From assembly GCA_963816145.1 (NCBI GenBank), contig CAWFJP010000024.1, forward strand, positions 32,001 to 96,000: DNA of 64,000 nucleotides, in the 5' to 3' direction. A program made the translations under genes and the position numbers. Origin of the DNA: an uncultured delta proteobacterium. Its GTDB lineage: Bacteria; Desulfobacterota; Binatia; UBA9968. Shown in pieces: positions 1-64,000 of the stretch. Numbering within the stretch: the stretch's first letter is position 1; every line of letters begins with the position of its first letter. The notes beneath the pieces were generated by a model. It ran no database searches. It was not told the DNA's origin and worked only from the letters and a program-made list of their open reading frames with translations.

Positions 1-963
1 CGCCAGGCGCAGCCGGACCGTCTGGCTACCGCCGGCGGGCACCTCGAGGACATAGTGAGCCGCCGCCTTGGTCCCGGTCTTGGCGGGATTCACCGCTTCG
101 CCCTCTCCCGAAATAATATATCGATGGAACGAGTCTTTGACGTAGGGAGACGCATTGGGCTGGTTCCACAGACGCTGGGCATTGCTCTCGTTTTCGGTGA
201 ACAGCAGCTCCGAAGCGCCATCGCATTGCAGCCAATACTCGCCGAGCTCTGGGTGTGACGCTTGAATTACCCCAGGTCCGGCTTCGCGTAGCGACGGCTT
301 GCCATCAGCCTCACCCCAGGACCAGGTGTTGCGAAACCACAGTGTCGGCAAGAGTCGCAGCCGGGCCGCCTCCGGCCCGCGATTGTGCACGGTGATGCGG
401 ATCAGCACATCTTCGGGGCCCTCTTTCGCGTACTCGACGAACACATCGAAATAACGGTCATCGTTGAATATGCCGGTGTCGAGCAGCTCGTATTCGAACT
501 CTTCCCGCGAGCGACCCCGGTTAGTAACGATCAGATCCCGGTAGGGATACTCGCGCTGCGGGTACTTGTAGAGGTACTTCATGTAGGAGTGCGTCGGCGT
601 GCTGTCGATGTAGAAGTAGTACTCCTTGACATCCTCGCCATGGTTCGCCTCGCTGTTGGTCAGTCCGAACAAGCGCTCCTTCAAAATCGCGTCGCGCTCG
701 TTCCACAAAGCCAGGGCAAAGCACAGCCGTTGCTTGTCGTCGCAAATGCCGCCAAGCCCGTCCTCGCCCCATTTGTAGGCGCGCGAGCGCGATTGGTCAT
801 GAGTGAAATAATCCCAGGCGTCGCCGTTATCGCTGTAGTCCTCGCGCACCGTGCCCCACTGCCGCTCGCTCAGGTAGGGTCCCCATTTCTTCCACGGGAT
901 GCCCGCCTCGCGCGCCTCGTTCAGCCGTTTTTGCTCGGTAACATCGACAATCTGAGTTGCCAT
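1..963 (-). CDS. MGH1-like/GH63 glucosidase, N-terminal part (runs off window start)
   Basis: Not in the ORF track. ATG at 963 reads [44 protein letters not shown], the typical N-terminus of this family. Confidence 0.85.
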
Positions 964-983
964 TTCTCGCTGTCTCCTTCGAG

Positions 984-1295
984 TTAATTTTCCGCGGTCT
1001 TGGTTTGCGCCGTTGATCCCGGCTTTTTAACTGGTTTGGCTTTTGCTTTTGCGGCGCTGGTGACCGGCGGCTTGCGAGTCACTTTAACCGCTGTGCGAGC
1101 GGCCGGCATGGTTCGCTCTTGCCCCAGCTCCGCTTCCGCCTGCAGCCAATCTTCTACCTCGTGGCCATGTTCGCGGCCGCGTCGCTCGTAAAGTTCATAG
1201 GCACGGCGGCTAATTTGCTCCTCAAGGTCGATGGCGACTTCTTCGCTCTTAACTTTTGCCGCTCTAGGTTTGGTTGTCTTCTGCGATATTTTCAT
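984..1295 (-). CDS. DUF2934 domain small protein
   Basis: [33 protein letters not shown] motif with a Lys/Ala-rich tail; likely start MKISQK at 1295. Confidence 0.85.
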
Positions 1296-1548
1296 ATTTA
1301 CTCCGCACGCCTGTTCTGTCGGTAATTGACGAATCACTGCGTCTGCGCGATGCCACAACTATCCTGAATAATCTGCACACGCCATGCCATGGTTTCACCA
1401 CCGACGACGAGATCGTCGCCCGGCTAATTCCGACAAGAATCGTTAAACGGTCTGGTCAGAGATGACAAATCCATCGGGAAAATTCTTAGATCTGAAAATA
1501 CGCCGCAGTCCTTACGCACTGCCAATAGCGCTCAATCCTGCTTTACGC

Positions 1549-2271
1549 TTATTTCTGCTGCTCGAGCCACGCCGCATGCTGCTCCCGGATGATGGCGATC
1601 GCAGCATCGGCGTCGGCCGCGCAGCGCGGGATCGCCATGTCCTCGGCGTTGGCCAAAGGTGGGTCGACGGATAGCATGGAGTTGCGCGCCCACTCGATCA
1701 GGCCCGGCCACATATTCCCCACCAGGATCAACGGCATGTCTTGAAGATGGCGAACCTGCAACAGCTGCCAGATCATCATCGTCTCCAGTACCGTACCGAT
1801 GCCTCCTGGCGCGACGATGAAAGCGTCGGACGTGAGCACGAACTGGTGCAGGCGCGTGAAAAAGGTCCGGTGCTCGAACGCCTCGGTCACGAACGCGTTG
1901 ACTTCCTGCTCGAAGGGCAAATCCACACGGATGCCAACGGATTGGGCGCGATCCGGCGCCGTGGCCGCGCCTTCGTTGGCCGCTTGCATTAACCCCGGGC
2001 CGCCGCCGGTGATGATGTCGCAGCCCATATCCGCCAACGCGGCCGCCAGCCGTTTGGTCTCTTCATAAGCGAAGGTTCCCGGCTTCACCCGCGCCGAACC
2101 GAAGATCGTCACCCGATAGCGGTCGTGCTTGGACGGCCTGAGCCGCGTCAGATTGCTTACGACGTCCCACAGCCCGAGTACCGAGTTGACAAGAACCTGC
2201 TTAACGCTTTCCTCGTCGGCCAGGCTGATCCTATCGTCTTTTGGCGCCTTCGAATCATTCGTACTCATCAC
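1549..2271 (-). CDS. LOG family (lysine decarboxylase-like) nucleotide-binding protein
   Basis: VTIFGSAR, TGGGPGLMQAANEGA and PGGIGT motifs. Confidence 0.9.
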   Translation of the reverse strand: MMSTNDSKAPKDDRISLADEESVKQVLVNSVLGLWDVVSNLTRLRPSKHDRYRVTIFGSARVKPGTFAYEETKRLAAALADMGCDIITGGGPGLMQAANEGAATAPDRAQSVGIRVDLPFEQEVNAFVTEAFEHRTFFTRLHQFVLTSDAFIVAPGGIGTVLETMMIWQLLQVRHLQDMPLILVGNMWPGLIEWARNSMLSVDPPLANAEDMAIPRCAADADAAIAIIREQHAAWLEQQK

Positions 2272-2432
2272 TCTCGATCCTCGAGCAACAAAACGTCGAG
2301 ACGGTGATTGTCCATTCTCATCCTTAACGTCTGGTTAAAGCCATATGATCCGCGCATTATTGCTCCAATTCCTCGACTAGACTCCGGTTCGCTGCAGACA
2401 CAATCACCGTAATGAAGACGAAAAAAACTGTC

Positions 2433-2452
2433 TATTGGACCTTGGTCTAATA
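2433..2452. promoter_or_regulatory. Palindromic operator candidate, copy 1 (TATTGGACCTTGGTCTAATA)
   Basis: Matches four other intergenic sites; lies upstream of the LOG gene. Confidence 0.6.
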
Positions 2453-2521
2453 TGTTTGAGCGGCGAATCGCGCCCCGTGCGAACTGTCGAATGCCGTCGA
2501 ATGGGTCAGGGGTCGAGATCC

Positions 2522-2576
2522 GGATTCGCCTGTGGTGAGCACGATCGAAGCACCGCTAAAGACATGCGGGAATGAC
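2522..2576. repeat. GTCAT-type REP-like palindrome interrupted by a 25-nt insert
   Basis: GGATTC[GCCTGTGGTGAGCACGATCGAAGCA]CCGCTAAAGACATGCGGGAATGAC; removing the insert restores the hairpin. Confidence 0.55.
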
Positions 2577-2707
2577 GGACTTGGCAATGGCAATTAGTGC
2601 AATGCAGCGAGCTGCGGGGAGTCGACCCGCAGAGTGTTCATGAGCTTACGCTCGTCTACAGAGTATGAAATTGCCCGGTACCCCGCCACAGGTTCTTTCA
2701 TCGATCC

Positions 2708-2883
2708 GTCATGCCGGCGCAGGCCGGCATCCATCTTCGTGCGCGCTGCAACGCCAAAGAAAACCTGGATTCCGGCCGGATCGAGTCCGGGGCAGGCTCT
2801 GCGCCGGAATTACGACAAGAGGAAGAGTCGACTTCTAGGCGACGAGTTCAGAACCCCGCGCCTTTAAGCCGACGGTCGTCCAA
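2708..2883 (+). repeat. Dispersed REP-like/miniature element; second copy inverted at 47754-47850
   Basis: Paired palindromes GTCATGCCGGCGCAGGCCGGCATCC / GGATTCCGGC..GCCGGAATTAC, followed by a tail of about 65 nt shared with 47754-47820. Confidence 0.75.
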
Positions 2884-3079
2884 TATAAATACACCGGTGC
2901 ATTTACAGTGTCGTAAATACGCACGGATCGAGGCGTCGGATCAACTTAATAAACCATGCGCGCCGTGAGCATTGTCCCTTACCGATTGACTATCCGATGC
3001 TGACGGGATCGTCGCGAGCGGCTTGCAAGCGCCGATGGGCTTACAATTTTAGCAATCCACGTTACAATGAAGCGCACAT

Positions 3080-3411
3080 ATGGCGAATGTTGGCGCACCT
3101 GAGGAGTTGCAGTTTGAGGTAATAACCCCGTTGGGCTTCCGAGTCCGCGTGACGCGTGCTTATTGGGAGATCATCGTCGGCTTTAAACACCCGGTTATGG
3201 CGGCACACGAGCAGGCGGTTAAGGAAACTCTGGTAAAGCCGAGTGAAATACGATTGAGTAAGAGTGATCCGTCAGTACACCTTTTCTATCGAACGGAACG
3301 GAGCGAGCGCTGGGTTTGTGCGGTTGCCAAGCGACTCGATAGCGAAGGCTTTCTAAGCACGCCTGTCCAACGGATGCCATCAAAGAAGGAGAACGGATAT
3401 GGCCCAAGTAA
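3080..3411 (+). CDS. DUF4258-like putative toxin (one apparent indel near 3360)
   Basis: TPLGFRVRVTRAYW..KHPVM..IRLSKSDPSVHLFY; the family-like end PTDAIKEGERIWPK* is in another frame and overlaps the next start. Confidence 0.65.
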
Positions 3412-3611
3412 AAGTATTTTACGATGAGACCGGCAATACACTCACAGTTTGGTTTGGCGATTCGCACGAAGAATATGTATGCGAAGAAACAGGCGAAGAA
3501 GTCATTCTCATGAAGGATAAAGCCGGTAAAGTGATCGGTTTTGAAAAACTCAATTTCACGCTGGCTAAACCAACGCGCCTACAGGTTGCCTTTGAAACAG
3601 TGACCGGATAA
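3399..3611 (+). CDS. DUF2283 putative antitoxin
   Basis: VKVFYDETGNTLTVWFG...ILMKDKAGKVIGFEKLNF; overlaps the upstream small gene. Confidence 0.8.
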   Translation: MAQVKVFYDETGNTLTVWFGDSHEEYVCEETGEEVILMKDKAGKVIGFEKLNFTLAKPTRLQVAFETVTG

Positions 3612-3673
3612 AAGGCACTCCGCTTCAATCCAACCCCGACAAGAGCTTGGGCCCTAAACAGATTTATCAGCAA

Positions 3674-5812
3674 CTAGTCGACCCAGTGAAGCACGTTGCG
3701 GATCACCGACCAGCGGGGCTGGTTATCCGCGGCGAATTGTCCCAGGATCCAGTAGTCATAAAGTTTTTTAAAGGTGCCATCGCCCTTTTTAAGTTCCACC
3801 AGGGCGTTGACGTAATCGACCAGTTCCCGGTCACCGCGCGCCACCGCATAGCTCACCGGTAGCGCGATCGGCGGTGGCGGCACGACAACCGCGTATTCCG
3901 GATAGAGCAGGCTCCAAGCCGATCCCCCCTCGGCGCTATAAACAAAGCCATCGAAAGTTTTTCCCTTGGGTTGAAAAAACTCTTCGGCGGAATTCACGGT
4001 CACCAGCTCTGCTTTGGGCAAGCGTTCCCGGACGAAAGAGATAAAATAGGGCACATCTAAAACGGCTAGCTTCGGCGCTTTTAATTCTTTCAGGGCTTCG
4101 CGGCTACTGAATTCAGATCGTCGATAATCTTGGACCACAAAAGCCAAAGTCAGCTCCATGTATGGCGTCGAGAGACTCGCGGCTTCGGCGCGTTCCGGAG
4201 TGAGCACCATTCCCGACATCACGATATCACAGTAACCTTCACTGAGCTGTTGAAATATCTTGCTGCGATCGACGGCTACGAACTCGAGGCCGACGCCGAG
4301 AGAACGCGCAAGAATATGCGCCATTTCAACATCCAGGCCGACTAATTCTCCCCTTCCATTAAAGAAAGTAGCGGGACGATTATCCTCGAGATAGCCGACT
4401 CGGATTACACCCCGGGCACGGATTCTCTTCAGCCCCGATGGCGACGAATCCATCGGCAAAGGCGGCGGCGCCGATTTATAAACCTTGGCAGGGCCGGTGG
4501 CGAATAACGGCTGCATTTGGCCGATAATCTTATCCTTGTCGTAGGCGTTCTGAACCGCCAATGAAAAATAGGCGCGCGCCCCAATCACCGCGCCGGCGAT
4601 CAAGCCCACCATAAGCGCTGTCACGGGAACCAAGCGCTTCCACTGAAAACGCAGCGCCCCTGACATGGCAAAGCCGCCGAGCACCGCGAGCGTAAATAGG
4701 TGCATCGCCGAGGCCAAAGTGCCAAATTGCGCAACGAAAATCCCCGAGGCGAGGTAAAGTTGCATCATGTCGGCGGGTAGGCGGAGCAGATCAAGCAAAA
4801 ACGGCATGGCGGCAACCGGCTTGCCGAAAAAACTTAACAGTCCGGACACAGTTAAATTGACATAGGCCGCAAGGCTGATGGCCGTCTTGGTGAACCAAGC
4901 AGCAAACAGGATGAAAAGAAGCTGGAACAGCCTACCGACGTTAGGGAAATTGAAGGAAATCGGTATGATCACGTCAACGCTACGCTCCGCTTCCGCGCTC
5001 GCGCCCGCGCCCTTTCGCAGCATTTCCTTGCCATGTTCAGTCAGCATCGGTATGACGATCAGTAAATTATCCGTCGCGAATGCCATTAACAGCGCGTCTT
5101 TCGTGGTCCAGACGATCTCCCGGTAACCGAGCGGTGTCAGCAGCATGATGAACGCAGGGAGAACGCCAAACGTCATCAACAGGGTGGCCAAAATATCGGT
5201 GACGATATAGACCTGCAGGCGGCTCAATTCATCGATATTCATCGTGCCGGCTGTGCTCGCCGAAATCGCGAAAATACCGAGCGGGGTGAGCCTGGAGACA
5301 AATTTCGTGACCCGCTTGAGGGCGTCTTCCATGACATCAAAGGCGGCGATGAGTGGAGCCTTGCTCTCGATCCCCATCAGGGCCAGACCTACCGCAATGC
5401 TAAAAAGCACCACCGCCGGCACGATGTTGTTGGCCATCGAATAGAAAGGGTTGCTGGGGATGAACTCAAGGAAATTGAATCGCTGCGGCGACTCGAGCGA
5501 CGTCGAGCTAAAGAACGACGCGGATTGCCAATTGGGAAAACTGAGCGGGAAGATATACAAGAGCGCGAAGGTCAAGGCCCAGATCAGCAGCAGCAAACTG
5601 CCCACGCGCAACGAAAGCTGGACAGCCTCGCCGTATTTCAACTTGCCGATCCCGGACATCAGAGTAATCATGATGTATGGCAGCACGGCCATCTGCAGCA
5701 ACTGGACATAGGCTGTGCCGACAGCCTTGAGCGGAGCGGTGATTTCACCGAGGAAAATACCCGTCGCAATGCCCAGACCCAAGCCGAGAAATATTTTTGC
5801 CGATAAACTCAT
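3674..5812 (-). CDS. Dicarboxylate/amino acid:cation symporter fused to a family-3 substrate-binding domain
   Basis: Hydrophobic DAACS-like N-terminal ~420 aa; C-terminal IRARGVIRVGY..GLDVEMAHILA SBP_bac_3 signature. Confidence 0.85.
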   Translation of the reverse strand: MSLSAKIFLGLGLGIATGIFLGEITAPLKAVGTAYVQLLQMAVLPYIMITLMSGIGKLKYGEAVQLSLRVGSLLLLIWALTFALLYIFPLSFPNWQSASFFSSTSLESPQRFNFLEFIPSNPFYSMANNIVPAVVLFSIAVGLALMGIESKAPLIAAFDVMEDALKRVTKFVSRLTPLGIFAISASTAGTMNIDELSRLQVYIVTDILATLLMTFGVLPAFIMLLTPLGYREIVWTTKDALLMAFATDNLLIVIPMLTEHGKEMLRKGAGASAEAERSVDVIIPISFNFPNVGRLFQLLFILFAAWFTKTAISLAAYVNLTVSGLLSFFGKPVAAMPFLLDLLRLPADMMQLYLASGIFVAQFGTLASAMHLFTLAVLGGFAMSGALRFQWKRLVPVTALMVGLIAGAVIGARAYFSLAVQNAYDKDKIIGQMQPLFATGPAKVYKSAPPPLPMDSSPSGLKRIRARGVIRVGYLEDNRPATFFNGRGELVGLDVEMAHILARSLGVGLEFVAVDRSKIFQQLSEGYCDIVMSGMVLTPERAEAASLSTPYMELTLAFVVQDYRRSEFSSREALKELKAPKLAVLDVPYFISFVRERLPKAELVTVNSAEEFFQPKGKTFDGFVYSAEGGSAWSLLYPEYAVVVPPPPIALPVSYAVARGDRELVDYVNALVELKKGDGTFKKLYDYWILGQFAADNQPRWSVIRNVLHWVD

Positions 5813-5820
5813 GAGCAGCC

Positions 5821-6066
5821 TTAATCAATTTTCAGTGCAGTTGACGTGAAGCAGCCGGCGATAGTGTTTAGACTGAAGGAGTGCCGTCGCGATGAAATAC
5901 ATGATGATTCAGCAGCGGATTTGCATTGACGTACATAGCACCCATTGAGGCGTCGGATCAACTTAAATAAAGCCTCGACAACTTCCTCGGCCAAGGCGTC
6001 TATCACTTCCGTGGCGAGCAAACGTTCGCGCTCCGCAGCGACTTTGAGGTTCGGCTGCTGACGCAT
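5821..6066 (-). CDS. Small hypothetical protein
   Basis: 81-aa ORF from ATG 6066, between an operator-like site and the symporter; no recognised motif. Confidence 0.3.
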   Translation of the reverse strand: MRQQPNLKVAAERERLLATEVIDALAEEVVEALFKLIRRLNGCYVRQCKSAAESSCISSRRHSFSLNTIAGCFTSTALKID

Positions 6067-6104
6067 GATGCCAGGCGAGTGCAATAAAGACGCAAAAAAC
6101 CGGC

Positions 6105-6124
6105 TATTGGACTTTGGTATAGTA
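6105..6124. promoter_or_regulatory. Palindromic operator candidate, copy 2 (TATTGGACTTTGGTATAGTA)
   Basis: Same motif and same preceding A-tract as the 2433 copy. Confidence 0.5.
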
Positions 6125-6221
6125 TGTTCGTGCGGCAAATGGCTAGCCCTATGCGGGCTGTTGAATACCTGGGCCTCACCGAGCTGGCAGCGAGACCCAG
6201 TAAAACTTCGCCGTCCGCGCG

Positions 6222-6336
6222 CGTTCACATCGTTCCCTTCGCATGTTCAGGGTAGGCTCTATCCTCCCCCGCGACGCGGGGGAGGATAGAGGTGGGGGTT
6301 TGAACGATTGGCACGGTTTGAACGGCTGGAACGGCC
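6222..6336. repeat. Mosaic intergenic repeat with a perfect 16-bp stem and 9-mer tandem (TTGAACGG-like)
   Basis: TCTATCCTCCCCCGCG-A-CGCGGGGGAGGATAGA at 6258-6290; four GAACG-like 9-mers at 6300-6336. Confidence 0.7.
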
Positions 6337-6344
6337 TTTTCCAA

Positions 6345-8711
6345 TTAATACGGCCAGATCCAGTGGGTAAGCTCGGGCCGGTCGGTGCCATGCTCGTGGG
6401 CGTAGTGCAGGTTGTCGATAATCGCGTTCTTCATCGCTTCCTTTAAATGCGCCGCCTTCGTGCGCAGCTTCGGCACTCGGTCGATGACGTCGATGACCAG
6501 ATGGAAACGCGAGGTCTCGTTCAGCATCGCCAGCTCGAGGGGTGTGTTGATGTTGCCCTTTTCCTTGTAGCCGCGCACGTGCATGTTTTCGTGTCCCTTG
6601 AATCGGTACGCGAGCTTGTGGATGAGCCAGGGATAGCCGTGGAAGTTAAAGATGATCGGCTTGTCGGTGGTGAATAGGCTGTCGAACTCGCGCTCCGTCG
6701 AGCCATGCGGATGCTCCGATGCCGGCTGCAGCTTGAACAGATCGACCACGTTGACGAAGCGGAGTTTCAGATCCGGCGTGCGCTCGCGCAAGATCGCGGC
6801 TGCGGCCAACGCCTCCATGGTGGCCACGTCGCCGCAGGAAGCCAAAACCACATCCGGCTCCTCGCCCGCGTCGGTGCTCGCCCGCGCCCAAATGCCGATG
6901 CCCTTGGAGCAGTGAATGATCGCCTCGTCGATGGTGGTGAACTGCAGGTGCTTCTGCTTGTCGGCGACGATGACGTTGATGTAGTCGGTCGAACGCAAAC
7001 AATGGTCCGCCACCGACAGCAAGGTGTTGGCGTCGGGCGGCAGATAAATACGTGTGACCGATGGGCCCTTGTTGGTGACTAAATCGATGAAACCGGGGTC
7101 CTGATGCGAAAATCCGTTGTGGTCCTGGCGCCAGACGGTGGACGACAACAGGATGTTCTCGGAAGCCACCGAGGCGCGCCAAGGCACATGGTTTTTACAG
7201 ATATCCAACCACTTGGCGTGCTGGTTGAACATCGAATCGATGACATGGGCAAAGGCTTCATAGGTGTGGAAAAAACCATAACGGCCAGTGAGCAGATAAC
7301 CCTCCAGCCAGCCGATCAAGGTGTGCTCGGAAAGCATCTCCATGACGCGCCCATCGGGCGAGAGTTCGCCGCCGTCGGCGTCCTCCGGCAGCATGTCGGC
7401 CATCCAGGTTTTCTTGCTCACTTCGTAAATCGCCTGGAGCCGGTTGGAGGCGGTCTCGTCGGGGCCGAAGACGCGGAAGCTGGACATGTTGTTCTTCATC
7501 ACATCGCGCAAGAACTCGCCCAGGGGTTTGGTGTTCTCGAATTGCGCTGCTCCTCGAGCTGGAACTTCGACGGCGTATTTGCGAAAGTCGGGAAGCTTGA
7601 GTTCCTTGCGCAGCAACCCGCCGTTGGCGTGCGGGTTGGCGCTCATGCGCCGGCTGCCCTTGGGCGCCAGCGCCTTGAGCTCGGGCACGAGCTTGCCGCT
7701 GGCGTCGAACAACTCCTCGGGCTTGTAGCTGCGCATCCAATCTTCCAGAAGTTTTAAGTTCGTGGGGTTGTCGCGCACGTCGGCGAAGGGCACCTGATGC
7801 GAACGCCAGGAGCCTTCCACTTTATGGCCGCGGATTTCCTTTGGCCCGGTCCAACCTTTAGGGGAACGGAGCACGATCATCGGCCAGCGCGGTCGGAAAG
7901 CCTTATTCGACTCGCGCGCTGTGTTCTGTAGCGCGCGGATCTCGCCGATCGCTTCCTCCAAAGTAGCCGCCATCTTTTGATGCATCGCCGTCGGGTCGTC
8001 GCCTTCGACGAAGTAGGGCTTGTAACCGTAGCCGACAAACAACGCTGCCAACTCTTCGTGGCTGATACGCGCAAGGATCGTTGGATTGGCGATCTTGTAG
8101 CCATTCAAATTGAGGATCGGCAGCACCGCGCCGTCGCGCACCGGATTGATAAATTTATTAGAGTGCCACGCAGTCGCGAGCGGTCCGGTCTCCGCCTCGC
8201 CGTCGCCCACCACGCAGGCGACTATGAGATCCGGACTGTCGAGCGCCATGCCATAGGCGTGCGACAGACTGTAGCCGAGCTCGCCGCCTTCGTGGATGGA
8301 GCCGGGAGTTTCCGGCGTGACATGGCTGCCGATGTGGCCGGGAAAGGAGAACTGCTTGAAAAACTTCTGCATCCCTTCAGCGTCTTCGCTCTTGTCCGGA
8401 TAGATCTCGGAGTAGGTGCCTTCGAGATACGCCGGACCCAGGACCCCCGGCGCGCCATGGCCCGGGCCGGCGACAAAAATCACGTCGAGGTCATGCTTGA
8501 CGATCATTCTATTGAGATGCACCCAAGCGAACGAAAGCGCCGGGCTCGCGCCCCAATGGCCGAGCAGGCGGTGCTTCACATCTTCCGTCTTCAAAGGCTC
8601 CTTGAGCAGCGGGTTGTCTTTGAGATAGATCATCCCCACCGAAAGGTAGTTGCACGCCCGCCAGTAGGCGTTCATCAGTTCCAGCTCTTTATTGGTTAAT
8701 TGATTTGCCAT
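6345..8711 (-). CDS. xfp: Phosphoketolase (XFP family)
   Basis: 788 aa; [29 protein letters not shown] (TPP binding), [14 protein letters not shown]. Confidence 0.97.
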
Positions 8712-8943
8712 TGCTTCCTCCTATTTAATTCTTCCAGAGTTTCGCGGCGCGCCGCGAACTTATCCCCTGTCGATTGCTAACGATGCGCATACTCATCGCG
8801 CCGCAGTCGTGAAGTTTGCGGCTCTTAAGTTATTGTACTTGGATTTTTTCGCGCGATCCTCCGCTGCTTCTTAAGCGTTGTTTGCGCCATACCGTGGTCC
8901 CTCTCCCAATCACAGTTTCTAACAAACATCGTCGACCCAGCTC

Positions 8944-8963
8944 TATTGGATCTTGGTCCAATA
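8944..8963. promoter_or_regulatory. Palindromic operator candidate, copy 3 (TATTGGATCTTGGTCCAATA)
   Basis: Near-perfect palindrome upstream of xfp. Confidence 0.6.
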
Positions 8964-9346
8964 CCAACTCTGGGGTAACTTTCCGCTCCTGTGATGCCGA
9001 GACGATCGGCGATTTCGCAGCCGTGAAATTCATTCACCGCAAAACCCACGCCACCATTGCACGATGGTGGAATCACTTGGAACACGGAAATTTGAACTAA
9101 AGATCAGAAAACCACGTGGCAGAACTGAAACAACATTGTTGCAAATTTCACCCGGGCGATAACGGCCCGACTTTGAAGTTGGACCCGGTGCTGGCACAAA
9201 ATTACATTGCCAGTCTACCTTGCTTGCCGCGACGTCACCAAAGCGAATCGGACTCTGCATTGAACTCTGGGTGTCGTCCCTCCTGCGGAACTTTAATTAG
9301 CTGCGCATCGATGACGTGAGATTGCGGCATACCGGTTCGTTCAGAA

Positions 9347-9538
9347 TCACAGAACAGTCGCTCTCGACTTCACACCGTAAGCGAGCCCAGCTCCATCGAT
9401 TGAACTAATGCCCTCCGATGAAGTTTCTCTGTCTTCTTTCAACCGCCGCAGGCGGGCTCGTCGGCCGATCTCGAGAAACAGCAGCATGCCGAGAAACAAA
9501 CCAGCGGCAAGCAAAATCACAATGGTTGCGTGTGTCAT
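9347..9538 (-). pseudogene. 5' fragment of a DUF4239-like membrane protein
   Basis: LFLGMLLFLEIGRR...GISSIDGA resembles the family N-terminus, then similarity stops abruptly. Confidence 0.55.
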
Positions 9539-9707
9539 GGTGAATTGCGAGAGGATTAGTTATCAGTGATCAGTAACCAGCAAAAAGAGATAAAATGTTG
9601 GAAGTTGGAACACTGGAATCCGGTTCCGATCTCCAGACGTAGCAGCCGTCCGAACTGCCACTACGCGGTACTCTAGTATTCCTTTCGTCCGATCACTTGC
9701 GTACCGT

Positions 9708-11132
9708 TCAGCGCCAGCGCAAGGTCTGGCGCGCCCGCCGCACGACCGCGAAACGCGCATAGATCCCTTCATGGCCATCGCTCGGGCTGATGCTCACCAG
9801 ATCGTAGATCCCGCCGAAGCGGCTATCGCCGCCGGCAAGAGAGCGCAAGCGATTGCCGGCCATGACTTGGTAGCCGTCCAAATGGGTCCAATGCGGCCAT
9901 TTGCCGAAACCCCGCTCGCGGCCGAAGCGCGCATAGAGATCGTAGGGAATGCACACCAGGCGAAACTCCACCGGGTCCAGACCGAGCAGTTTTTCGACGA
10001 TCTCGGCCCCGGAGCGCATGAGCTTGGACTCGATCTCCGCATGGGCGCAGCCGTTGCGCTTGGCCAGGCCCAATGCAGCCAAAAGTTTCGATGGCTGGCC
10101 GGCGGTCGATTCGTTTTCGGCGAAGTCTTCCCACAGCACCGATTCGGCGGCTAGCGGCGGCAGATAGCGCGCTCCCCCTGAATTGACAAAGATCTGCTGA
10201 ATGAACTGTCCGGCGAGCACCCGACTTTCTTCGTTGTCGAGCTCAGCCGGAATTCCCAGTTCGGCCAATGCGCGCGACCGCAGCACCCCTTCGCGTTCCA
10301 TATCCGGGTTGGACGGGACCGGCTGGTCGACATGGGTGTAAATGGCTTCGCGGACCTTGGCCAGTTCGGCCAGCGGCGCTGTGCGCGCTTCAACCAGGCC
10401 TAGATCTCGAGCCCGCTCGATCACTTGGGGCGAAAACGGCGCGGCGAGATCGATGGGGCACTCGTAGCGGCTGAGCATCACCGGGGCGTTTCCCGAGGCT
10501 GCCGGGACGCCGCTTTCTTTCCAGTCCTGCAGCTCTTTCGCCAGCCGTTGCAGCGCGGCGGCATCGCCGCGTTCCGCGGCGTCCATGGCCGACTGCTCCA
10601 CTTGTGACCGGTCGCGCTTCGCACCCTTTTGCGAAACGACTTCGCTTTTCAGTTCCAGCGCGGCAAAATAGCTGCGCCGTTTTTCATAGAATGCACTGGA
10701 TGCGCTATCCAGTTTCGCCAGCGACGCCAAGGCGTTAGTCAACTGCGTGCGCAGGTCGGCTTGACCGGCCTGAGATCCCAAGTGTTTGCCGGGTGAGAAC
10801 GGATCAAAAACAACCGCATCCGCCTCGTAAACATCCTTCCCCATGACGGCCAGGTTGCGCGTCGTTGCCAGCCGTTGGCGCAGGCTTTCGATCCGCGCCG
10901 ACAGCTCGGCCGCTTGCGCCCACTCGCGGTGCAGCACCGCCGTGCGGCTGCGGCTCGTCAAATCGTCAATTTCCTTTTCGCTCGTGCCGATGGCCCGATA
11001 GTTAGCTTCATCGAAGGTCGAACTCAACAATTCGCGCGCCCGCCGCAGATGGATATCACGATAGACTGTGTCCCCGTTGGCGACCTCCACCAATAGTCCG
11101 ACGATTTTGATTGTATTTGCATCCTTTGCCAT
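9708..11132 (-). CDS. Hypothetical protein (474 aa)
   Basis: Long ORF with an AGGAGG RBS and genome-like codon usage; no family recognised. Confidence 0.85.
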   Translation of the reverse strand: MAKDANTIKIVGLLVEVANGDTVYRDIHLRRARELLSSTFDEANYRAIGTSEKEIDDLTSRSRTAVLHREWAQAAELSARIESLRQRLATTRNLAVMGKDVYEADAVVFDPFSPGKHLGSQAGQADLRTQLTNALASLAKLDSASSAFYEKRRSYFAALELKSEVVSQKGAKRDRSQVEQSAMDAAERGDAAALQRLAKELQDWKESGVPAASGNAPVMLSRYECPIDLAAPFSPQVIERARDLGLVEARTAPLAELAKVREAIYTHVDQPVPSNPDMEREGVLRSRALAELGIPAELDNEESRVLAGQFIQQIFVNSGGARYLPPLAAESVLWEDFAENESTAGQPSKLLAALGLAKRNGCAHAEIESKLMRSGAEIVEKLLGLDPVEFRLVCIPYDLYARFGRERGFGKWPHWTHLDGYQVMAGNRLRSLAGGDSRFGGIYDLVSISPSDGHEGIYARFAVVRRARQTLRWR

Positions 11133-11172
11133 TACCGTTTCCTCCTGTTCATTTATCTGCTAAAATAATAGA

Positions 11173-11712
11173 TTAACCCCGGATGAGCACCCAAGGCACT
11201 GAAACCGCTGTGAAGACGACGAAGAAAATGATTCCGAAGATGGCGCCCAGACGCCAATAATCCGCCGAAGGCAGATAACCGCTGCCGTAATAGACAGGGC
11301 TCGGTCCGGTACCGTAGGGCGTAATGATACCCATAATCCCCAGCTGTAGACAGAGCAGCTGCGCCAGATGTCCCATGTTCATCTCCGGGATGGTGGAGCC
11401 GACGGCGAGCAACACCGGCAGCATTGCCGTCACATGCGCGGTAATGCTGGCAAACATGTAGTGAGAGAAAAAATTGATCACCATCAGCATCAATATGGCG
11501 CTCATGGGCGTAAAGCCGGTCATGTAATTGGCCACCGCCTCGGCAAACCATTTGATGAATCCTACTCTTGCCAGTCCGTCTGCAAGCGCGACCAGCGTCG
11601 CAAACCACGCGAGCGTGTTCCAAGCCGACGAGTTTTTGGTGATGTCATCCCAGGTCACCACCTTGGTCAGCAGCATCAATGAAATTACCAAAAGCGCGGC
11701 CGTCGTGGCGTT
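11173..11712 (-). pseudogene. 3' fragment of a DASS family anion permease
   Basis: VVTWDDI..AWNTLAWFATLV, HYMFASITAH, ITPYGTGPSPVYYGSGY; only about 180 aa of a normally ~470-aa protein. Confidence 0.8.
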
Positions 11713-11732
11713 TTTGCGCCGCCCATGCTCGG

Positions 11733-12971
11733 TTAGCCAGCGGCATCTCCTCTATCGCCTGAAACTCTGAAGCGGTCGGAGTCCAGAGACGAGAGTCTAC
11801 TGGCATAGAAATCGATTCCCGGCAATGCGCTCAGACCGTGCGCAAATATGCTCAGCAGCACGGTCGCCATGACTGCCAAGCGGATCGTCGACTCACCCGG
11901 CAGGTCTGATTGCTGCTCCAAGTAAACCAACCCGAGCACGATGGAAGCCAGCCCCCTAGGACCGAACCAACCCATAAACAGCACAGTCGGCCGGGTTAGA
12001 CCGGTGCCAATGAGCGCCAGCGCCACCGGCACCATGCGCGCCACCGTCAAGCTGAGGACCGCGTACAGCACCAGGCTTGGCGTGAAATTGGCCCAGGCCC
12101 GCCCGACGAACAAGCCAAATAAAAAGAAAACAAAGAAATTCAGCAGCTGTCCCCAATCCTCGGCGAATTCAGTGGAACGCTTGCCCGCGGGTGCGAAGCC
12201 GACCTGGACGGCCAGCCCGGCAACATATGCGGTGATGAACATGCTTGCGCCGACCGCTTCGGACACCACCATGCAGAGCAACGGCAAACTAACCAGCCCG
12301 ATGGTCTGCCGTTCTGCCGCCATCCAGTTTCTTTGCTGCGCCAGACCGAGCAGCCAGCCGCCACCCAGGCCGATGCCGAGGCCGGCCAATGAACCGTAGC
12401 CGAGTTGCTCTTTCAAGAATTTCGTCAACACCGTGCCGGCGCCTTCGGTGGTCCCGATGGACAAGGCGATAAAGAGCATTAGAAACGGCACCGAGAGCCC
12501 ATCGTTGACGCCGGCTTCGAAATTGAGCGCCTGGCGAATCCGCAGCGGCACCCGCGAGCTCTTGACGATCACCTGGCCAAGGCCCGCGTCCGTCGGCGCC
12601 AGGATCGCCGCGAGGATTCCCGCCTCCCATACCGAGAGCCCCCCTATGATAACTAAGGCGAGAACCGCGCCGAGCAGGATGGTCAGCAACATGCCGGCAC
12701 TCAGGAGGCGGATCGGCAGATTGCGGTTGCCCTTGAGCACCCGAAGGTTGATATGGGCGGCGTCGGTGAAGAGCAGCATTACCAAGCCAAGCTCGGCTAT
12801 GTGGAGCATCTCGGTGCGCTCAAGCTCCAATGCGCTCAGTTGCGGCGGTAGCAGGCAGATCAAGAGCCCCGCCGCGGTGAAAAGGATCGGCGCCGTTATG
12901 ACGGTTCGCTCCAACCGGCGCGAGACCAGACTGTACAAAAGGACGAGGACAATGAAAATGACGCTGATCAT
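11733..12971 (-). CDS. CPA1/NhaP-type cation:proton antiporter
   Basis: LAPTDAGLG, EAGVNDG and GWFGPRGLASIV motifs. Confidence 0.92.
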   Translation of the reverse strand: MISVIFIVLVLLYSLVSRRLERTVITAPILFTAAGLLICLLPPQLSALELERTEMLHIAELGLVMLLFTDAAHINLRVLKGNRNLPIRLLSAGMLLTILLGAVLALVIIGGLSVWEAGILAAILAPTDAGLGQVIVKSSRVPLRIRQALNFEAGVNDGLSVPFLMLFIALSIGTTEGAGTVLTKFLKEQLGYGSLAGLGIGLGGGWLLGLAQQRNWMAAERQTIGLVSLPLLCMVVSEAVGASMFITAYVAGLAVQVGFAPAGKRSTEFAEDWGQLLNFFVFFLFGLFVGRAWANFTPSLVLYAVLSLTVARMVPVALALIGTGLTRPTVLFMGWFGPRGLASIVLGLVYLEQQSDLPGESTIRLAVMATVLLSIFAHGLSALPGIDFYASRLSSLDSDRFRVSGDRGDAAG

Positions 12972-13280
12972 ATTAGTTCGAATGTCTGAGCCGTCCGGCT
13001 AACGTGATGCGTCAACGCGCGGTTTCCATGGGGCCAATCCGCAGGCGGGAAATCGCGCCGTATTTCAACCCCAAAGCGACCATTTTCCGCCGAAGAATCG
13101 CAATCTGCGTCACCGAGAAAAAGCCCGCTCGCGCTCTGGACGAAATCCAGCCTGGCGGGCCAATGGCTTTTGCGCGTTTTCCGATCCAAGCCGGACCCGG
13201 CGATGACAGCCATTGATTTGCTCGTGCACGGCTCCGTGCTTGCCGACCCAAAGTCACTCGCGTTGTGGGAACGCATCTAA

Positions 13281-14960
13281 TCAGGACGTGCCGCCCGCTT
13301 TCGCCTGCAGTGCCTGGTAGCGTTCGATCGCCGCGCGGGCGTTGAACAGCATGCGCTCGCGGCCGAGTCGCTCATACAGCCCGGCGTTGCGCACGACCTC
13401 GAGCGCGCCGGGATTGAGCCCCACCAGCCAGAAAACCGCGCCGTGTTCGGTCGCGCGTTTCTCGCCCTGCATCAGCGCCTGCAGTGCCGAGTATTCGATA
13501 TCGGGGACCCGGCTCATGTCCAGCGCCAGCACGCGCGGCTTGTGCTGCCTGACCAGCGTGGCGATCTGCTCCACCACATACTGCGCGTTGACGAAGAACA
13601 GGCGTCCCTCGGGCCGCACGATCAGCAACCCCTCGAAGGTCTCGTCGTCCGGATGCTCGGGCGACAGCGGTCGCAGCACGTCGGCGCCGCGCTTGCGGCC
13701 GATGATGGATATCCGCGGGTTTGCCGTCTGGCTCCCCAGTCCGATCAGCGACACGATGATCGCCACCACGATGCCCTTGAGCGTGCCGAATATCAGCACG
13801 CCGAGGGCGGCGATGATCGCCCAGCGAAACTCCATCCTGCGCACATTGCGAATGGCCAGGAATTCCACCGGTTGGATCAGTCCGACGGAGTAGACGATGA
13901 CGACCGCCGCCAGCGTGGCATTGGGCAGCAAGCCGAGCAACGGCGCGAGCAGCAGCATGGTCGCCGCCGCGGTGCCCGCCGTGACCAGCGACGCCTTCTG
14001 CGACCGACCACCGGCGGCGCGGACAACTGCGGTCTGTGAGGTGCCGCCGCCGGCCGGCATCGCGCCGAGCAACGCGCCGCCGAGATTGGCCGCCCCGGTT
14101 GCGACCAGCTCGCGATTCGCATCTATGGCTGGATCGCCGGCGCCGGCGAAGGCGCGACCCGCCGCAATCGTTTCGGTGAAGCTCATCAGCGCGATGCCGA
14201 GCGCGCCGGGCACCAACTGCTCGATCAGTTCAAGATCAGGCAGCGTCAGCGACGGGAAGCCCTGTGGGATCAGGCCGACCGTCGACACCCCCAGGGCCTG
14301 CAAACCGAAAAACCACGCCGCGGCGATGCCGCCGCCGACGGCGACCAGCGGGGCCGGGGAATGCGGCAAGAGTCGCTCCATGCCGATCAGCACGAGCAGC
14401 GTCGCGGTGGCGACCGCAAGCGTCAATAGCGAGGTCTCGGGGATGTGATGCGCGACGCTCAGGATATCGCGGAAGAAGCCTTGCTTGGCGATGTGGACTC
14501 CCAGGAGCTTCGGCACCTGGTCGAGCACGATCACCAGGCCGATCCCCGCTTTGAAGCCCGTCAGCACCGGCGCGGAAATGAAGTTGGCGACAAACCCCAG
14601 ACGCATCAGCCGGGCCAAGAGCAGCATTGCACCGACCAGCACCGTCAGCGTGGCCGTCGCCGTGACCAGCTTCGCCGGGTCGCCGTCCGGCACGGCCAGT
14701 CCGAGCTGCGTGCCGGCGAGGATCGCCAGCGTGGTGGTGGAGCTGACGCTCAGCACCCGCGACGAGCCGAGCAGCGCGTAGATCACCATCGGGACAAACG
14801 CGGTATACAGGCCCACCGCAACCGGCAAGCCGGCAACCGTCGCGTAGGCCATCGCCTTCGGAAGAACAACCGCCGCTGCCGTCAGGCCGGCGATCACGTC
14901 GAAGCGCAGTGCGGTGGTGCCGGACTGGCTTGCCTTTGTCTCTGTCGGATGCTGATTCAT
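13281..14960 (-). CDS. SulP family anion transporter with STAS domain
   Basis: DVIAGLTAAAVVLPKAMAYATVAGLP..GLY; C-terminal STAS domain (LFFVNA, LDMSRVPDI). Confidence 0.95.
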   Translation of the reverse strand: MNQHPTETKASQSGTTALRFDVIAGLTAAAVVLPKAMAYATVAGLPVAVGLYTAFVPMVIYALLGSSRVLSVSSTTTLAILAGTQLGLAVPDGDPAKLVTATATLTVLVGAMLLLARLMRLGFVANFISAPVLTGFKAGIGLVIVLDQVPKLLGVHIAKQGFFRDILSVAHHIPETSLLTLAVATATLLVLIGMERLLPHSPAPLVAVGGGIAAAWFFGLQALGVSTVGLIPQGFPSLTLPDLELIEQLVPGALGIALMSFTETIAAGRAFAGAGDPAIDANRELVATGAANLGGALLGAMPAGGGTSQTAVVRAAGGRSQKASLVTAGTAAATMLLLAPLLGLLPNATLAAVVIVYSVGLIQPVEFLAIRNVRRMEFRWAIIAALGVLIFGTLKGIVVAIIVSLIGLGSQTANPRISIIGRKRGADVLRPLSPEHPDDETFEGLLIVRPEGRLFFVNAQYVVEQIATLVRQHKPRVLALDMSRVPDIEYSALQALMQGEKRATEHGAVFWLVGLNPGALEVVRNAGLYERLGRERMLFNARAAIERYQALQAKAGGTS

Positions 14961-15073
14961 GGTCCCTATATCTCAGTTGCCGCGCGAATTCATGAGGGGT
15001 CTGTTAAATTCCTACGAAAGATTCACGAAAACGACCTAAGCAACATTCCTCGCGCAAAAGAACTAACGAAATA

Positions 15074-15238
15074 AAATCCGAAATTCGAAGCACGAAATCC
15101 GAAACAAACCTAAATAAATGCCAAAGGTGGAAAATTCAAAACACCGACTCCGCTCCGTCCCGTTTGGAACATTCTTTTTATTTTGTCATGCATCGTTTTG
15201 ATATTGTTTCGAATTTCGAGATTCGGATTTCGTGCTTT
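15074..15238. repeat. Heptamer-periodic inverted repeat (CGAAATC/GATTTCG)
   Basis: AAATCCGAAATTCGAAGCACGAAATCCGAAACAA pairs with TTGTTTCGAATTTCGAGATTCGGATTTCGTGCTT; partial copy at 59734-59832. Confidence 0.8.
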
Positions 15239-15260
15239 TGATTATTGAATTTGTTTCGGT

Positions 15261-16515
15261 TCATGCGAAATAACTCCCTGCGGCTGCCGCAACCAGCAAG
15301 ACCAACGTGACCAGTACGATCGTGCGCCGCAACGCAGGCGCGCCCATAAACGCCGCCATTCCGGTCTTCACCAGGGTATTCGAAAGCACGGCAATGACGA
15401 TTGTGTAAGCCGCGATCTTGACACTTTGCGGATTGCTGGTCGCGAGATTCGCCATCGAGAGGGAAATCGCATCGACGTCGGTGAGACCGGCGATGGCTCC
15501 CGCCAGGTAGAGTCCCTTTGCGCCGAGATAAGTCTCCGCGGCTTTGGCTATGACGGTCACAATGCCGAACAGCAAGCCAAACTTGATCGCTTCGCTGAGT
15601 TCGAACGGGTTCGCTCCCGCGGTCACCACTGCCGGTCACACGCCCTCTGCTGCGCCGCCACAGGACCAGCGAAACCAGCAGTCCAGCCGCCGCCATGCAG
15701 CCAAGCGCCAAAGCCAAATCCCTGGCAAGAAACCTGTTGACCAGGCCGACCACGACGACGACCCGAACGAACATGATCGTCCACGCGACGACGATCGCCA
15801 GCACGAACGCGCTGGCCATTTCCGGCTCGCGCCGGCTGCGCTGGGAGAAGCTCAGCGTCACGGCCGTGCTCGACACCAGACCGCCAAGGATACCGGTGAC
15901 GACAAATCCATGTTCGCCGCCAAGCACCTTGACCAGCACATAGCCGAGGAAATTCAGCCCGGCGATGAGCACGACCATTAACCAAATTTTGTATGGATTA
16001 ATAACGTCCAGCGGTGGCGGGCCGAAGGTCTCATTGGGCAGGAGCGGTAGAATGATCACGCTGATGACGGCAAACTGCAGGGTCGCCTCAACATCGGCGA
16101 GTTCGACGCGCCGGGCCAGACCGTGCAAAAAGTCCTTGAGCGTAAGCAACAGCAGGCTAACCACCGTTGCGACGCTGGCCACCGCAACTTTGTCCCAGCC
16201 ACACAACGCGCCGACCATGAAGGCGAGCAGGGCGCTGATTTCAGAGGTGATTCCCAGCTCGCCGCGCGCCGCCGTCGTCGCGTAGGACATGATCACCAGC
16301 GCGCTTACGGCGATGAACGCGGCAACCAGAAGCCAGTTTTGGTCCAACTCGCGCTCCATGAAGGCACCGAGCGCGCCCAATAGAGCGATCAGGGCGAAGG
16401 TTCGCACGCCGCCGAACATAAGCTCGGCATCGCGTTTTCGCTCCCGCTCTAAACCCAGCAGCAGGCCGAGACCGAGCGCCGCGCCTAATCGAATCGCCAA
16501 CTCCAGATCAAACAT
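15261..16515 (-). CDS. MgtC/SapB family, DUF4010 membrane protein (frameshift near 15630)
   Basis: LGLERE..GGVRTFALI, GGLVSSTAVT; C-terminus NPFELSEAIKFG..GLTDVDAI continues in ORF 15261..15629. Confidence 0.9.
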
Positions 16516-16575
16516 CTCGTTTGTCGCGCTTCAATGATTCTCTTTCGGCCGCGCAATCCATCATAGACAACATTT

Positions 16576-16739
16576 CTCCCGCCAAGCCTGTCCTGAGTTA
16601 AATCGAAGGGGCGCCAAGAGCGCAAAGTAATCCACGTTGTCATTTCGACTGAAGGGAGAAATCTTTCTCAGATCCCTCGCTTTCACTCGGGATGACGGGC
16701 CGAGACCCGTCACTTCGCGTCTTTGCGCCTTTGCGGGAG
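16576..16739. repeat. Three-level nested palindromic repeat
   Basis: Outer CGCCAAG/CGCAAAG arms, a 24-nt insert at 16587-16610, and an inner GTCATTTCGA..GGGATGAC pair at 16639-16696. Confidence 0.7.
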
Positions 16740-16797
16740 GTATTCTTTTGCCGATTCAGTAAAGTTCAGGGCAAACGCAAATTTCAAACATGCTGGA

Positions 16798-17709
16798 TCA
16801 CTTGCCGGCATTCAACGCCCGTTTCGCCGCCGCCAGTTCTTTCAACTTTGCCTCGCTGACTTTCGGATATTTCAGATCGAGCTCGGCCAGCGCATCGATG
16901 ACGGCGGCCGCGACCACCACGCGGGTAAACCACTTGTTGTCGGCGGGCACGACGTACCACGGCGCGTCTTTCGTCGCGGTGTTACGAATCATATCTTCGT
17001 AGGCGTCCATATAATCGTCCCAGTATTGGCGCTCCTTGGCGTCGTTAGCCGAGAACTTCCAGTTCTTCTCGGGCTCTTCGATGCGCTCGAGAAAACGCTT
17101 CTTCTGCTCTTTGTTGGAGACATGCAGAAAGAACTTGAGGATGGCGACACCGTTGCGCGTCAGGTAGCGCTCGAAGCTGCGGATGTCCTGAAAGCGGTCT
17201 TTCCAGACATCCTTGGTGATCAGGTCGGGCGGGATTTTTTGATGTTCTAAAAACTCCCGGTGCACCCGCACCACCAGGGTTTCCTCGTAATAGCTGCGAT
17301 TGAAAATGCCGATGCGGCCGCGCTCGGGCATACACTTGATACAGCGCCAGAGGTAATCATGGTCGAGGTCTTCGCTGGTCGGCGCCTTGAAAGAAAAAAC
17401 CTGGCAGCCCTGCGGGTTGACCCCGGACATGACATGCTTGATCGCGCCGTCTTTGCCGGCGGCGTCCATCGCTTGGAAGATCAGCAGCACGGCCCAGTTG
17501 TCCTGGGCATAAAGCATGTCCTGAAGCTCGGCCAACACCTCGGTGCCCATGGCGAGCGCTTCCTTGGCGCGCGGCTTGTCCTCGGATGTCAAATCGAGGG
17601 TATCGCCGGGGTCGATGTCCTTCAGGCGGAATTTGCCATCGGTCACGCGGAAAGGCTTGGCGAGCTTGCGCGCGTTCTTGATTAATTTCTTCATATCTTT
17701 GTTGTTCAC
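16798..17709 (-). CDS. ppk2: Polyphosphate kinase 2 family protein
   Basis: FQAMDAAGKDG (Walker A), FNRSYYEE, KFFLHVS, WYVVPADNKW. Confidence 0.95.
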   Translation of the reverse strand: MNNKDMKKLIKNARKLAKPFRVTDGKFRLKDIDPGDTLDLTSEDKPRAKEALAMGTEVLAELQDMLYAQDNWAVLLIFQAMDAAGKDGAIKHVMSGVNPQGCQVFSFKAPTSEDLDHDYLWRCIKCMPERGRIGIFNRSYYEETLVVRVHREFLEHQKIPPDLITKDVWKDRFQDIRSFERYLTRNGVAILKFFLHVSNKEQKKRFLERIEEPEKNWKFSANDAKERQYWDDYMDAYEDMIRNTATKDAPWYVVPADNKWFTRVVVAAAVIDALAELDLKYPKVSEAKLKELAAAKRALNAGK

Positions 17710-17732
17710 AGAGTTGCCTCCTGGTTAATCAG

Positions 17733-18656
17733 TCAGTCTTTTTCGTTTGCCGTTTCGGTGATGGTCGGCAGCCGCAGGGTCTCGTCGGATTCGCTGCCAA
17801 TCTTAATCTGTTGATTCTCTGGCGACTCCATCGCCAGGCGAAATACGTTCTCGATCTCGTTGGCTTGGCGGCTGCGTTCCTTCTCCACTTCCGCCAAGAG
17901 TAACCGCACCGCTTGCATCTCGTTCAGTAAAACCTCCGGACGCGCCAGCGCTTCGGCAACCGCTCGGTGGAACACTTGGCGGTCGTGCCAGACGCCGAGA
18001 GCTTCTTGCAAAGCAGCCAACCATTTGAGCTGCGGCTTAAAGTGTTTGGCACCGACATCGTAAAGCAGCTCCGTCCGGTACCGTAAAACTTTGGTGGCGA
18101 TGCGCAGCCGGTGCAGGTCGTCGGCCGCGCGAGTGCTCCGTGCCTGGGTCAAGCTCGACTGCCAGGCGATCTGCGCTTCTTGCACGCTAGCACCGAGCCG
18201 CTGCATCAGAATCTCCGGGCTTTCATCGCTGGCCTGTCGCACCACCCTTTGGGCTCGGGCCGCGTACTCTCCAAGGTCTTCGCGCACCACTCTCTTCGAC
18301 GCGCGGGCAACCTCTTTCGTGCGTTTCTGTAATAAGTAGTCGCGGATACCGGTCCAGGCTTGCCGCTTGGCCACGCTGCGCGTGCGGCGCTGCTCCTGCG
18401 CGACGATCTCGAGCAGGACATCGAAATTGCGCCATTTACCGAGCGCGCGCCGAATCCGTCGAGGTGTTCGCCGCAAGCGCCGCACCTTGGCCGGACGTGG
18501 CTTGGCAAAGAAGGCATCGAGCGCCTGTTGGAAACGCCGGCTCCAAACGCGCGCGTCATGGATGGTTTTTGCTTCGGCGTTGGCGCGAATTTCCGGCGCC
18601 AGCGCGACGAACTTCTTCAGCCGGCTCCGCAGTAAGCGTGACAGCGCGCTTTGCAT
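17733..18656 (-). CDS. CHAD domain protein
   Basis: IHDARVWSRR, LHRLRIATKVLRYRTE, LQEALGVWHD. Confidence 0.9.
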   Translation of the reverse strand: MQSALSRLLRSRLKKFVALAPEIRANAEAKTIHDARVWSRRFQQALDAFFAKPRPAKVRRLRRTPRRIRRALGKWRNFDVLLEIVAQEQRRTRSVAKRQAWTGIRDYLLQKRTKEVARASKRVVREDLGEYAARAQRVVRQASDESPEILMQRLGASVQEAQIAWQSSLTQARSTRAADDLHRLRIATKVLRYRTELLYDVGAKHFKPQLKWLAALQEALGVWHDRQVFHRAVAEALARPEVLLNEMQAVRLLLAEVEKERSRQANEIENVFRLAMESPENQQIKIGSESDETLRLPTITETANEKD

Positions 18657-18797
18657 GGCCGCGGCCTCAGGTGGTTGGCGTCGCCGCCGCGCCGCCGCGG
18701 GTTGCGCCTCGCCAGACCGGGGCTTCAGGCGGTGGTTGATTATCTCCTTCCACGATCTTTTCTTTCACCCAGCGAGGCGTCCAATGGGCCAGGCTGT

Positions 18798-19301
18798 TCA
18801 ACGCGCCAGCAACCGTAGATGCTTCGGCGCCAGCGCCCACTGCAGCACCGCGCTCTTGCGCGGCGCAACGGCGTCCACTTCGAGGCAGCAGAGCCCGCCC
18901 TTTTTCAGCTGAATTTGCGCCCCTGCCTTTTCTGACAATAAAAAAGAAACCGTGCTGCTGAGCAGCGGCTCATGACCCACCAATAGGATTTGTTCCTTGC
19001 CCGCGTATGCGGCCAAGCCGGACAAGAGGTCGCGGACCGATCGGTCGGGGCCGAGCTGCTCGAACTCCTCCAAGCGGTCCTCCAGCTGCAGCGCCTGGGC
19101 GACGATTTTTGCCGTCTGGCGCGCGCGCTCCAACGGACTGGTGAGAATTCGGTCAAAAGACAGTGAGAGGGTTATGAGCCCTCGCGCTTCTTTGTGAATT
19201 CTTTTGATCCCCTTTGGGGTCAGCGTTCGTTGCCAATCATCCGAGCTTTTGCCGGTGGCGCGGTCCGCCGCAATGCCGTGACGCATAAAGTACAGATTCA
19301 T
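18798..19301 (-). CDS. sixA: Phosphohistidine phosphatase SixA
   Basis: LYFMRHG, RTLTPKG, ILTSPLERARQTA, LVGHEP. Confidence 0.9.
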   Translation of the reverse strand: MNLYFMRHGIAADRATGKSSDDWQRTLTPKGIKRIHKEARGLITLSLSFDRILTSPLERARQTAKIVAQALQLEDRLEEFEQLGPDRSVRDLLSGLAAYAGKEQILLVGHEPLLSSTVSFLLSEKAGAQIQLKKGGLCCLEVDAVAPRKSAVLQWALAPKHLRLLAR

Positions 19302-19362
19302 AAGCCGATCTCAGCTTATTTGCCACTCCATCGAATCATTTCCATTGTCGCTGCATCGGAGC

Positions 19363-20043
19363 CTAGCTCCGACCCCCGCGCCCGTATAAACTTACCAGAC
19401 GGGCCACCATCACCGCTAGAAACAGTTGACCGCCGACCCCTTCGACGATGGCCAGGCCGCGCGCCACATCGGTGCGCGGCACGATATCGCCGTAACCGAG
19501 CGTCGCCAGCGTCACAAAGCTGAAATAGAAAGCGCTCATGCGCGAAAAGTCGCCGGGCGCGGCGAACGTTCCCGGCCTCGTTTGCTCAAGCACCCAGTAG
19601 AGTAAGCCGAAAAAAATTCCCGCGAGCAAGTAAGCGCTGAGCGCAGCGTAGAGGTGTTCGGCATCGACCCGGGTTGCCCGCATGGCAAATCGCAAAGCGA
19701 AGCCGGCAGCGAGCAGGCCGATCAATATCCACAGTCCGAGCGTGGCGGCAGAGAGCAGCGGATGATCGAACCAGACCGTCACCGGCCGCGCCAACCAAAT
19801 CAAAGCAACGGCGAGCATAACGCCGGGTTTTCTCGCCTGGCCGATCGGGGTTACCGCGGCAAGCAGGCTCGCCGCCAGAAGGAAGTCGACCAGCGCGCCG
19901 GTAAAGCCCAAGGTGGTGATGAGCGGCAAGCCCCCCACGGTAAGCAAGAGCATATAAAACAGTATGGTGTATCGCCGGCGCAGATAACCTTGCGCGAAAC
20001 CGTGCAAACCGCCGGCGCGCGTATCGATCGCTGCGGACATCAC
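19363..20043 (-). CDS. Potassium channel family protein (Ion_trans_2)
   Basis: YFSFVTLATLGYGDIVP selectivity filter. Confidence 0.9.
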   Translation of the reverse strand: MMSAAIDTRAGGLHGFAQGYLRRRYTILFYMLLLTVGGLPLITTLGFTGALVDFLLAASLLAAVTPIGQARKPGVMLAVALIWLARPVTVWFDHPLLSAATLGLWILIGLLAAGFALRFAMRATRVDAEHLYAALSAYLLAGIFFGLLYWVLEQTRPGTFAAPGDFSRMSAFYFSFVTLATLGYGDIVPRTDVARGLAIVEGVGGQLFLAVMVARLVSLYGRGGRS

Positions 20044-20208
20044 GCTTTACTCCCCGTCGCGCCCAGGACGACTGGATTGTTGGAGCACTGGAATGTTGGA
20101 AGGCTGGCGATTAAATGCATAACTCCCTTACTGCCGCACTCCATCGCTGCGTTTTGGCCGACCTCTCATTCCTTAACGGCTTGAACGTTTTGAACGTGTT
20201 TTTTTATT

Positions 20209-21604
20209 TTACGGTTGCCATCCGCCACCGAGGGCGCGGTACAGTTGGACCACACCGATGAGTTGCAAACCGCGCGCTCTTGCCAGTTCGAGCTCGGCAT
20301 TGAAGAGATCCTGATCAGCGATCAAAACCTCGAGATAGTTCGAGAAACCGGCGTCGTAGCGCAGCCGCGAAAGACGGCTGGAATTTTGCAACGCGGCCAC
20401 CTCCGATTCTTTCTCGGCCCGCAGGTCCTTAAGCTTGTCAAGGCTGACCAACGCATCGGCGACCTCGCGGAAGCCGTTTTGCGCGGCCTTCTCGTATTGC
20501 GCGAGCGCCTGGTCAAAGCGCGCCTTGGTTCCTTCATAGTTCCAGAATAGACGCCAGCCCTGGAAAATCGGTTGGAAAAAACCGCCGGCAACCGACCAAA
20601 TCTGCGCCCGCTTGTCGAAGATGTTGGAGAAGTCGTGACTGTTGCCGCCAAGCGCGCCGCTCATGGAGAAATTGGGAAAGAACAGTGCCTTCGCCGCGCC
20701 GATATTGGCGTTGGCGGCCACCAGCAACTGCTCAGCGCTTTGCACGTCAGGCCGCCGTTCGAGCAACGCCGACGGCAAGCCGGCGGGAATGGCGGGCGGA
20801 TAATATTCGTCGGTCAACACGGCGCCGCGCGGAATCGCGCCGGGATTGCGCGCGAGCAGAAAATTGATCAGGTTTTCCTGCTGGGCGATGCGCCGTTCGA
20901 GATCGGGAATCACCGCCGCGGTGCGGGCGCGATTGGCCACCGCCTGTTCCACTTCGAGCCGGTTGGAAACCCCGGTTTCATAGCGGCTGCGGTAAAACCG
21001 CACCGTGTCGTCATTGAGCTTGAGCGTGCGTCTGGTGATCTCAAGCTCGAGATCGAGCTCACGCAAAAGTAAATAAAACTGCGCCACATCGCCAACTAGC
21101 GCGATGTAGACGCCGCGCCGGTCCATTTCGCTGGCCTCGTAGACGGCTTTGGCAGCTTCCGCTTCGCGGCGGATCCGGCCGAAGACATCGACCTCCCACA
21201 CCATGCCGAACCCGCCGAACCAGTTTTGCCATGAGCGGTTGGCGCCGTCGGATTGGGAAGGATCGGTGGCCCGGGAAACCTGCTGGGCGCTGCCGCCGCT
21301 GTTAAGGTTAAAGCTCGGGTAAAGAAACGAGCGCGAAACGCCAACCTGCGCCCTCGCCTCTTCCACCCGCGCGGCGGCGGTGCGCAGATCATAGTTGTTC
21401 TTCAACGCTTCGCGGATCAGCTCCTGCAGCACCGGATCCCTGAAGATTTCCCACCACGGCATATCGGCCAGCGAATCGGCCGCCGGCGTTCCTTGCAGGC
21501 CGCGGTAATTCTCCGGGGTCGATACTGACGGACGCTGGTAGTCCGGACCCAGCGTGCAACCGGTGAAATACAAGAAATAAGACCAGCGCAATCCGTAACG
21601 CCAT
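20209..21604 (-). CDS. RND outer-membrane lipoprotein (NodT/OprM family); indel in the signal peptide
   Basis: GCTLGPDYQRP lipobox, LLERRPDV, LYRALGGGW; true start probably MALRI at 21604. Confidence 0.92.
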
Positions 21605-21605
21605 G

Positions 21606-24600
21606 TTAGTGAGGTCCTCCTGACGGATTGTGAGCTTCGGAAGGAGCGGCGTGAATCTCGGCCGGTCCGGGCGCAGGGCTTTTCTTCTTCGCGAAGCGAC
21701 GAATTACGTCGTAAAACACCGGTGTAAAGACCAGACCGAAGAAAGTTACACCGAGCATGCCGCTGAAGACCGCCACGCCCAAGGCAAAGCGCATCTCAGC
21801 GCCGGCTCCTTTGGCGACGACCAGCGGCACCACGCCGAGGATGAAAGCGAACGCAGTCATGAGAATCGGCCGCAGGCGCACGCGCGAGGCTTCGACCACG
21901 GCGTCGACGCGGCTCTTGCCCTCGTCTTCGAGCTGCTTGGAAAACTCGACGACGAGAATGGCGTTTTTAGCGGCCAGACCGATCAGTGTGATCAGACCGA
22001 TTTGGGTAAAAATGCTGTTATCGAGTTTCATAAAGTTGACGCCGATTAATGCGGCCAACAGACACATCGGCACGATCAGCAGAATGGCAAAGGGCAACGA
22101 CCAGCTTTCGTATTGCCCCGCCAGAACCATAAAGACGAACAGCACGGATAACGGGAATATGATCTTGGTCAGGAAATCCTTCTCGGCGAGGATCTGCTGC
22201 AGCGACAGCTCGGTCCACTCGAAGCCCAACCCGGACGAGAGCTGCTCGCCCACCAACTTCTCGCTGGTAGTGATCAGTTGGCCGGAGCTCACTCCAGGCG
22301 CTGGAATAATATTCACCTCGGCGGAAGGATAAATGTTGTAATGGTTGACGATCGCCGGGCCGCTGGTGGTTTTAACTTTGATAAACGTGTCCAGAGGCAC
22401 GCGGTCACCGGCGCCATTGCGCACTTCCAACCGGCCTATGTCCGGTGTTTTATCGCGAAAGCTCGGATCGGCCTGCACGTTGACCTGCCAGTTGCGCCCT
22501 TGGAAGGAAAAATCGTTGACGTAAATCGAGCCGAGATAAGTCTGTAATGTCGTATTGATCTCGTCGAGAGAGACATTTTGCGCCTTGGCTTTTTCACGAT
22601 CGATATCGACAAACAGTTGCGGCTGGGTGACGCCGAAGGAAGTGAACATACCGGCAAAGGTCGGATCGCGCTGGCCCGCTTCGACGATCGATTGGACACC
22701 ACCCTCCAAGGTCCTCAGTCCGGCGGCGCGCCGGTCTTGAACGTGGAGTTTCGATCCACCCGTGGCGCCTAGCCCATCGATCGGCGGGGCGTTGAAGATG
22801 CCGATGCGAGCTTCCTGGAAGCCGGCAAGTTTCTTGCGCAACTCCACGGCAATCTCGTTGGCCCCCAGTCCCGGGATACCGGCGCGCTCTTCGAAGGGAT
22901 CGAGGATCACGAACATGCCGCCGATGTTGCTGATGTTGGTGCCCAGCAAGATTGAATAACCCGGCACGTCGATTGAGTAAGCGACGCCCTTGGTTTTGCG
23001 CGCCACTTCGCTGATCTGCGCGATCATCTTATCGGTGCGCTCCAGGCTGGCGCCTTCCGGCAGCTGGGCGTTGAGAACCAAATAACCCTTGTCTTGTTCC
23101 GGGATAAAGCCCTTGGGCGTTACGTTGAAGCCCCAGACCGTCAGCGCCAACAGACCGCCGTAAATAACCAGCACGATAAAACCGACCCGCACGAGGCTGC
23201 GCACGATCTTACCGTAGCCGTTGGCGAGACGATCGAAAAAGCGGTTGAACACGCCGAGAAACAAACCGATGCCATGGTTGATCGGGCTCCTGAACATCCA
23301 GCCCACCCCGGTGCCCACTGCGAACACGCCGAGACGCACCGCCCAAAGACCCCATTGCGAAGTTTGGTGCACCGCTTCGGCTTCGGCGCCGTGAGCCGGC
23401 GCAGCCATGCCCAGGAGCGCCAGCACATGGGGCGTGACATAGTGATAGACGATAAAACCGACGAGGGCGGCAATCCCCTGCGGCGGCAGGGCATCGCGGT
23501 GATGTCCCGGGGTGTGCGGCTTGATCAATGTAACGGCGCGCGCCGGCGCCATGGTCATCGCGTTGATCGCCGAGATAATGACTGAAACCGCTATGGTCAA
23601 AGCGAATTGCCGGTAGAACTGTCCCGATATTCCCGCCAAAAACGCGGTCGGCACGAACACCGAGCTCAACACCAGCGTGATCGCGATGACCGGCCCGGTA
23701 ATCTCGTCCATCGCCTTGATGGTCGCTTCGCGCGCCGGCATCCCCGTGGACATCCATCGTTCGATGTTTTCGACGACGACAATGGCATCGTCGACGACAA
23801 TGCCGATCGCCAGAACCAGACCGAATAGCGTCAGGTTGTTGAGCGAAAATCCCATCACCGCCATTATCGCGAGCGTGCCGATCAGCGACACCGGCACGTC
23901 GATCATCGGCATCAGCGTCGCGCGCCAATCGCCCAAGAAAATCAGCACGACGATAAACACCAGCACAAAAGCTTCGAACAAAGTCTTGTAAACCTCGTGC
24001 ACCGATTCGTTGACAAACACCGTCGTATCGTAAACGATCCGGTACTCGACTCCTTCAGGGAACCGGCTCTTCAGTTCCGCCATCTTGGCTTTAATCTGCT
24101 CGGCGGTCTCGAAGAGCGTTGGCGCCGGGCAATTGAAAAACCGCCAGGGTTGCGGCCGGCAACCTGTTCTCTTTGGAGCCGAGGTAGCTATTGACGTCGT
24201 AGTTCTTGGCGCCGAGCTCGATGCCGCGCAGAATCATCTTGCCGTCTTTGTCGTATTTGCTGTCGCTGACGACGTCGCGCAAATAGACGATCTGCCCCTG
24301 TTTGCCGGTCTTGATGATAATGTTGTCGAACTGCTCTTCAGCGGTGAACCGGCCTTGGGTATTGATCGGCAACTGGAACGGCACCGACGAGCCCTGGGGC
24401 ACCGGCGGCTGGCCGATGCGGCCGGCGGCCACCTGCACGTTTTGCTCTTTGATCGCGCTAATGACATCGCTCGCGGTCATTTGACGGGAAGCGAGTTTGG
24501 TCGGGTCGAGCCAGACGCGCATGCTGTAGTCGCGCGCGCCGAGGAAAGTCACGTCGCCGACGCCTTTCACGCGCGCCAGATCGTCCTTGATATTCAAGGT

Positions 24601-25074
24601 GGCGAAGTTGCTCAGATAGAGTTGATCGTAGCGCCCGTTGGGAGAGACCAAATTAACCACGAGCAGGATGCTTGGCGATTTTTTCTTGGTCGAGATGCCG
24701 AGCCGTTTGACCTCTTCGGGCAGCTTCGCTTCGGCGATCGCGACGCGGTTTTGCACCAGCACTTGCGCGGCGTCGAGATCGGTCCCGAGCTCGAAGGTCA
24801 CATCGAGCGTCAACTGGCCGTCGTTGGTGCTGCGCGAAAACATGTAGAGCATGCGCTCGACGCCGTTCACCTCTTGTTCGATCGGCTGGGCGACGGTCTC
24901 GGCGACCGTGACGGCGTTGGCGCCCGGGTACGTCGCTGTCACCTGAATTGTCGGCGGCACGACTTCGGGATACTGCGAAATCGGCAGCTGCGTCAGCGCC
25001 ACCAATCCGATGAGAACGATCACCAAAGAAAGAACCGTTGCGAAAATCGGACGGTCAACAAAAAATTCGGCCAT
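21606..25074 (-). CDS. RND efflux permease (AcrB/MexF-like), split by a frameshift near 24090-24100
   Basis: FFVDRPIFA..QYPEVVPP; GIVVDDAIVVVEN; RLRPILMT; ORFs 24091..25074 and 21606..24083. Confidence 0.93.
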
Positions 25075-25109
25075 AGCTGGACTCTCTATTATTTACCGGC
25101 AAAGGGTCA

Positions 25110-26390
25110 TTAATGGGCTTTGGCCGCCGGAGCCGGTTGAGGCTCAGTGGTTTTGGCCTGGGCGATCGGCTTGCCTGAATTGTCCATCGGTTCGACCGGG
25201 TTGTTGATGCGCGCGCGTTGCAGACCGTTAACGATTACCCAATCGTTCGGCTTGATTTCCTGGCCTTTATCCGCGGCGCTTGCGACCCGCATGCCGTCTT
25301 CGAGCAATCGTCCGGGTTTGATGTCGCGCCGGAAAACTACATTCTGATCATTGATCAGTAACAAATATTTTTTGTCCTGGTCGGTAAGAACGGCGGTATC
25401 CGGAACCAACACCGCCTGGTAAGCGTCGCCGAACGGGATGCGCACCCGCACGCGGGACCCGGGAACGAAACGGCCCTGCGGATTGGCCACCACCCCGCGC
25501 ACCTGGATGGTTCCGGTCGCGTTATCGACGCGGTTATTGGCGAAATCCAGCACACCTTTGTTCGGGAAGCCGTCGTCGCTGTCGAGGCCGAAGTTGAAGG
25601 GAAACTTGGGCGGGGCGCCGGTCTTTTGCCGCGCCCTTTCCTGATTAGTTTTCATGTAGCGCTGCAGCGAGCGCTCATCGATATTGAAATAGAGAAAAAT
25701 CGGGTCAATCGACACAATGGTCGTTAGAACCGGATCATTACCGCCGGCGCTTACCAGATTGCCGACCGTCAGCTGCGCTCGGCTGACCCTGCCGCCGATC
25801 GGCGCGGTAATCCGCGCGTATTCGACATCCAACTCTTTGCGCGTGATCTCCTGCCTCGCCGCTTCCACCTGGGCTGCCAGGGATAATGCGCGCGCTTCGG
25901 ACTTATCGGCTTCGGTCTTGCTGACCGCGCCTTCGCCGACCAGTTGTTTCATGCGCTCGTAATCCCGGTCCGCGGCGACTTTCTGCGCTTCTACGACCCG
26001 GAGCTCGTCACGGGCGCGCCCGACCTCGGCTTCGAACGGCCGCGGGTCGAGCTGGAACAGCAAGTCGCCCTTCTTGACGATTTGACCGTCGGTAAAGCCG
26101 ATCTTGGCGATATGGCCGCGCACCCGCGAACGCAGGTCGACATTCTCCGCGGCTTCGAGCCAGCCGTTGTAATTGTCCTCGTCGACCAGGGTGCGGGTTT
26201 CCGGATGGGCCACCGTAACCTTGGGCGGCGCCGGTGGCGGCGCCTCGGTTTTCTTCGAGCACGCAACCCCGGCCGCCAGAAAAAGACCGGCGATCAGCGC
26301 CGCCGGCTTGCCACGCCAGCGCTTGTCCCAGAAGTTAACATTTTTGGCATTCACAGTGATCCCCCAAATTTTGGCATAGTGCGGTTTCAT
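25110..26390 (-). CDS. RND periplasmic adaptor (MFP)
   Basis: VDLRSRVRG..GQIVKKGDLLFQLDPRPF, ITAPIGG, VIVNGLQR. Confidence 0.93.
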   Translation of the reverse strand: MKPHYAKIWGITVNAKNVNFWDKRWRGKPAALIAGLFLAAGVACSKKTEAPPPAPPKVTVAHPETRTLVDEDNYNGWLEAAENVDLRSRVRGHIAKIGFTDGQIVKKGDLLFQLDPRPFEAEVGRARDELRVVEAQKVAADRDYERMKQLVGEGAVSKTEADKSEARALSLAAQVEAARQEITRKELDVEYARITAPIGGRVSRAQLTVGNLVSAGGNDPVLTTIVSIDPIFLYFNIDERSLQRYMKTNQERARQKTGAPPKFPFNFGLDSDDGFPNKGVLDFANNRVDNATGTIQVRGVVANPQGRFVPGSRVRVRIPFGDAYQAVLVPDTAVLTDQDKKYLLLINDQNVVFRRDIKPGRLLEDGMRVASAADKGQEIKPNDWVIVNGLQRARINNPVEPMDNSGKPIAQAKTTEPQPAPAAKAH

Positions 26391-26547
26391 ATCTCAGACA
26401 GCTCTTTATCGATCGAAGCCGATCACGGCGCGTTAAGTCGCCGCGGCTTGCTGCCGGGTGGTTCACTCTTAGAGCTCCCCCGGCATAGGCAAAACCTCGA
26501 CTTCTTGTAATTAACGATATTTATTATCGAATTTCTTCGACACTGTA

Positions 26548-26567
26548 CATTGGACCTTAGTCCAATG
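26548..26567. promoter_or_regulatory. Palindromic operator candidate, copy 4 (CATTGGAC-CTTA-GTCCAATG)
   Basis: Perfect 8-bp arms upstream of the RND operon. Confidence 0.65.
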
Positions 26568-26636
26568 CCACGGTGCCGGATACCACTCCAACAATGATTT
26601 TGCTCGAAGAACTCATCGAAGGGTTATTCGAAATAA

Positions 26637-27005
26637 CTAGCGGCTATCCGCCTCGAGCCAGGCGCGGGCTTTGGCGAGATCCTCGGTAAGAAAATATTCC
26701 ACCGCAGCTTGACGGAAACCTTTGGCGAGAAACGCCTCGGCAAAATCCCGCCATTTCTCGTCGCCGACAACTGCGATCTTGGAGATATCGCCATCGTGCT
26801 CGGTCAAAAAAGTGATATCGCCCCAATCCCCTGCCCGCGCCCATCCATTAAAATTTTCCAGAATGAAGAGCGCGCTGATCTTGCCGCAGCGCCCGATCGC
26901 CGCCAGGGCTGCGGCTTGCATCTGGCTCACCTCGCTCTTGGTCAGTTCGCCGTTAATCTTGGCGCTGATAATCGGCCCGGACGCGTCGATGATGGTAAAT
27001 GCCAT
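26637..27005 (-). CDS. STAS/SEC14 (SpoIIAA-like) protein
   Basis: KINGELT, FNGW, KIAVVGDEKW, VEYF..AKARAWL. Confidence 0.85.
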   Translation of the reverse strand: MAFTIIDASGPIISAKINGELTKSEVSQMQAAALAAIGRCGKISALFILENFNGWARAGDWGDITFLTEHDGDISKIAVVGDEKWRDFAEAFLAKGFRQAAVEYFLTEDLAKARAWLEADSR

Positions 27006-27025
27006 TGTGCTCTCCGTTTGAATTT

Positions 27026-28457
27026 TTACAGCGACGAAAAATCGTAGTTAAGAATAAATCGATAATTGTGTCTGGCTGTCTTTGGGGTTTTGATACTGAT
27101 GCACCCTCGCATAACGGAAGCGCCACGAGAAGCCCTTGAGAAAACTCCACTTGGGACGCCATTGGAAATCGGCGTCAAATTCGTTTTCGTCAGGCACGCC
27201 GTTCTTCGTCGACGGATTGACTCTGCCCCAGCCATGGACAAAAAGCACGGAGGTCGACACGCCTTCGAGACCGAGGCGGGAGAAGTCGTAGGATAATTTG
27301 GTGATCAGGGCCTGTTCTTTAGCGCGATTGAAATCCTGCACCTGGACGGCGGTGTAGCCGGGATAACCGCTCCAGGGATTTTGCATATCCTGCCGGCGCA
27401 TCGTATCCGAGTAACCGAGCGTGAACACCGCGCCGCCATAACTCACGTCGGCCTTCACGCCAATCTGATCGCCAAGGAACGATTGGCCATTCAAGAGATT
27501 TTCCCCGACGCTGCGCTGATCGGTAAATTGAAATGACAATAAGGCGCCGATATCCTTGGTGATGGGAAAACTGTACTTGGTCTCGGTGTAGAAAATATTG
27601 ATGATGTCGTTGGAAAAATAGTTGACGGCGCCGAGGGAAAATTTACCGTAGGTGAACGTGCCGCCCGCCACTGCGACGCCGCGTTTGACGTCGGCGCCGG
27701 CGTCTTTCGACATCCAAATGAAGTCGTCAGCATTCTCGCTTTTTGATCTTGGTGATATAGCCGGTGCCGTAACGGAATCCCGGCGCGCCGTCTTTGCCGC
27801 CGAACGATCCGGTTCAGCGTGTAGCCTTCAAACGTGTTCGGCGTCATCCGGATGTCGTCTTTGCCGATGAACGGCGTGTTGTATTCATAGCGATACAGAT
27901 TCACGACGTGATCTTCGAAAAGTTTTACCCGGCCGTAGGCCTGGCCCAACACGCTGTAACCATGCTGACCCGGCTTGAGCAGCAGCGTGCCATCCTTATC
28001 CTGCGGACCGTAGAGCCGGTTGGACCAATAGAAAGTCGTGCCGACCTGAATTCGATCGAGCAGCCAGCCGGACTTGTACGCGAGCGCGCCGCCAAACGCC
28101 CAGGCCGCGCTGACATCGTCGCCGTATTTGTCGCGCTGCAAGTAGAAACTGCGCAGATTGAGGTCGAGCTTGGTATCGCGAAAGAAAGCTGGGGTGTCTT
28201 CTAATTGATCCTTGAGCCAGGGGAAGAAACCCGGCGCGGCGAATTCCGTTCAAGAAAGGAGCGCTCGATGGGCGTAGTAATTTCATCGACTGCACGAGGG
28301 CGTCGGCTCTTCCTGTGAAATCACGTCTTGCGCGAAGCTCTCGGATCCGCACCGAACAGCAGCGAGACGAGAAAAGTTATTGTCTCGAGCCGGAACGAGG
28401 CGAACCAGACCCACTCCTCCCCACGGGACTGTATAGTGCTCCTTGATCTTCTTTCAT
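27026..28457 (-). CDS. OprD family outer-membrane porin (several frameshifts)
   Basis: Pieces AWAFGGALAYKSGW, DIRMTPNTFEGY, PWSGYPGYT..DFNRA and terminal RFILNYDF; ATG 28457 has a GGAGGT RBS. Confidence 0.75.
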
Positions 28458-28484
28458 ACGCTCACCTCCGTCAAATGTGAGAAC

Positions 28485-29297
28485 TTACCTTTGCTCCTCC
28501 CACACCAGCGGCGGGCTGCTGCCAATCGAATCGAATCGGCAAGAACCCGCAACAAGAAATGTCGTCCCGATCGCAATCAGGGCGGCGCGTTGAACATCAA
28601 AATCGCGCCACCAGAATGAGAAAGACAAACACGATGGCGCCGACCACGGCCGTCAACGCGTAAAACTGACCAGGTTTAAACAGCAGCGGAACTTCCCTTG
28701 TCAGCACATCGCGGAGCAGACCGCCGCCGGAGGCGTTGACAGCGCCGACCAGAATGGCCGCACCGATCGGCAAGCCGTGATCGAGAGATTTCTGCGCGCC
28801 GACCACGGCGTAAATGCCCAGGCCGAGCGCGTCGACAAGCGATAAAACCATGATGTAGGTCTTGGCCAAGCGATCTTCAAGATTGAGGCGCTCGAAAACG
28901 CTCCGGGGGCCGCTTTCTCTTCCTTCCAAAGGAGTCGTATGTGGCGATTTGACCAAAGGCAGCACGAATCATCGTTACTGGGCGTCGGCACGACGCTAAG
29001 TATGCGCCGCACCGGCGGCACGATGCGGCCGATTACGATTGTTCCGATCACCGCCACCGTAACCACCTGGAGATAATAAACATTGGTGATCGCAACCGGT
29101 GGTCCGACGGAGATAAAAATTCCGTCGCGAATCAGTCCGCCGCCGAGTGCCGCGGCAAACGCCAAGACAAAAACCCCGATGATGTCGTAATGGCGCCGCA
29201 TGCCGGCCAAAGTGCCGGTGATCGCGAACAAGAACGTCGCCGTCAAATCGAACGCCACCGGAAGGTGGAATTCGCCGCTTAAAGTGACAGCTCCCAT
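28485..29297 (-). CDS. Trimeric intracellular cation channel (UPF0126) protein, frameshifted
   Basis: Two repeats: FAITG..YDIIG..GGGLIRD and DALGLG..GGGLLRDVL..PLLF. Confidence 0.8.
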
Positions 29298-29301
29298 GGG
29301 C

Positions 29302-31005
29302 TCAGTTTCCCGCCGACATCAAGGCGACGATGACGGGACCCCAGGCGGTGAGCACGATATTTCCGACGGCGTACGGCACCGTGTAACCCAACGCGGGGAT
29401 CTTGCTTTGCGCCTCGTCCTGGATGGCGCGCAGCGCGGCGGTCATCGTGCCCGCCCCGGAGCAGGCGCCCAAGAGGATCACCGGATTCATCTTCAAGACG
29501 TATCGACCGAAGAGAATCGCCACCAAATGGGGCAACAGAGCCGCGATAAAACCGACGAAGACCAGGCTGATGCCCGACTTCTGCAGGCCGGAAATAAAGC
29601 TCGGCCCCGCAGTCAAGCCAACCACGCCGATGAAGACGCTCAAACCGACCATGTCAAAAACCCACATCGCGGCTTCGGGAATCCGGCCGAACGCGGGAAA
29701 TACCGAGCGCAGCCAACCGAACACCAGCCCCATGATGAGAGCGCCGCCGCTGGCGGTGAGCGTGATCGGCAGCCCGGCGACAGTCACAGTAAGCAGGCCG
29801 ACGAGCCCGCCAAGCACGATGCCGCTGCCGACGAAAACCATGTCGGTCGCAGTGGTCGGCCAGTCGGCGTAGCCCAGCGCGGCCACGGCGCGATCGACAT
29901 CGCGTTTGGCGCCGGCAAGACTGAGCAGATCGCCGCGGTCCAGTTGGGTCGTCAGGGTAATCGGAATCTCCTGCCCGGCGCGCGTGAGCTTGCGCAAAAA
30001 GACGCCGCGGAATTGCGTCGGCCAGGGCTCCACCTTTACCAAATCCTCCATCGTTTTGCCGTAGAGAGCCTTGTTCGTCATCACCACATCCAAAACTTCG
30101 ACGGGAAAATCGAGCAGCTCTTTGTCGTCGACTTCTGGGCCGACGACGCTGCTGCGCTCGACAAGGACTTCCGTCCGCCCCATCACTACGATCACATCTT
30201 CGCGTTGAATGACCGTGTTAGGCTCGGCCTCGATGATCGCACCGGCGCGGCGGATGCGCTGAATAAAGATCCGAACATCCTTGGGCATCGCTTCGATCTC
30301 TGCGATGCTTTTATTGACGAGCCGTTCGTTGCTCACACGGTAGGCGCGCACATCGAAGGAGCGCGAGGGAGAAATGATTCCAGGCTGCGCTTCTGTTCCG
30401 CCCGACGCCTGCGCCTGCATTTTTTTCGCCTCGTCCTTGAGATTGATCCCCATCAACTTCGGCCCAATGTTCGGCAGGAACCAAACCACCGCTGTGGTTC
30501 CGACCAGATAAGTTACGGCATAAGCGACCGGAATATTATTGAGCAGACGCGCCTTCTCTTCCGCCGAAATCGCCAGGCGATTGATGGCATCACCCGCCGT
30601 GCCGATCACCGTCGACTCGGTAAACGCTCCAGCCAGCAGGCCGGCTGCGGTGCCGATGTCGTAGCCAAGCAGCTTGGCGGCGACGAAAGCGGTCGCCAGA
30701 CAAGTGGTGCAGAGCACTAATGTGAGCGCCATTTGCGACAGCGCATCTTTCTTGAGGCCGCGGAAGAATTGCGGCCCGACTTTGTACCCGGTGGTAAATA
30801 GGAAGAGATCGAAAAAAACCGTCTTGACGAGCGACGGGACCTTGATGTCGAGCTGGCCGATGATAACGCCGGCGAATAGTGTGCCTACCACCGTTCCAAG
30901 ACTGAAACCGCCGATCTTCACGCGACCGATCGCGAAGCCGACGGCGAGCGCGAGGAAGATCGCTAGTTCCGGATTTTGCTGCAAGGCTTTGATGAAATAA
31001 TCCAT
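29302..31005 (-). CDS. aspT: Aspartate:alanine antiporter, copy 1
   Basis: PELAIFLALAVG, GYKVGPQFF, two TrkA-C-like domains, PALGYTVPYAVGN; adjacent to aspD. Confidence 0.9.
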   Translation of the reverse strand: MDYFIKALQQNPELAIFLALAVGFAIGRVKIGGFSLGTVVGTLFAGVIIGQLDIKVPSLVKTVFFDLFLFTTGYKVGPQFFRGLKKDALSQMALTLVLCTTCLATAFVAAKLLGYDIGTAAGLLAGAFTESTVIGTAGDAINRLAISAEEKARLLNNIPVAYAVTYLVGTTAVVWFLPNIGPKLMGINLKDEAKKMQAQASGGTEAQPGIISPSRSFDVRAYRVSNERLVNKSIAEIEAMPKDVRIFIQRIRRAGAIIEAEPNTVIQREDVIVVMGRTEVLVERSSVVGPEVDDKELLDFPVEVLDVVMTNKALYGKTMEDLVKVEPWPTQFRGVFLRKLTRAGQEIPITLTTQLDRGDLLSLAGAKRDVDRAVAALGYADWPTTATDMVFVGSGIVLGGLVGLLTVTVAGLPITLTASGGALIMGLVFGWLRSVFPAFGRIPEAAMWVFDMVGLSVFIGVVGLTAGPSFISGLQKSGISLVFVGFIAALLPHLVAILFGRYVLKMNPVILLGACSGAGTMTAALRAIQDEAQSKIPALGYTVPYAVGNIVLTAWGPVIVALMSAGN

Positions 31006-31125
31006 ACTTGTTGTCTCCTGCTGGTCATGCTCACTTCATCTTCGCATGCAATATCCTCAACGGTTTTACGGCAAATTCCCGTTGATCTCCTTGGCGCCCT
31101 CGCGCGCTGGCCGGCGCTAGGCAAG

Positions 31126-32770
31126 CTAGCGTTTTGCACCGGGTGTCTTCTGACCCGCCGGCTGGACAGTCTTCCCTGTGGCTGCCTCATAGGCCAGTCT
31201 GTAGCCGCGCGCGATGGCGCGCACCGCCCGGCCGATGTCGTCGTAGACGTGATCGTCCAGGTTGGCGAACGATATGCGCACCGACCAGTCCGGAGCGGCA
31301 AAGCCGCTGCCGTTGAGCAGCACGATGCCGTGGTCCTCGGCCAGCCGGAACACGATGTCGAGCGGATGCACGTTCGCCTTCATCCACTTGACGACGTCCT
31401 CGCCCAGGTACTTGCGGGCAAAGAACTCGAAGTCGATCAGGCCGTAGTAGTAGTCGAAGAGCGGGTTCTCGCCGACTTCGATGCCCAGCCCCTCGATCGT
31501 CGCCTCGACGCGCTTCTTGACGATGCCGATGCAGGCTTTCTGGTAGTCCTTCTTTGTCGTCCATCAGCTCGCTCAGCGAGAACAGCGTCATCATGACCTG
31601 CTGCGGCAGCGACAGGCCCGCCGTGTGATTGAGCGCGACGTCGCGGCTGTCCGCCACGATGCGGTCGATGAATGCGAGCTTGCGCGGCTCGAGCGTGAGC
31701 CCGCCGTAGCGCTTGTCGAGCAGCTTCTTGATGGGCTCCGGATGCGCGGCGATCATTTCGTCGAAGATGTTGTCCTCGTGGACCGCGATCGTGCCCAGGC
31801 GCCAGCCGGTGCAGCCGAAGTACTTGCTGTAGGAGTAGACGCCGATGGTGTTCTTCGGGAACTCCCCCATCAGCGAGCGGAAGCCCGGCACGAAGGTGCC
31901 GTAGACGTCGTCGGTCAGCAGGATCAGATCCGGCCGCTTCTTGAGCACGGCGCCGATCTTCTTGATCGTCTCGGGCGAGAGCGCCACGGCGAACGGGTTG
32001 CCCGGGTTGACGATGAAGAACGCCTTGATCTTCGGGTCGAGGAGCTTCTTGAGCTCCTCATCGGGGTACTGGAACCGGTTCTCCTGCTTGGCGTGCACCT
32101 CGACGAACTTGAGGTCGTAGTCCTCCAGGTGCGCCATCTCGAGGTACGGGGTGAAGATCGGCACGCCGAGCGCGATCGTGTCGCCGGGGTTGAGGATCCG
32201 GTTGCTCTTCAGCGACTTGAAGATGTAGCACATGGCGGCGGTGCCGCCCTCGACCGCGTAGAGCTTGAACTTGCCCTTCGGCCGCGGGGTTCCGCACATC
32301 GCCCACTGCAGGTACTCGTGGACGATCTGCTCGTTGTGCACCAGCATGCGGTCCGGCACCGGGTAGTGGTCGCCGATGATGGAGTCCACCAGCTCGTGCA
32401 CGAACTTGTCGGCGTCGAAGCCGAACTTCTTCACGGCCCACGGCACCATCGCCTTCAGGAAAGGCGCACCCGGCATGTCGTCGTGCTTCGTCAGCCAGGC
32501 TTCAAGCCGGCCGGCAATGCCCGCTGCCTTGGGCATGCCGCCCACGCCCGGCGGCAGGTCGAGCACGCGCTTGCTCTCGGTGACCGCGAACTGCCCGAGC
32601 AGGAAGAACGCCTCGCGCGGCTCGGTGGCGACCCAGTTCGGGTTGCCGCGACCGGCGTTCAGGTACGAGCTGGACGATTCCTGCGCGGACTTCGATGCCA
32701 CCTTGGCGAGGAAGTCCTTGATCTCGAACGGGCCCAGCTTCTCGTACTGTTTAAAGTTTAAGTCGTTCAT
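31126..32770 (-). CDS. aspD: Aspartate 4-decarboxylase (frameshift near 31550)
   Basis: LNAGRGNPNW, EGGTAAM, DDVYGTF, YSYSKYFGCTGWRLG (PLP lysine), ALNHTAGLS; C-terminus in ORF 31126..31383. Confidence 0.93.
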
Positions 32771-32814
32771 CGAATTCTCCTTTTTTATTCAATCATCGGA
32801 AGTAAATATGCTCC

Positions 32815-34506
32815 TCACGACAACAGCATGATGACGACCATGCCCCAGATCGTCAGCAGCGTGTTACCGACCGCGTAGGTAACGGTGTAGCCGAGCGCCG
32901 GCACCTGACTCTTGGCGAGATCGCAGACCATACCGAGCGACGCCGTCGTCGTGCGCGACCCTGAGATGATGCCGAGGGTGAGCGCGTCATGGAAGCGGAA
33001 CACGTATTTGGCGACGAACATCCCGAGCACCAGCGGTATCGTGGTCGCGAGAGCGCCCCACAGGAACAGGCCGATGCCCTGCGTCTTCAGACCGTTGATG
33101 AAACCCGGGCCGGCGGAGATGCCGACAATGGCGATGAATATGTTGAGGCCCACCGAGTTCATGAACCAGACTGTCGGCGACGGGATGCGCCCGAAGGACG
33201 GGCGTACCGAGCGCAGCCAGCCGCCCACGATCCCAGCGACGAGCGCCCCGCCCGCGGTCGAGAGCGTCACGGGCGCTCCGCCGACTTTAAAGACCAGCGA
33301 GCCGATCAGCGCGCCAACCACGATCCAGGCGCCGATGAACGCGACGTCGGCAACGTCGGTCGGCCGGTCCGCGACACCCAGCAGCTTGGTCACCGCGTTC
33401 GTGTCCTGCGTGCGACCGACGACGGTGAGGAGGTCGCCGCGCTCGATTTTGGTGTTCGGCAAGATGGGGATCGTGGTTGCAGTCGCGCCCCGCGTAATCT
33501 TCCGCAAGAAGACCCCGCGCGCGGCCGGCATCTTGGCCAGTTCGATAAGAGTCTTGCCGTCGACCGCCTTGTTGCTCACTAAAACGTCCACGCCCTCCAC
33601 CGGCACGGCCAACAGTTCAGCATCGTCGACCTCCTTCGCGCCTTCGCCGACCAACTTGACGAGTACGTCGCGGGCGCCGGCGAGCGCCACCACGTCCCCC
33701 TCGCGCAGCACCGTGTCCGCCGTTGCCTCCTCGATCGTCCCGTTGCGGCGGATGCGCTGGACGAAAACGCGCGCGTCGGGCACCAGCGCCTCGGCCTCGG
33801 CGGCCCGCAGGCCAACAGCCTTCCCGCCCGGCTGCACGCGGAAGGCGCGCAGCTCCCAGCGGTGCCAGGCGGAGCCGGCGCCGCCCAGTTCCTTGGTGCC
33901 GCCCTGCTTCTCCTCGTAATCTTTGCACGCCGCGACGAGATCGATGCGCAGCAGTGCGGGACCGAGGATGGCGATCACGATCGCCGAGCCGACGGTGCCG
34001 AACATGTAGCTCACGGCATAGGCGACTGGCATCCCGTCGAGCAAGGCCTTGGCCTGGTCGGCGGCGAGGCCTAGCCGGTTAATGGCGTCGGTCGAAAGGC
34101 CCATCGCGGCGGAAATCGTCTGCGACCCCGAGTACAACCCGGCGGAGTAGCCAAGATCGTAGCCGGCCATCTTCGCGATCACGACGCAGGCCAACAGACT
34201 GAACACACATTGGACTGCCGCAAATATCGCCTGCGGCAGGCCATCCTTGGCGACACCGCGGACAAACTGTGGCCCGACGGCGTAGCCGACGGCGAACAAG
34301 AACATGAGGAAGACCGTCGCCTTGAGAGGCGGCGAGATGGTGATGCCGATCTGGCCGACCAGGACTCCGGCCAGCAGGGTGGCGGTCACCGCCCCGAGGC
34401 CGATGCCCTTGAAGGTAAACTTGCCGAAGTAGTAGCCGAGGCCAAGCGTGAGAAATATCGCGATCTCCGGGTAGGTGCGCAGTGTTGCAGCAAACCAATC
34501 AAACAT
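32815..34506 (-). CDS. aspT: Aspartate:alanine antiporter, copy 2
   Basis: [34 protein letters not shown]. Confidence 0.9.
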
Positions 34507-34595
34507 ATTGTCCTCCGTTCAGCTTTTTGTGGCGTCCTGAACCGCCCGGTTCGCCATTTAGCCTATCGCCATTGCGGGTTGACCGTCGTCGCAGC

Positions 34596-37340
34596 TTACA
34601 TGTCATTAAGTTTACCTTTCCGCTTGGCCAGCACCGCAGGTTTGAGCAGCTTCAAGCCATGGGCGGCGTGATAACCGTGGATCTCTTTCACGTCGAGCTT
34701 GCGCATGAACGTGATCGTGTCCGCGGTAATCACCTGGCCCGGCACCATGATCGGAAATCCCGGCGGGTAAGGAATCACGAAATTCGCCGACACCAGCTCG
34801 GGACCTTTCTTGACCCGCTCGTCGATCTCCTTGCTGGCGAGCTTGATGAATTCGCAATTGGCGTCGTCATAAGCCATGAAAAACGCCGGCCGCATGTTGC
34901 CCTCGTTGCTCACGCTTTTGGGCCTCTCGCGAAAAACGTCGTGGAAGCGGCTGAAGTTCGGCAGGTCCGGCACATCGGTCATCAGCGACTTGACCCGCGT
35001 GGCGAAACCCTCCTGCGCTTCCCGGCCGCCCTGGGCGAGCCGTTGTTCGATCTCGCGCGCCAGATCGGCCAGCACTTTGATCAGCAGCGCGCCGTCGCTG
35101 CGGGTATTATTGATGTTGGTCTGAATCAGGATGCTGTTGCGCGAAGTTTTATTGATCTGAATATCGAAGCGCTCCGCCAACAGGTTCTTGAATTCCGTGC
35201 CGTCGAAGCCGCCAGAGCCGCAAATCAGCGTGAGACGCGTCGGATCGAGGGCGAACTCGTCCTCGTTCCACGCTTCGATGGCCTCCTTCCAGTTGGATTG
35301 CGGCGGGCCGTAGTCTTTTATGCCGGAGGCGCGGAATTCGGCGGGAATCATCTCTTCCGGCGTTGCCACGCGGAAATACTTGGAGATCAGCGGATGATTG
35401 TTCACTTCGCGGCGAATCTTGAGCGCCAACTCGGTTGCCTTCATGGTCAACTCGTAGCCTTCAAGCTCCATTTGCCGGCGCGCCAGTTCGATGGACGCGA
35501 TGATTTGCTGGTTCGGCGAAGTCGAGGTGTGCGTAAAGAAGGCTTCTTCGAAGGGGCCTTCGACTTGATGAAAGTCCTCGTCCCAAACCAGGATGATCGA
35601 GCCCTGGCGCAACGCCGACATCGACTTGTGGATCGAATTGGTTTGGTAGACGCGGATGCGCACCTTGTCGGGGTCCGGCAGCAGGTGCATATCGAGCAGC
35701 TTGGGACTTTTCGCGTCGAGCTTGCCGAGTTTCGCCGTGAAAGCCTTGTACTCGTCACGATAGGCGGGATCGCGGTAGCGCGCCGTCAACGCGGCGGCCG
35801 CGCCCATCGCCGTGCGCCGGCGGTGTAACGGGTTGAAACGCGCGAAGCCGAACCAAGCTTCGTCCCAGAGAAAGATCAGGTCCGGCTTGATGGCGAGACA
35901 TTCCTCCATGACGCGCCGGGGATTGTACATATGGCCGTCGAAGGTGCAGTTGGTCATGTCGACCACTTTCACGCGATCGAGCTTGCCCTCGGCCTTGCAA
36001 TCGAGCAGCGCCTTTTTGATCGTGCGCAGCGGCACGCCGCCGTACATGGAGTACTCGGTCAGCGGATAAGCCTCGACGTAATAGGGCTGCGCGCCGGTCA
36101 GGACAAATCCGTAGTGGTGCGACTTGTGGCAGTTGCGATCGACGATGACGATATCGCCGGGCTTGCAGACCGCCTGGACGACAATCTTGTTGGAGGTCGA
36201 CGTGCCGTTGATGCCAAAGTAGGCCCGCTTGGCGCCGAACGCGCGGGCCGCTTGTTCATGGGCTTTCTTGATGTTGCCGGTGGGCTCGAGCAGGCTGTCG
36301 AGCCCGCCGGAGGTTGCCGAAGACTCGGCGAGAAACAGATTGGTGCCATAGAACTGACCCATGTCACGGATCCAGTTGGAGCGGAAGATCGACTTGCCGC
36401 GCGCCACCGGCAGCGCATGAAACGTGCCGATGGGACGCTGCGCGTAGCGCTTGAGGTTGGAGAAAAACGGCGTGTCGTAGCGCTCGTTGACGCCGTCGAG
36501 AACCGAGAGGTGGACCTCCATGATCTCTTCGATGTTGTAAAACACTCGCCGGATCGGCGCGACCTCATCGCTGCCGGCGAGCTTCTCGATGGCCCGGTCG
36601 GTGAGCAGATAGATATCCAGCTCGGGGCGGTAGTTCTTGACTAATCGAGCCAGCGTCGTGGCCAGCGCCCCAGGCGCAATGGCGGCCGGATCGACGTTTG
36701 AATTGCGCACTAAAAAGTCGCGCATCATCGGCAGCTCATGGTGCGAGCGGAACTGGAAACCGTCATAGATGACGACGGCTTGGACATTGTGATTGAAGAT
36801 CGTGCCGATGACACCGTCTTCAAAGCTGCCGACCTGGACGATCTCGTAATGGAAAAGATCTTCCGGCCGGCGCAGGCGCTTCAATTCGTTGCGCGCGCGC
36901 TCCCAAGTGCTGGGATCGTTGGGCGTTACCACAAGCACTTCGAAGTACGGCTTGCGGCTCTCGCCTACCTGAGCGTCCGGCGGCAAGGCATCGAGCGGGC
37001 GCGCCTCGCTTTCTTGCAGCGGGTCCCAAGCAGCGCTGTCGTGGCGGTATCCGCCGGTCAGCAGCGAATTAGAAATCTTTTGCACGAGCCGCGCGAACAC
37101 GCCCTGCATTGGCTTCATCGATGCGCTTCGCGTACGGTCGTCATCAGGCGCGGATCCGGGGTAGGCCCAATAGCTTTCCATCGGGCTGATTTCTCCCAGG
37201 AACTGCGCCGCCTGAGCCAGTAACTTGTCTCCAGGCAGCCCTTGGGCAATTGCCGCCTCCCAAGCTCTCCCCACCGTGTTCATCTCGCACCAGCGATCGA
37301 TTCGCGCCTCCGCCGCTGAAAAGAAATCTTTGAGATCCAT
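34596..37340 (-). CDS. Orn/Lys/Arg decarboxylase (PLP fold I, long form)
   Basis: GTSTSNK, DRNCHKSHH, WDEAWF, NSIHKSM, HTSTSP, PYPPGFP. Confidence 0.92.
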   Translation of the reverse strand: MDLKDFFSAAEARIDRWCEMNTVGRAWEAAIAQGLPGDKLLAQAAQFLGEISPMESYWAYPGSAPDDDRTRSASMKPMQGVFARLVQKISNSLLTGGYRHDSAAWDPLQESEARPLDALPPDAQVGESRKPYFEVLVVTPNDPSTWERARNELKRLRRPEDLFHYEIVQVGSFEDGVIGTIFNHNVQAVVIYDGFQFRSHHELPMMRDFLVRNSNVDPAAIAPGALATTLARLVKNYRPELDIYLLTDRAIEKLAGSDEVAPIRRVFYNIEEIMEVHLSVLDGVNERYDTPFFSNLKRYAQRPIGTFHALPVARGKSIFRSNWIRDMGQFYGTNLFLAESSATSGGLDSLLEPTGNIKKAHEQAARAFGAKRAYFGINGTSTSNKIVVQAVCKPGDIVIVDRNCHKSHHYGFVLTGAQPYYVEAYPLTEYSMYGGVPLRTIKKALLDCKAEGKLDRVKVVDMTNCTFDGHMYNPRRVMEECLAIKPDLIFLWDEAWFGFARFNPLHRRRTAMGAAAALTARYRDPAYRDEYKAFTAKLGKLDAKSPKLLDMHLLPDPDKVRIRVYQTNSIHKSMSALRQGSIILVWDEDFHQVEGPFEEAFFTHTSTSPNQQIIASIELARRQMELEGYELTMKATELALKIRREVNNHPLISKYFRVATPEEMIPAEFRASGIKDYGPPQSNWKEAIEAWNEDEFALDPTRLTLICGSGGFDGTEFKNLLAERFDIQINKTSRNSILIQTNINNTRSDGALLIKVLADLAREIEQRLAQGGREAQEGFATRVKSLMTDVPDLPNFSRFHDVFRERPKSVSNEGNMRPAFFMAYDDANCEFIKLASKEIDERVKKGPELVSANFVIPYPPGFPIMVPGQVITADTITFMRKLDVKEIHGYHAAHGLKLLKPAVLAKRKGKLNDM

Positions 37341-37484
37341 GACTTAATTCTCCTCTATTTGATTCACCACATAGGGCTTATTGCTATGCTTGCTTCTGTG
37401 CGACGCACCAATGCTGATTCTTCATCCGGCTCGGTCAAAGCTTAACGCACCATTCCTGAGCCTTCCGCTAGGAGAGATGGCTCG

Positions 37485-38436
37485 TCAATTCTTCACCGCC
37501 GTCCAAGTGGCATCGGGATTGTACTCTTTCATGCTTTTGGCAACGGTCGCGGTATTGGTACCGAGGTTTTTTTGGAACACTTTGCCGTCGTGGTTGACGA
37601 TGAACGTCATCACACCGGAGTTGCCGTACTCCGCCGGATACGCCACCACCGCAAAGCCGCCGATCATCTTGCCCTTGACCAGGTAACTGTACGCCCCGCC
37701 GGCCGCGTTCTTTCCCTGCGCCGTGAGTATCCTGATAGTAGTAACCATGGTAGGGCACCGGCGTGCTGCTTGGTTTAAACTGATACCCTTGCCTTTGCGC
37801 TTGGCTCATGATCGGCCCGAGGGGGCTCTCCGGTTCGCCGGCCTTGGTCTCCCAATACAGCCCGTTCCTTTTCTTCGGATCGCTGACAAACTTCTGCGCG
37901 TATTCCAGCAGCCCGTTCTTGTCCCGATCCTTTAGCGCATACTCACGCTCGGCATCGACCACCGCGAGCAAGGCTTGAATCGTGAACAGCTCGTTGTTAC
38001 CGACGCGCCGGTTTAGAACCTCCTCCTTGCCCTTCTCCGCATCGAAAATCCAGCCATCGCCTCTCTTCACGATTGGGATTGGATATGGCCAGTCTTGTTT
38101 GCCGATGACCAGAATCCTCTCGTCCCCTTTTGTCTCAATGTGGTTCTTTTCATCGTAGGCCGCAAGAACTTGCCCGCGCCGCTGTTTATCGGCAACCGGA
38201 TCGCCGGAAAACAATAGATTCTTGGCTGACGCCCCGAAGATCGCCAGCATTTCTTTGTCGTTATTGCTGCGCGCCGCGGCCATGGCGGCCTTGACAGCCT
38301 CTTCGGGCGAAGCAAAGCTTTTTTGCTGGGACGCCGCTGAAAAAGCGCTTTCGGCAAGGCCTAACGTCATCAAGACCGCAAGGCCCATGACAAACCGAAA
38401 AGCATGACGGCGGAAACTTGTTCTGCTGAGTTGCAA
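37485..38436 (-). CDS. DUF2950 protein (frameshift near 37740)
   Basis: FASPEEAV, DWPYPIPIV, RRVGNNEL, PYHGY, then GGFAVVAYPAEYGNSGVMTF in ORF 37485..37748. Confidence 0.88.
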
Positions 38437-38531
38437 AATTAAAAAGTTTCATTTTTTACTCCATCGCTCCATCGACAAACCGATCACCGATTACGGAACA
38501 CCGTTCGCCGGATACCAATCCCTGATCGTTA

Positions 38532-39970
38532 CTATCTGCGCCGTCCGCCGCCGCCACCGCCTCCGCCGCGTGACCCGCCGCCACCGCCGCCTCTCGAAGC
38601 TCCACCGCCGCTAAAACTGCTCCGGCTGGCGCTGCCGCGACTGCTGGCACTGCGCGCCGCGCTGCCGCCGCGATCGGCGCCTTCAAAGGCGCCGCCGCGA
38701 CTGCTTGATCCGCCGCCCAGGTTGCTCGCACCGCCAGCCGCACGATCCGCGGTCCCGGCGCGATTACCGCCGCCCACTTGGCCTGCGCCGCCGCGATCAC
38801 CCGCGCCACCGCCGCCCGGTCCACCGCGGTCACCAACGCCGCCTTGTCCGCCGATTCCGCCGCGATCACCCGCGCCGCCCCGGCCGCCCGGTCCCAGCCG
38901 CGCGATCACCACGACGCCGCCGCCGCCGCCGGTCCACCGCGGTCACCAACGCCGCCTTGTCCGCCGATTCCGCCACGGTCGCCTGCGCCGCCACTGCCGA
39001 GATCCTGCCTGCCCTGTTCGGCTCGTCCACGAAACTGCTCGCGTGACTTGATCGCGTCGTTGGTGCTGGCTTTGTTAAATTTTTGCGCCGTCCCTTGATC
39101 GCGATAGGACACTCCCTTGCGGTGCTCGGGATTATGCTGAAATTTGCCCTGACCGTTTTGGTTGATCTGTCCCCTCTGCTGTAAATTCTGCTTGGCTTGG
39201 TCTCGATTGATATTATTATTAATGTTGGTGTTCCGATTGACGTCGATGTCGACATCTCCTCCGTTCCAGTTGCAGTTGCCCCAGGCATAACCCCACGCCG
39301 CGCCCATGGCAACACCGGCGCCGAAGGCAAACATCGACGTGGCTACATAGCCAGGCGGATAATAGTAATACGGCGGATAAGCTGGGTACGGCCATGCGCC
39401 ATAAACCACTGTCGGATTATAACTCGGCACGTAAACGACTTGCGGATTAGCGGGTTCGATCTTGATGATTTTTTCCTCGACGATGACGGTCTGCTCCTTG
39501 GTCGTCTTGAGATTTCCCGACGCCTGCGCTTTGGCGCGCAGGCTTTGGATCGTATCCAGAACCTTTTTTTGATCCGCTAGAAAGGCGTCGCCGAGCTTTT
39601 GCGTCCAATCGAGCTTCTCGCTCATCATGGTCAGCACCTGGGGAAAATTGACCAGCGATTTGATGCTTGGGTCCCAGTCTTGCGCTTCCAGCGCTTTGGT
39701 CAACGCATCGCCTTTTAGGCTGGCGTTTTGCTTGGCCCAGCGGTCGGCCTGCACGACCTCCAAAGGGTAGGTCGAAGCCATCAGGATTTGCGAAATCAAT
39801 GAATCAGGGTGTAGCGCGATGGGCGCTAGGATTTGCTCCAATTCTTCCTGCTTTACGGCCGGCGCAGCTTCTGACTTCTGCTGCGCGATCAGCCCTGGCG
39901 GTAGCGCCAAGACTAGAATCATTGTCCACGCCAACCCGCGCGCTAATGGATGTATTGCTTTCATGCTCAT
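38532..39970 (-). CDS. DUF3300 protein with Gly/Arg-rich tail (frameshift near 38915)
   Basis: LAPIALHPDSL..ASTYPLEVV, WDPSIKSL, VYVPSYNPTVVYG; tail GDRGG repeats in ORF 38532..38912. Confidence 0.9.
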
Positions 39971-40718
39971 TCCTCTTTCATTGAGCTGTCCGCCAAGTCG
40001 ACCAAGTTTCTTGGCACCAGATTTTAATCACAGTGATCGTCAATTCGTGTTTGCATGCGAGAAGCGTAATTTGATGCTGCGCGTCATGCGGGATAAATCA
40101 CTACGGCCAGATATTTACCAGCTATAGGCTTTATCGCATAACCCAGATTAGGTCCAGCGACGGCGGTTCTTTTTTAACGGGCAACGCCTCGCCCCTTGCA
40201 GTTGATCGCCAGGCACACTCGCGTCAGTAAGCTTTTTTTGGGGTCGCACGCGTGAATTGCATTCGCGTTAGCGACAACGCCTCTGTTGACGATTCGGAAA
40301 CGCTTCCGCCGTCACAACATCGGCCTTGGCACATATCGTTGTGTCAGCTACGCGAACCTGCAGACACGCGCCTCAGAGCGATCACCCTGCTCCTTTCTTC
40401 AATGGCTATCACCTGTGGCAATTCTGCAGTCCTCTTGCGGTTCCCAGGAGCAAAAGCTGCAACGCGCCGTTGATCCAAGCTTTTCGCACGATCGATGCCA
40501 CAAGATTACAACTGACCGAAGTGGAAAATCACCTGTCGTAACGAATTCCGTTCCGCCATATAAATTTCAAAAACGGAAAAAATGACTCGACAAATTCTCA
40601 CTTCCGAGCAGTCCGCAATTCCTTACCGCCAAGCACCTTCAATTCTCACCCTCGAACGTTAAGCAACCATGGAGATACCGATTGATCGGTCCGGCGTCTC
40701 TGCAGATAACGGTTGTAT

Positions 40719-40738
40719 TTGCCGACCTTGGTCCAATG
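40719..40738. promoter_or_regulatory. Palindromic operator candidate, copy 5 (ttgccGACCTTGGTCCAATG)
   Basis: Core and right arm match the consensus; about 750 bp upstream of DUF3300. Confidence 0.4.
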
Positions 40739-41400
40739 GCGCACATAGCACCGCTTCGCAGACCATGAGTAACTTGTTTTCGCGTATGACGCATCGGATC
40801 GCGCTCATCATACTTGAAGCCGTCAACGGTTTAGTCGACTGTAACAGTTGGCCAGCGTGTAAAATCGTAGAGCCCTTCGACCCAGCTCAGGGCGAACGAA
40901 GTACGGGAAACCATTCGTAGCGAGGCTCTCGAACCATGAACGGTAATCGCCATCTGCCTATTCCAGCTTACTGGTTTGCTTAAACGGCAATTGTTCCGTA
41001 GGTCGCGCCTCCGGACTTGTCAGACGGTGGCGCCATCGCGTACACTCGGCGAAATTTGAACACCGCACACCGATCATCCTCTTACGCCGGAGAATAGGAA
41101 TGGCGAAGCGACCGGGCCAGAAACAATGCTGGAGCTCGCACAAGGGCAAGCAGCGGCGAACAAGCTGGAGTCGGCTTAGCGCAGAAGCATAATTACGAAA
41201 TTCAGAAGCTGATTGGCGGCCTAGCGATCGCGTTTGCAGTGCCCGATTCTGCGGCTAGTCGGTCAACCGATGACGAAATCGATTGGGAGATGGCCGGAAC
41301 GAATCGTCGAGAAGAAAGATGGCCAAGGTTGTAAAGCTCACTACCACAAAAACCCGAGACGGCGTCTCGGATTTCCCTTGATACGCCAGTTCGGTAGGGC

Positions 41401-41526
41401 GTCGAAGGGTTTCCCGACAAAGCTCTCGCGCGGGAATACAGACTGGCACTGACTGACAAACAACTCCCCGCACGGGACATCGAAAAGACCCGCAAAATGC
41501 TGGAGGCTCGTCGCCGTGTCGTGTAG
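41401..41526 (+). pseudogene. C-terminal remnant resembling DUF1016/YhcG
   Basis: VEGFPDKALAREYRLALTDKQLPARDIEKTRKMLEARR* resembles YhcG-family C-termini (recalled, not searched). Confidence 0.45.
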
Positions 41527-41583
41527 GATCGGTGAAATCCCTTAGACAAACAGCGAAACGCTTGACAGCGGGAGCGTGAATCG

Positions 41584-41845
41584 ATGGCAAAAACGAAAGC
41601 GAGAAAGACCCCGGGCAACTCCAGGAAGAAACCCATCGAGCAGTACGCCCACAAGGGCAAGCAGCGGGCGAACAATCCGCCGGTAGGATTAGTGACGCCG
41701 GCGACGGATAAGGAAAGCGGAAAGAAGACTTACGCCTACGATCCGCATCTCGATCCGCAACTCGTTTGGGCTGGGAAAGCGGAGCGGACATCGTTCGAAG
41801 TGCCGACGGTGTCGCTGCACGTCCACGAGCGCATCGACCCGCGAT
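41584..41845 (+). pseudogene. 5' stub of a type III Mod methyltransferase
   Basis: KPIEQYAHKGKQRANNPPVGLV..YAYDPHLDPQLVWAGKAERTSFEVPTVSLHVHERIDPR; truncated after about 87 aa. Confidence 0.8.
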
Positions 41846-41860
41846 TTCGTCTCCGGCAAG

Positions 41861-42181
41861 CTAACGAACGAGCATCCCTAGGATTCGAATAGCGCGGCTT
41901 AAATCCTGATCTTTAATTTCTGCTACCAGAGCCTGTAATTTTTTGCGAAGAGCCTGTGGTGATTGGTTTTCGTATTCGATGTCGAACATTTCATGTATAT
42001 CTGACTTTAAGCTTTGAGACAGACGGATAAAAAGATCTAAAGTTGGGTTTTCCTCTCCCCTTTCAACGCTGCTCAAATATTTTGCGTTAATTCCTGCAAG
42101 TTCCGCCAGCTTTTCTTGGGAATAACCTTTCCCTGTTCGCAACCTCTTTATTCGCAGGCCAACCAGTTTCCGTGTCTCCAT
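41861..42181 (-). CDS. XRE-family HTH regulator (C-protein-like)
   Basis: GLRIKRLR..YSQEKLAELAGI..YLSSVERGEENPTL; divergent from mod. Confidence 0.9.
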   Translation of the reverse strand: METRKLVGLRIKRLRTGKGYSQEKLAELAGINAKYLSSVERGEENPTLDLFIRLSQSLKSDIHEMFDIEYENQSPQALRKKLQALVAEIKDQDLSRAIRILGMLVR

Positions 42182-42235
42182 AATGCCTCGCTCACCGGAT
42201 TATGGTCAGCGCGACTTATTTCGAGAACCTTGTAT

Positions 42236-42266
42236 TGCATAGAAAAATATTGATTTATTCTGTGCA
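42236..42266. promoter_or_regulatory. Inverted repeat between HTH and mod (possible operator)
   Basis: TGCATAGAA-N13-TTCTGTGCA, one mismatch, in an AT-rich divergent promoter region. Confidence 0.4.
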
Positions 42267-42361
42267 TTGCCTATATAACTCTGTCCAATGCCATGAGGTG
42301 GTTTGAATTATCTAAAGCCAATGCATGAAGCCTCATTACTTCACAGAGGACAATAAGATCG

Positions 42362-44201
42362 ATGCCGGTTTTACAGTTCAAAGGAAAGACCGCGATTGAG
42401 TGCTATCACCACACGGTTCAGCATCACACGTTGGAATTCGACGCCAAGTTGTCTGTATTAGAAAAGGGTGAGAAACCCGGACTCGACGGGAATCTGATTA
42501 TAGAAGGCGACAATCTTATCGCCTTGAAGGCGCTCCTTCCCACCCACGCCGGCCGGATCAAGTGCATCTACATTGATCCTCCGTACAATACCGGCAACGA
42601 AGGGTGGGTCTATAACGACAACCTCACGCAACCGCAGTTCAAAGAATGGATCGGCCAGACGGTCGGCAAGGAAGGCGAGGACGCCACTCGCCACGACAAG
42701 TGGTGCTGCATGATGTATCCGCGCCTTCAGCTGTTGAAGGAACTGCTTCGCGACGACGGGGCGATCTTCATCAGTATCGACGACAACGAGATTGCCAGCC
42801 TGCGGATGCTCATGGATGAGGTGTTTGGGGCGGAGAATTTCATCGTGCAGCTTGTCTGGGAAAACGGGCGGAAGAACGACGCCAAACTTTTCTCAGCAGG
42901 ACACGAATACATGGTTAGTTATACACGCTCGATGGAAACACTTCGAAAGCTCAAAACCGTCTGGCGGGAACCCAAGCCCGGTGGAAAAGAGATTTGGAAA
43001 GCCTATCGCGAGCTTCGCACGAAGCACGGAGATGACGACGCTAAAGTCCAGAGAGAAACTGAGAGAATGGTATCGTGCTCTCCCTGAAAAGCATCCATCG
43101 AAGGCGCTCGCTAGATACAAAAATGTCGACAAAAACGGGCCGTGGCGCGATCGCGACATCTCATGGCCCGGTGGTGGCGGACCGCGATATGACGTAATTC
43201 ATCCCGTGACAAAGAAGCCATGCCGGGTCCCGGAGCGCGGGTGGGGATTTGCGACGAAGGAGAAAATGGACGAACAAATTCGGCTCGGACTTGTTGTTTT
43301 CCGAGACGACCACAGCGAGCCGCCTTTTCGGAAAGCACATCTTGTCCCAATTGCGGAGGAACTGGATGATGAGATTGAGCCGGACGAATCCGAGGCAGAT
43401 GACGCGGATGAGGTGGACGTTGGGATGCAAGTAATGGGTTCCTGCCTTTACAAGCAGTCTCAGGTGGCAGTGAAGCATCTCAGGAATCTGATGGGAGCAA
43501 AGGTTTTCCGAACCCGAAAGATCACGAAGTCATTGCGCGCGTCGTTCGCAATTGCACCGGCCCCGACGACCTCATTCTCGACTCTTTCGCCGGCAGCGGC
43601 ACGACGGGACACGCGGTGCTGGCGTTGAACCAGGAGGATGGCGGCGACCGCAAATTCATCCTCGTTCAACTTCCATACGACACCAAGGAGCACGAGAAGG
43701 ACAATTTCAACATCTGCGAGAAGATCACGGCGGAACGGGTTCGTCGGGTCATTCAGGGCTACTACATACACCACACAGAAAGCGTAGGAAGGAAAAGGTT
43801 GAAGGGCTAGGCGGCTCGTTTACCTATGCCTGCGTCGGCAAACCGCTCTTCGGGGAATACCGCGATTGGGGTAAGCAGTTGCCCGGCTATGAGGATCTCG
43901 CCAAGTACATCTATTATACGGAGACCAGCGGAGACTTCGACCGGAAGGCGGTGAACGAGAAGAGCGGCAAGATCGGTGAACATCACGGAACCAGTTACTA
44001 TCTGCTCTACACTCCCGACGGTCAGGAAGACAGGCGATTGGACATGGAATGGCTCAAGGGTCTCGACAAGATCGGAGAAGAACAAAAACCTGGTGGTCTA
44101 TTGTGAGAAAATGTGGGTGCACCGTGATGACCTGGCGAAGTTTGAGCAAGAGACCAAGCGGACGGTGAGACCGATGATCGTGCCGTTTCAACTTGAAGTA
44201 G
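42362..44201 (+). CDS. mod: Type III R-M methyltransferase Mod (about 4 frameshifts)
   Basis: IIEGDNL, IYIDPPYNTG (motif IV), FISIDDNE, later ILDSFAGSGTTGHAV (motif I), spread across ORFs. Confidence 0.88.
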
Positions 44202-44212
44202 GAACCCTCGCA

Positions 44213-46760
44213 ATGCAACTAAAGCCCTCCCAGGAACGCGTCATAAAGGAGGTTAAACTTTACCTAGATGCGCTGGCTACAGAGCAGGCGGCCGGGGGGC
44301 AATACGCATCCTTGGCAGCGTGGGACAAAGCAAAGAAACTGTTTCATCTGCCCGGTGACTACCGTCAACGCAAGAACAGCTTGGAGAAAGGATCTCCCCA
44401 ATGTTTTGTATCAAGGTACCAACGGGTGGTGGAAAGACGCTGCTGGCAACTCAGATTCTTGGACTCATCTATCAATCGATTCTGAAGTATCGTAATGGAT
44501 GTGGGCTCGTGCTGTGGGTAGTTCCCAGCGATCAGATTTATAAAGATACGCTCAAGGCGTTTCGTGACCGCAGGCATTTCTACCGTGAATCATTGGAGTT
44601 CGCATTGTCACGCCGCATCGAGGTGTGGGAAAAACACGAGATTTTCCGCCTAACGCCAGGCCAATTGCGTAGTAATTTAAACATCCTGATCCTGAAACTC
44701 GCCAGCACAAATCGTGAGACTCGGGAGCAACTCAAATTCTTTCGCGATAGCGGCGGCAACATCGTCCAGCATTTCCCGCCCGGAGAATGAACCGGAAAAC
44801 CACAAGGCGCTGAAGGCGCAGATCCCGAATCTGGACATGCTGGGGGACGATGAAAAACAAGAGGATCACTTGGGTGAAGACTTCCTCGGCAATTTGGTTC
44901 GTCTCTGCGAGCCGGCAGTCATCTTGGACGAAGGACACAAGGCCACAAGCGAGCTCGCGCGGAAGACCATCGAAGGATTCAACGCCTCGATCGTTGTCGA
45001 GCTATCGGCCACGCCGCATAAGGAAGCCAACGTTCTTGTTCGGGTAAGCTGGCAAGGAACTTCTTGACGAACAGATGATCAAGTTGCCGATCAACATCGC
45101 CAACTCCAACCAGCCGTCTTGGAGAAATTGCTTGACGCAGGCGCGGGAGAAGCGGGAGCACTTGGCAAAACTGGCGGAACGGCATTACAGCGCAACCGAA
45201 AAGCTCATTCGCCCGATCGTGTTAGTTCAGGTCGAACGGACCGGGAAGGACCAACGCGACGCCGGATTCGTTCACAGCGAACAAGTGAAGGAATATCTAA
45301 TGCAAAGGGAGGGTGTCGCTGAATCGGCTATCGCCATCAAGACCTCGGAAAAGGACGACATAGAAGGTATCGACCTCCTTGCCGAAGGTTGCCCGGTGGA
45401 ATGGATCATTACCAAGGCGGCGTTGCAGGAAGGATGGGATTGTCCATTCGCATACATCCTTGTATCGCTCAACAATACCGGCAGCCAGCAAAGCATGACC
45501 CAACTCGTAGGGCGGGTCCTTCGGCAACCCTATGTTGAACGAACGCCGTTTGATGAGCTCAACGAGAGCTACGTGTTCTGTTTACGACGAAAGGCCGCCG
45601 ATATTTCTCGTGAGGTGAAGAAGGCGCTGGAGCAAGAAGGGTATGAAGGCGACGCAGCAAGTGTTGTAGACAGGAGCACCGATGATGGAAAGTCTCTGCC
45701 AAAGCGCCAGGCTACTATTCGGGAAGAATTTCGTCGTTACTATCGGGATTTTGAGGGCAAAATTTATCTGCCTCGTTTTTGTGTCAAGCACGGAAACAAC
45801 TATGAAGTGATGGACTACTTCCGACACTTGCTTAGTCAGGTAGATGTAAAGCGGTTCGATTACGCCGGAATCGACTGGAATATGGCGACCGCGCTCGAAG
45901 CAGCCAAGGACTCTGTCTATCGTCTGACGCTCGAACAAGACGACCTTGAGCGTGTAGCGGAACGTGAATCGGTTACTTTGGAAACGGATGAGCAGGTAAA
46001 GGGCTGGTTGGTCGCCAGCTTGCCGTTTGATTACTTCAGTCAGAAACAGTTGCGGGTAGTAGTCAGCCGGGCAGCGGAGCGTTTGTATCAGCGCACGCCG
46101 GAGCTTGCCGGCCGGTTGGGATTGGTCAAGTTCGAAGTGCGTGAAAGGATTGTAGGACTGATCGAGCGCGGAACGGACCGCCAAACCCAAGAAGCTTTCG
46201 AGGCCCTGTTCAACAACAAACGACTACGATTTTACCTTGAATGCGTGGAGGGGCGCTTTGAGATTCCACCCAAGATTGATATTCGGGGACCGAAGAGACT
46301 GATACACGATGATAACGAGCCTATTCAGCGGTCGCTCTTTGATTATGTGGCCGACGACCTCAACGAGTATGAAAAGTCGGTTGCTCTGTATCTCGACAAA
46401 CATCCTGAAGTTCTTTGGTGGTATCGGAATCTCATCGGTCCGCAGTATTTCTCAATCCAAGGGTACAGGCGCAATAAGATATATCCTGATTTTCTCGTTC
46501 AACAGGGGCATAACAAAAAGCCGGTGGCCTCTGTGGTCGTGGTCGAGAGCAAGGGCAAGCATCTTAAAGGGAACGAAGACACGAACTATAAACGCAAGAT
46601 TGCCAATTACTTCCAAAAAGTTGGGTACAAAGTACCTTGGCAGAAACTCGCAGCAGACTTTGAGGATGAAACATTCCGTGTTCAAGTCCTGGACGAGGGA
46701 GAGTACACGGATCGTGATTGGCGCGATGATCTGAAAAAGCTCCTTGAGTCTGCGTCCTAA
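44213..46760 (+). CDS. res: Type III R-M restriction subunit Res (several frameshifts)
   Basis: KVPTGGGKT (Walker A), ILDEGH, LSATP, ALQEGWDCP, QLVGRVLRQP, C-terminal YPDF..ESKG nuclease motif. Confidence 0.88.
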
Positions 46761-46837
46761 GAATTAGGCTCCTAACACTAGCCTAGCTAACTTGACTGTC
46801 TTGTTAGTGGCCGTGTTTAACGATCAGCGACAAACTG

Positions 46838-47221
46838 TACGAATACACAAAGCGGTCGCACATCAACTTCTGCGTCTTCGACAGTACGTGGGAGGCCTCC
46901 GACGAATTCCAAATCGATCGCAACAAAAACGTCGAGGCCTGGGTTAAAAACGACCATCTCGGTTTTGAAGTGCTCTATGTCTTCAAAGGCGAGGTGCACA
47001 AATACCGGCCGGATTTCATTATCCGCTTAAAGACCGGCAAGTTCTTGGTGCTCGAAACCAAGGGGCAGGATACCGATCAAGACAAAACCAAGCGCGCGTT
47101 TTTGGAGATTTGGGTCAAGGCCGTGAATGAACACGGCGGGTTCGAGCAATGGAGTTGCGCGGTAGCGCGAAAGCCTGGAGACGTGGTCGATATATTGGCC
47201 GGAACCGGTCACAAATTGTGA
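46838..47221 (+). pseudogene. 3' stub of a second type III Res (BPTD_3080-like)
   Basis: KRSHINFCVFDSTWEA..WVKNDHLGFEVLY..YRPDFIIRL..LETKG..WVKAVNEHGGF; nuclease tail only, no helicase region. Confidence 0.8.
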
Positions 47222-47374
47222 CCAGTTAGATACCCCACCGATGCCTGGCCACGCGGGTTCGCGTTACGTTTTCAACAAATCGAAATTCGTCGATTAAATG
47301 GCGGCGCTTCCATGACGATCACCAGGCAGCCGGTGGAGACCGCGATCGCCGGGAAAACAACCAAGAGCGACGCT

Positions 47375-47710
47375 CTAGCGCGCCACCTGCGCCTTGAGTT
47401 GGTTGAGCTCTTGTTGCTGCTGTTGGATCTGCGCTTGCTGCGCCGCCATCTGCTGCTGCAGCGATTGTTCTTGCTGCTGCCGCTCCTGCACTTGATTGCC
47501 GATCAAGGCGCCGCCGATCAGGCCGATGGCGGCGCCGATGCCGGCGCCGGCGCCGGCATGACCCGTCGCCGAGCCGATGATCGCGCCCAAACCTGCGCCG
47601 GTAAATGTGCCGATCGCCGCCCCCTTCTCCGTCGTCGAAAGCGGTTGCGAACAGCCGGCGAACACCAGAGCCAATAGGATTGCTGAAATCGTCATGAAAT
47701 TTTTACCCAT
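47375..47710 (-). CDS. Glycine-zipper lipoprotein
   Basis: VFAGC lipobox, GAAIG..GAGLGAIIG..GAGIGAAIG, Gln-rich coil; start MGKNF with an AGGAG RBS. Confidence 0.85.
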   Translation of the reverse strand: MGKNFMTISAILLALVFAGCSQPLSTTEKGAAIGTFTGAGLGAIIGSATGHAGAGAGIGAAIGLIGGALIGNQVQERQQQEQSLQQQMAAQQAQIQQQQQELNQLKAQVAR

Positions 47711-47753
47711 ACGTCGCTCCTTAAATTGTTTTAATCGCTGTGCCCCCGGCCGG

Positions 47754-47936
47754 TTGAACGACCCTCGGCTTAAAGTCGCGGGGTTCCGATGTCGTCGACT
47801 AGATGTCGACTCTTCCTTGTCGTCATTCCGGCGCAGGCCGGAATCCAGGTGACGGACAGCGTCCGTCATACCGTTGAAAAACGGTATCCAGATTCTGGGG
47901 GACAGGGGATGGACCCCGGTTTTCACCGGGGTGACG
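47754..47936 (-). repeat. Second copy of the 2763-2883 element plus another GTCAT-type palindrome pair
   Basis: Reverse complement of 47754-47850 aligns to 2763-2883 except for a 22-nt insert and a few small differences. Confidence 0.8.
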
Positions 47937-48030
47937 TTAGCCGCCGGCATGACCAACCTTCGCTTCGCCTGAAGGCGAGGGATTTCAACCACAACCGAAA
48001 GTAACATTCGCATCCATTCAATGAGCGAGT

Positions 48031-48472
48031 TCACTTTCCGCCGGCCGCTTTGGCGCGCTGCGGATGGAGTTCTTGAACCAGCGTGATCACGGCCTCGGCA
48101 AAATATTGCTTGCCGTTGGCCCGGCAGCCCTTTTCAAGCCGCGCCTTGATATCATCCATATTCAAGGTTCCCACCACATCATAAGTGTCTGACACGTATA
48201 GATTATGCGCCGTCACGAAAACCGGCGATCCAATGCTCGACGATTTTATCGACGATCTCGTAGAGTTCGTCTTTGGTATAACGCTCGTGGTTCTCGAGTG
48301 TCTCGAGCCGTTTCTCTCTAAACTTGATGTAATCATCACAGCTTCGCTGGCCAACGCCATAAGCAAAATATCGGCTGTTGCTATCGAGCGCGTAAAGCTC
48401 CGAACTCGCGACAACAACGAGCAGCAATATGCCGGTTAACATGCGCGTTGATTTCAAGATTGTTTTTGTCAT
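48031..48472 (-). CDS. Small secreted two-cysteine hypothetical protein (frameshift near 48220)
   Basis: Signal peptide; GVGQRSCDDY..HWIAGF joins VTAHNLY..CRANG across ORFs 48203..48511 and 48031..48417. Confidence 0.65.
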
Positions 48473-48529
48473 GGTCAGCATCCCCCTAAAGCATGCAAAT
48501 TTGTTTAGCAACGACTGTGTCGCAGTATC

Positions 48530-48875
48530 AAGGGACGAGTGTCGGGTGTCGAGGGAAAGAAATACAACTCGCCGGTCGACACTTCTTCACAGGAGGCAAC
48601 GGAGGAAACAGAGATTTTAAGAAAACCCTCCGTTGACTCCGTTTGCTCCTCTGTCGTACCGAGGGTCGAGGGTCGGGTGTCGAGGGAATGAAATACAACC
48701 CGCCGGTCGTCACTTCTTAACAGGAGGCAACGGAGGAAACAGAGATATTTTTAAACTCTCCGTTAACTTCGTTTGCTCCTGTTAGATAGGATTTCTCTTC
48801 ACTCGACCCTCGACACTCGACACTCGTCCCTCAATCTGCCCCTCGACACCCGACACTCTAACACTCTTTCACTCG
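48530..48875. repeat. Mosaic repeat cluster 1: two tandem ~131-bp units (heptamer tract plus ACAGGAG hairpin)
   Basis: Hairpins at 48589-48650 and 48719-48784; TCGAGGG/CACTCGA tracts around them. Confidence 0.9.
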
Positions 48876-48876
48876 T

Positions 48877-50187
48877 CTACTTTTCCCCCACCTCTTCCTG
48901 CGCCAACATTCCCATCACCTCGTCGGCGTAACGGTTGTGGCGTAACAGATTGGCCATCATTTTCATCGGCCGGTCGATATGTTTGAAAAATGCTTTGTAC
49001 CCCGCGCACAGATAATTGAGCCCCGGCTCGCCCTCCGGCGTGGTGATGAAACGGTTCTTGGGGCACTCGCCGTGACAGGCGAAGCGCACTTCGCACTGCC
49101 GGCAGTATTTCGGCAATGTGTCGCGCTTGTCTTGGCCGAATTTGATCTGCGCCGGCGAGGTTAAGAGCTCGATCATGTGGCTCTGTTGAATGTTGCCGAG
49201 TTTGTACGCAGGTTCGACGTAGTGGTCGCAGCTATAGAGGTCGCCGTTGTGCTCCAGGGCCAGTGCACCGCCGCAGGTCTCGGCGAAGATGCACACCGCG
49301 CCGGGCACGCCGAGCCAGTTGGCCAAAGCCGAGTCGAAATGCTGGACATAAATTTTGCCGACGTCGCGGCGCACCCATTCATCGAAGATGGCCATGAGAA
49401 ATTTCCCGAACGGCTCGGCCTGCACCGAACGGTCGGTGACCAGACTGCCTTCGATGGTGTAAAGCGGCCGGTCGCCGCCGGGACGCTCGCTCCAGCCTTG
49501 GTTGGCGATCGGCAGCATGGCGTCGCTGACGCGCTCGACGATCGGGATGAACTGGAGATACTGGGCGCCGAGTTCATCGCGGAAAAAATGGTAGAGTTCC
49601 AGCGGATGATTCTGATTGGCGGCGTGGACCGTGCACATAATGTTGAAATCGACGTTGTGCTTCTTGAGATTGTCCAAGCCGCGCATGACCTGGTCGAAGC
49701 TGCCTTCGCCGCCTTTGTTGACCCGGTAGGTGTCGTGGATTTCTCTCGGCCCGTCGACGCTCAAGCCGACGAGAAAGTTGTTTTTCTTGAAAAAAGCGCA
49801 AAGCTCGTCGTCGAGTTGGGTGCCGTTGGTCTGCACCGTATATTCGATCCGCTGGTGCGGCCGCTTGTACTTGTCGGCGTACTGCACCGACTTTTGAAAA
49901 AACTCCAAACCCATCAACGTCGGTTCACCGCCCTGCCAGGCGATAGTAACCTCCGGAGTCTGGTGACTTTCGAGCAACTGCTTGATGTAGGTCTCGAGCA
50001 GCTCATCCGCCATACGGAAGCGGCTGCCGGGATAAAGCATTTCTTTGGAAAGAAAAAAACAGTACTTGCAGTCGAGATTGCAGATCGCCCCGGTAGGCTT
50101 GGACAAAATGTGAAACGCCGGCGGCGCGTTCTTGGGCAGCGTCAGCCCGCTCGGGTCGCTTGCCGGCGAATTATTGGGATTGTTCAT
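48877..50187 (-). CDS. Anaerobic sulfatase maturase (radical SAM/SPASM)
   Basis: KPTGAICNLDCKYC, WQGGEPTL, YSCDHY, CRQC..CHGECPKNR. Confidence 0.95.
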   Translation of the reverse strand: MNNPNNSPASDPSGLTLPKNAPPAFHILSKPTGAICNLDCKYCFFLSKEMLYPGSRFRMADELLETYIKQLLESHQTPEVTIAWQGGEPTLMGLEFFQKSVQYADKYKRPHQRIEYTVQTNGTQLDDELCAFFKKNNFLVGLSVDGPREIHDTYRVNKGGEGSFDQVMRGLDNLKKHNVDFNIMCTVHAANQNHPLELYHFFRDELGAQYLQFIPIVERVSDAMLPIANQGWSERPGGDRPLYTIEGSLVTDRSVQAEPFGKFLMAIFDEWVRRDVGKIYVQHFDSALANWLGVPGAVCIFAETCGGALALEHNGDLYSCDHYVEPAYKLGNIQQSHMIELLTSPAQIKFGQDKRDTLPKYCRQCEVRFACHGECPKNRFITTPEGEPGLNYLCAGYKAFFKHIDRPMKMMANLLRHNRYADEVMGMLAQEEVGEK

Positions 50188-50229
50188 TGTGATGGCCTAT
50201 GGTCTGTGACATCAGTTGCCGATCTTTCG

Positions 50230-50657
50230 ATTTAACAGGAGCAAACCTGGAGGGATTTTACACAGGAGGTAACGAAGGTAACAGAGATTGATATTGCTAA
50301 GAATAACTCCTTTCCCTCTGTTTGCTCCTGTTCAAATCTCGATCTTCGTTATCTCCGTTGCCTCCTGTGATAAATTTCTTTTCCTCGTCTCCGGCTTGAT
50401 TCCGTCATCACCGGTTCGCTCCCGGCAGAAACAGCCGCGGTCTTCCTATTTAACAGGAGCAAACCTAGAGGGATTTTACACAGGAGGCAACGGAGGTAAC
50501 GGAGATTGATATTGCTAAGAATAACTCCGTTCCCTCTGTTTGCTCCTGTTCAAATCTCCGATCTTCGTTACTTCGTTTCCTCCTGTTAGAAATTTCTTCT
50601 TTCCCTCTTCTCCTGCTTGATTCGTCATCACCGGTTCGCTCCCGGCAAAAACAGCCG
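50230..50657. repeat. Mosaic repeat cluster 2: ~208-bp tandem duplication (50230-50437, 50448-50657)
   Basis: Each copy has four ACAGGAG-family arms plus the last 30 nt of the GxxExxY gene. Confidence 0.92.
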
Positions 50658-51029
50658 ATGAACGCCGTTCGTCAATTTCATTTCGTGAAAGTTTATCAGC
50701 AATCCAACCGGCACATTGAGAAGCTTCATGTAACTCAATAATTGCGCTTTGTGGATCGGCAGAATCTTTTCGACAGCCTTTGCTTCGACCAAAACGCAGC
50801 CGTCCACGAGCAGATCAAAACGTAACAGATCCTCCCGCGTGAAACCCTTGTACTCGATCGACACACCCCGCTGACTCACAAAAGGCAGACCCCGCAATTC
50901 GAGCTCTTTCGTCAGGCACCACTCGTAGATAGACTCCATCAAACCCGGACCTTTGTCGCGATGCACTTCGATGGCCGCGCCAATGATAACCTCGGTCAGG
51001 CCGTATGCTTTTTCGTACAGGAAATGCAT
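50628..51029 (-). CDS. GxxExxY protein (PD-(D/E)xK nuclease fold)
   Basis: IIGAAIEVHRDKGPGLMESIYE, RFDLLV..VEAKAV, AQLLSYMKL..GLLINF; likely start MHFLY at 51029. Confidence 0.95.
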   Translation of the reverse strand: MHFLYEKAYGLTEVIIGAAIEVHRDKGPGLMESIYEWCLTKELELRGLPFVSQRGVSIEYKGFTREDLLRFDLLVDGCVLVEAKAVEKILPIHKAQLLSYMKLLNVPVGLLINFHEMKLTNGVHRLFLPGANR

Positions 51030-51038
51030 CACTGATCT

Positions 51039-51155
51039 AACAGGAGGTAACGGAGGAAACGGAGCTTCCCCAAAAAACCATCCCATCTCTGTTACCTCCG
51101 TTAACTCCGTTTGCTCCTGTTCAAATGAATTCCCTCTTCACTCCACACCCGACAC
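51039..51155. repeat. Mosaic repeat cluster 3
   Basis: AACAGGAGGTAACGGAGGAAACGGAG..CTCTGTTACCTCCGTTAACTCCGTTTGCTCCTGTT, then CTCTTCACTCCACACCCGACAC. Confidence 0.9.
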
Positions 51156-51159
51156 TTTT

Positions 51160-52128
51160 CTACTTCTTCCGCACGATGCAGCGAATGCCGATATGACTCA
51201 TGCCGGTGTCGATCATCTGCGGTTGGCGCGCCGCCGGGCGATAACGCAAGCAATAGTTGGGCGCGCATAAGTGCGAACCGCCTTTGACGACTTTGCGCGG
51301 AATACGAAATTGCGGTTGTGCCGGATCGTAGCTTTTATCCGGCGATTCGATGCGCGGATTGACCGCCGGGCCGCAGCAGGGTTTGACGACTTCGTCGGCG
51401 CGCCGCGGCACGAACCAGTCGCAGGTCCATTCCCACACGTTGCCGGCCATGTCATAAAGCCCATAACCGTTAGCCGGAAAGCTTCCGACCGGAGAAGTTC
51501 CCTCGTAGCCGTCGAGTAATTTGTTCTGCCAAGGAAATTCTCCCTGCCAACTATTGGCCATCGCCTTGCCGCCGGGAAAATCCTCATCGCCCCAGGTGAA
51601 CTTCTTGCCGTCAAGGCCGCCGCGCGCGGCAAATTCCCACTCCGCTTCAGTCGGCAGGTTTTTGCCGGCCCAGCCGGCATAGGCCTCGGCGTCTTCGTAG
51701 GCGACGTGAACCACCGGGTGTTGCTCGATACCGTCAAGTGAAGAGCCTGGCCCGAACGGGTGGCGCCAGCTCGTGCCCGGCGCCCAGACCCACCAGTTGG
51801 CGTAGTTTTTTAAATCGACCGCGCCGGCGGTTTTGTGAAACAACATCGAGCCCGGCACCAAATTCTCCACCGGCGCGCCGGGAAAGTCCGCGGCATTGAG
51901 CGGGCGCTCGGCAAGCGTGACGTAACCGGTCGCGGCGACAAAGCGCGCAAACTGCTCGTTGGTCACCGTGTAGCGGTCGATCCAGAAACCGTCGACACTG
52001 ACCTCGTGTACCGGACGTTCTTCCGGGTAGAAATCTTCCGACCCCATGCGAAAAGTCCCGCCCGGAATCCAGACCATGTTGGGATGCGGCGCAGCATCAG
52101 GTTGGCTGACTGACGTTATTGTGTTCAT
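51160..52128 (-). CDS. Formylglycine-generating enzyme (FGE)
   Basis: IPGGTFRMGS, LPTEAEWEFAARGG, GLYDMAGNVWEW, KGGSHLCAPNYCLRYR with the catalytic cysteines. Confidence 0.95.
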   Translation of the reverse strand: MNTITSVSQPDAAPHPNMVWIPGGTFRMGSEDFYPEERPVHEVSVDGFWIDRYTVTNEQFARFVAATGYVTLAERPLNAADFPGAPVENLVPGSMLFHKTAGAVDLKNYANWWVWAPGTSWRHPFGPGSSLDGIEQHPVVHVAYEDAEAYAGWAGKNLPTEAEWEFAARGGLDGKKFTWGDEDFPGGKAMANSWQGEFPWQNKLLDGYEGTSPVGSFPANGYGLYDMAGNVWEWTCDWFVPRRADEVVKPCCGPAVNPRIESPDKSYDPAQPQFRIPRKVVKGGSHLCAPNYCLRYRPAARQPQMIDTGMSHIGIRCIVRKK

Positions 52129-52152
52129 GGACCACCTCTTAAAATCAAATTG

Positions 52153-52550
52153 AACAGGAGTTCAGAGAGGCAAACAATACGGATTTTGCACAGGAGGTAA
52201 CGGAGAGAACCGAGATATATTTCTTAAAGACAAACTCTGTTTGCTCCGTTTGCTCCTGTTTAAAATTCATTTCTGATATTTCAATTGCCTCCTGTTAAAT
52301 TGAATCCCTCTTAACTCGACCCTCGACACTCGTCACTCGTCACTTCTTCACAGGAGCTAACAGAGCAAACAGAGTTTAGTTAGATTCGTCTCCGTTCTCT
52401 CCGTTGCCTCCTGTTCAATTGAATCTCTCTTCACTCGACCCTCGACACTCGTCCCTCGACACTCGCCTCTTCTTCACAGGAGCTAACAGAGGAAACAGAG
52501 TTTAACAAAATTCTTTTGGGTTCCCTCCGTTGTCTCTGTTTGCTCCGGTT
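52153..52550. repeat. Mosaic repeat cluster 4: three hairpin units separated by heptamer tracts
   Basis: Units at 52153-52296, 52350-52415 and 52476-52550. Confidence 0.9.
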
Positions 52551-53830
52551 CAAAATTTACTCTCTCGTGCCGCTGATGGCAGGTCCTTGCACCGCGAGGC
52601 ATCGAACACCACCTGGTCATACCACCACAAGCGCTCGAAGAGGGCGCGCGCGGTGTCGCGCTGACCGCGCGCACCGGCGATCTCGCCGGCGGAACGCGTG
52701 CCGTCGATCGCATCGAAGATTTTTTTCTGCTGCGCGTCGATCGGCAAGTAAAGGTCGGTGTAGCTGTGGCTCCGATTGATCAGCACCGCGGCGGCACCGG
52801 GCGGCAGCCGCTCTTGAACGCAGATCGTCGCCGACATGCGAATCGGCACATAGCCAAGCCAGGCGTCACCGGTAAAACTGATCGGTTGCCGGTCGCCAGG
52901 AACATCATCACGGTAAACGACCGCGCTGTGGCGCACCATCGTGCCGCGAAACAGTTCCACCGCGGCATACTGCTCTGCCAACGGAAGCTCTGCCAGCCGG
53001 GCCGCCTGCGGGATATTAGCGATCACGCCGCAACCAGGGCTGTAGGGAGCTTGTCTGATCCAGCGACCGAAGCCCAGTGCTCCGCGATTGATGAAATCGA
53101 AAAATTGCGCCACCGAATACGCGCGGTCTTGCGGGTGCAATAGCGCGTCGGCGAGCGCCGCCTCGTGCCGAAACTCCGGTGCTTCGCGCAGCAGGTTTCC
53201 CAGCGGATGCCCGGGTGGCAGCGCCTTGAGCGCGGCGCTGAGATCGCGAATCCCGTCATCGGTGGCGGAGATGCCGAGCCGCCGGCAAAACTCCTGCAGC
53301 ATATAGATACCGGTGCGTCCGTACGGCGCGTACACCATAAGATGCATCGCGCCCTCCGGTTTGAGTACATCGCGCAGAGCTCTGAGCCCTGCGTCAGGGT
53401 CGGCAAGATGATGCAGCACTCCGGTGCAGACGATCTGATCGAAATTCTTTGCCAGTTCTTGTACCCGCTCGACGGCAAGCTGATGGACCTGGAGATTTTC
53501 TAATTTGTATTTGCGTTTAAGTTCCTCGGTACAGCGCACACTGGTTGCGCTGAAGTCGACGCCGGTGACCTGAGCCTCGGGCCAGCGCATGGCATGCTTG
53601 GCCGCCTGCGAGGTGCCGCAGCCGGCAATCAAGATTGAGTAATCTTCCCGAAACGATCGAGCGGGCCAAAACAGATGGTAGTCCGCGCGGCGCTTTTGTC
53701 GGTCCTGCCAAAGCTGCCGATATTTTTCCAGACTGTCGATCGGCCGTGGATAAGGATAGCGCTCGTAGAAATCCCGGACTTCCTCGTCCACGGCAACTAA
53801 AGTCGAAGGATTTTTTTCTTGCCGGCTCAT
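52550..53830 (-). CDS. Class I SAM-dependent methyltransferase
   Basis: VRDFYERYPYP, ILIAGCGT, FDQIVCTGVLHHL, LMVYAPYGR. Confidence 0.9.
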   Translation of the reverse strand: MSRQEKNPSTLVAVDEEVRDFYERYPYPRPIDSLEKYRQLWQDRQKRRADYHLFWPARSFREDYSILIAGCGTSQAAKHAMRWPEAQVTGVDFSATSVRCTEELKRKYKLENLQVHQLAVERVQELAKNFDQIVCTGVLHHLADPDAGLRALRDVLKPEGAMHLMVYAPYGRTGIYMLQEFCRRLGISATDDGIRDLSAALKALPPGHPLGNLLREAPEFRHEAALADALLHPQDRAYSVAQFFDFINRGALGFGRWIRQAPYSPGCGVIANIPQAARLAELPLAEQYAAVELFRGTMVRHSAVVYRDDVPGDRQPISFTGDAWLGYVPIRMSATICVQERLPPGAAAVLINRSHSYTDLYLPIDAQQKKIFDAIDGTRSAGEIAGARGQRDTARALFERLWWYDQVVFDASRCKDLPSAARESKF

Positions 53831-53902
53831 GGGGACTTTCCAAGCAATTTATAAGTATGACGCCAGTTCATGAGAAAATCCCTCCCAACCTCCCTTTGCC
53901 AA

Positions 53903-54034
53903 GAGGCTGTGTCGCAACTGTCATTCCGAGGTGAAGCCGAGGAATCTCTTCTTCGTATGTGGCTGAAAATACGAGATCCCTCGCTCCGCTCGGGATGACA
54001 GATGTGGGGCATTTGCGCATTGCGACACAGCCTC
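53903..54034. mobile_element. 132-bp MITE with perfect 15-bp TIRs and a 3-bp CAA target duplication
   Basis: GAGGCTGTGTCGCAA (53903-53917) / TTGCGACACAGCCTC (54020-54034); CAA on both sides. Confidence 0.85.
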
Positions 54035-54074
54035 CAAAGGGAGGCGGAACTCCCCCTCTTTAGCAAAGAGGGGC

Positions 54075-54248
54075 CAGTGTGCCGACCCAAAAGTTCGCTA
54101 CATAATTCATCCGTCATTCCGGGCAAGCTGGCGATCGCTAGCGCGACGCGGAATCCAGGACAATCGCGAACCTGGATGCCGGCCTTCTCCGGCATGACGA
54201 TATCAGGCCGTCCGCCTTGTTTTGCGAACCTCTGGACCACGACACTAG
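54075..54248. mobile_element. Second MITE-like insert with imperfect TIRs
   Basis: CAGTGTGCCGACCCAAAAGTTCGC / GCGAACCTCTGGACCACGACACTAG; internal GTCATTCCGG..GGCATGAC pair; splits GAGGGGC|GGGAGATTT. Confidence 0.55.
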
Positions 54249-54356
54249 GGGAGATTTTTGAATTTGGCATCCAACCAATGTTCCTATGTGTCACCAACAG
54301 GTTCAACGTCTGTGTTACGGCAGCGGTCGTCTGGTAATCGGCGCATTAGAGTTATT

Positions 54357-54764
54357 TCACAGCAGAACGATGTCCCCGATTATCGTGACCAAAAGTATCG
54401 CCCCAAGCAAGAAAATCACGCCGGCCATCTGAAAATTCGGGTTGCTAAAGACGCTCTCTTTCCGGCCCAATCTCTTCAAGGTCCGGTAATATTGAATCAT
54501 CATGACAAACAAGGGGACGGTTCCCGCCACCAGCATGAAGAGCGCGACATTCCTTGGCGTCTCAGGCCGAATTAGTTTCGTGGAAGTATGCTCAAGCACG
54601 TAGCGGAGCACATTGAATATCGTGAAACCGAAGCCGATAAACGACAACGATGTGCGCACGCCGGCAAGCATGGTCCGGTCCGCCGCTAAAACCGTTCGTT
54701 CAACCGCAAGCTTGTCGCTCAGGTGAAGGTCTTCGGGCTTAATTCCGTTCTCTTCCATTGCCAA
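54357..54764 (-). CDS. DUF202/YidH family membrane protein
   Basis: LAADRTMLAGVRTSLSFIGFGF. Confidence 0.88.
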   Translation of the reverse strand: MAMEENGIKPEDLHLSDKLAVERTVLAADRTMLAGVRTSLSFIGFGFTIFNVLRYVLEHTSTKLIRPETPRNVALFMLVAGTVPLFVMMIQYYRTLKRLGRKESVFSNPNFQMAGVIFLLGAILLVTIIGDIVLL

Positions 54765-54842
54765 TCCCGATGGTGGTGAGCGACTGACTGATTTGGTTTG
54801 TATCCATGTTTAATTTCAAATTGTTAAAAGTTTTACTGGCTT

Positions 54843-56747
54843 TCACTTGTTTACGTTCGAAAGATTACTCTCATTGAGCGCAGCCAATCCCTTTGCGTGC
54901 TCGCGCAAAATTCGTTTGACCTCGAGGATCGTTTCGGGATTCCCCTGGACCGAGTGTCCGGATCGAATAATCTTTTCCGACTCGACGCCGTCGATATGCG
55001 CGCTCATATATTTCACCACCCCGTCGCCCGCTTCATCGAGCGGCGCGTCGCTGTTCACGGCGATGATCGAGTTCGCTGTGACGCCATCGGCGATCGGGAT
55101 GGCGATTAAATTTTTGATAAAGGTATTGTTCGGGTTCATGTTATCGATACTGGTCGGGATACCGGACACCGAGCCGAGAAATACTCCCTCTTTTTGAAGA
55201 GTCAGCAGGTCGACGCTCAGTTTGGTAAGCCGGCCCGGAAGATTTACCAGCCACGAACCTATAGCGCCGAGAATTCCCAGCGCCTGATAACTGCCTCGAT
55301 GCGGCGTGGCGACAAAGACGACACGCTTGACGAACGGCAGCGGTTTGAGAATCAACCCGCGGGTCAACGTCTCCCGAGTTTCGGCTCTGACATCGAGTTC
55401 ATCGGGAGAAACGCTGAAAGGCCAAAGACCCATGCCGCTGTCGATGGCGGTCATCTTGGTCAGCAACCCACCTTGGCTATGACCCATGACAATCATCTGT
55501 TTCAGGCCAGGATCTTTTCCCTCTGGATCAATATCCGCTATGGTTTGAATTAGGGCGTCGCGCAAAAGCATCGCCGAGTAGGCGATCGGGTTCCCCGTGT
55601 TGTAAACAAAAAACCAGAGATCGAATCTGTTGAAGAGCTGAGGATCATTGCCTACTTCGTTCACCAACTCCGCCCACCGCGCGGGGCTGGAGGCGGTTCC
55701 ATGCACGAGCACCACCGGAATATGGCCGTAACGGTGGGGACCAAACATGAAAAGGCCGTCTCCCGATCGTGTTAAGCTAAAATCGCCGGAGCGAAATCCG
55801 GCGAATTCAAAATCCCAGACGGGCGAACCTTCCAGCGTATCGGCCAGGGCGGATGATATTTCGTATTCAATGGGCACGTCAACGTTGTTAACCTTTACCG
55901 TCCTTGCGGAGTCGGGATTGTAGAGCTCCAAGTGGCCGGTGAGTTTTCCCGATACGAGATCGCCGCGAGCATCGTCATAGCGGAGAAAAGCGGCAACCGG
56001 AATTTTCATTCTTACAGGGATGCGTTTGTATTGCGCGCTGGCCAACGATCCCACCGGTTCGAGTGCGGCCACCAGCGGCGCTCCGACGCCAGGCTCACGG
56101 TAACGATTACGCAGTCCGCGGACCTCCAGCTCTGCGGCGGAAACAAAGTCTTTAAGCCGGAATCCCGTCCACAGCAAATCTTGCTCGTCGAAGGTGACGG
56201 TCAATTCCCCGAACGGCAGAACAAACTGACCGCCTTTCAACACAACGTGCTCGCCGTCGTCTGCGGTCAACCCTCTGGCCAACCCCCGATTCAAAATGTC
56301 TACTGCCCAGCGGGTTCGCGGGTCAATGGCTCTGGGCGGCGTGCCATTCTTTCCCGGCAGGAGAAAGGCCGACGCATACGCCGTCGCGGCAAGGTAATAA
56401 GACCGGTCGCCGCTATTCTCCGCATAGAGAAATGAAAGCTCGGCAAGGGCGAAGACGCGCTCCTCATCGCCGGTGGGTGCCAAACCCTTATGCAACTTGG
56501 CGAGCGCTTCTTTGGGATCATTGTCGAACAGCTCGTAGAGGCCTAGATTGAGCAGTTGCCGGGAAGAAAAGGAACTGGGCTTGTCGGTGTTCAGCGCATT
56601 GGCGGTGAGATCATACTGGGCTGTGCGCGGATCCACTCGGGTTACGCCGATGGGCGTGACGCAACCGGAAGCGACGAGCGCAATGCAACTTGCCAGCAGC
56701 GCCCAGCATCTTAACCGCCGTAAAATTATCTTTGATCCTTCAGACAT
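54843..56747 (-). CDS. Alpha/beta hydrolase lipoprotein (esterase/lipase-like)
   Basis: VASGC lipobox, PVVLVHGTASS, GHSQGG nucleophile elbow, ATPHRGS, GDGVV, RSGHS. Confidence 0.88.
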   Translation of the reverse strand: MSEGSKIILRRLRCWALLASCIALVASGCVTPIGVTRVDPRTAQYDLTANALNTDKPSSFSSRQLLNLGLYELFDNDPKEALAKLHKGLAPTGDEERVFALAELSFLYAENSGDRSYYLAATAYASAFLLPGKNGTPPRAIDPRTRWAVDILNRGLARGLTADDGEHVVLKGGQFVLPFGELTVTFDEQDLLWTGFRLKDFVSAAELEVRGLRNRYREPGVGAPLVAALEPVGSLASAQYKRIPVRMKIPVAAFLRYDDARGDLVSGKLTGHLELYNPDSARTVKVNNVDVPIEYEISSALADTLEGSPVWDFEFAGFRSGDFSLTRSGDGLFMFGPHRYGHIPVVLVHGTASSPARWAELVNEVGNDPQLFNRFDLWFFVYNTGNPIAYSAMLLRDALIQTIADIDPEGKDPGLKQMIVMGHSQGGLLTKMTAIDSGMGLWPFSVSPDELDVRAETRETLTRGLILKPLPFVKRVVFVATPHRGSYQALGILGAIGSWLVNLPGRLTKLSVDLLTLQKEGVFLGSVSGIPTSIDNMNPNNTFIKNLIAIPIADGVTANSIIAVNSDAPLDEAGDGVVKYMSAHIDGVESEKIIRSGHSVQGNPETILEVKRILREHAKGLAALNESNLSNVNK

Positions 56748-57028
56748 TCGTGATTCTCCTATGTCGCTTCTCCGTTCATCGCCTCGGGCAAGGGATACGG
56801 CTCTCGGTTTTGCCGAGCCGGCTTCGTCGCAAGTCGCACTGACTTGGCAGGGTCCGAAACACGGTCATCGGCAATTATTTTAGTTTGCCTGTGGCTTTCA
56901 TGTTCTTGCAGGCGGTTTTGCTGGCTGCATCCGGTCGGTGTTCGATTGACCGCCGGGTTGCTTTTTATGGGTCATCGCGTAATCGAGTGGGCGCTGACTT
57001 AATGGCAAATTACTCTTCCATGGCCGGT

Positions 57029-57127
57029 TCCTCCCTTTCGCAAAGGGAGGTTAGGAGGGATTTTTCATGGCTTGAAAGATCGTCTTCTGGACAAAATCCC
57101 CCCAACCCCCCTTTTCTAAAGGGGGGT
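57029..57127. repeat. Paired CCCTTT-N-AAAGGG palindromic repeat
   Basis: CCTCCCTTTCGCAAAGGGAGGTTAGGAGGGATTT..AAATCCCCCCAACCCCCCTTTTCTAAAGGGGGG; uninterrupted relative of 53876-54258. Confidence 0.75.
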
Positions 57128-57232
57128 GAAACCTACAAGAACAGCATTTCTCAACAAATTTCACCCACTCGATTACGCGAAGAGCCCTTTTTATTTTGTC
57201 CGTACCCATCAGCCCGCTTGCGCGCTTCCCTT

Positions 57233-57529
57233 TCAGTGCGCGCGTAGGGATGCGACGAGACTCAGCAGATTTTCCGGCTGCACGTGAATAATGCCGCCGC
57301 GCGGGCTATCGATGTCCGCGATAGAGAAAGAACGAGATCGACACGAAAATCCGACGATGAGTGCGAGCAGCGTCAGCGTAGCGCCCAGGATGATGCCGAA
57401 GTCTTCACGCTTGTCTTCTTCCCACTTCAGCAGCCGCCGCAAAACGTTCGCCCCTATCGGCACCGAAAGCGATAAGACGACTAAAGAAATCACGAATACA
57501 AGCAGCGGATAGTCCGATACCTTGATCAT
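57233..57529 (-). pseudogene. Internally deleted DUF4239-like gene
   Basis: N-terminal GATLTLLALIVGFS joined almost directly to C-terminal IADIDSPRGGIIHVQPENL; only 98 aa. Confidence 0.65.
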
Positions 57530-57683
57530 TGGGTCCTCGCGAGTTGGTAATTCAGCGAATCCTATCAGCCCGCTTTGATCGCCCTAAGCTCCACGACGCG
57601 TTCATCGACCAGCCATGAACTCCCAGCGTGAGAGTGTCTGACGTTTCAAAAGGCAGCGCTATCACTTTTGGTTTTTACCGCGG

Positions 57684-57718
57684 ATCCCCCCGGCGGACTC
57701 CTTGTCCGCCCGGGGGAT
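57684..57718. terminator. Strong hairpin downstream of the arylsulfatase
   Basis: ATCCCCCCGGCGGAC-TCCTT-GTCCGCCCGGGGGAT; T-run only on the + side, so orientation is unclear. Confidence 0.4.
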
Positions 57719-57820
57719 TTTGCTCATTCTGCGAGCCTAAGCGAAGCAGCCATGAACGGATCGTGCAGTCAGTGCGCAGGACAGCTGACCGCGACTAAAT
57801 CCCTCGCGCGCCCGCCGGGG

Positions 57821-59350
57821 TCAGGAATGACCATGACTCGTCACCTGCGCCAGCACCGCATCCAGGTTGAACGAAGCGGGTTTCTGCCGCGGCGGGAACT
57901 TGGCGAAGTCCGCGATCTGCCCCGCTATCAGCGCCTGCATCTGGTACATCTGGGGCACGTGATCGACCATCCAGTCCAGGTAGGTATTCGAATTGACCTC
58001 GGCCCGCTCGAACGGGTCGCGGCGGAGGTTCATTATATACGGCAGCCGAAGCTTCACGAACGGCTCGGCCCACTGTCTCATCGTATTGGCGCGTTGTTCC
58101 GCCAAATGAAACTTATAGTCGCCGATCCGCACCGCGATGACTTCTCCGTCGTCGCTGAAGTACACGATGGCGTTTCTCGGGCTCTCCTTCACCGCGCCGG
58201 TCAGGTAAGGGATCTGGTTGTAGCCGTCGAGATGGACCTTGTAGGTCATGTCACCGACCTTGTAGCCGTTGAGGAGCTTCTGCGTGACGTCCGGATCGCC
58301 GGCGGCAGCCAGCAGCGTCGGCATCATGTCGATGTGCGAGACGATCCCGTTCAGGACCGATCCGGCTGGGATCTTGCCCGGCCAGCGCATAAAGCACGGC
58401 ACGCGCCAGCCGCCTTCCCAGTTGGAGTCCTTCTGGCCGCGGAACGGGGTGTTGGCGCCGTCCGGCCAGGTGTCGTTCTCCGGACCGTTGTCGGTGGAGT
58501 ACATGACGATGGTGTTGTCGGCGATGCCCAGCTCGTCGAGCTTGTCGAGCATCTGGCCGATCTGTTCGTCGTGCACGACCATCCGATCGCTGTAGGGATC
58601 CTGCCCGCTCTTGCCGAGATTCTTCGCGGCGACGTGGGTGCGAAAGTGCATGGCCGTCGAGTTGTACCAGAGGAAGAACGGCTTGTCGGCTTTGGCTTGT
58701 TTCTCCATCCAAGCGATCGCGGCGTCAGTGATCTCTTCGTCGACGGTTTCCATGCGCTTCTTGGTCAGGGGACCGGTGTCCTGGACCTTCTGCTTGCCCA
58801 CCCGGCCCCAGCGCGGTTCTTCAGTCGGGTCGTCTGTGTCCGTCGCCCACGAGTGGAGCACGCCGCGCGGCCCGAACTTCTTTTTGAATTCCGGATCCTT
58901 GGGATAGTCGGGCAATTCCGGTTCTTCCTCGGCGTTCAGGTGATAGAGATTGCCGAAGAACTCGTCGAAGCCATGCACGGTCGGCAGGAATTCGTTGCGG
59001 TCGCCCAGATGGTTCTTACCGAACTGGCCGGTGACGTAGCCGAGCGGCTTGAGCATTTCAGCGATGGTCGGGTCTTCCTTCTGCAGGCCGACGGTGGCAC
59101 CGGGCATGCCGACCTTGGTCAGGCCCGTGCGGATCGGGTTTTGCCCGGTGATGAAGCACGCCCGGCCGGCGGTGCAACTCTGTTGGGCGTAGTAGTCGGT
59201 GAAGGTGACCCCTTCCTTCGCCACGCGGTCGATGTTAGGGGTCTGGTAACCCATCATGCCGCGGCTGAAGTGGCTGACGTTCCATATGCCGATGTCATCG
59301 CCCCAGAGGATAAGAATGTTGGGCTTTTTGTCAGCTTTTGCTTGTGCCAT
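57821..59350 (-). CDS. Cys-type arylsulfatase
   Basis: PNILILWGDDIG, QQSCTAGRACF (CxAxR), GQFGKNHLG, STDNG, WEGGWRVP. Confidence 0.95.
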   Translation of the reverse strand: MAQAKADKKPNILILWGDDIGIWNVSHFSRGMMGYQTPNIDRVAKEGVTFTDYYAQQSCTAGRACFITGQNPIRTGLTKVGMPGATVGLQKEDPTIAEMLKPLGYVTGQFGKNHLGDRNEFLPTVHGFDEFFGNLYHLNAEEEPELPDYPKDPEFKKKFGPRGVLHSWATDTDDPTEEPRWGRVGKQKVQDTGPLTKKRMETVDEEITDAAIAWMEKQAKADKPFFLWYNSTAMHFRTHVAAKNLGKSGQDPYSDRMVVHDEQIGQMLDKLDELGIADNTIVMYSTDNGPENDTWPDGANTPFRGQKDSNWEGGWRVPCFMRWPGKIPAGSVLNGIVSHIDMMPTLLAAAGDPDVTQKLLNGYKVGDMTYKVHLDGYNQIPYLTGAVKESPRNAIVYFSDDGEVIAVRIGDYKFHLAEQRANTMRQWAEPFVKLRLPYIMNLRRDPFERAEVNSNTYLDWMVDHVPQMYQMQALIAGQIADFAKFPPRQKPASFNLDAVLAQVTSHGHS

Positions 59351-59453
59351 TTGTTAGCTCCTTTCTGTTTCCTAAACCGTTGGTATTTAAAGTCATCAAA
59401 ACCGTCGCCACTTAACAGTAGACAACCGAGGCAACAATGGTTTTCATATGAAT

Positions 59454-60125
59454 TCTCCGTTAACTCTGACCGCTCCTGCTAAATTGCCCGCTCTCCTCTC
59501 GACACTTGAAAATAAAAACTCGCTTCCAATCCTTTTTCATATCCACTACCGGACAGTTGCGCGTATCTCCGTTATCTCCGTTTCCTCCTGTAAAAAATCC
59601 GAAGCGAGACGAGGGACGTGGGGTCGGGTGTCTAGGGAGGGGAAATTCTCTCGCCACTCGACACTTCTCACCTCGACACTCGTGCGTCACTCGTCTCTTT
59701 CTAACAGAAGCTAACAGAGGAAACAGAGTTTTCTTCAAAACAGTGAATTCGATCCATCCCGTTTGGAGCATTGTATTTGTTTTTCATCATTTTGAATTTG
59801 TTTCGAGCTTCGTGCTTCGGATTTAGTGCTTTCAAAATTGCAAATTCTTTGGCTAGCTTTACACTCACGATCTTCGCGTTACTTCACCAATTCGAAATTG
59901 AACGGCCGTCGGGTCGTTTTCGAACCATGATATTTTTCAGGAGGCAACGGAGGGAACAGAGGTTTCCTGAAAAATACCTCCGTTAACTCTGTTTGCTCCT
60001 GTGAAGTACCGAGGGCCAAGTGTCGAGGGGAAGCTAACAGCAACATCAACTCACTTCATTCCTTGCTCTCTGTGCCCAGCATTTTCACTCGACACTCTTC
60101 CCTCGACACTTTTTTTCACTCGACA
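59454..60125. repeat. Mosaic repeat cluster 5
   Basis: ACAGGAG-family arms at about 59454, 59567 and 59703, a hairpin at 59938-60002, heptamer tracts, and a partial copy of the 15074 repeat at 59734-59832. Confidence 0.85.
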
Positions 60126-60139
60126 TCCATCAATCCCGG

Positions 60140-61336
60140 TCATGCCAGATCTTCCACAAGTCGTGGAATTTCCTGCCAGGGGACAGCAGTAATCTTCGCG
60201 GTGATCTTGAACTGCCGCGGCGTTCGACAAACAACCACCGCCGTTTTCGCTTTGGAATACTCGGACAGGAAAGTTTGCAGATGCCGCGTGTCTCGTTCGG
60301 TCGGCGCATCGCTCCACTTTACTTCCACCGGTAACCAGTGGTCATCTGTCACCACCACCCAATCCACTTCGGGTCCATCCGGATCCCGCCAAAACCGGAG
60401 CCCCGAGTTGTCTTTGGCCTGCCGGGTCGCGCGCAGCAGTTCCAGCCCAACAAACTGCTCAAAGATTGCGCCAAGCACGCGCACCGGCAGCCGGGGGCCT
60501 TCATCCGCGGCGGCTCGGCGCACGCCTAGGTCGAAGAACAAGTAACGAGGTGACTTAGTAAGCTTTTTCCTGGTGCGACTCTCGGACAACGCCTCAATCC
60601 GCTCGGCAATCAGGCAATCCTCTAGGATTTCGTAATAGCCCGCTACCGTGGTGTGGGGCACGCCGAGTTCCTGCGCGATGCCGCGAAAATGGCTGATTCC
60701 GCCAGCCTCGAGCGCAGCCAGTTGTAGAAACCGCGCGAACATACCTAAATTGCGCACCAGCGCCTCGGCGCGTACTTCCTCCTCTAGGTACAGCGTCGTA
60801 TAGGCGCGCAGATCCTCTTCCCGCGCCGCGGCGTCGCCGGCCAACGCGATACCCGGCAGGCTGCCATACAGCAACCCTTCTTCGAGCGTCGGCGGAACCC
60901 GCTCGGCGAGCGACAGGGGATCCAGCCGCAGTGGCACCAGGCGGCCCGGCAGCAAATTAACTCCGCCGCCGCGCCGCAGCTTGCGCGCCGACGAACCGGT
61001 CAGAATAAACCGCGCCACCTTCCTATCGATCAGATCTTGCACCACGTTCACCAGTTCGGGGACGCGCTGAACTTCGTCCAGCGCGACCAGCGCTCGGCCG
61101 CCGCGCCGGCGTTCGCCGAGCGCCTCCACTTCCGCGCCCAGCAGCTGCGGCGCGCGCTCGTAACGCTGGCGCACTTCCGGCCGAAGAAAGTTGAGTAGCA
61201 GATCCGGTTGGAGTGGCTGCAACAAGGTCGTCTTGCCGGTCTGGCGCGGGCCGAGCAGGAGCACGGACTTCTGCCGCTGCAACACTTGGCGAATGCGCGA
61301 CTCGATGATTCGAGGGAGGATTTCCATGCCCACCAT
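60140..61336 (-). CDS. AAA_14 ATPase with DUF4143 domain
   Basis: GPRQTGKTT, LDEVQRVP, FILTGSSARKL, YLFFDLG, FWRD..EVD..EVKW. Confidence 0.92.
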   Translation of the reverse strand: MVGMEILPRIIESRIRQVLQRQKSVLLLGPRQTGKTTLLQPLQPDLLLNFLRPEVRQRYERAPQLLGAEVEALGERRRGGRALVALDEVQRVPELVNVVQDLIDRKVARFILTGSSARKLRRGGGVNLLPGRLVPLRLDPLSLAERVPPTLEEGLLYGSLPGIALAGDAAAREEDLRAYTTLYLEEEVRAEALVRNLGMFARFLQLAALEAGGISHFRGIAQELGVPHTTVAGYYEILEDCLIAERIEALSESRTRKKLTKSPRYLFFDLGVRRAAADEGPRLPVRVLGAIFEQFVGLELLRATRQAKDNSGLRFWRDPDGPEVDWVVVTDDHWLPVEVKWSDAPTERDTRHLQTFLSEYSKAKTAVVVCRTPRQFKITAKITAVPWQEIPRLVEDLA

Positions 61337-61391
61337 ATTCGGCGAATTTGGAGCTTTGTCAATCCCGCCTGCAACCTGCCCGTTCAGAACG

Positions 61392-61527
61392 GAGGGTCGG
61401 GGATCGAGGGGAAAAGGACCGCAGTTTCCCTTCTCCGCTTTCCGCGCTGTGTCCCTTGCTTTTCACTCGACACTCTTCCTCGCCACTCGACACTTTCTGC
61501 CCCTCGCCACCCGACCCTCGTCCCTCA
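61392..61527. repeat. Heptamer (TCGAGGG/CACTCGA) repeat cluster 6
   Basis: GAGGGTCGGGGATCGAGGGGAA..TTTTCACTCGACACTCTTCC, in the same orientation as 60011-60123. Confidence 0.8.
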
Positions 61528-63439
61528 TCCCACTTTGATCGCCCGCACCTCCGCGGCGCGCTCATCGACCGGGATCACCGGCAATTCGCCCTTGTTCTTG
61601 ACCGGCAGCCTGCGCAGGTGATCCATGATCGCCTGCCACTCCTTGATTTCGCGGGTCGCGCCGTTGCCGCTCCCCGTGGCGATACTGTTTTTGTCCATCG
61701 TGCCGGGAGGTGCCAGCAAGTAACCCGAGTTGTCGTGCGGCGCATCGAGTGCCTCGACCCTCGATGTGAGGGTCTGACCCGTCTTGTTCTTGGCGACGAG
61801 AGTCAGCTTGCCTTTCGTGTACTTGGGAATGCCCACCAAGATCACGCCGAGCATCAACGGGCAGGTGAGGCTGTAGAGACGCGCGTCCTTCCCGGTGATG
61901 TCGATCGCGGCATAGCCGCGGTCGAGGTCACCGAGTTCGATGGCCGTCACGACGTCGAACATCGGGCGCGACTTGTCGTAGCGGAACCTCATGCCGGAGA
62001 CGCGCGGGAAATACTCGCCGGGGTGGGCCGGGTTGTCGACGAGAAAAAACTCGAGCAGATTCTTTAGCTCCAGGCCCGTGAAGTAGCCGGTCACCAGAGC
62101 GCTGCCGGCCGTCGTATCGACCACACCTGCGCCCAGCGGCGCCACCGCGAACACATCGTAAACCGTCAGCACACCCATCTTGCCGCGCATGAGTGGGGCG
62201 CGCATCATGCCGTTGGCGGTAAACCCAATGTCCGCCTTCGTGGCCATTTTTAGGGCGTCGGTAACGAGATTGGCGAGGATCGTGCCGGCCGCGATGTCGG
62301 TAAACGTGTTGGGCAGATCCTGGGGCGCAATCGCCAGCGGCTGATCGATGCTGTAACCGCGCGACGCGAACACGGCTGTGGTGACCGACTTCTTGAGTTT
62401 GTCGATCTCCTCGGCAATGACGCGGTCGCCGGCAATGCTGTCGTCGATCGGATAAAGTCGATAGGAGTCGATTTTCAGCTTGTCGCCATCCACGCTGATC
62501 ACCAGTTCGCCTAAATTCTTTCCTTCCAATCCGGTCTGGACCACCGGCGTACGGTCGTTGACCATGATTGGTTCTTTGAGCTCGGTGTGGCTGTGACCGC
62601 CGATCACCACGTCGATGCCTGGCACTGCCGTGGCAAGACGCACGTCGTCACCGTCGCTGTATCGTCCGTCTTTTCCTTTCTCGACGCCGCCGTGGCTGAG
62701 CGCAAATAACGACGTCGACCTTCTCCGTCTCGCGCAGAATCTTCACCATCTCCTTGGCGCTCTCGATGGCGTCGGAGAACGAATGCGCACCGCGACTGGT
62801 GTAGAAGATGGCCTCCTTGCCGATCACTCCGAAGACGCCGAAGCGAATGCCGCCGCGTTCGATCACGAGGTAGCGACGGATCACGCCGTCCTTGGACAAG
62901 CGCTGGAGATCCGCGAGCGTTGCGTCGTTCCCGCGACAGTTGGTATTCGCGACAAGCACCGCCGGAACCCGGCCCACTTTGGCGGCGACGGCGATTGCTT
63001 TGCCAAGACCGTCCGGCCCGAGGTCGAATTCATGGTTACCGAACGTGGTGGCGTCGTAACCCATCAGAGACATAATTCGCAGCTCGCCGCCGATCTCGCG
63101 GCTGGCGGCGGCGAACGCAGTCCCCATGCTGTAATCGCCCGCGTCGAGAATTAGGACGGGACCATCGCCGGCGCGCGCCTTCCTTCGCGTGGCGATCAGG
63201 CTCGCCAGTCGCGAGTACCCGCCCCGGGTCGCGTCGCTGTTGAGTGTGAACGGCGTGTAGTCCGAGGATGGACCCATGCCGATGAAGGCCGAATGCATGT
63301 CGTTGGTGTGCAAAATGGTAAAGGTCTTTTTCATCGTCTTCTCCTGTGCCGCTGCGGCCAGTGCTCTCGTGAGGATTGCCGCGCCGGTTGCCGCTGAGAC
63401 GGCAATGAACTTGCGACGTGAGAACGTTTTGCGTTTCAT
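61525..63439 (-). CDS. Bifunctional metallophosphatase/5'-nucleotidase with Tat signal (frameshifts near 62650-62700)
   Basis: SRRKFI twin-arginine signal, ILHTNDMH, LDAGD, GNHEFD, IDVVIGGHSHT. Confidence 0.9.
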
Positions 63440-63521
63440 GCGTACCTACGTCTTTTCTGTTCGCTGATGCCGGTTTTCGGGCGCAGTTTTTTGCACTCTT
63501 TGGCATTGTATAAAGCGGAAA

Positions 63522-63549
63522 GCCCGGCGGACCGATGGGTCCGCCGGGC
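63522..63549 (-). terminator. Probable intrinsic terminator of the second arylsulfatase
   Basis: Perfect 12-bp stem GCCCGGCGGACC-GATG-GGTCCGCCGGGC followed on the minus strand by TTTCCGCTTT. Confidence 0.55.
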
Positions 63550-63617
63550 AAGACGTTACGTTGAACTTGGCCGATCGCAATTCAATGCGATGCACGGTTT
63601 GGCACCGCCGAGTTTTT

Positions 63618-64000
63618 TCAACCCGGATGGGCGGCAGCTTTCAGTGCCTCCGCGTTCTTCTTGAGCTTCTCCATCATTGCTTCAGGAGTCCAGCTATCCG
63701 GACTCTGACGGGGCGGGAACTCCAACATGGTCTGCATGTACTGAGCGACAAGAGCGCCGGCCGGCAACAGCATGAAGACACGATCAGCACGCCACTTCCA
63801 GTAGTAAATGTCACCGGATACGTCGGCTTCCTCGAACGGGTCGGAGCGAAGATTGACGAGCAACGGAAACTTCAGCGTTGTCAGTTGTTCCTGCCAGGCA
63901 TCGACGCCTTCATGCTTTTGCACGGCGAAATGAACCTTCCAGTTGCCGTAACGCAGCGCCATCAAGTCGCCCTCGTCGCCCCAGTATAGGAAGCCCGGAC
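63618..64000 (-). CDS. Arylsulfatase, C-terminal part (runs off window end)
   Basis: FLYWGDEGDLMALRYGNWKVHF..NLRSDPFE..FPPRQ, paralogous to the C-terminus of 57821..59350. Confidence 0.88.
   Translation of the reverse strand, partial: PGFLYWGDEGDLMALRYGNWKVHFAVQKHEGVDAWQEQLTTLKFPLLVNLRSDPFEEADVSGDIYYWKWRADRVFMLLPAGALVAQYMQTMLEFPPRQSPDSWTPEAMMEKLKKNAEALKAAAHPG

Follow-up and report, generated by a model that had tools for sequence, protein, structure and literature searches.

The GxxExxY locus and its arm repeats

In the window, as the whole stretch of 64,000 nucleotides analysed is called here, five minus-strand genes follow one another in the order methyltransferase-like, FGE-like, GxxExxY, anSME and the next gene. 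All four gaps between them are filled by short arm repeats. The features of the locus are as follows.

48525..48860, unstranded: gap downstream of anSME, with two 131-bp composite units, then more heptad arrays
48877..50187, minus strand: anaerobic sulfatase maturase (anSME), context gene (TIGR03942, 487 bits)
50220..50657, unstranded: 218-bp tandem duplication (copies 50220-50437 and 50438-50657)
50628..51029, minus strand: GxxExxY gene, 133 aa, predicted PD-(D/E)xK nuclease (TIGR04256 match)
51041..51119, unstranded: AACNGAG hairpin immediately 5' of the GxxExxY start; its left arm has the outer end toward the gene
51160..52128, minus strand: FGE/sulfatase-modifying-factor-like gene, context gene (partial NCBIfam matches)
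52191..52548, unstranded: three AACNGAG hairpins with heptad arrays between them, in the gap from the FGE-like to the methyltransferase-like gene
52550..53830, minus strand: methyltransferase-like gene, upper flank of the preceding gap
59416..60132, unstranded: second arm cluster, in a 790-nt gap downstream of a sulfatase gene

The arms were searched with the pattern CAGGAGnnAACnGAGnnAACnGAG, allowing up to 2 mismatches, and 100 dinucleotide-preserving shuffles of the window served as control. The window gave 23 matches, equal to 22 non-overlapping arms, and all 100 shuffles gave none. Every arm lies within 48590-52548 or 59455-60001, and the first 48 kb contain none by this search. The earlier note had described about 25 arms at 48.5-52.6 and 59.4-60.0 kb, absent from the first 48 kb, arranged as inverted pairs and bracketing a 133-aa GxxExxY gene. 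A few weaker arms (for example 50563-50590) raise the present total to that count, the positions agree, the pairs are hairpins with loops of 13-32 nt, and an intact TIGR04256 gene is found between arms. The observation of arm repeats around the GxxExxY gene is therefore confirmed as real.

Each AACNGAG arm consists of roughly three 7-mer units (ACAGGAG, AACRGAG, AACRGAG) at 8-9-nt spacing, and an inverted pair of arms makes an element of about 65-80 bp, of which 24 occur as hairpins genome-wide. Folded as single-stranded DNA, these form three 7-8-bp helices with 2x2 internal loops between them (dG -8 to -21 kcal/mol, z -2.1 to -6.1); the hairpin at 51041..51119 reaches -19 to -21 kcal/mol with z about -6. 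Three features go beyond the earlier note: a second repeat, the heptad CTCGACN, whose arrays alternate with the hairpins; the 218-bp duplication, which takes in the 3' end of the GxxExxY gene; and the restriction of the family to three contigs of the genome. In the gap downstream of anSME, where the 131-bp units form repeat family D11 (90% identity at 131-nt spacing), an AACNGAG hairpin (48590-48651, 48721-48781) comes after an inverted pair of heptad arrays in each unit, while the gap above the FGE-like gene holds hairpins at 52191-52258, 52351-52413 and 52477-52548. The 218-bp duplication was recognised from repeat families D4 (93%) and D18 (97%). In each copy a hairpin (50263-50330 and 50481-50548) and a solo arm (50344-50367 and 50563-50590) accompany the final ~35 nt of the GxxExxY gene, and the duplicated tail of this gene appears as a 12-aa tblastn echo at 50411-50446. 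The second cluster contains solo arms at 59455-59478, 59567-59590 and 59705-59728, a hairpin at 59938-60001 and heptad arrays, and no remnant of a GxxExxY gene was detected there by tblastn. The FGE-like gene keeps the name given by an earlier reading, and its partial matches to FGE-domain families (GldK, EgtB) are all under cut-offs.

The GxxExxY protein

The 133-aa open reading frame matches TIGR04256 with 133 bits (cut-off 35; E 5.9e-39) over 115/116 profile positions. Residues G29, E32, Y35, D72, E82 and K84 are invariant in an alignment of 80 homologous sequences, and both the GxxExxY motif and the D...ExK catalytic residues are intact in the protein from the window. An AF2 model (pLDDT 96.8) gave Cas4, lambda exonuclease, LHK-Exo and Hjc as top Foldseek matches (prob up to 1.00), the best being Cas4 SSO0001 (TMq 0.59, E 1.5e-3), with no match at E <= 0.001; splicing endonucleases were among the weak matches. 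Thus GxxExxY is predicted from the model to have a Cas4-like PD-(D/E)xK fold and to be a nuclease. With the Cas4/RecB-type nucleases (4ic1, 4r5q), its best structural matches, it has the catalytic D...ExK core in common, but it is half as large, stands without CRISPR context, and, unlike Cas4, shows no Fe-S cluster cysteines in the alignment. The function of GxxExxY/PDDEXK_3 is listed as unknown in the available text of Steczkiewicz 2012 (PMC3424549).

Five gene-repeat families in one genome

The genome has 5 GxxExxY genes, and all 5 are flanked on both sides by inverted repeats of about three tandem 8-9-nt units. The motif differs for each gene: CACGAAG, CACAGAG, CGCCAAG, CGCAAAG and AACGGAG. 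Each family combines a single-copy GxxExxY gene with 17-180 arms (<=5 mismatches in 25-26), and the genome-wide map of the 25-mer advised in the earlier note accordingly places one of the five genes in the AACNGAG family and the other four each in a family of its own. Most arms of the five families (250/298) fall outside called ORFs. Divergent gaps are depleted of them, holding 22/250 arms (8.8%) while 17% of gaps are divergent. Among the CACGAAG elements, 39/48 have a 26-29-nt loop with a common inner palindrome, suggesting that gene-less copies multiply as such, and only 1/48 is occupied by a gene.

The AACNGAG family numbers 60 arms, confined to three contigs (C23 with 27, C24 with 24, C9 with 9). 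Apart from the 12-aa duplicated tail, no other GxxExxY copy or fragment was found on these contigs, and the other four families have 1/238 arms on two of them. Such confinement could reflect an island acquired with its repeats already present, which speaks against the gene and the repeats being a cognate pair.

The same architecture is seen around an unrelated protein family. Tandem-unit inverted repeats flank seven of the 10 TIGR02436 (Avd-like four-helix-bundle) genes here, and such genes also have gene-less families, each of about 20-40 hairpins. Since these proteins are non-enzymatic, with no catalytic domain, the enzyme is perhaps not what copies the repeats in the GxxExxY families either.

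Foreign loci and relatives

The association was examined from both directions. Searching by repeat, with nothing but the arm pattern as query, yielded 120 foreign loci (867 kb). They contain 5 GxxExxY ORFs, and every one of these sits between a left arm and a right arm, at 0-42 nt from an arm. The encoded proteins share 70-78% identity with that of the window (62% for one internally deleted copy), while its paralogs within the same genome are 27-56% identical. Searching by protein, 79 GxxExxY loci were collected from PVC phyla, Acidobacteriota, Chloroflexota, Gemmatimonadota, Proteobacteria, Bacteroidota and others. Flanking inverted repeats exceed the maximum of 40 shuffles in 69/79 loci, and the gene lies inside the repeat pair in 55/79 and outside it in 5. 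The 10/79 loci without a flanking repeat count against a cognate pair, as does the origin of most sequences in MAGs. A separate set of loci gave flanking inverted repeats in 8/11.

The type of repeat motif tracks how closely the proteins are related (Mantel r = 0.33, with 0/500 permutations as high), and the motif labels require 31 changes on the protein tree, compared with at least 36 in 300 shuffles. It can be seen that all arms of the ACAG[G/A]AG type fall in one 17-row protein clade (96% support), within which AACGGAG occurs in one subclade and AACGAAG in its sister subclades, the switch being alike in every unit and in both arms. The flank survey of many GxxExxY genes thus gave the repeats and the correspondence with protein phylogeny for which the earlier note had proposed to test. 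Such co-variation would be equally expected if a passenger gene were co-inherited with the repeats, which again weighs against a cognate pair.

Scarcity of the repeat where the gene is missing was another point raised earlier, and it is borne out. All 30 relatives are without the cognate protein (best 57% identity) and have 0-3 arms each, compared with 50 in this genome; no relative has a syntenic locus for an empty-site comparison. Adhaeretor mobilis retains only a truncated cognate gene, which adjoins one of its 16 arms. These data show that gene and repeats are physically linked, with many repeats to one gene, that each family has its own motif, that motif type varies together with the protein tree, and that repeats are missing where the cognate gene is missing.

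Comparison with known systems

In the available text of 10.1101/2021.07.10.451892 and of PMC8266576, REP/REPIN-RAYT (TnpA-REP) systems resemble the present one in several ways: short palindromic repeats of a dedicated family border a gene that is present once, many gene-less copies are intergenic, the repeat type is matched to the gene type, no target duplications are found, and the stems are imperfect, with conserved mismatches. The differences are that the protein here is of the PD-(D/E)xK type (TIGR04256) and not an HUH/Y1 transposase, that the arms are arrays of about three tandem 7-mers and not a simple palindrome, and that the GxxExxY gene usually lies within the repeat pair. REPIN-RAYT is described as mostly vertical, whereas the window's GxxExxY subtype, 70-78% identical across phyla, is suggested by its sequence to have spread horizontally.

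MITEs and their parent insertion sequences likewise end in inverted repeats, and the short derivatives without a gene are more numerous than the copy that carries it. However, the GxxExxY enclosed by the inverted repeats of the 69/79 loci is of no known transposase class, each family has one gene copy, and target-site duplications are absent: no direct-repeat signal above shuffled partners was found at offsets 0-15 with k = 3-8 in 47 and 24 elements.

ORF-bearing intervening sequences of 23S rRNA have examples in Leptospira and Coxiella, and to our knowledge dispersed gene-less families are not part of their description. As far as the available text goes, they too place a small ORF (PF05635/TIGR02436) in an inverted repeat that can form a long stem (PMC10053308). 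The elements here differ in being intergenic and not in rRNA, and in encoding another protein family. The 'global regulator binding sites' of Geobacter metallireducens are also intergenic and multicopy, with 4-5 tandem 7-8-nt units in opposite-strand pairs at variable distance, although their motifs differ; the available part of their description interprets them as regulator sites and draws no link to GxxExxY or to a flanked gene (PMC2700814). In the literature searched, no description of a GxxExxY-repeat partnership was found, and GxxExxY itself is mentioned there only in passing.

Origin of the gene-repeat association

The explanation to which we incline, with modest confidence, is that the hairpins are cognate to the GxxExxY gene, in a partnership like REPIN-RAYT but with a different enzyme. 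One element copy per genome would carry or abut the single gene, and its product would read the repeated unit sequence-specifically on folded or duplex arms. Such direct recognition of the arms is what we infer from the sequence patterns. Gene-less copies would further depend on the protein for their multiplication or persistence in intergenic DNA; to speculate, the hairpin or cruciform might for instance be nicked or broken and then copied through templated repair. The GxxExxY-repeat elements contain no transposase of known class. All three computational checks suggested in the earlier note favour the REP-RAYT-like partnership that it proposed, which is thus supported at the comparative level. 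Against it stand the variable positions of paired arms, which show no co-variation preserving pairing, and an orientation bias relative to flanking genes that is opposite in two families. We also know of no PD-(D/E)xK protein that transposes DNA by itself, which counts on the same side.

The position of the gene within the repeat pair in 55/79 loci would also suit two other accounts. According to one, which we consider unlikely, the whole is a very small element of the IS kind, a gene between two inverted repeats, with the hairpins as MITE-like derivatives; an unlinked host or mobile-element enzyme moves both, and GxxExxY, which might be a nuclease for defence or addiction, travels as cargo. 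The internally deleted foreign copy fits this, as do the unrelated four-helix-bundle genes, found in the same kind of pair as cargo would be, and the presence of Y1 transposase genes in the genome. However, none of the 7 Y1/IS200-like genes is flanked by these arms, the pair encloses no other gene, target-site duplications are absent, a family has one gene copy to its 17-180 arms, and the units change in concert with the protein clade, which is not required of a passenger. The other account regards the hairpins as older or host repeats, present first, and GxxExxY as a free-standing homing endonuclease, which would cleave its cognate hairpin at the centre and place a copy of its own gene in the loop. 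It draws on the gene standing in place of the loop in those loci, on the match of protein type to site type, and on the symmetry of the site, which suits a PD-(D/E)xK dimer. This is improbable in our judgement: a family has one occupied hairpin (1/48 CACGAAG elements), no AACNGAG loop is occupied here, as the elements beside the window's gene do not enclose it, arms of ~25 nt offer very short repair homology, and gene-less relatives are also without sites.

We give a similarly low probability to a role of the hairpins in operon RNA, where they would signal processing, stability or translation, with GxxExxY binding or cutting that RNA sequence-specifically or being enclosed by a stem as in 23S rRNA intervening sequences. 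The operon-like array with hairpins between co-directional genes and the depletion of divergent gaps agree with this, as do the splicing endonucleases among the weak fold matches. RNA-library contigs cover 51040-51124 and 52322-52578, which is weak evidence as the library may contain DNA. The sense strand folds better in 17/21 AACNGAG hairpins but worse in 23/32 of the CACGAAG family; compensatory changes are absent, and the best fold matches are DNA nucleases. Nor do the hairpins match an Rfam family or have a terminator-like tail. A covariance-model search of 47500-61500 gave only two chance-level miRNA matches (E 0.23, 0.99), 6 terminator-like sites were found where 5.4 are expected, with none coinciding with a hairpin, and the 3' flank consensus is TTaAAaa. 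Finally, small genes and hairpins might both pile up in permissive intergenic DNA, the cluster being an acquired island or a binning artefact, as the restriction of the AACNGAG family to 3 contigs, an assembly contamination estimate of 6.7% and a mild composition shift might indicate. This incidental link is very improbable and already largely refuted, with linkage seen from both search directions in independent genomes of many phyla; C24 also shares other multicopy repeats (83-97% identity) with many other contigs.

Implications

A gene-repeat partnership in many phyla points to an undescribed repeat system that resembles REP/RAYT and uses a different enzyme. It would be a second and mechanistically different example beside REPIN-RAYT, the only well-studied bacterial gene-repeat partnership. 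The unit arrays and the concerted motif switches suggest a compact sequence-reading nuclease whose specificity may be decodable from natural pairs. More tentatively, and with rather less than even chances, GxxExxY may represent a widespread unrecognised class of repeat replicators, in which a PD-(D/E)xK nuclease of ~125 aa reads 7-mer arrays by a simple evolvable code and drives the spread of gene-less hairpins. The Avd-like four-helix-bundle genes would form a parallel class, with ORF-bearing 23S rRNA intervening sequences as a special case. If true, the evolvable 7-mer code would account for the switch of entire arrays between AACGGAG and AACGAAG along with the protein clade. Experiments are feasible in Adhaeretor mobilis HG15A2, which is cultured and has intact gene-repeat pairs. 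The link between gene and repeat would explain a class of intergenic repeats found in many phyla, and for the large GxxExxY/PDDEXK_3 family, cognate dispersed repeats would provide the first testable function.

The GxxExxY gene and its repeat arms

The arm pattern CAGGAGnnAACnGAGnnAACnGAG, allowing at most 2 mismatches, matched the window 23 times, representing 22 non-overlapping arms, all of them within 48590-60001. No match was obtained in 100 dinucleotide-preserving shuffles. The observation of the earlier note thus holds. The arms of this AACNGAG family, each an array of about three 7-mer units, fill four intergenic gaps in an array of minus-strand genes and appear again in a 790-nt gap at 59.35-60.14 kb.

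Genes of the minus-strand array
48877-50187, minus strand, anSME gene
50628-51029, minus strand, GxxExxY gene (133 aa; TIGR04256, 133 bits against a cut-off of 35)
51160-52128, minus strand, FGE-like gene
52550-53830, minus strand, methyltransferase-like gene

The TIGR04256 score bears out the earlier naming of the 133-aa ORF. Placement of this gene between the outer ends of two adjacent elements, not in a loop, had been overlooked in that note, as had the heptad arrays and the tandem duplications of the region. Folded as ssDNA, the window pairs form three 7-8-bp helices with 2x2 internal loops between them, with dG of -8 to -21 kcal/mol and z of -2.1 to -6.1. The hairpins were rejected as terminators, since 0 terminator-like sites coincide with a hairpin, and an Rfam search (evalue mode, 47500-61500) returned chance-level miRNA matches only. 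The region includes a 131-bp tandem duplication and another of 218 bp (50220-50437 and 50438-50657, 93-97% identity), the latter carrying one hairpin, one solo arm and ~35 nt from the very end of the GxxExxY gene. The 218-bp copy shows that hairpin repeats expand by local duplication too.

In 80 homologues of the protein, G29, E32, Y35, D72, E82 and K84, comprising the motif and the catalytic residues, are invariant. The AF2 model of the window protein (pLDDT 96.8, pTM 0.89) is closest in the PDB to the Cas4 SSO0001 (prob 1.00, TMq 0.59, E 1.5e-3), with no match at E <= 0.001, followed by another Cas4, lambda-type exonucleases and Hjc, and more weakly by splicing endonucleases. By sequence, no relative with a solved structure was found in the PDB. 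A homodimer prediction scored 0.01 and was counted neither for nor against. In the available text of PMC3424549, PF13366 is given as a family of unknown function with multiple transfers.

Five gene-repeat families in one genome

The assembly of 7.82 Mb in 31 contigs encodes five GxxExxY genes, and the AACNGAG repeat is linked to one of them. The remaining four likewise have inverted repeats on either side, built of about three tandem 7-mer units at 8-9-nt spacing, and the motif differs from gene to gene: CACGAAG, CACAGAG, CGCCAAG and CGCAAAG. The genome-wide map suggested in the earlier note therefore yielded a separate repeat family for every GxxExxY gene. Arms of these four families (at most 5 mismatches in 26) number 180, 17, 24 and 17, respectively, and are spread over many contigs. 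With tblastn, no additional GxxExxY copies or fragments were found beyond a 12-aa duplicated tail; together with the arm counts, this points to one gene and many repeats per family. In the CACGAAG family, 39 of 48 elements have a 26-29-nt loop sharing an inner palindrome, and in one element the 403-nt 'loop' is the GxxExxY gene itself. Such uniformity of the loops indicates that copies without the gene proliferate in that form and are not the products of independent deletions. By crude ORF calls, 250 of 298 arms lie outside ORFs, and they are depleted in divergent gaps (22/250, compared to 1017/5885 gaps).

The 60 AACNGAG arms (at most 2 mismatches) are confined to three contigs, C23 (27), C24 (24) and C9 (9), and C23 and C24 together hold 1 of the 238 arms of the other four families. 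A contaminating or foreign organism as the source of this confinement was rejected as unlikely because many contigs have other multicopy repeats in common with C24. The AACNGAG family possibly lies on a large acquired island. Among 30 relatives (18 of the same genus), 25 have 0 arms and 5 have 1-3, compared to 50 in the own genome (at most 1 mismatch); without one unpublished genome (G010), which is used for these counts alone, 1-3 arms occur in 4 of 29. None of the 30 encodes a protein at least 60% identical to the window GxxExxY, the best reaching 57%, so equal abundance of the repeat in genomes lacking the gene, which the earlier note had named as evidence against its reading, was not observed. 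Coding DNA of the locus is only ~68% identical in these relatives, and anSME and FGE are not adjacent there. The best hits of anSME itself are mixed, coming from Acidobacteriota and Chloroflexota at 70-75%. Given this distance, the scarcity of arms fits co-acquisition of gene and repeat as well as dependence of the repeat on the gene.

Cognate genes and arms across phyla

Exact matching across 185,579 species genomes found at least 120 arm-bearing loci (867 kb). Those listed are mostly from Planctomycetota and Verrucomicrobiota MAGs, with Adhaeretor mobilis and a Horticoccus isolate in addition. A local profile of the five paralogs detected five GxxExxY ORFs among these loci, one internally deleted. 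Among the matches listed, all five sit between a left and a right arm, at 0-42 nt from an arm, and the four full foreign proteins are 70-78% identical to the window GxxExxY, compared to 27-56% for its own paralogs. Five large PVC genomes carry 10-30 arms each (reversed-pattern control 0), and four of the five encode a protein 61-77% identical to that of the window. In Adhaeretor mobilis, the sole cognate gene is truncated and adjoins an arm. Two intact GxxExxY genes are present in strain HG15A2 of this species. The Adhaeretor genome also has 14 arms of a GCAGAG family and 29 of a CGCAAAG family; two neighbouring GCAGAG pairs (C1:5262709-5263176 and 5264975-5265462) surround an intact GxxExxY gene in one case and fragments of frameshifted appearance in the other.

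Starting from the protein, 80 loci from many phyla were collected and 79 analysed, one flank being too short. A flanking inverted repeat scored above the maximum of 40 shuffles at 69 of the 79 loci (score at least 30 in 62), and a separate set of GxxExxY loci gave 8 of 11 above shuffles. The arms comprise 2-4 tandem units, such as CACAGAG, CGCAGAG, CACGGAG, CACATAG or AACGAAG, with median distances to the protein match of 36 and 26 nt. At 55 loci the arm pair encloses the gene, at 5 the gene is outside, and 9 show a mixed arrangement. In-frame stops were seen in 7 of the 80 matches (L156, L167, L186, L217 and three others of L154-L233), with three such stops in L186 at least, which suggests that decaying GxxExxY copies are common. 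On viral contigs, only 2 relatives of 37-38% identity were found; phages are thus no obvious vehicle.

The earlier note had asked whether motif type follows protein phylogeny, and this was found to be so. Protein identity correlates with arm similarity over 58 loci (Spearman r = 0.33, a value reached in 0 of 500 permutations). A quick maximum-likelihood tree was built from 63 proteins, namely those of the five own genes and of the 58 loci whose repeats were strong and whose ORFs were clean; 7 broken ORFs and loci lacking strong repeats were excluded. The window protein falls in a 17-row clade (96% support) whose members all have ACAG[G/A]AG-type arms; within it, a subclade with 94% support has AACGGAG units, and in its sister subclades all units of both arms read AACGAAG. 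The tree requires 31 changes of unit label, compared to no fewer than 36 (mean 40.8) over 300 shuffles, related rows being non-independent. Beyond the window protein's clade, the tree is poorly resolved.

Other enclosed genes and multicopy sequences

A second gene family with the gene-in-tandem-unit-inverted-repeat architecture is TIGR02436 ('23S rRNA IVS protein'; Avd-like four-helix-bundle, PF05635; PMC10053308). Ten such genes or fragments occur in the own genome, and around seven of them lie inverted repeats whose tandem 7-9-nt units are of other motif styles (AGGCAAT, AAGGGT, CGTTCAA and others). A strict de novo census counted ~20 gene-less hairpins of GTTCAA type and ~40 of GTTCCA type.

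Repeat-flanked TIGR02436 genes (contig:position)
C11:62964
C11:340850
C11:381450
C15:185557
C15:203406
C31:434743
C31:553051

CGTTCCA-type tandem-unit arms surround a 178-aa ORF without family assignment (C11:241886-242420), which may add a third kind to the genes enclosed in this way. In one ORF of contig C23 (23269-24699; L122:3269-4699), mechanosensitive-channel domains are joined to a sulfatase of which the C-terminal two thirds are present, possibly through gene fusion; alternatively, crude ORF calling may have read across a broken gene pair.

Many AACNGAG hairpins adjoin heptad arrays of CTCGACN (GTCGAGN on the opposite strand), which form inverted pairs of their own.

CTCGACN heptad arrays in the window
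48525-48560
48656-48690
48796-48860
52310-52345
52428-52470
59619-59692
60011-60132
61392-61495

These arrays are interleaved with the hairpins, and 23 of 26 exact matches are on C9, C23 and C24. The reading that they are repeats belonging to a four-helix-bundle gene was rejected for now, as 0 four-helix-bundle or GxxExxY ORFs adjoin an array in 119 foreign loci with the heptad pattern. Two other multicopy sequences (47755-48008 and 53890-54000), one inside an OmpA-like/glycine-zipper ORF, have many matches of 83-97% identity in the genome and in same-genus relatives. A 28-nt inverted pair (53875-53902 and 57037-57064, 93%) is separated by 3.1 kb.

Constraints on the mechanism

In 24 AACNGAG hairpins, spacer dinucleotides are complementary in 13.5% of cases, compared to 30% for shuffled partners. 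The second spacer of 47 CACGAAG hairpins matches in 6% and 9%, compared to 43% and 39%, and 0 of 1000 permutations were as low. No pairing-preserving co-variation was detected at variable arm positions in either set. This non-pairing implies that each element has two arm types, which can be read either as a 2x2 mismatch conserved in the folded element or as an asymmetry of left and right ends. This argues for recognition by a protein, rather than for plain stem stability. Element orientation relative to flanking genes is non-random and opposite in two families, the sense strand giving the better fold in 17 of 21 AACNGAG hairpins and the poorer fold in 23 of 32 CACGAAG hairpins. Contigs of one RNA library cover two hairpin regions, which is weak evidence that these regions are transcribed.

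A reading in which the nuclease copies the repeats is weakened by TIGR02436, which has a like architecture without a catalytic domain. No target-site duplications were found at the elements. None of the seven Y1/IS200-like genes of the genome is flanked by the five families; at one of these genes, a CACGAAG arm is 1.4 kb away. Long-range arm pairs were considered as cargo carriers and rejected, being mostly adjacent hairpins around ordinary genes. Logan contigs at the locus are short, are broken at repeats and in no case span the whole stretch; their arm-arm joints, with short sides (20-44 nt) or intervening foreign letters, probably derive from other copies or organisms and were left aside. 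Absence of cover over 50704-50991 in two Logan sets (X15, RNA, and X1) was the basis for no conclusion.

Relation to known systems

The literature searched contains passing mentions only of 'GxxExxY', and no description of the gene-repeat link was found in work on REPIN/RAYT, ORF-bearing rRNA intervening sequences or Geobacter multicopy sequences, subscription journals being outside its scope. In the available text of Aklujkar et al. 2009 (PMC2700814), paired tandem hepta-/octanucleotide sites are treated as putative regulator sites; the Geobacter multicopy sequences in the supplements of PMC2700814 and PMC2996986 may hold related repeats. Within this literature, the partnership is undescribed so far.

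The proposal of the earlier note, a REP-RAYT analogue with a different enzyme, holds for the genomic logic, in which the GxxExxY system and REPIN-RAYT are alike, and for the cognate gene-repeat link, which is well supported. The system differs from REPIN-RAYT in the defining feature, since the GxxExxY protein is not a Y1 transposase. GxxExxY and its repeats are a genuine gene-repeat partnership, and one that extends across phyla.
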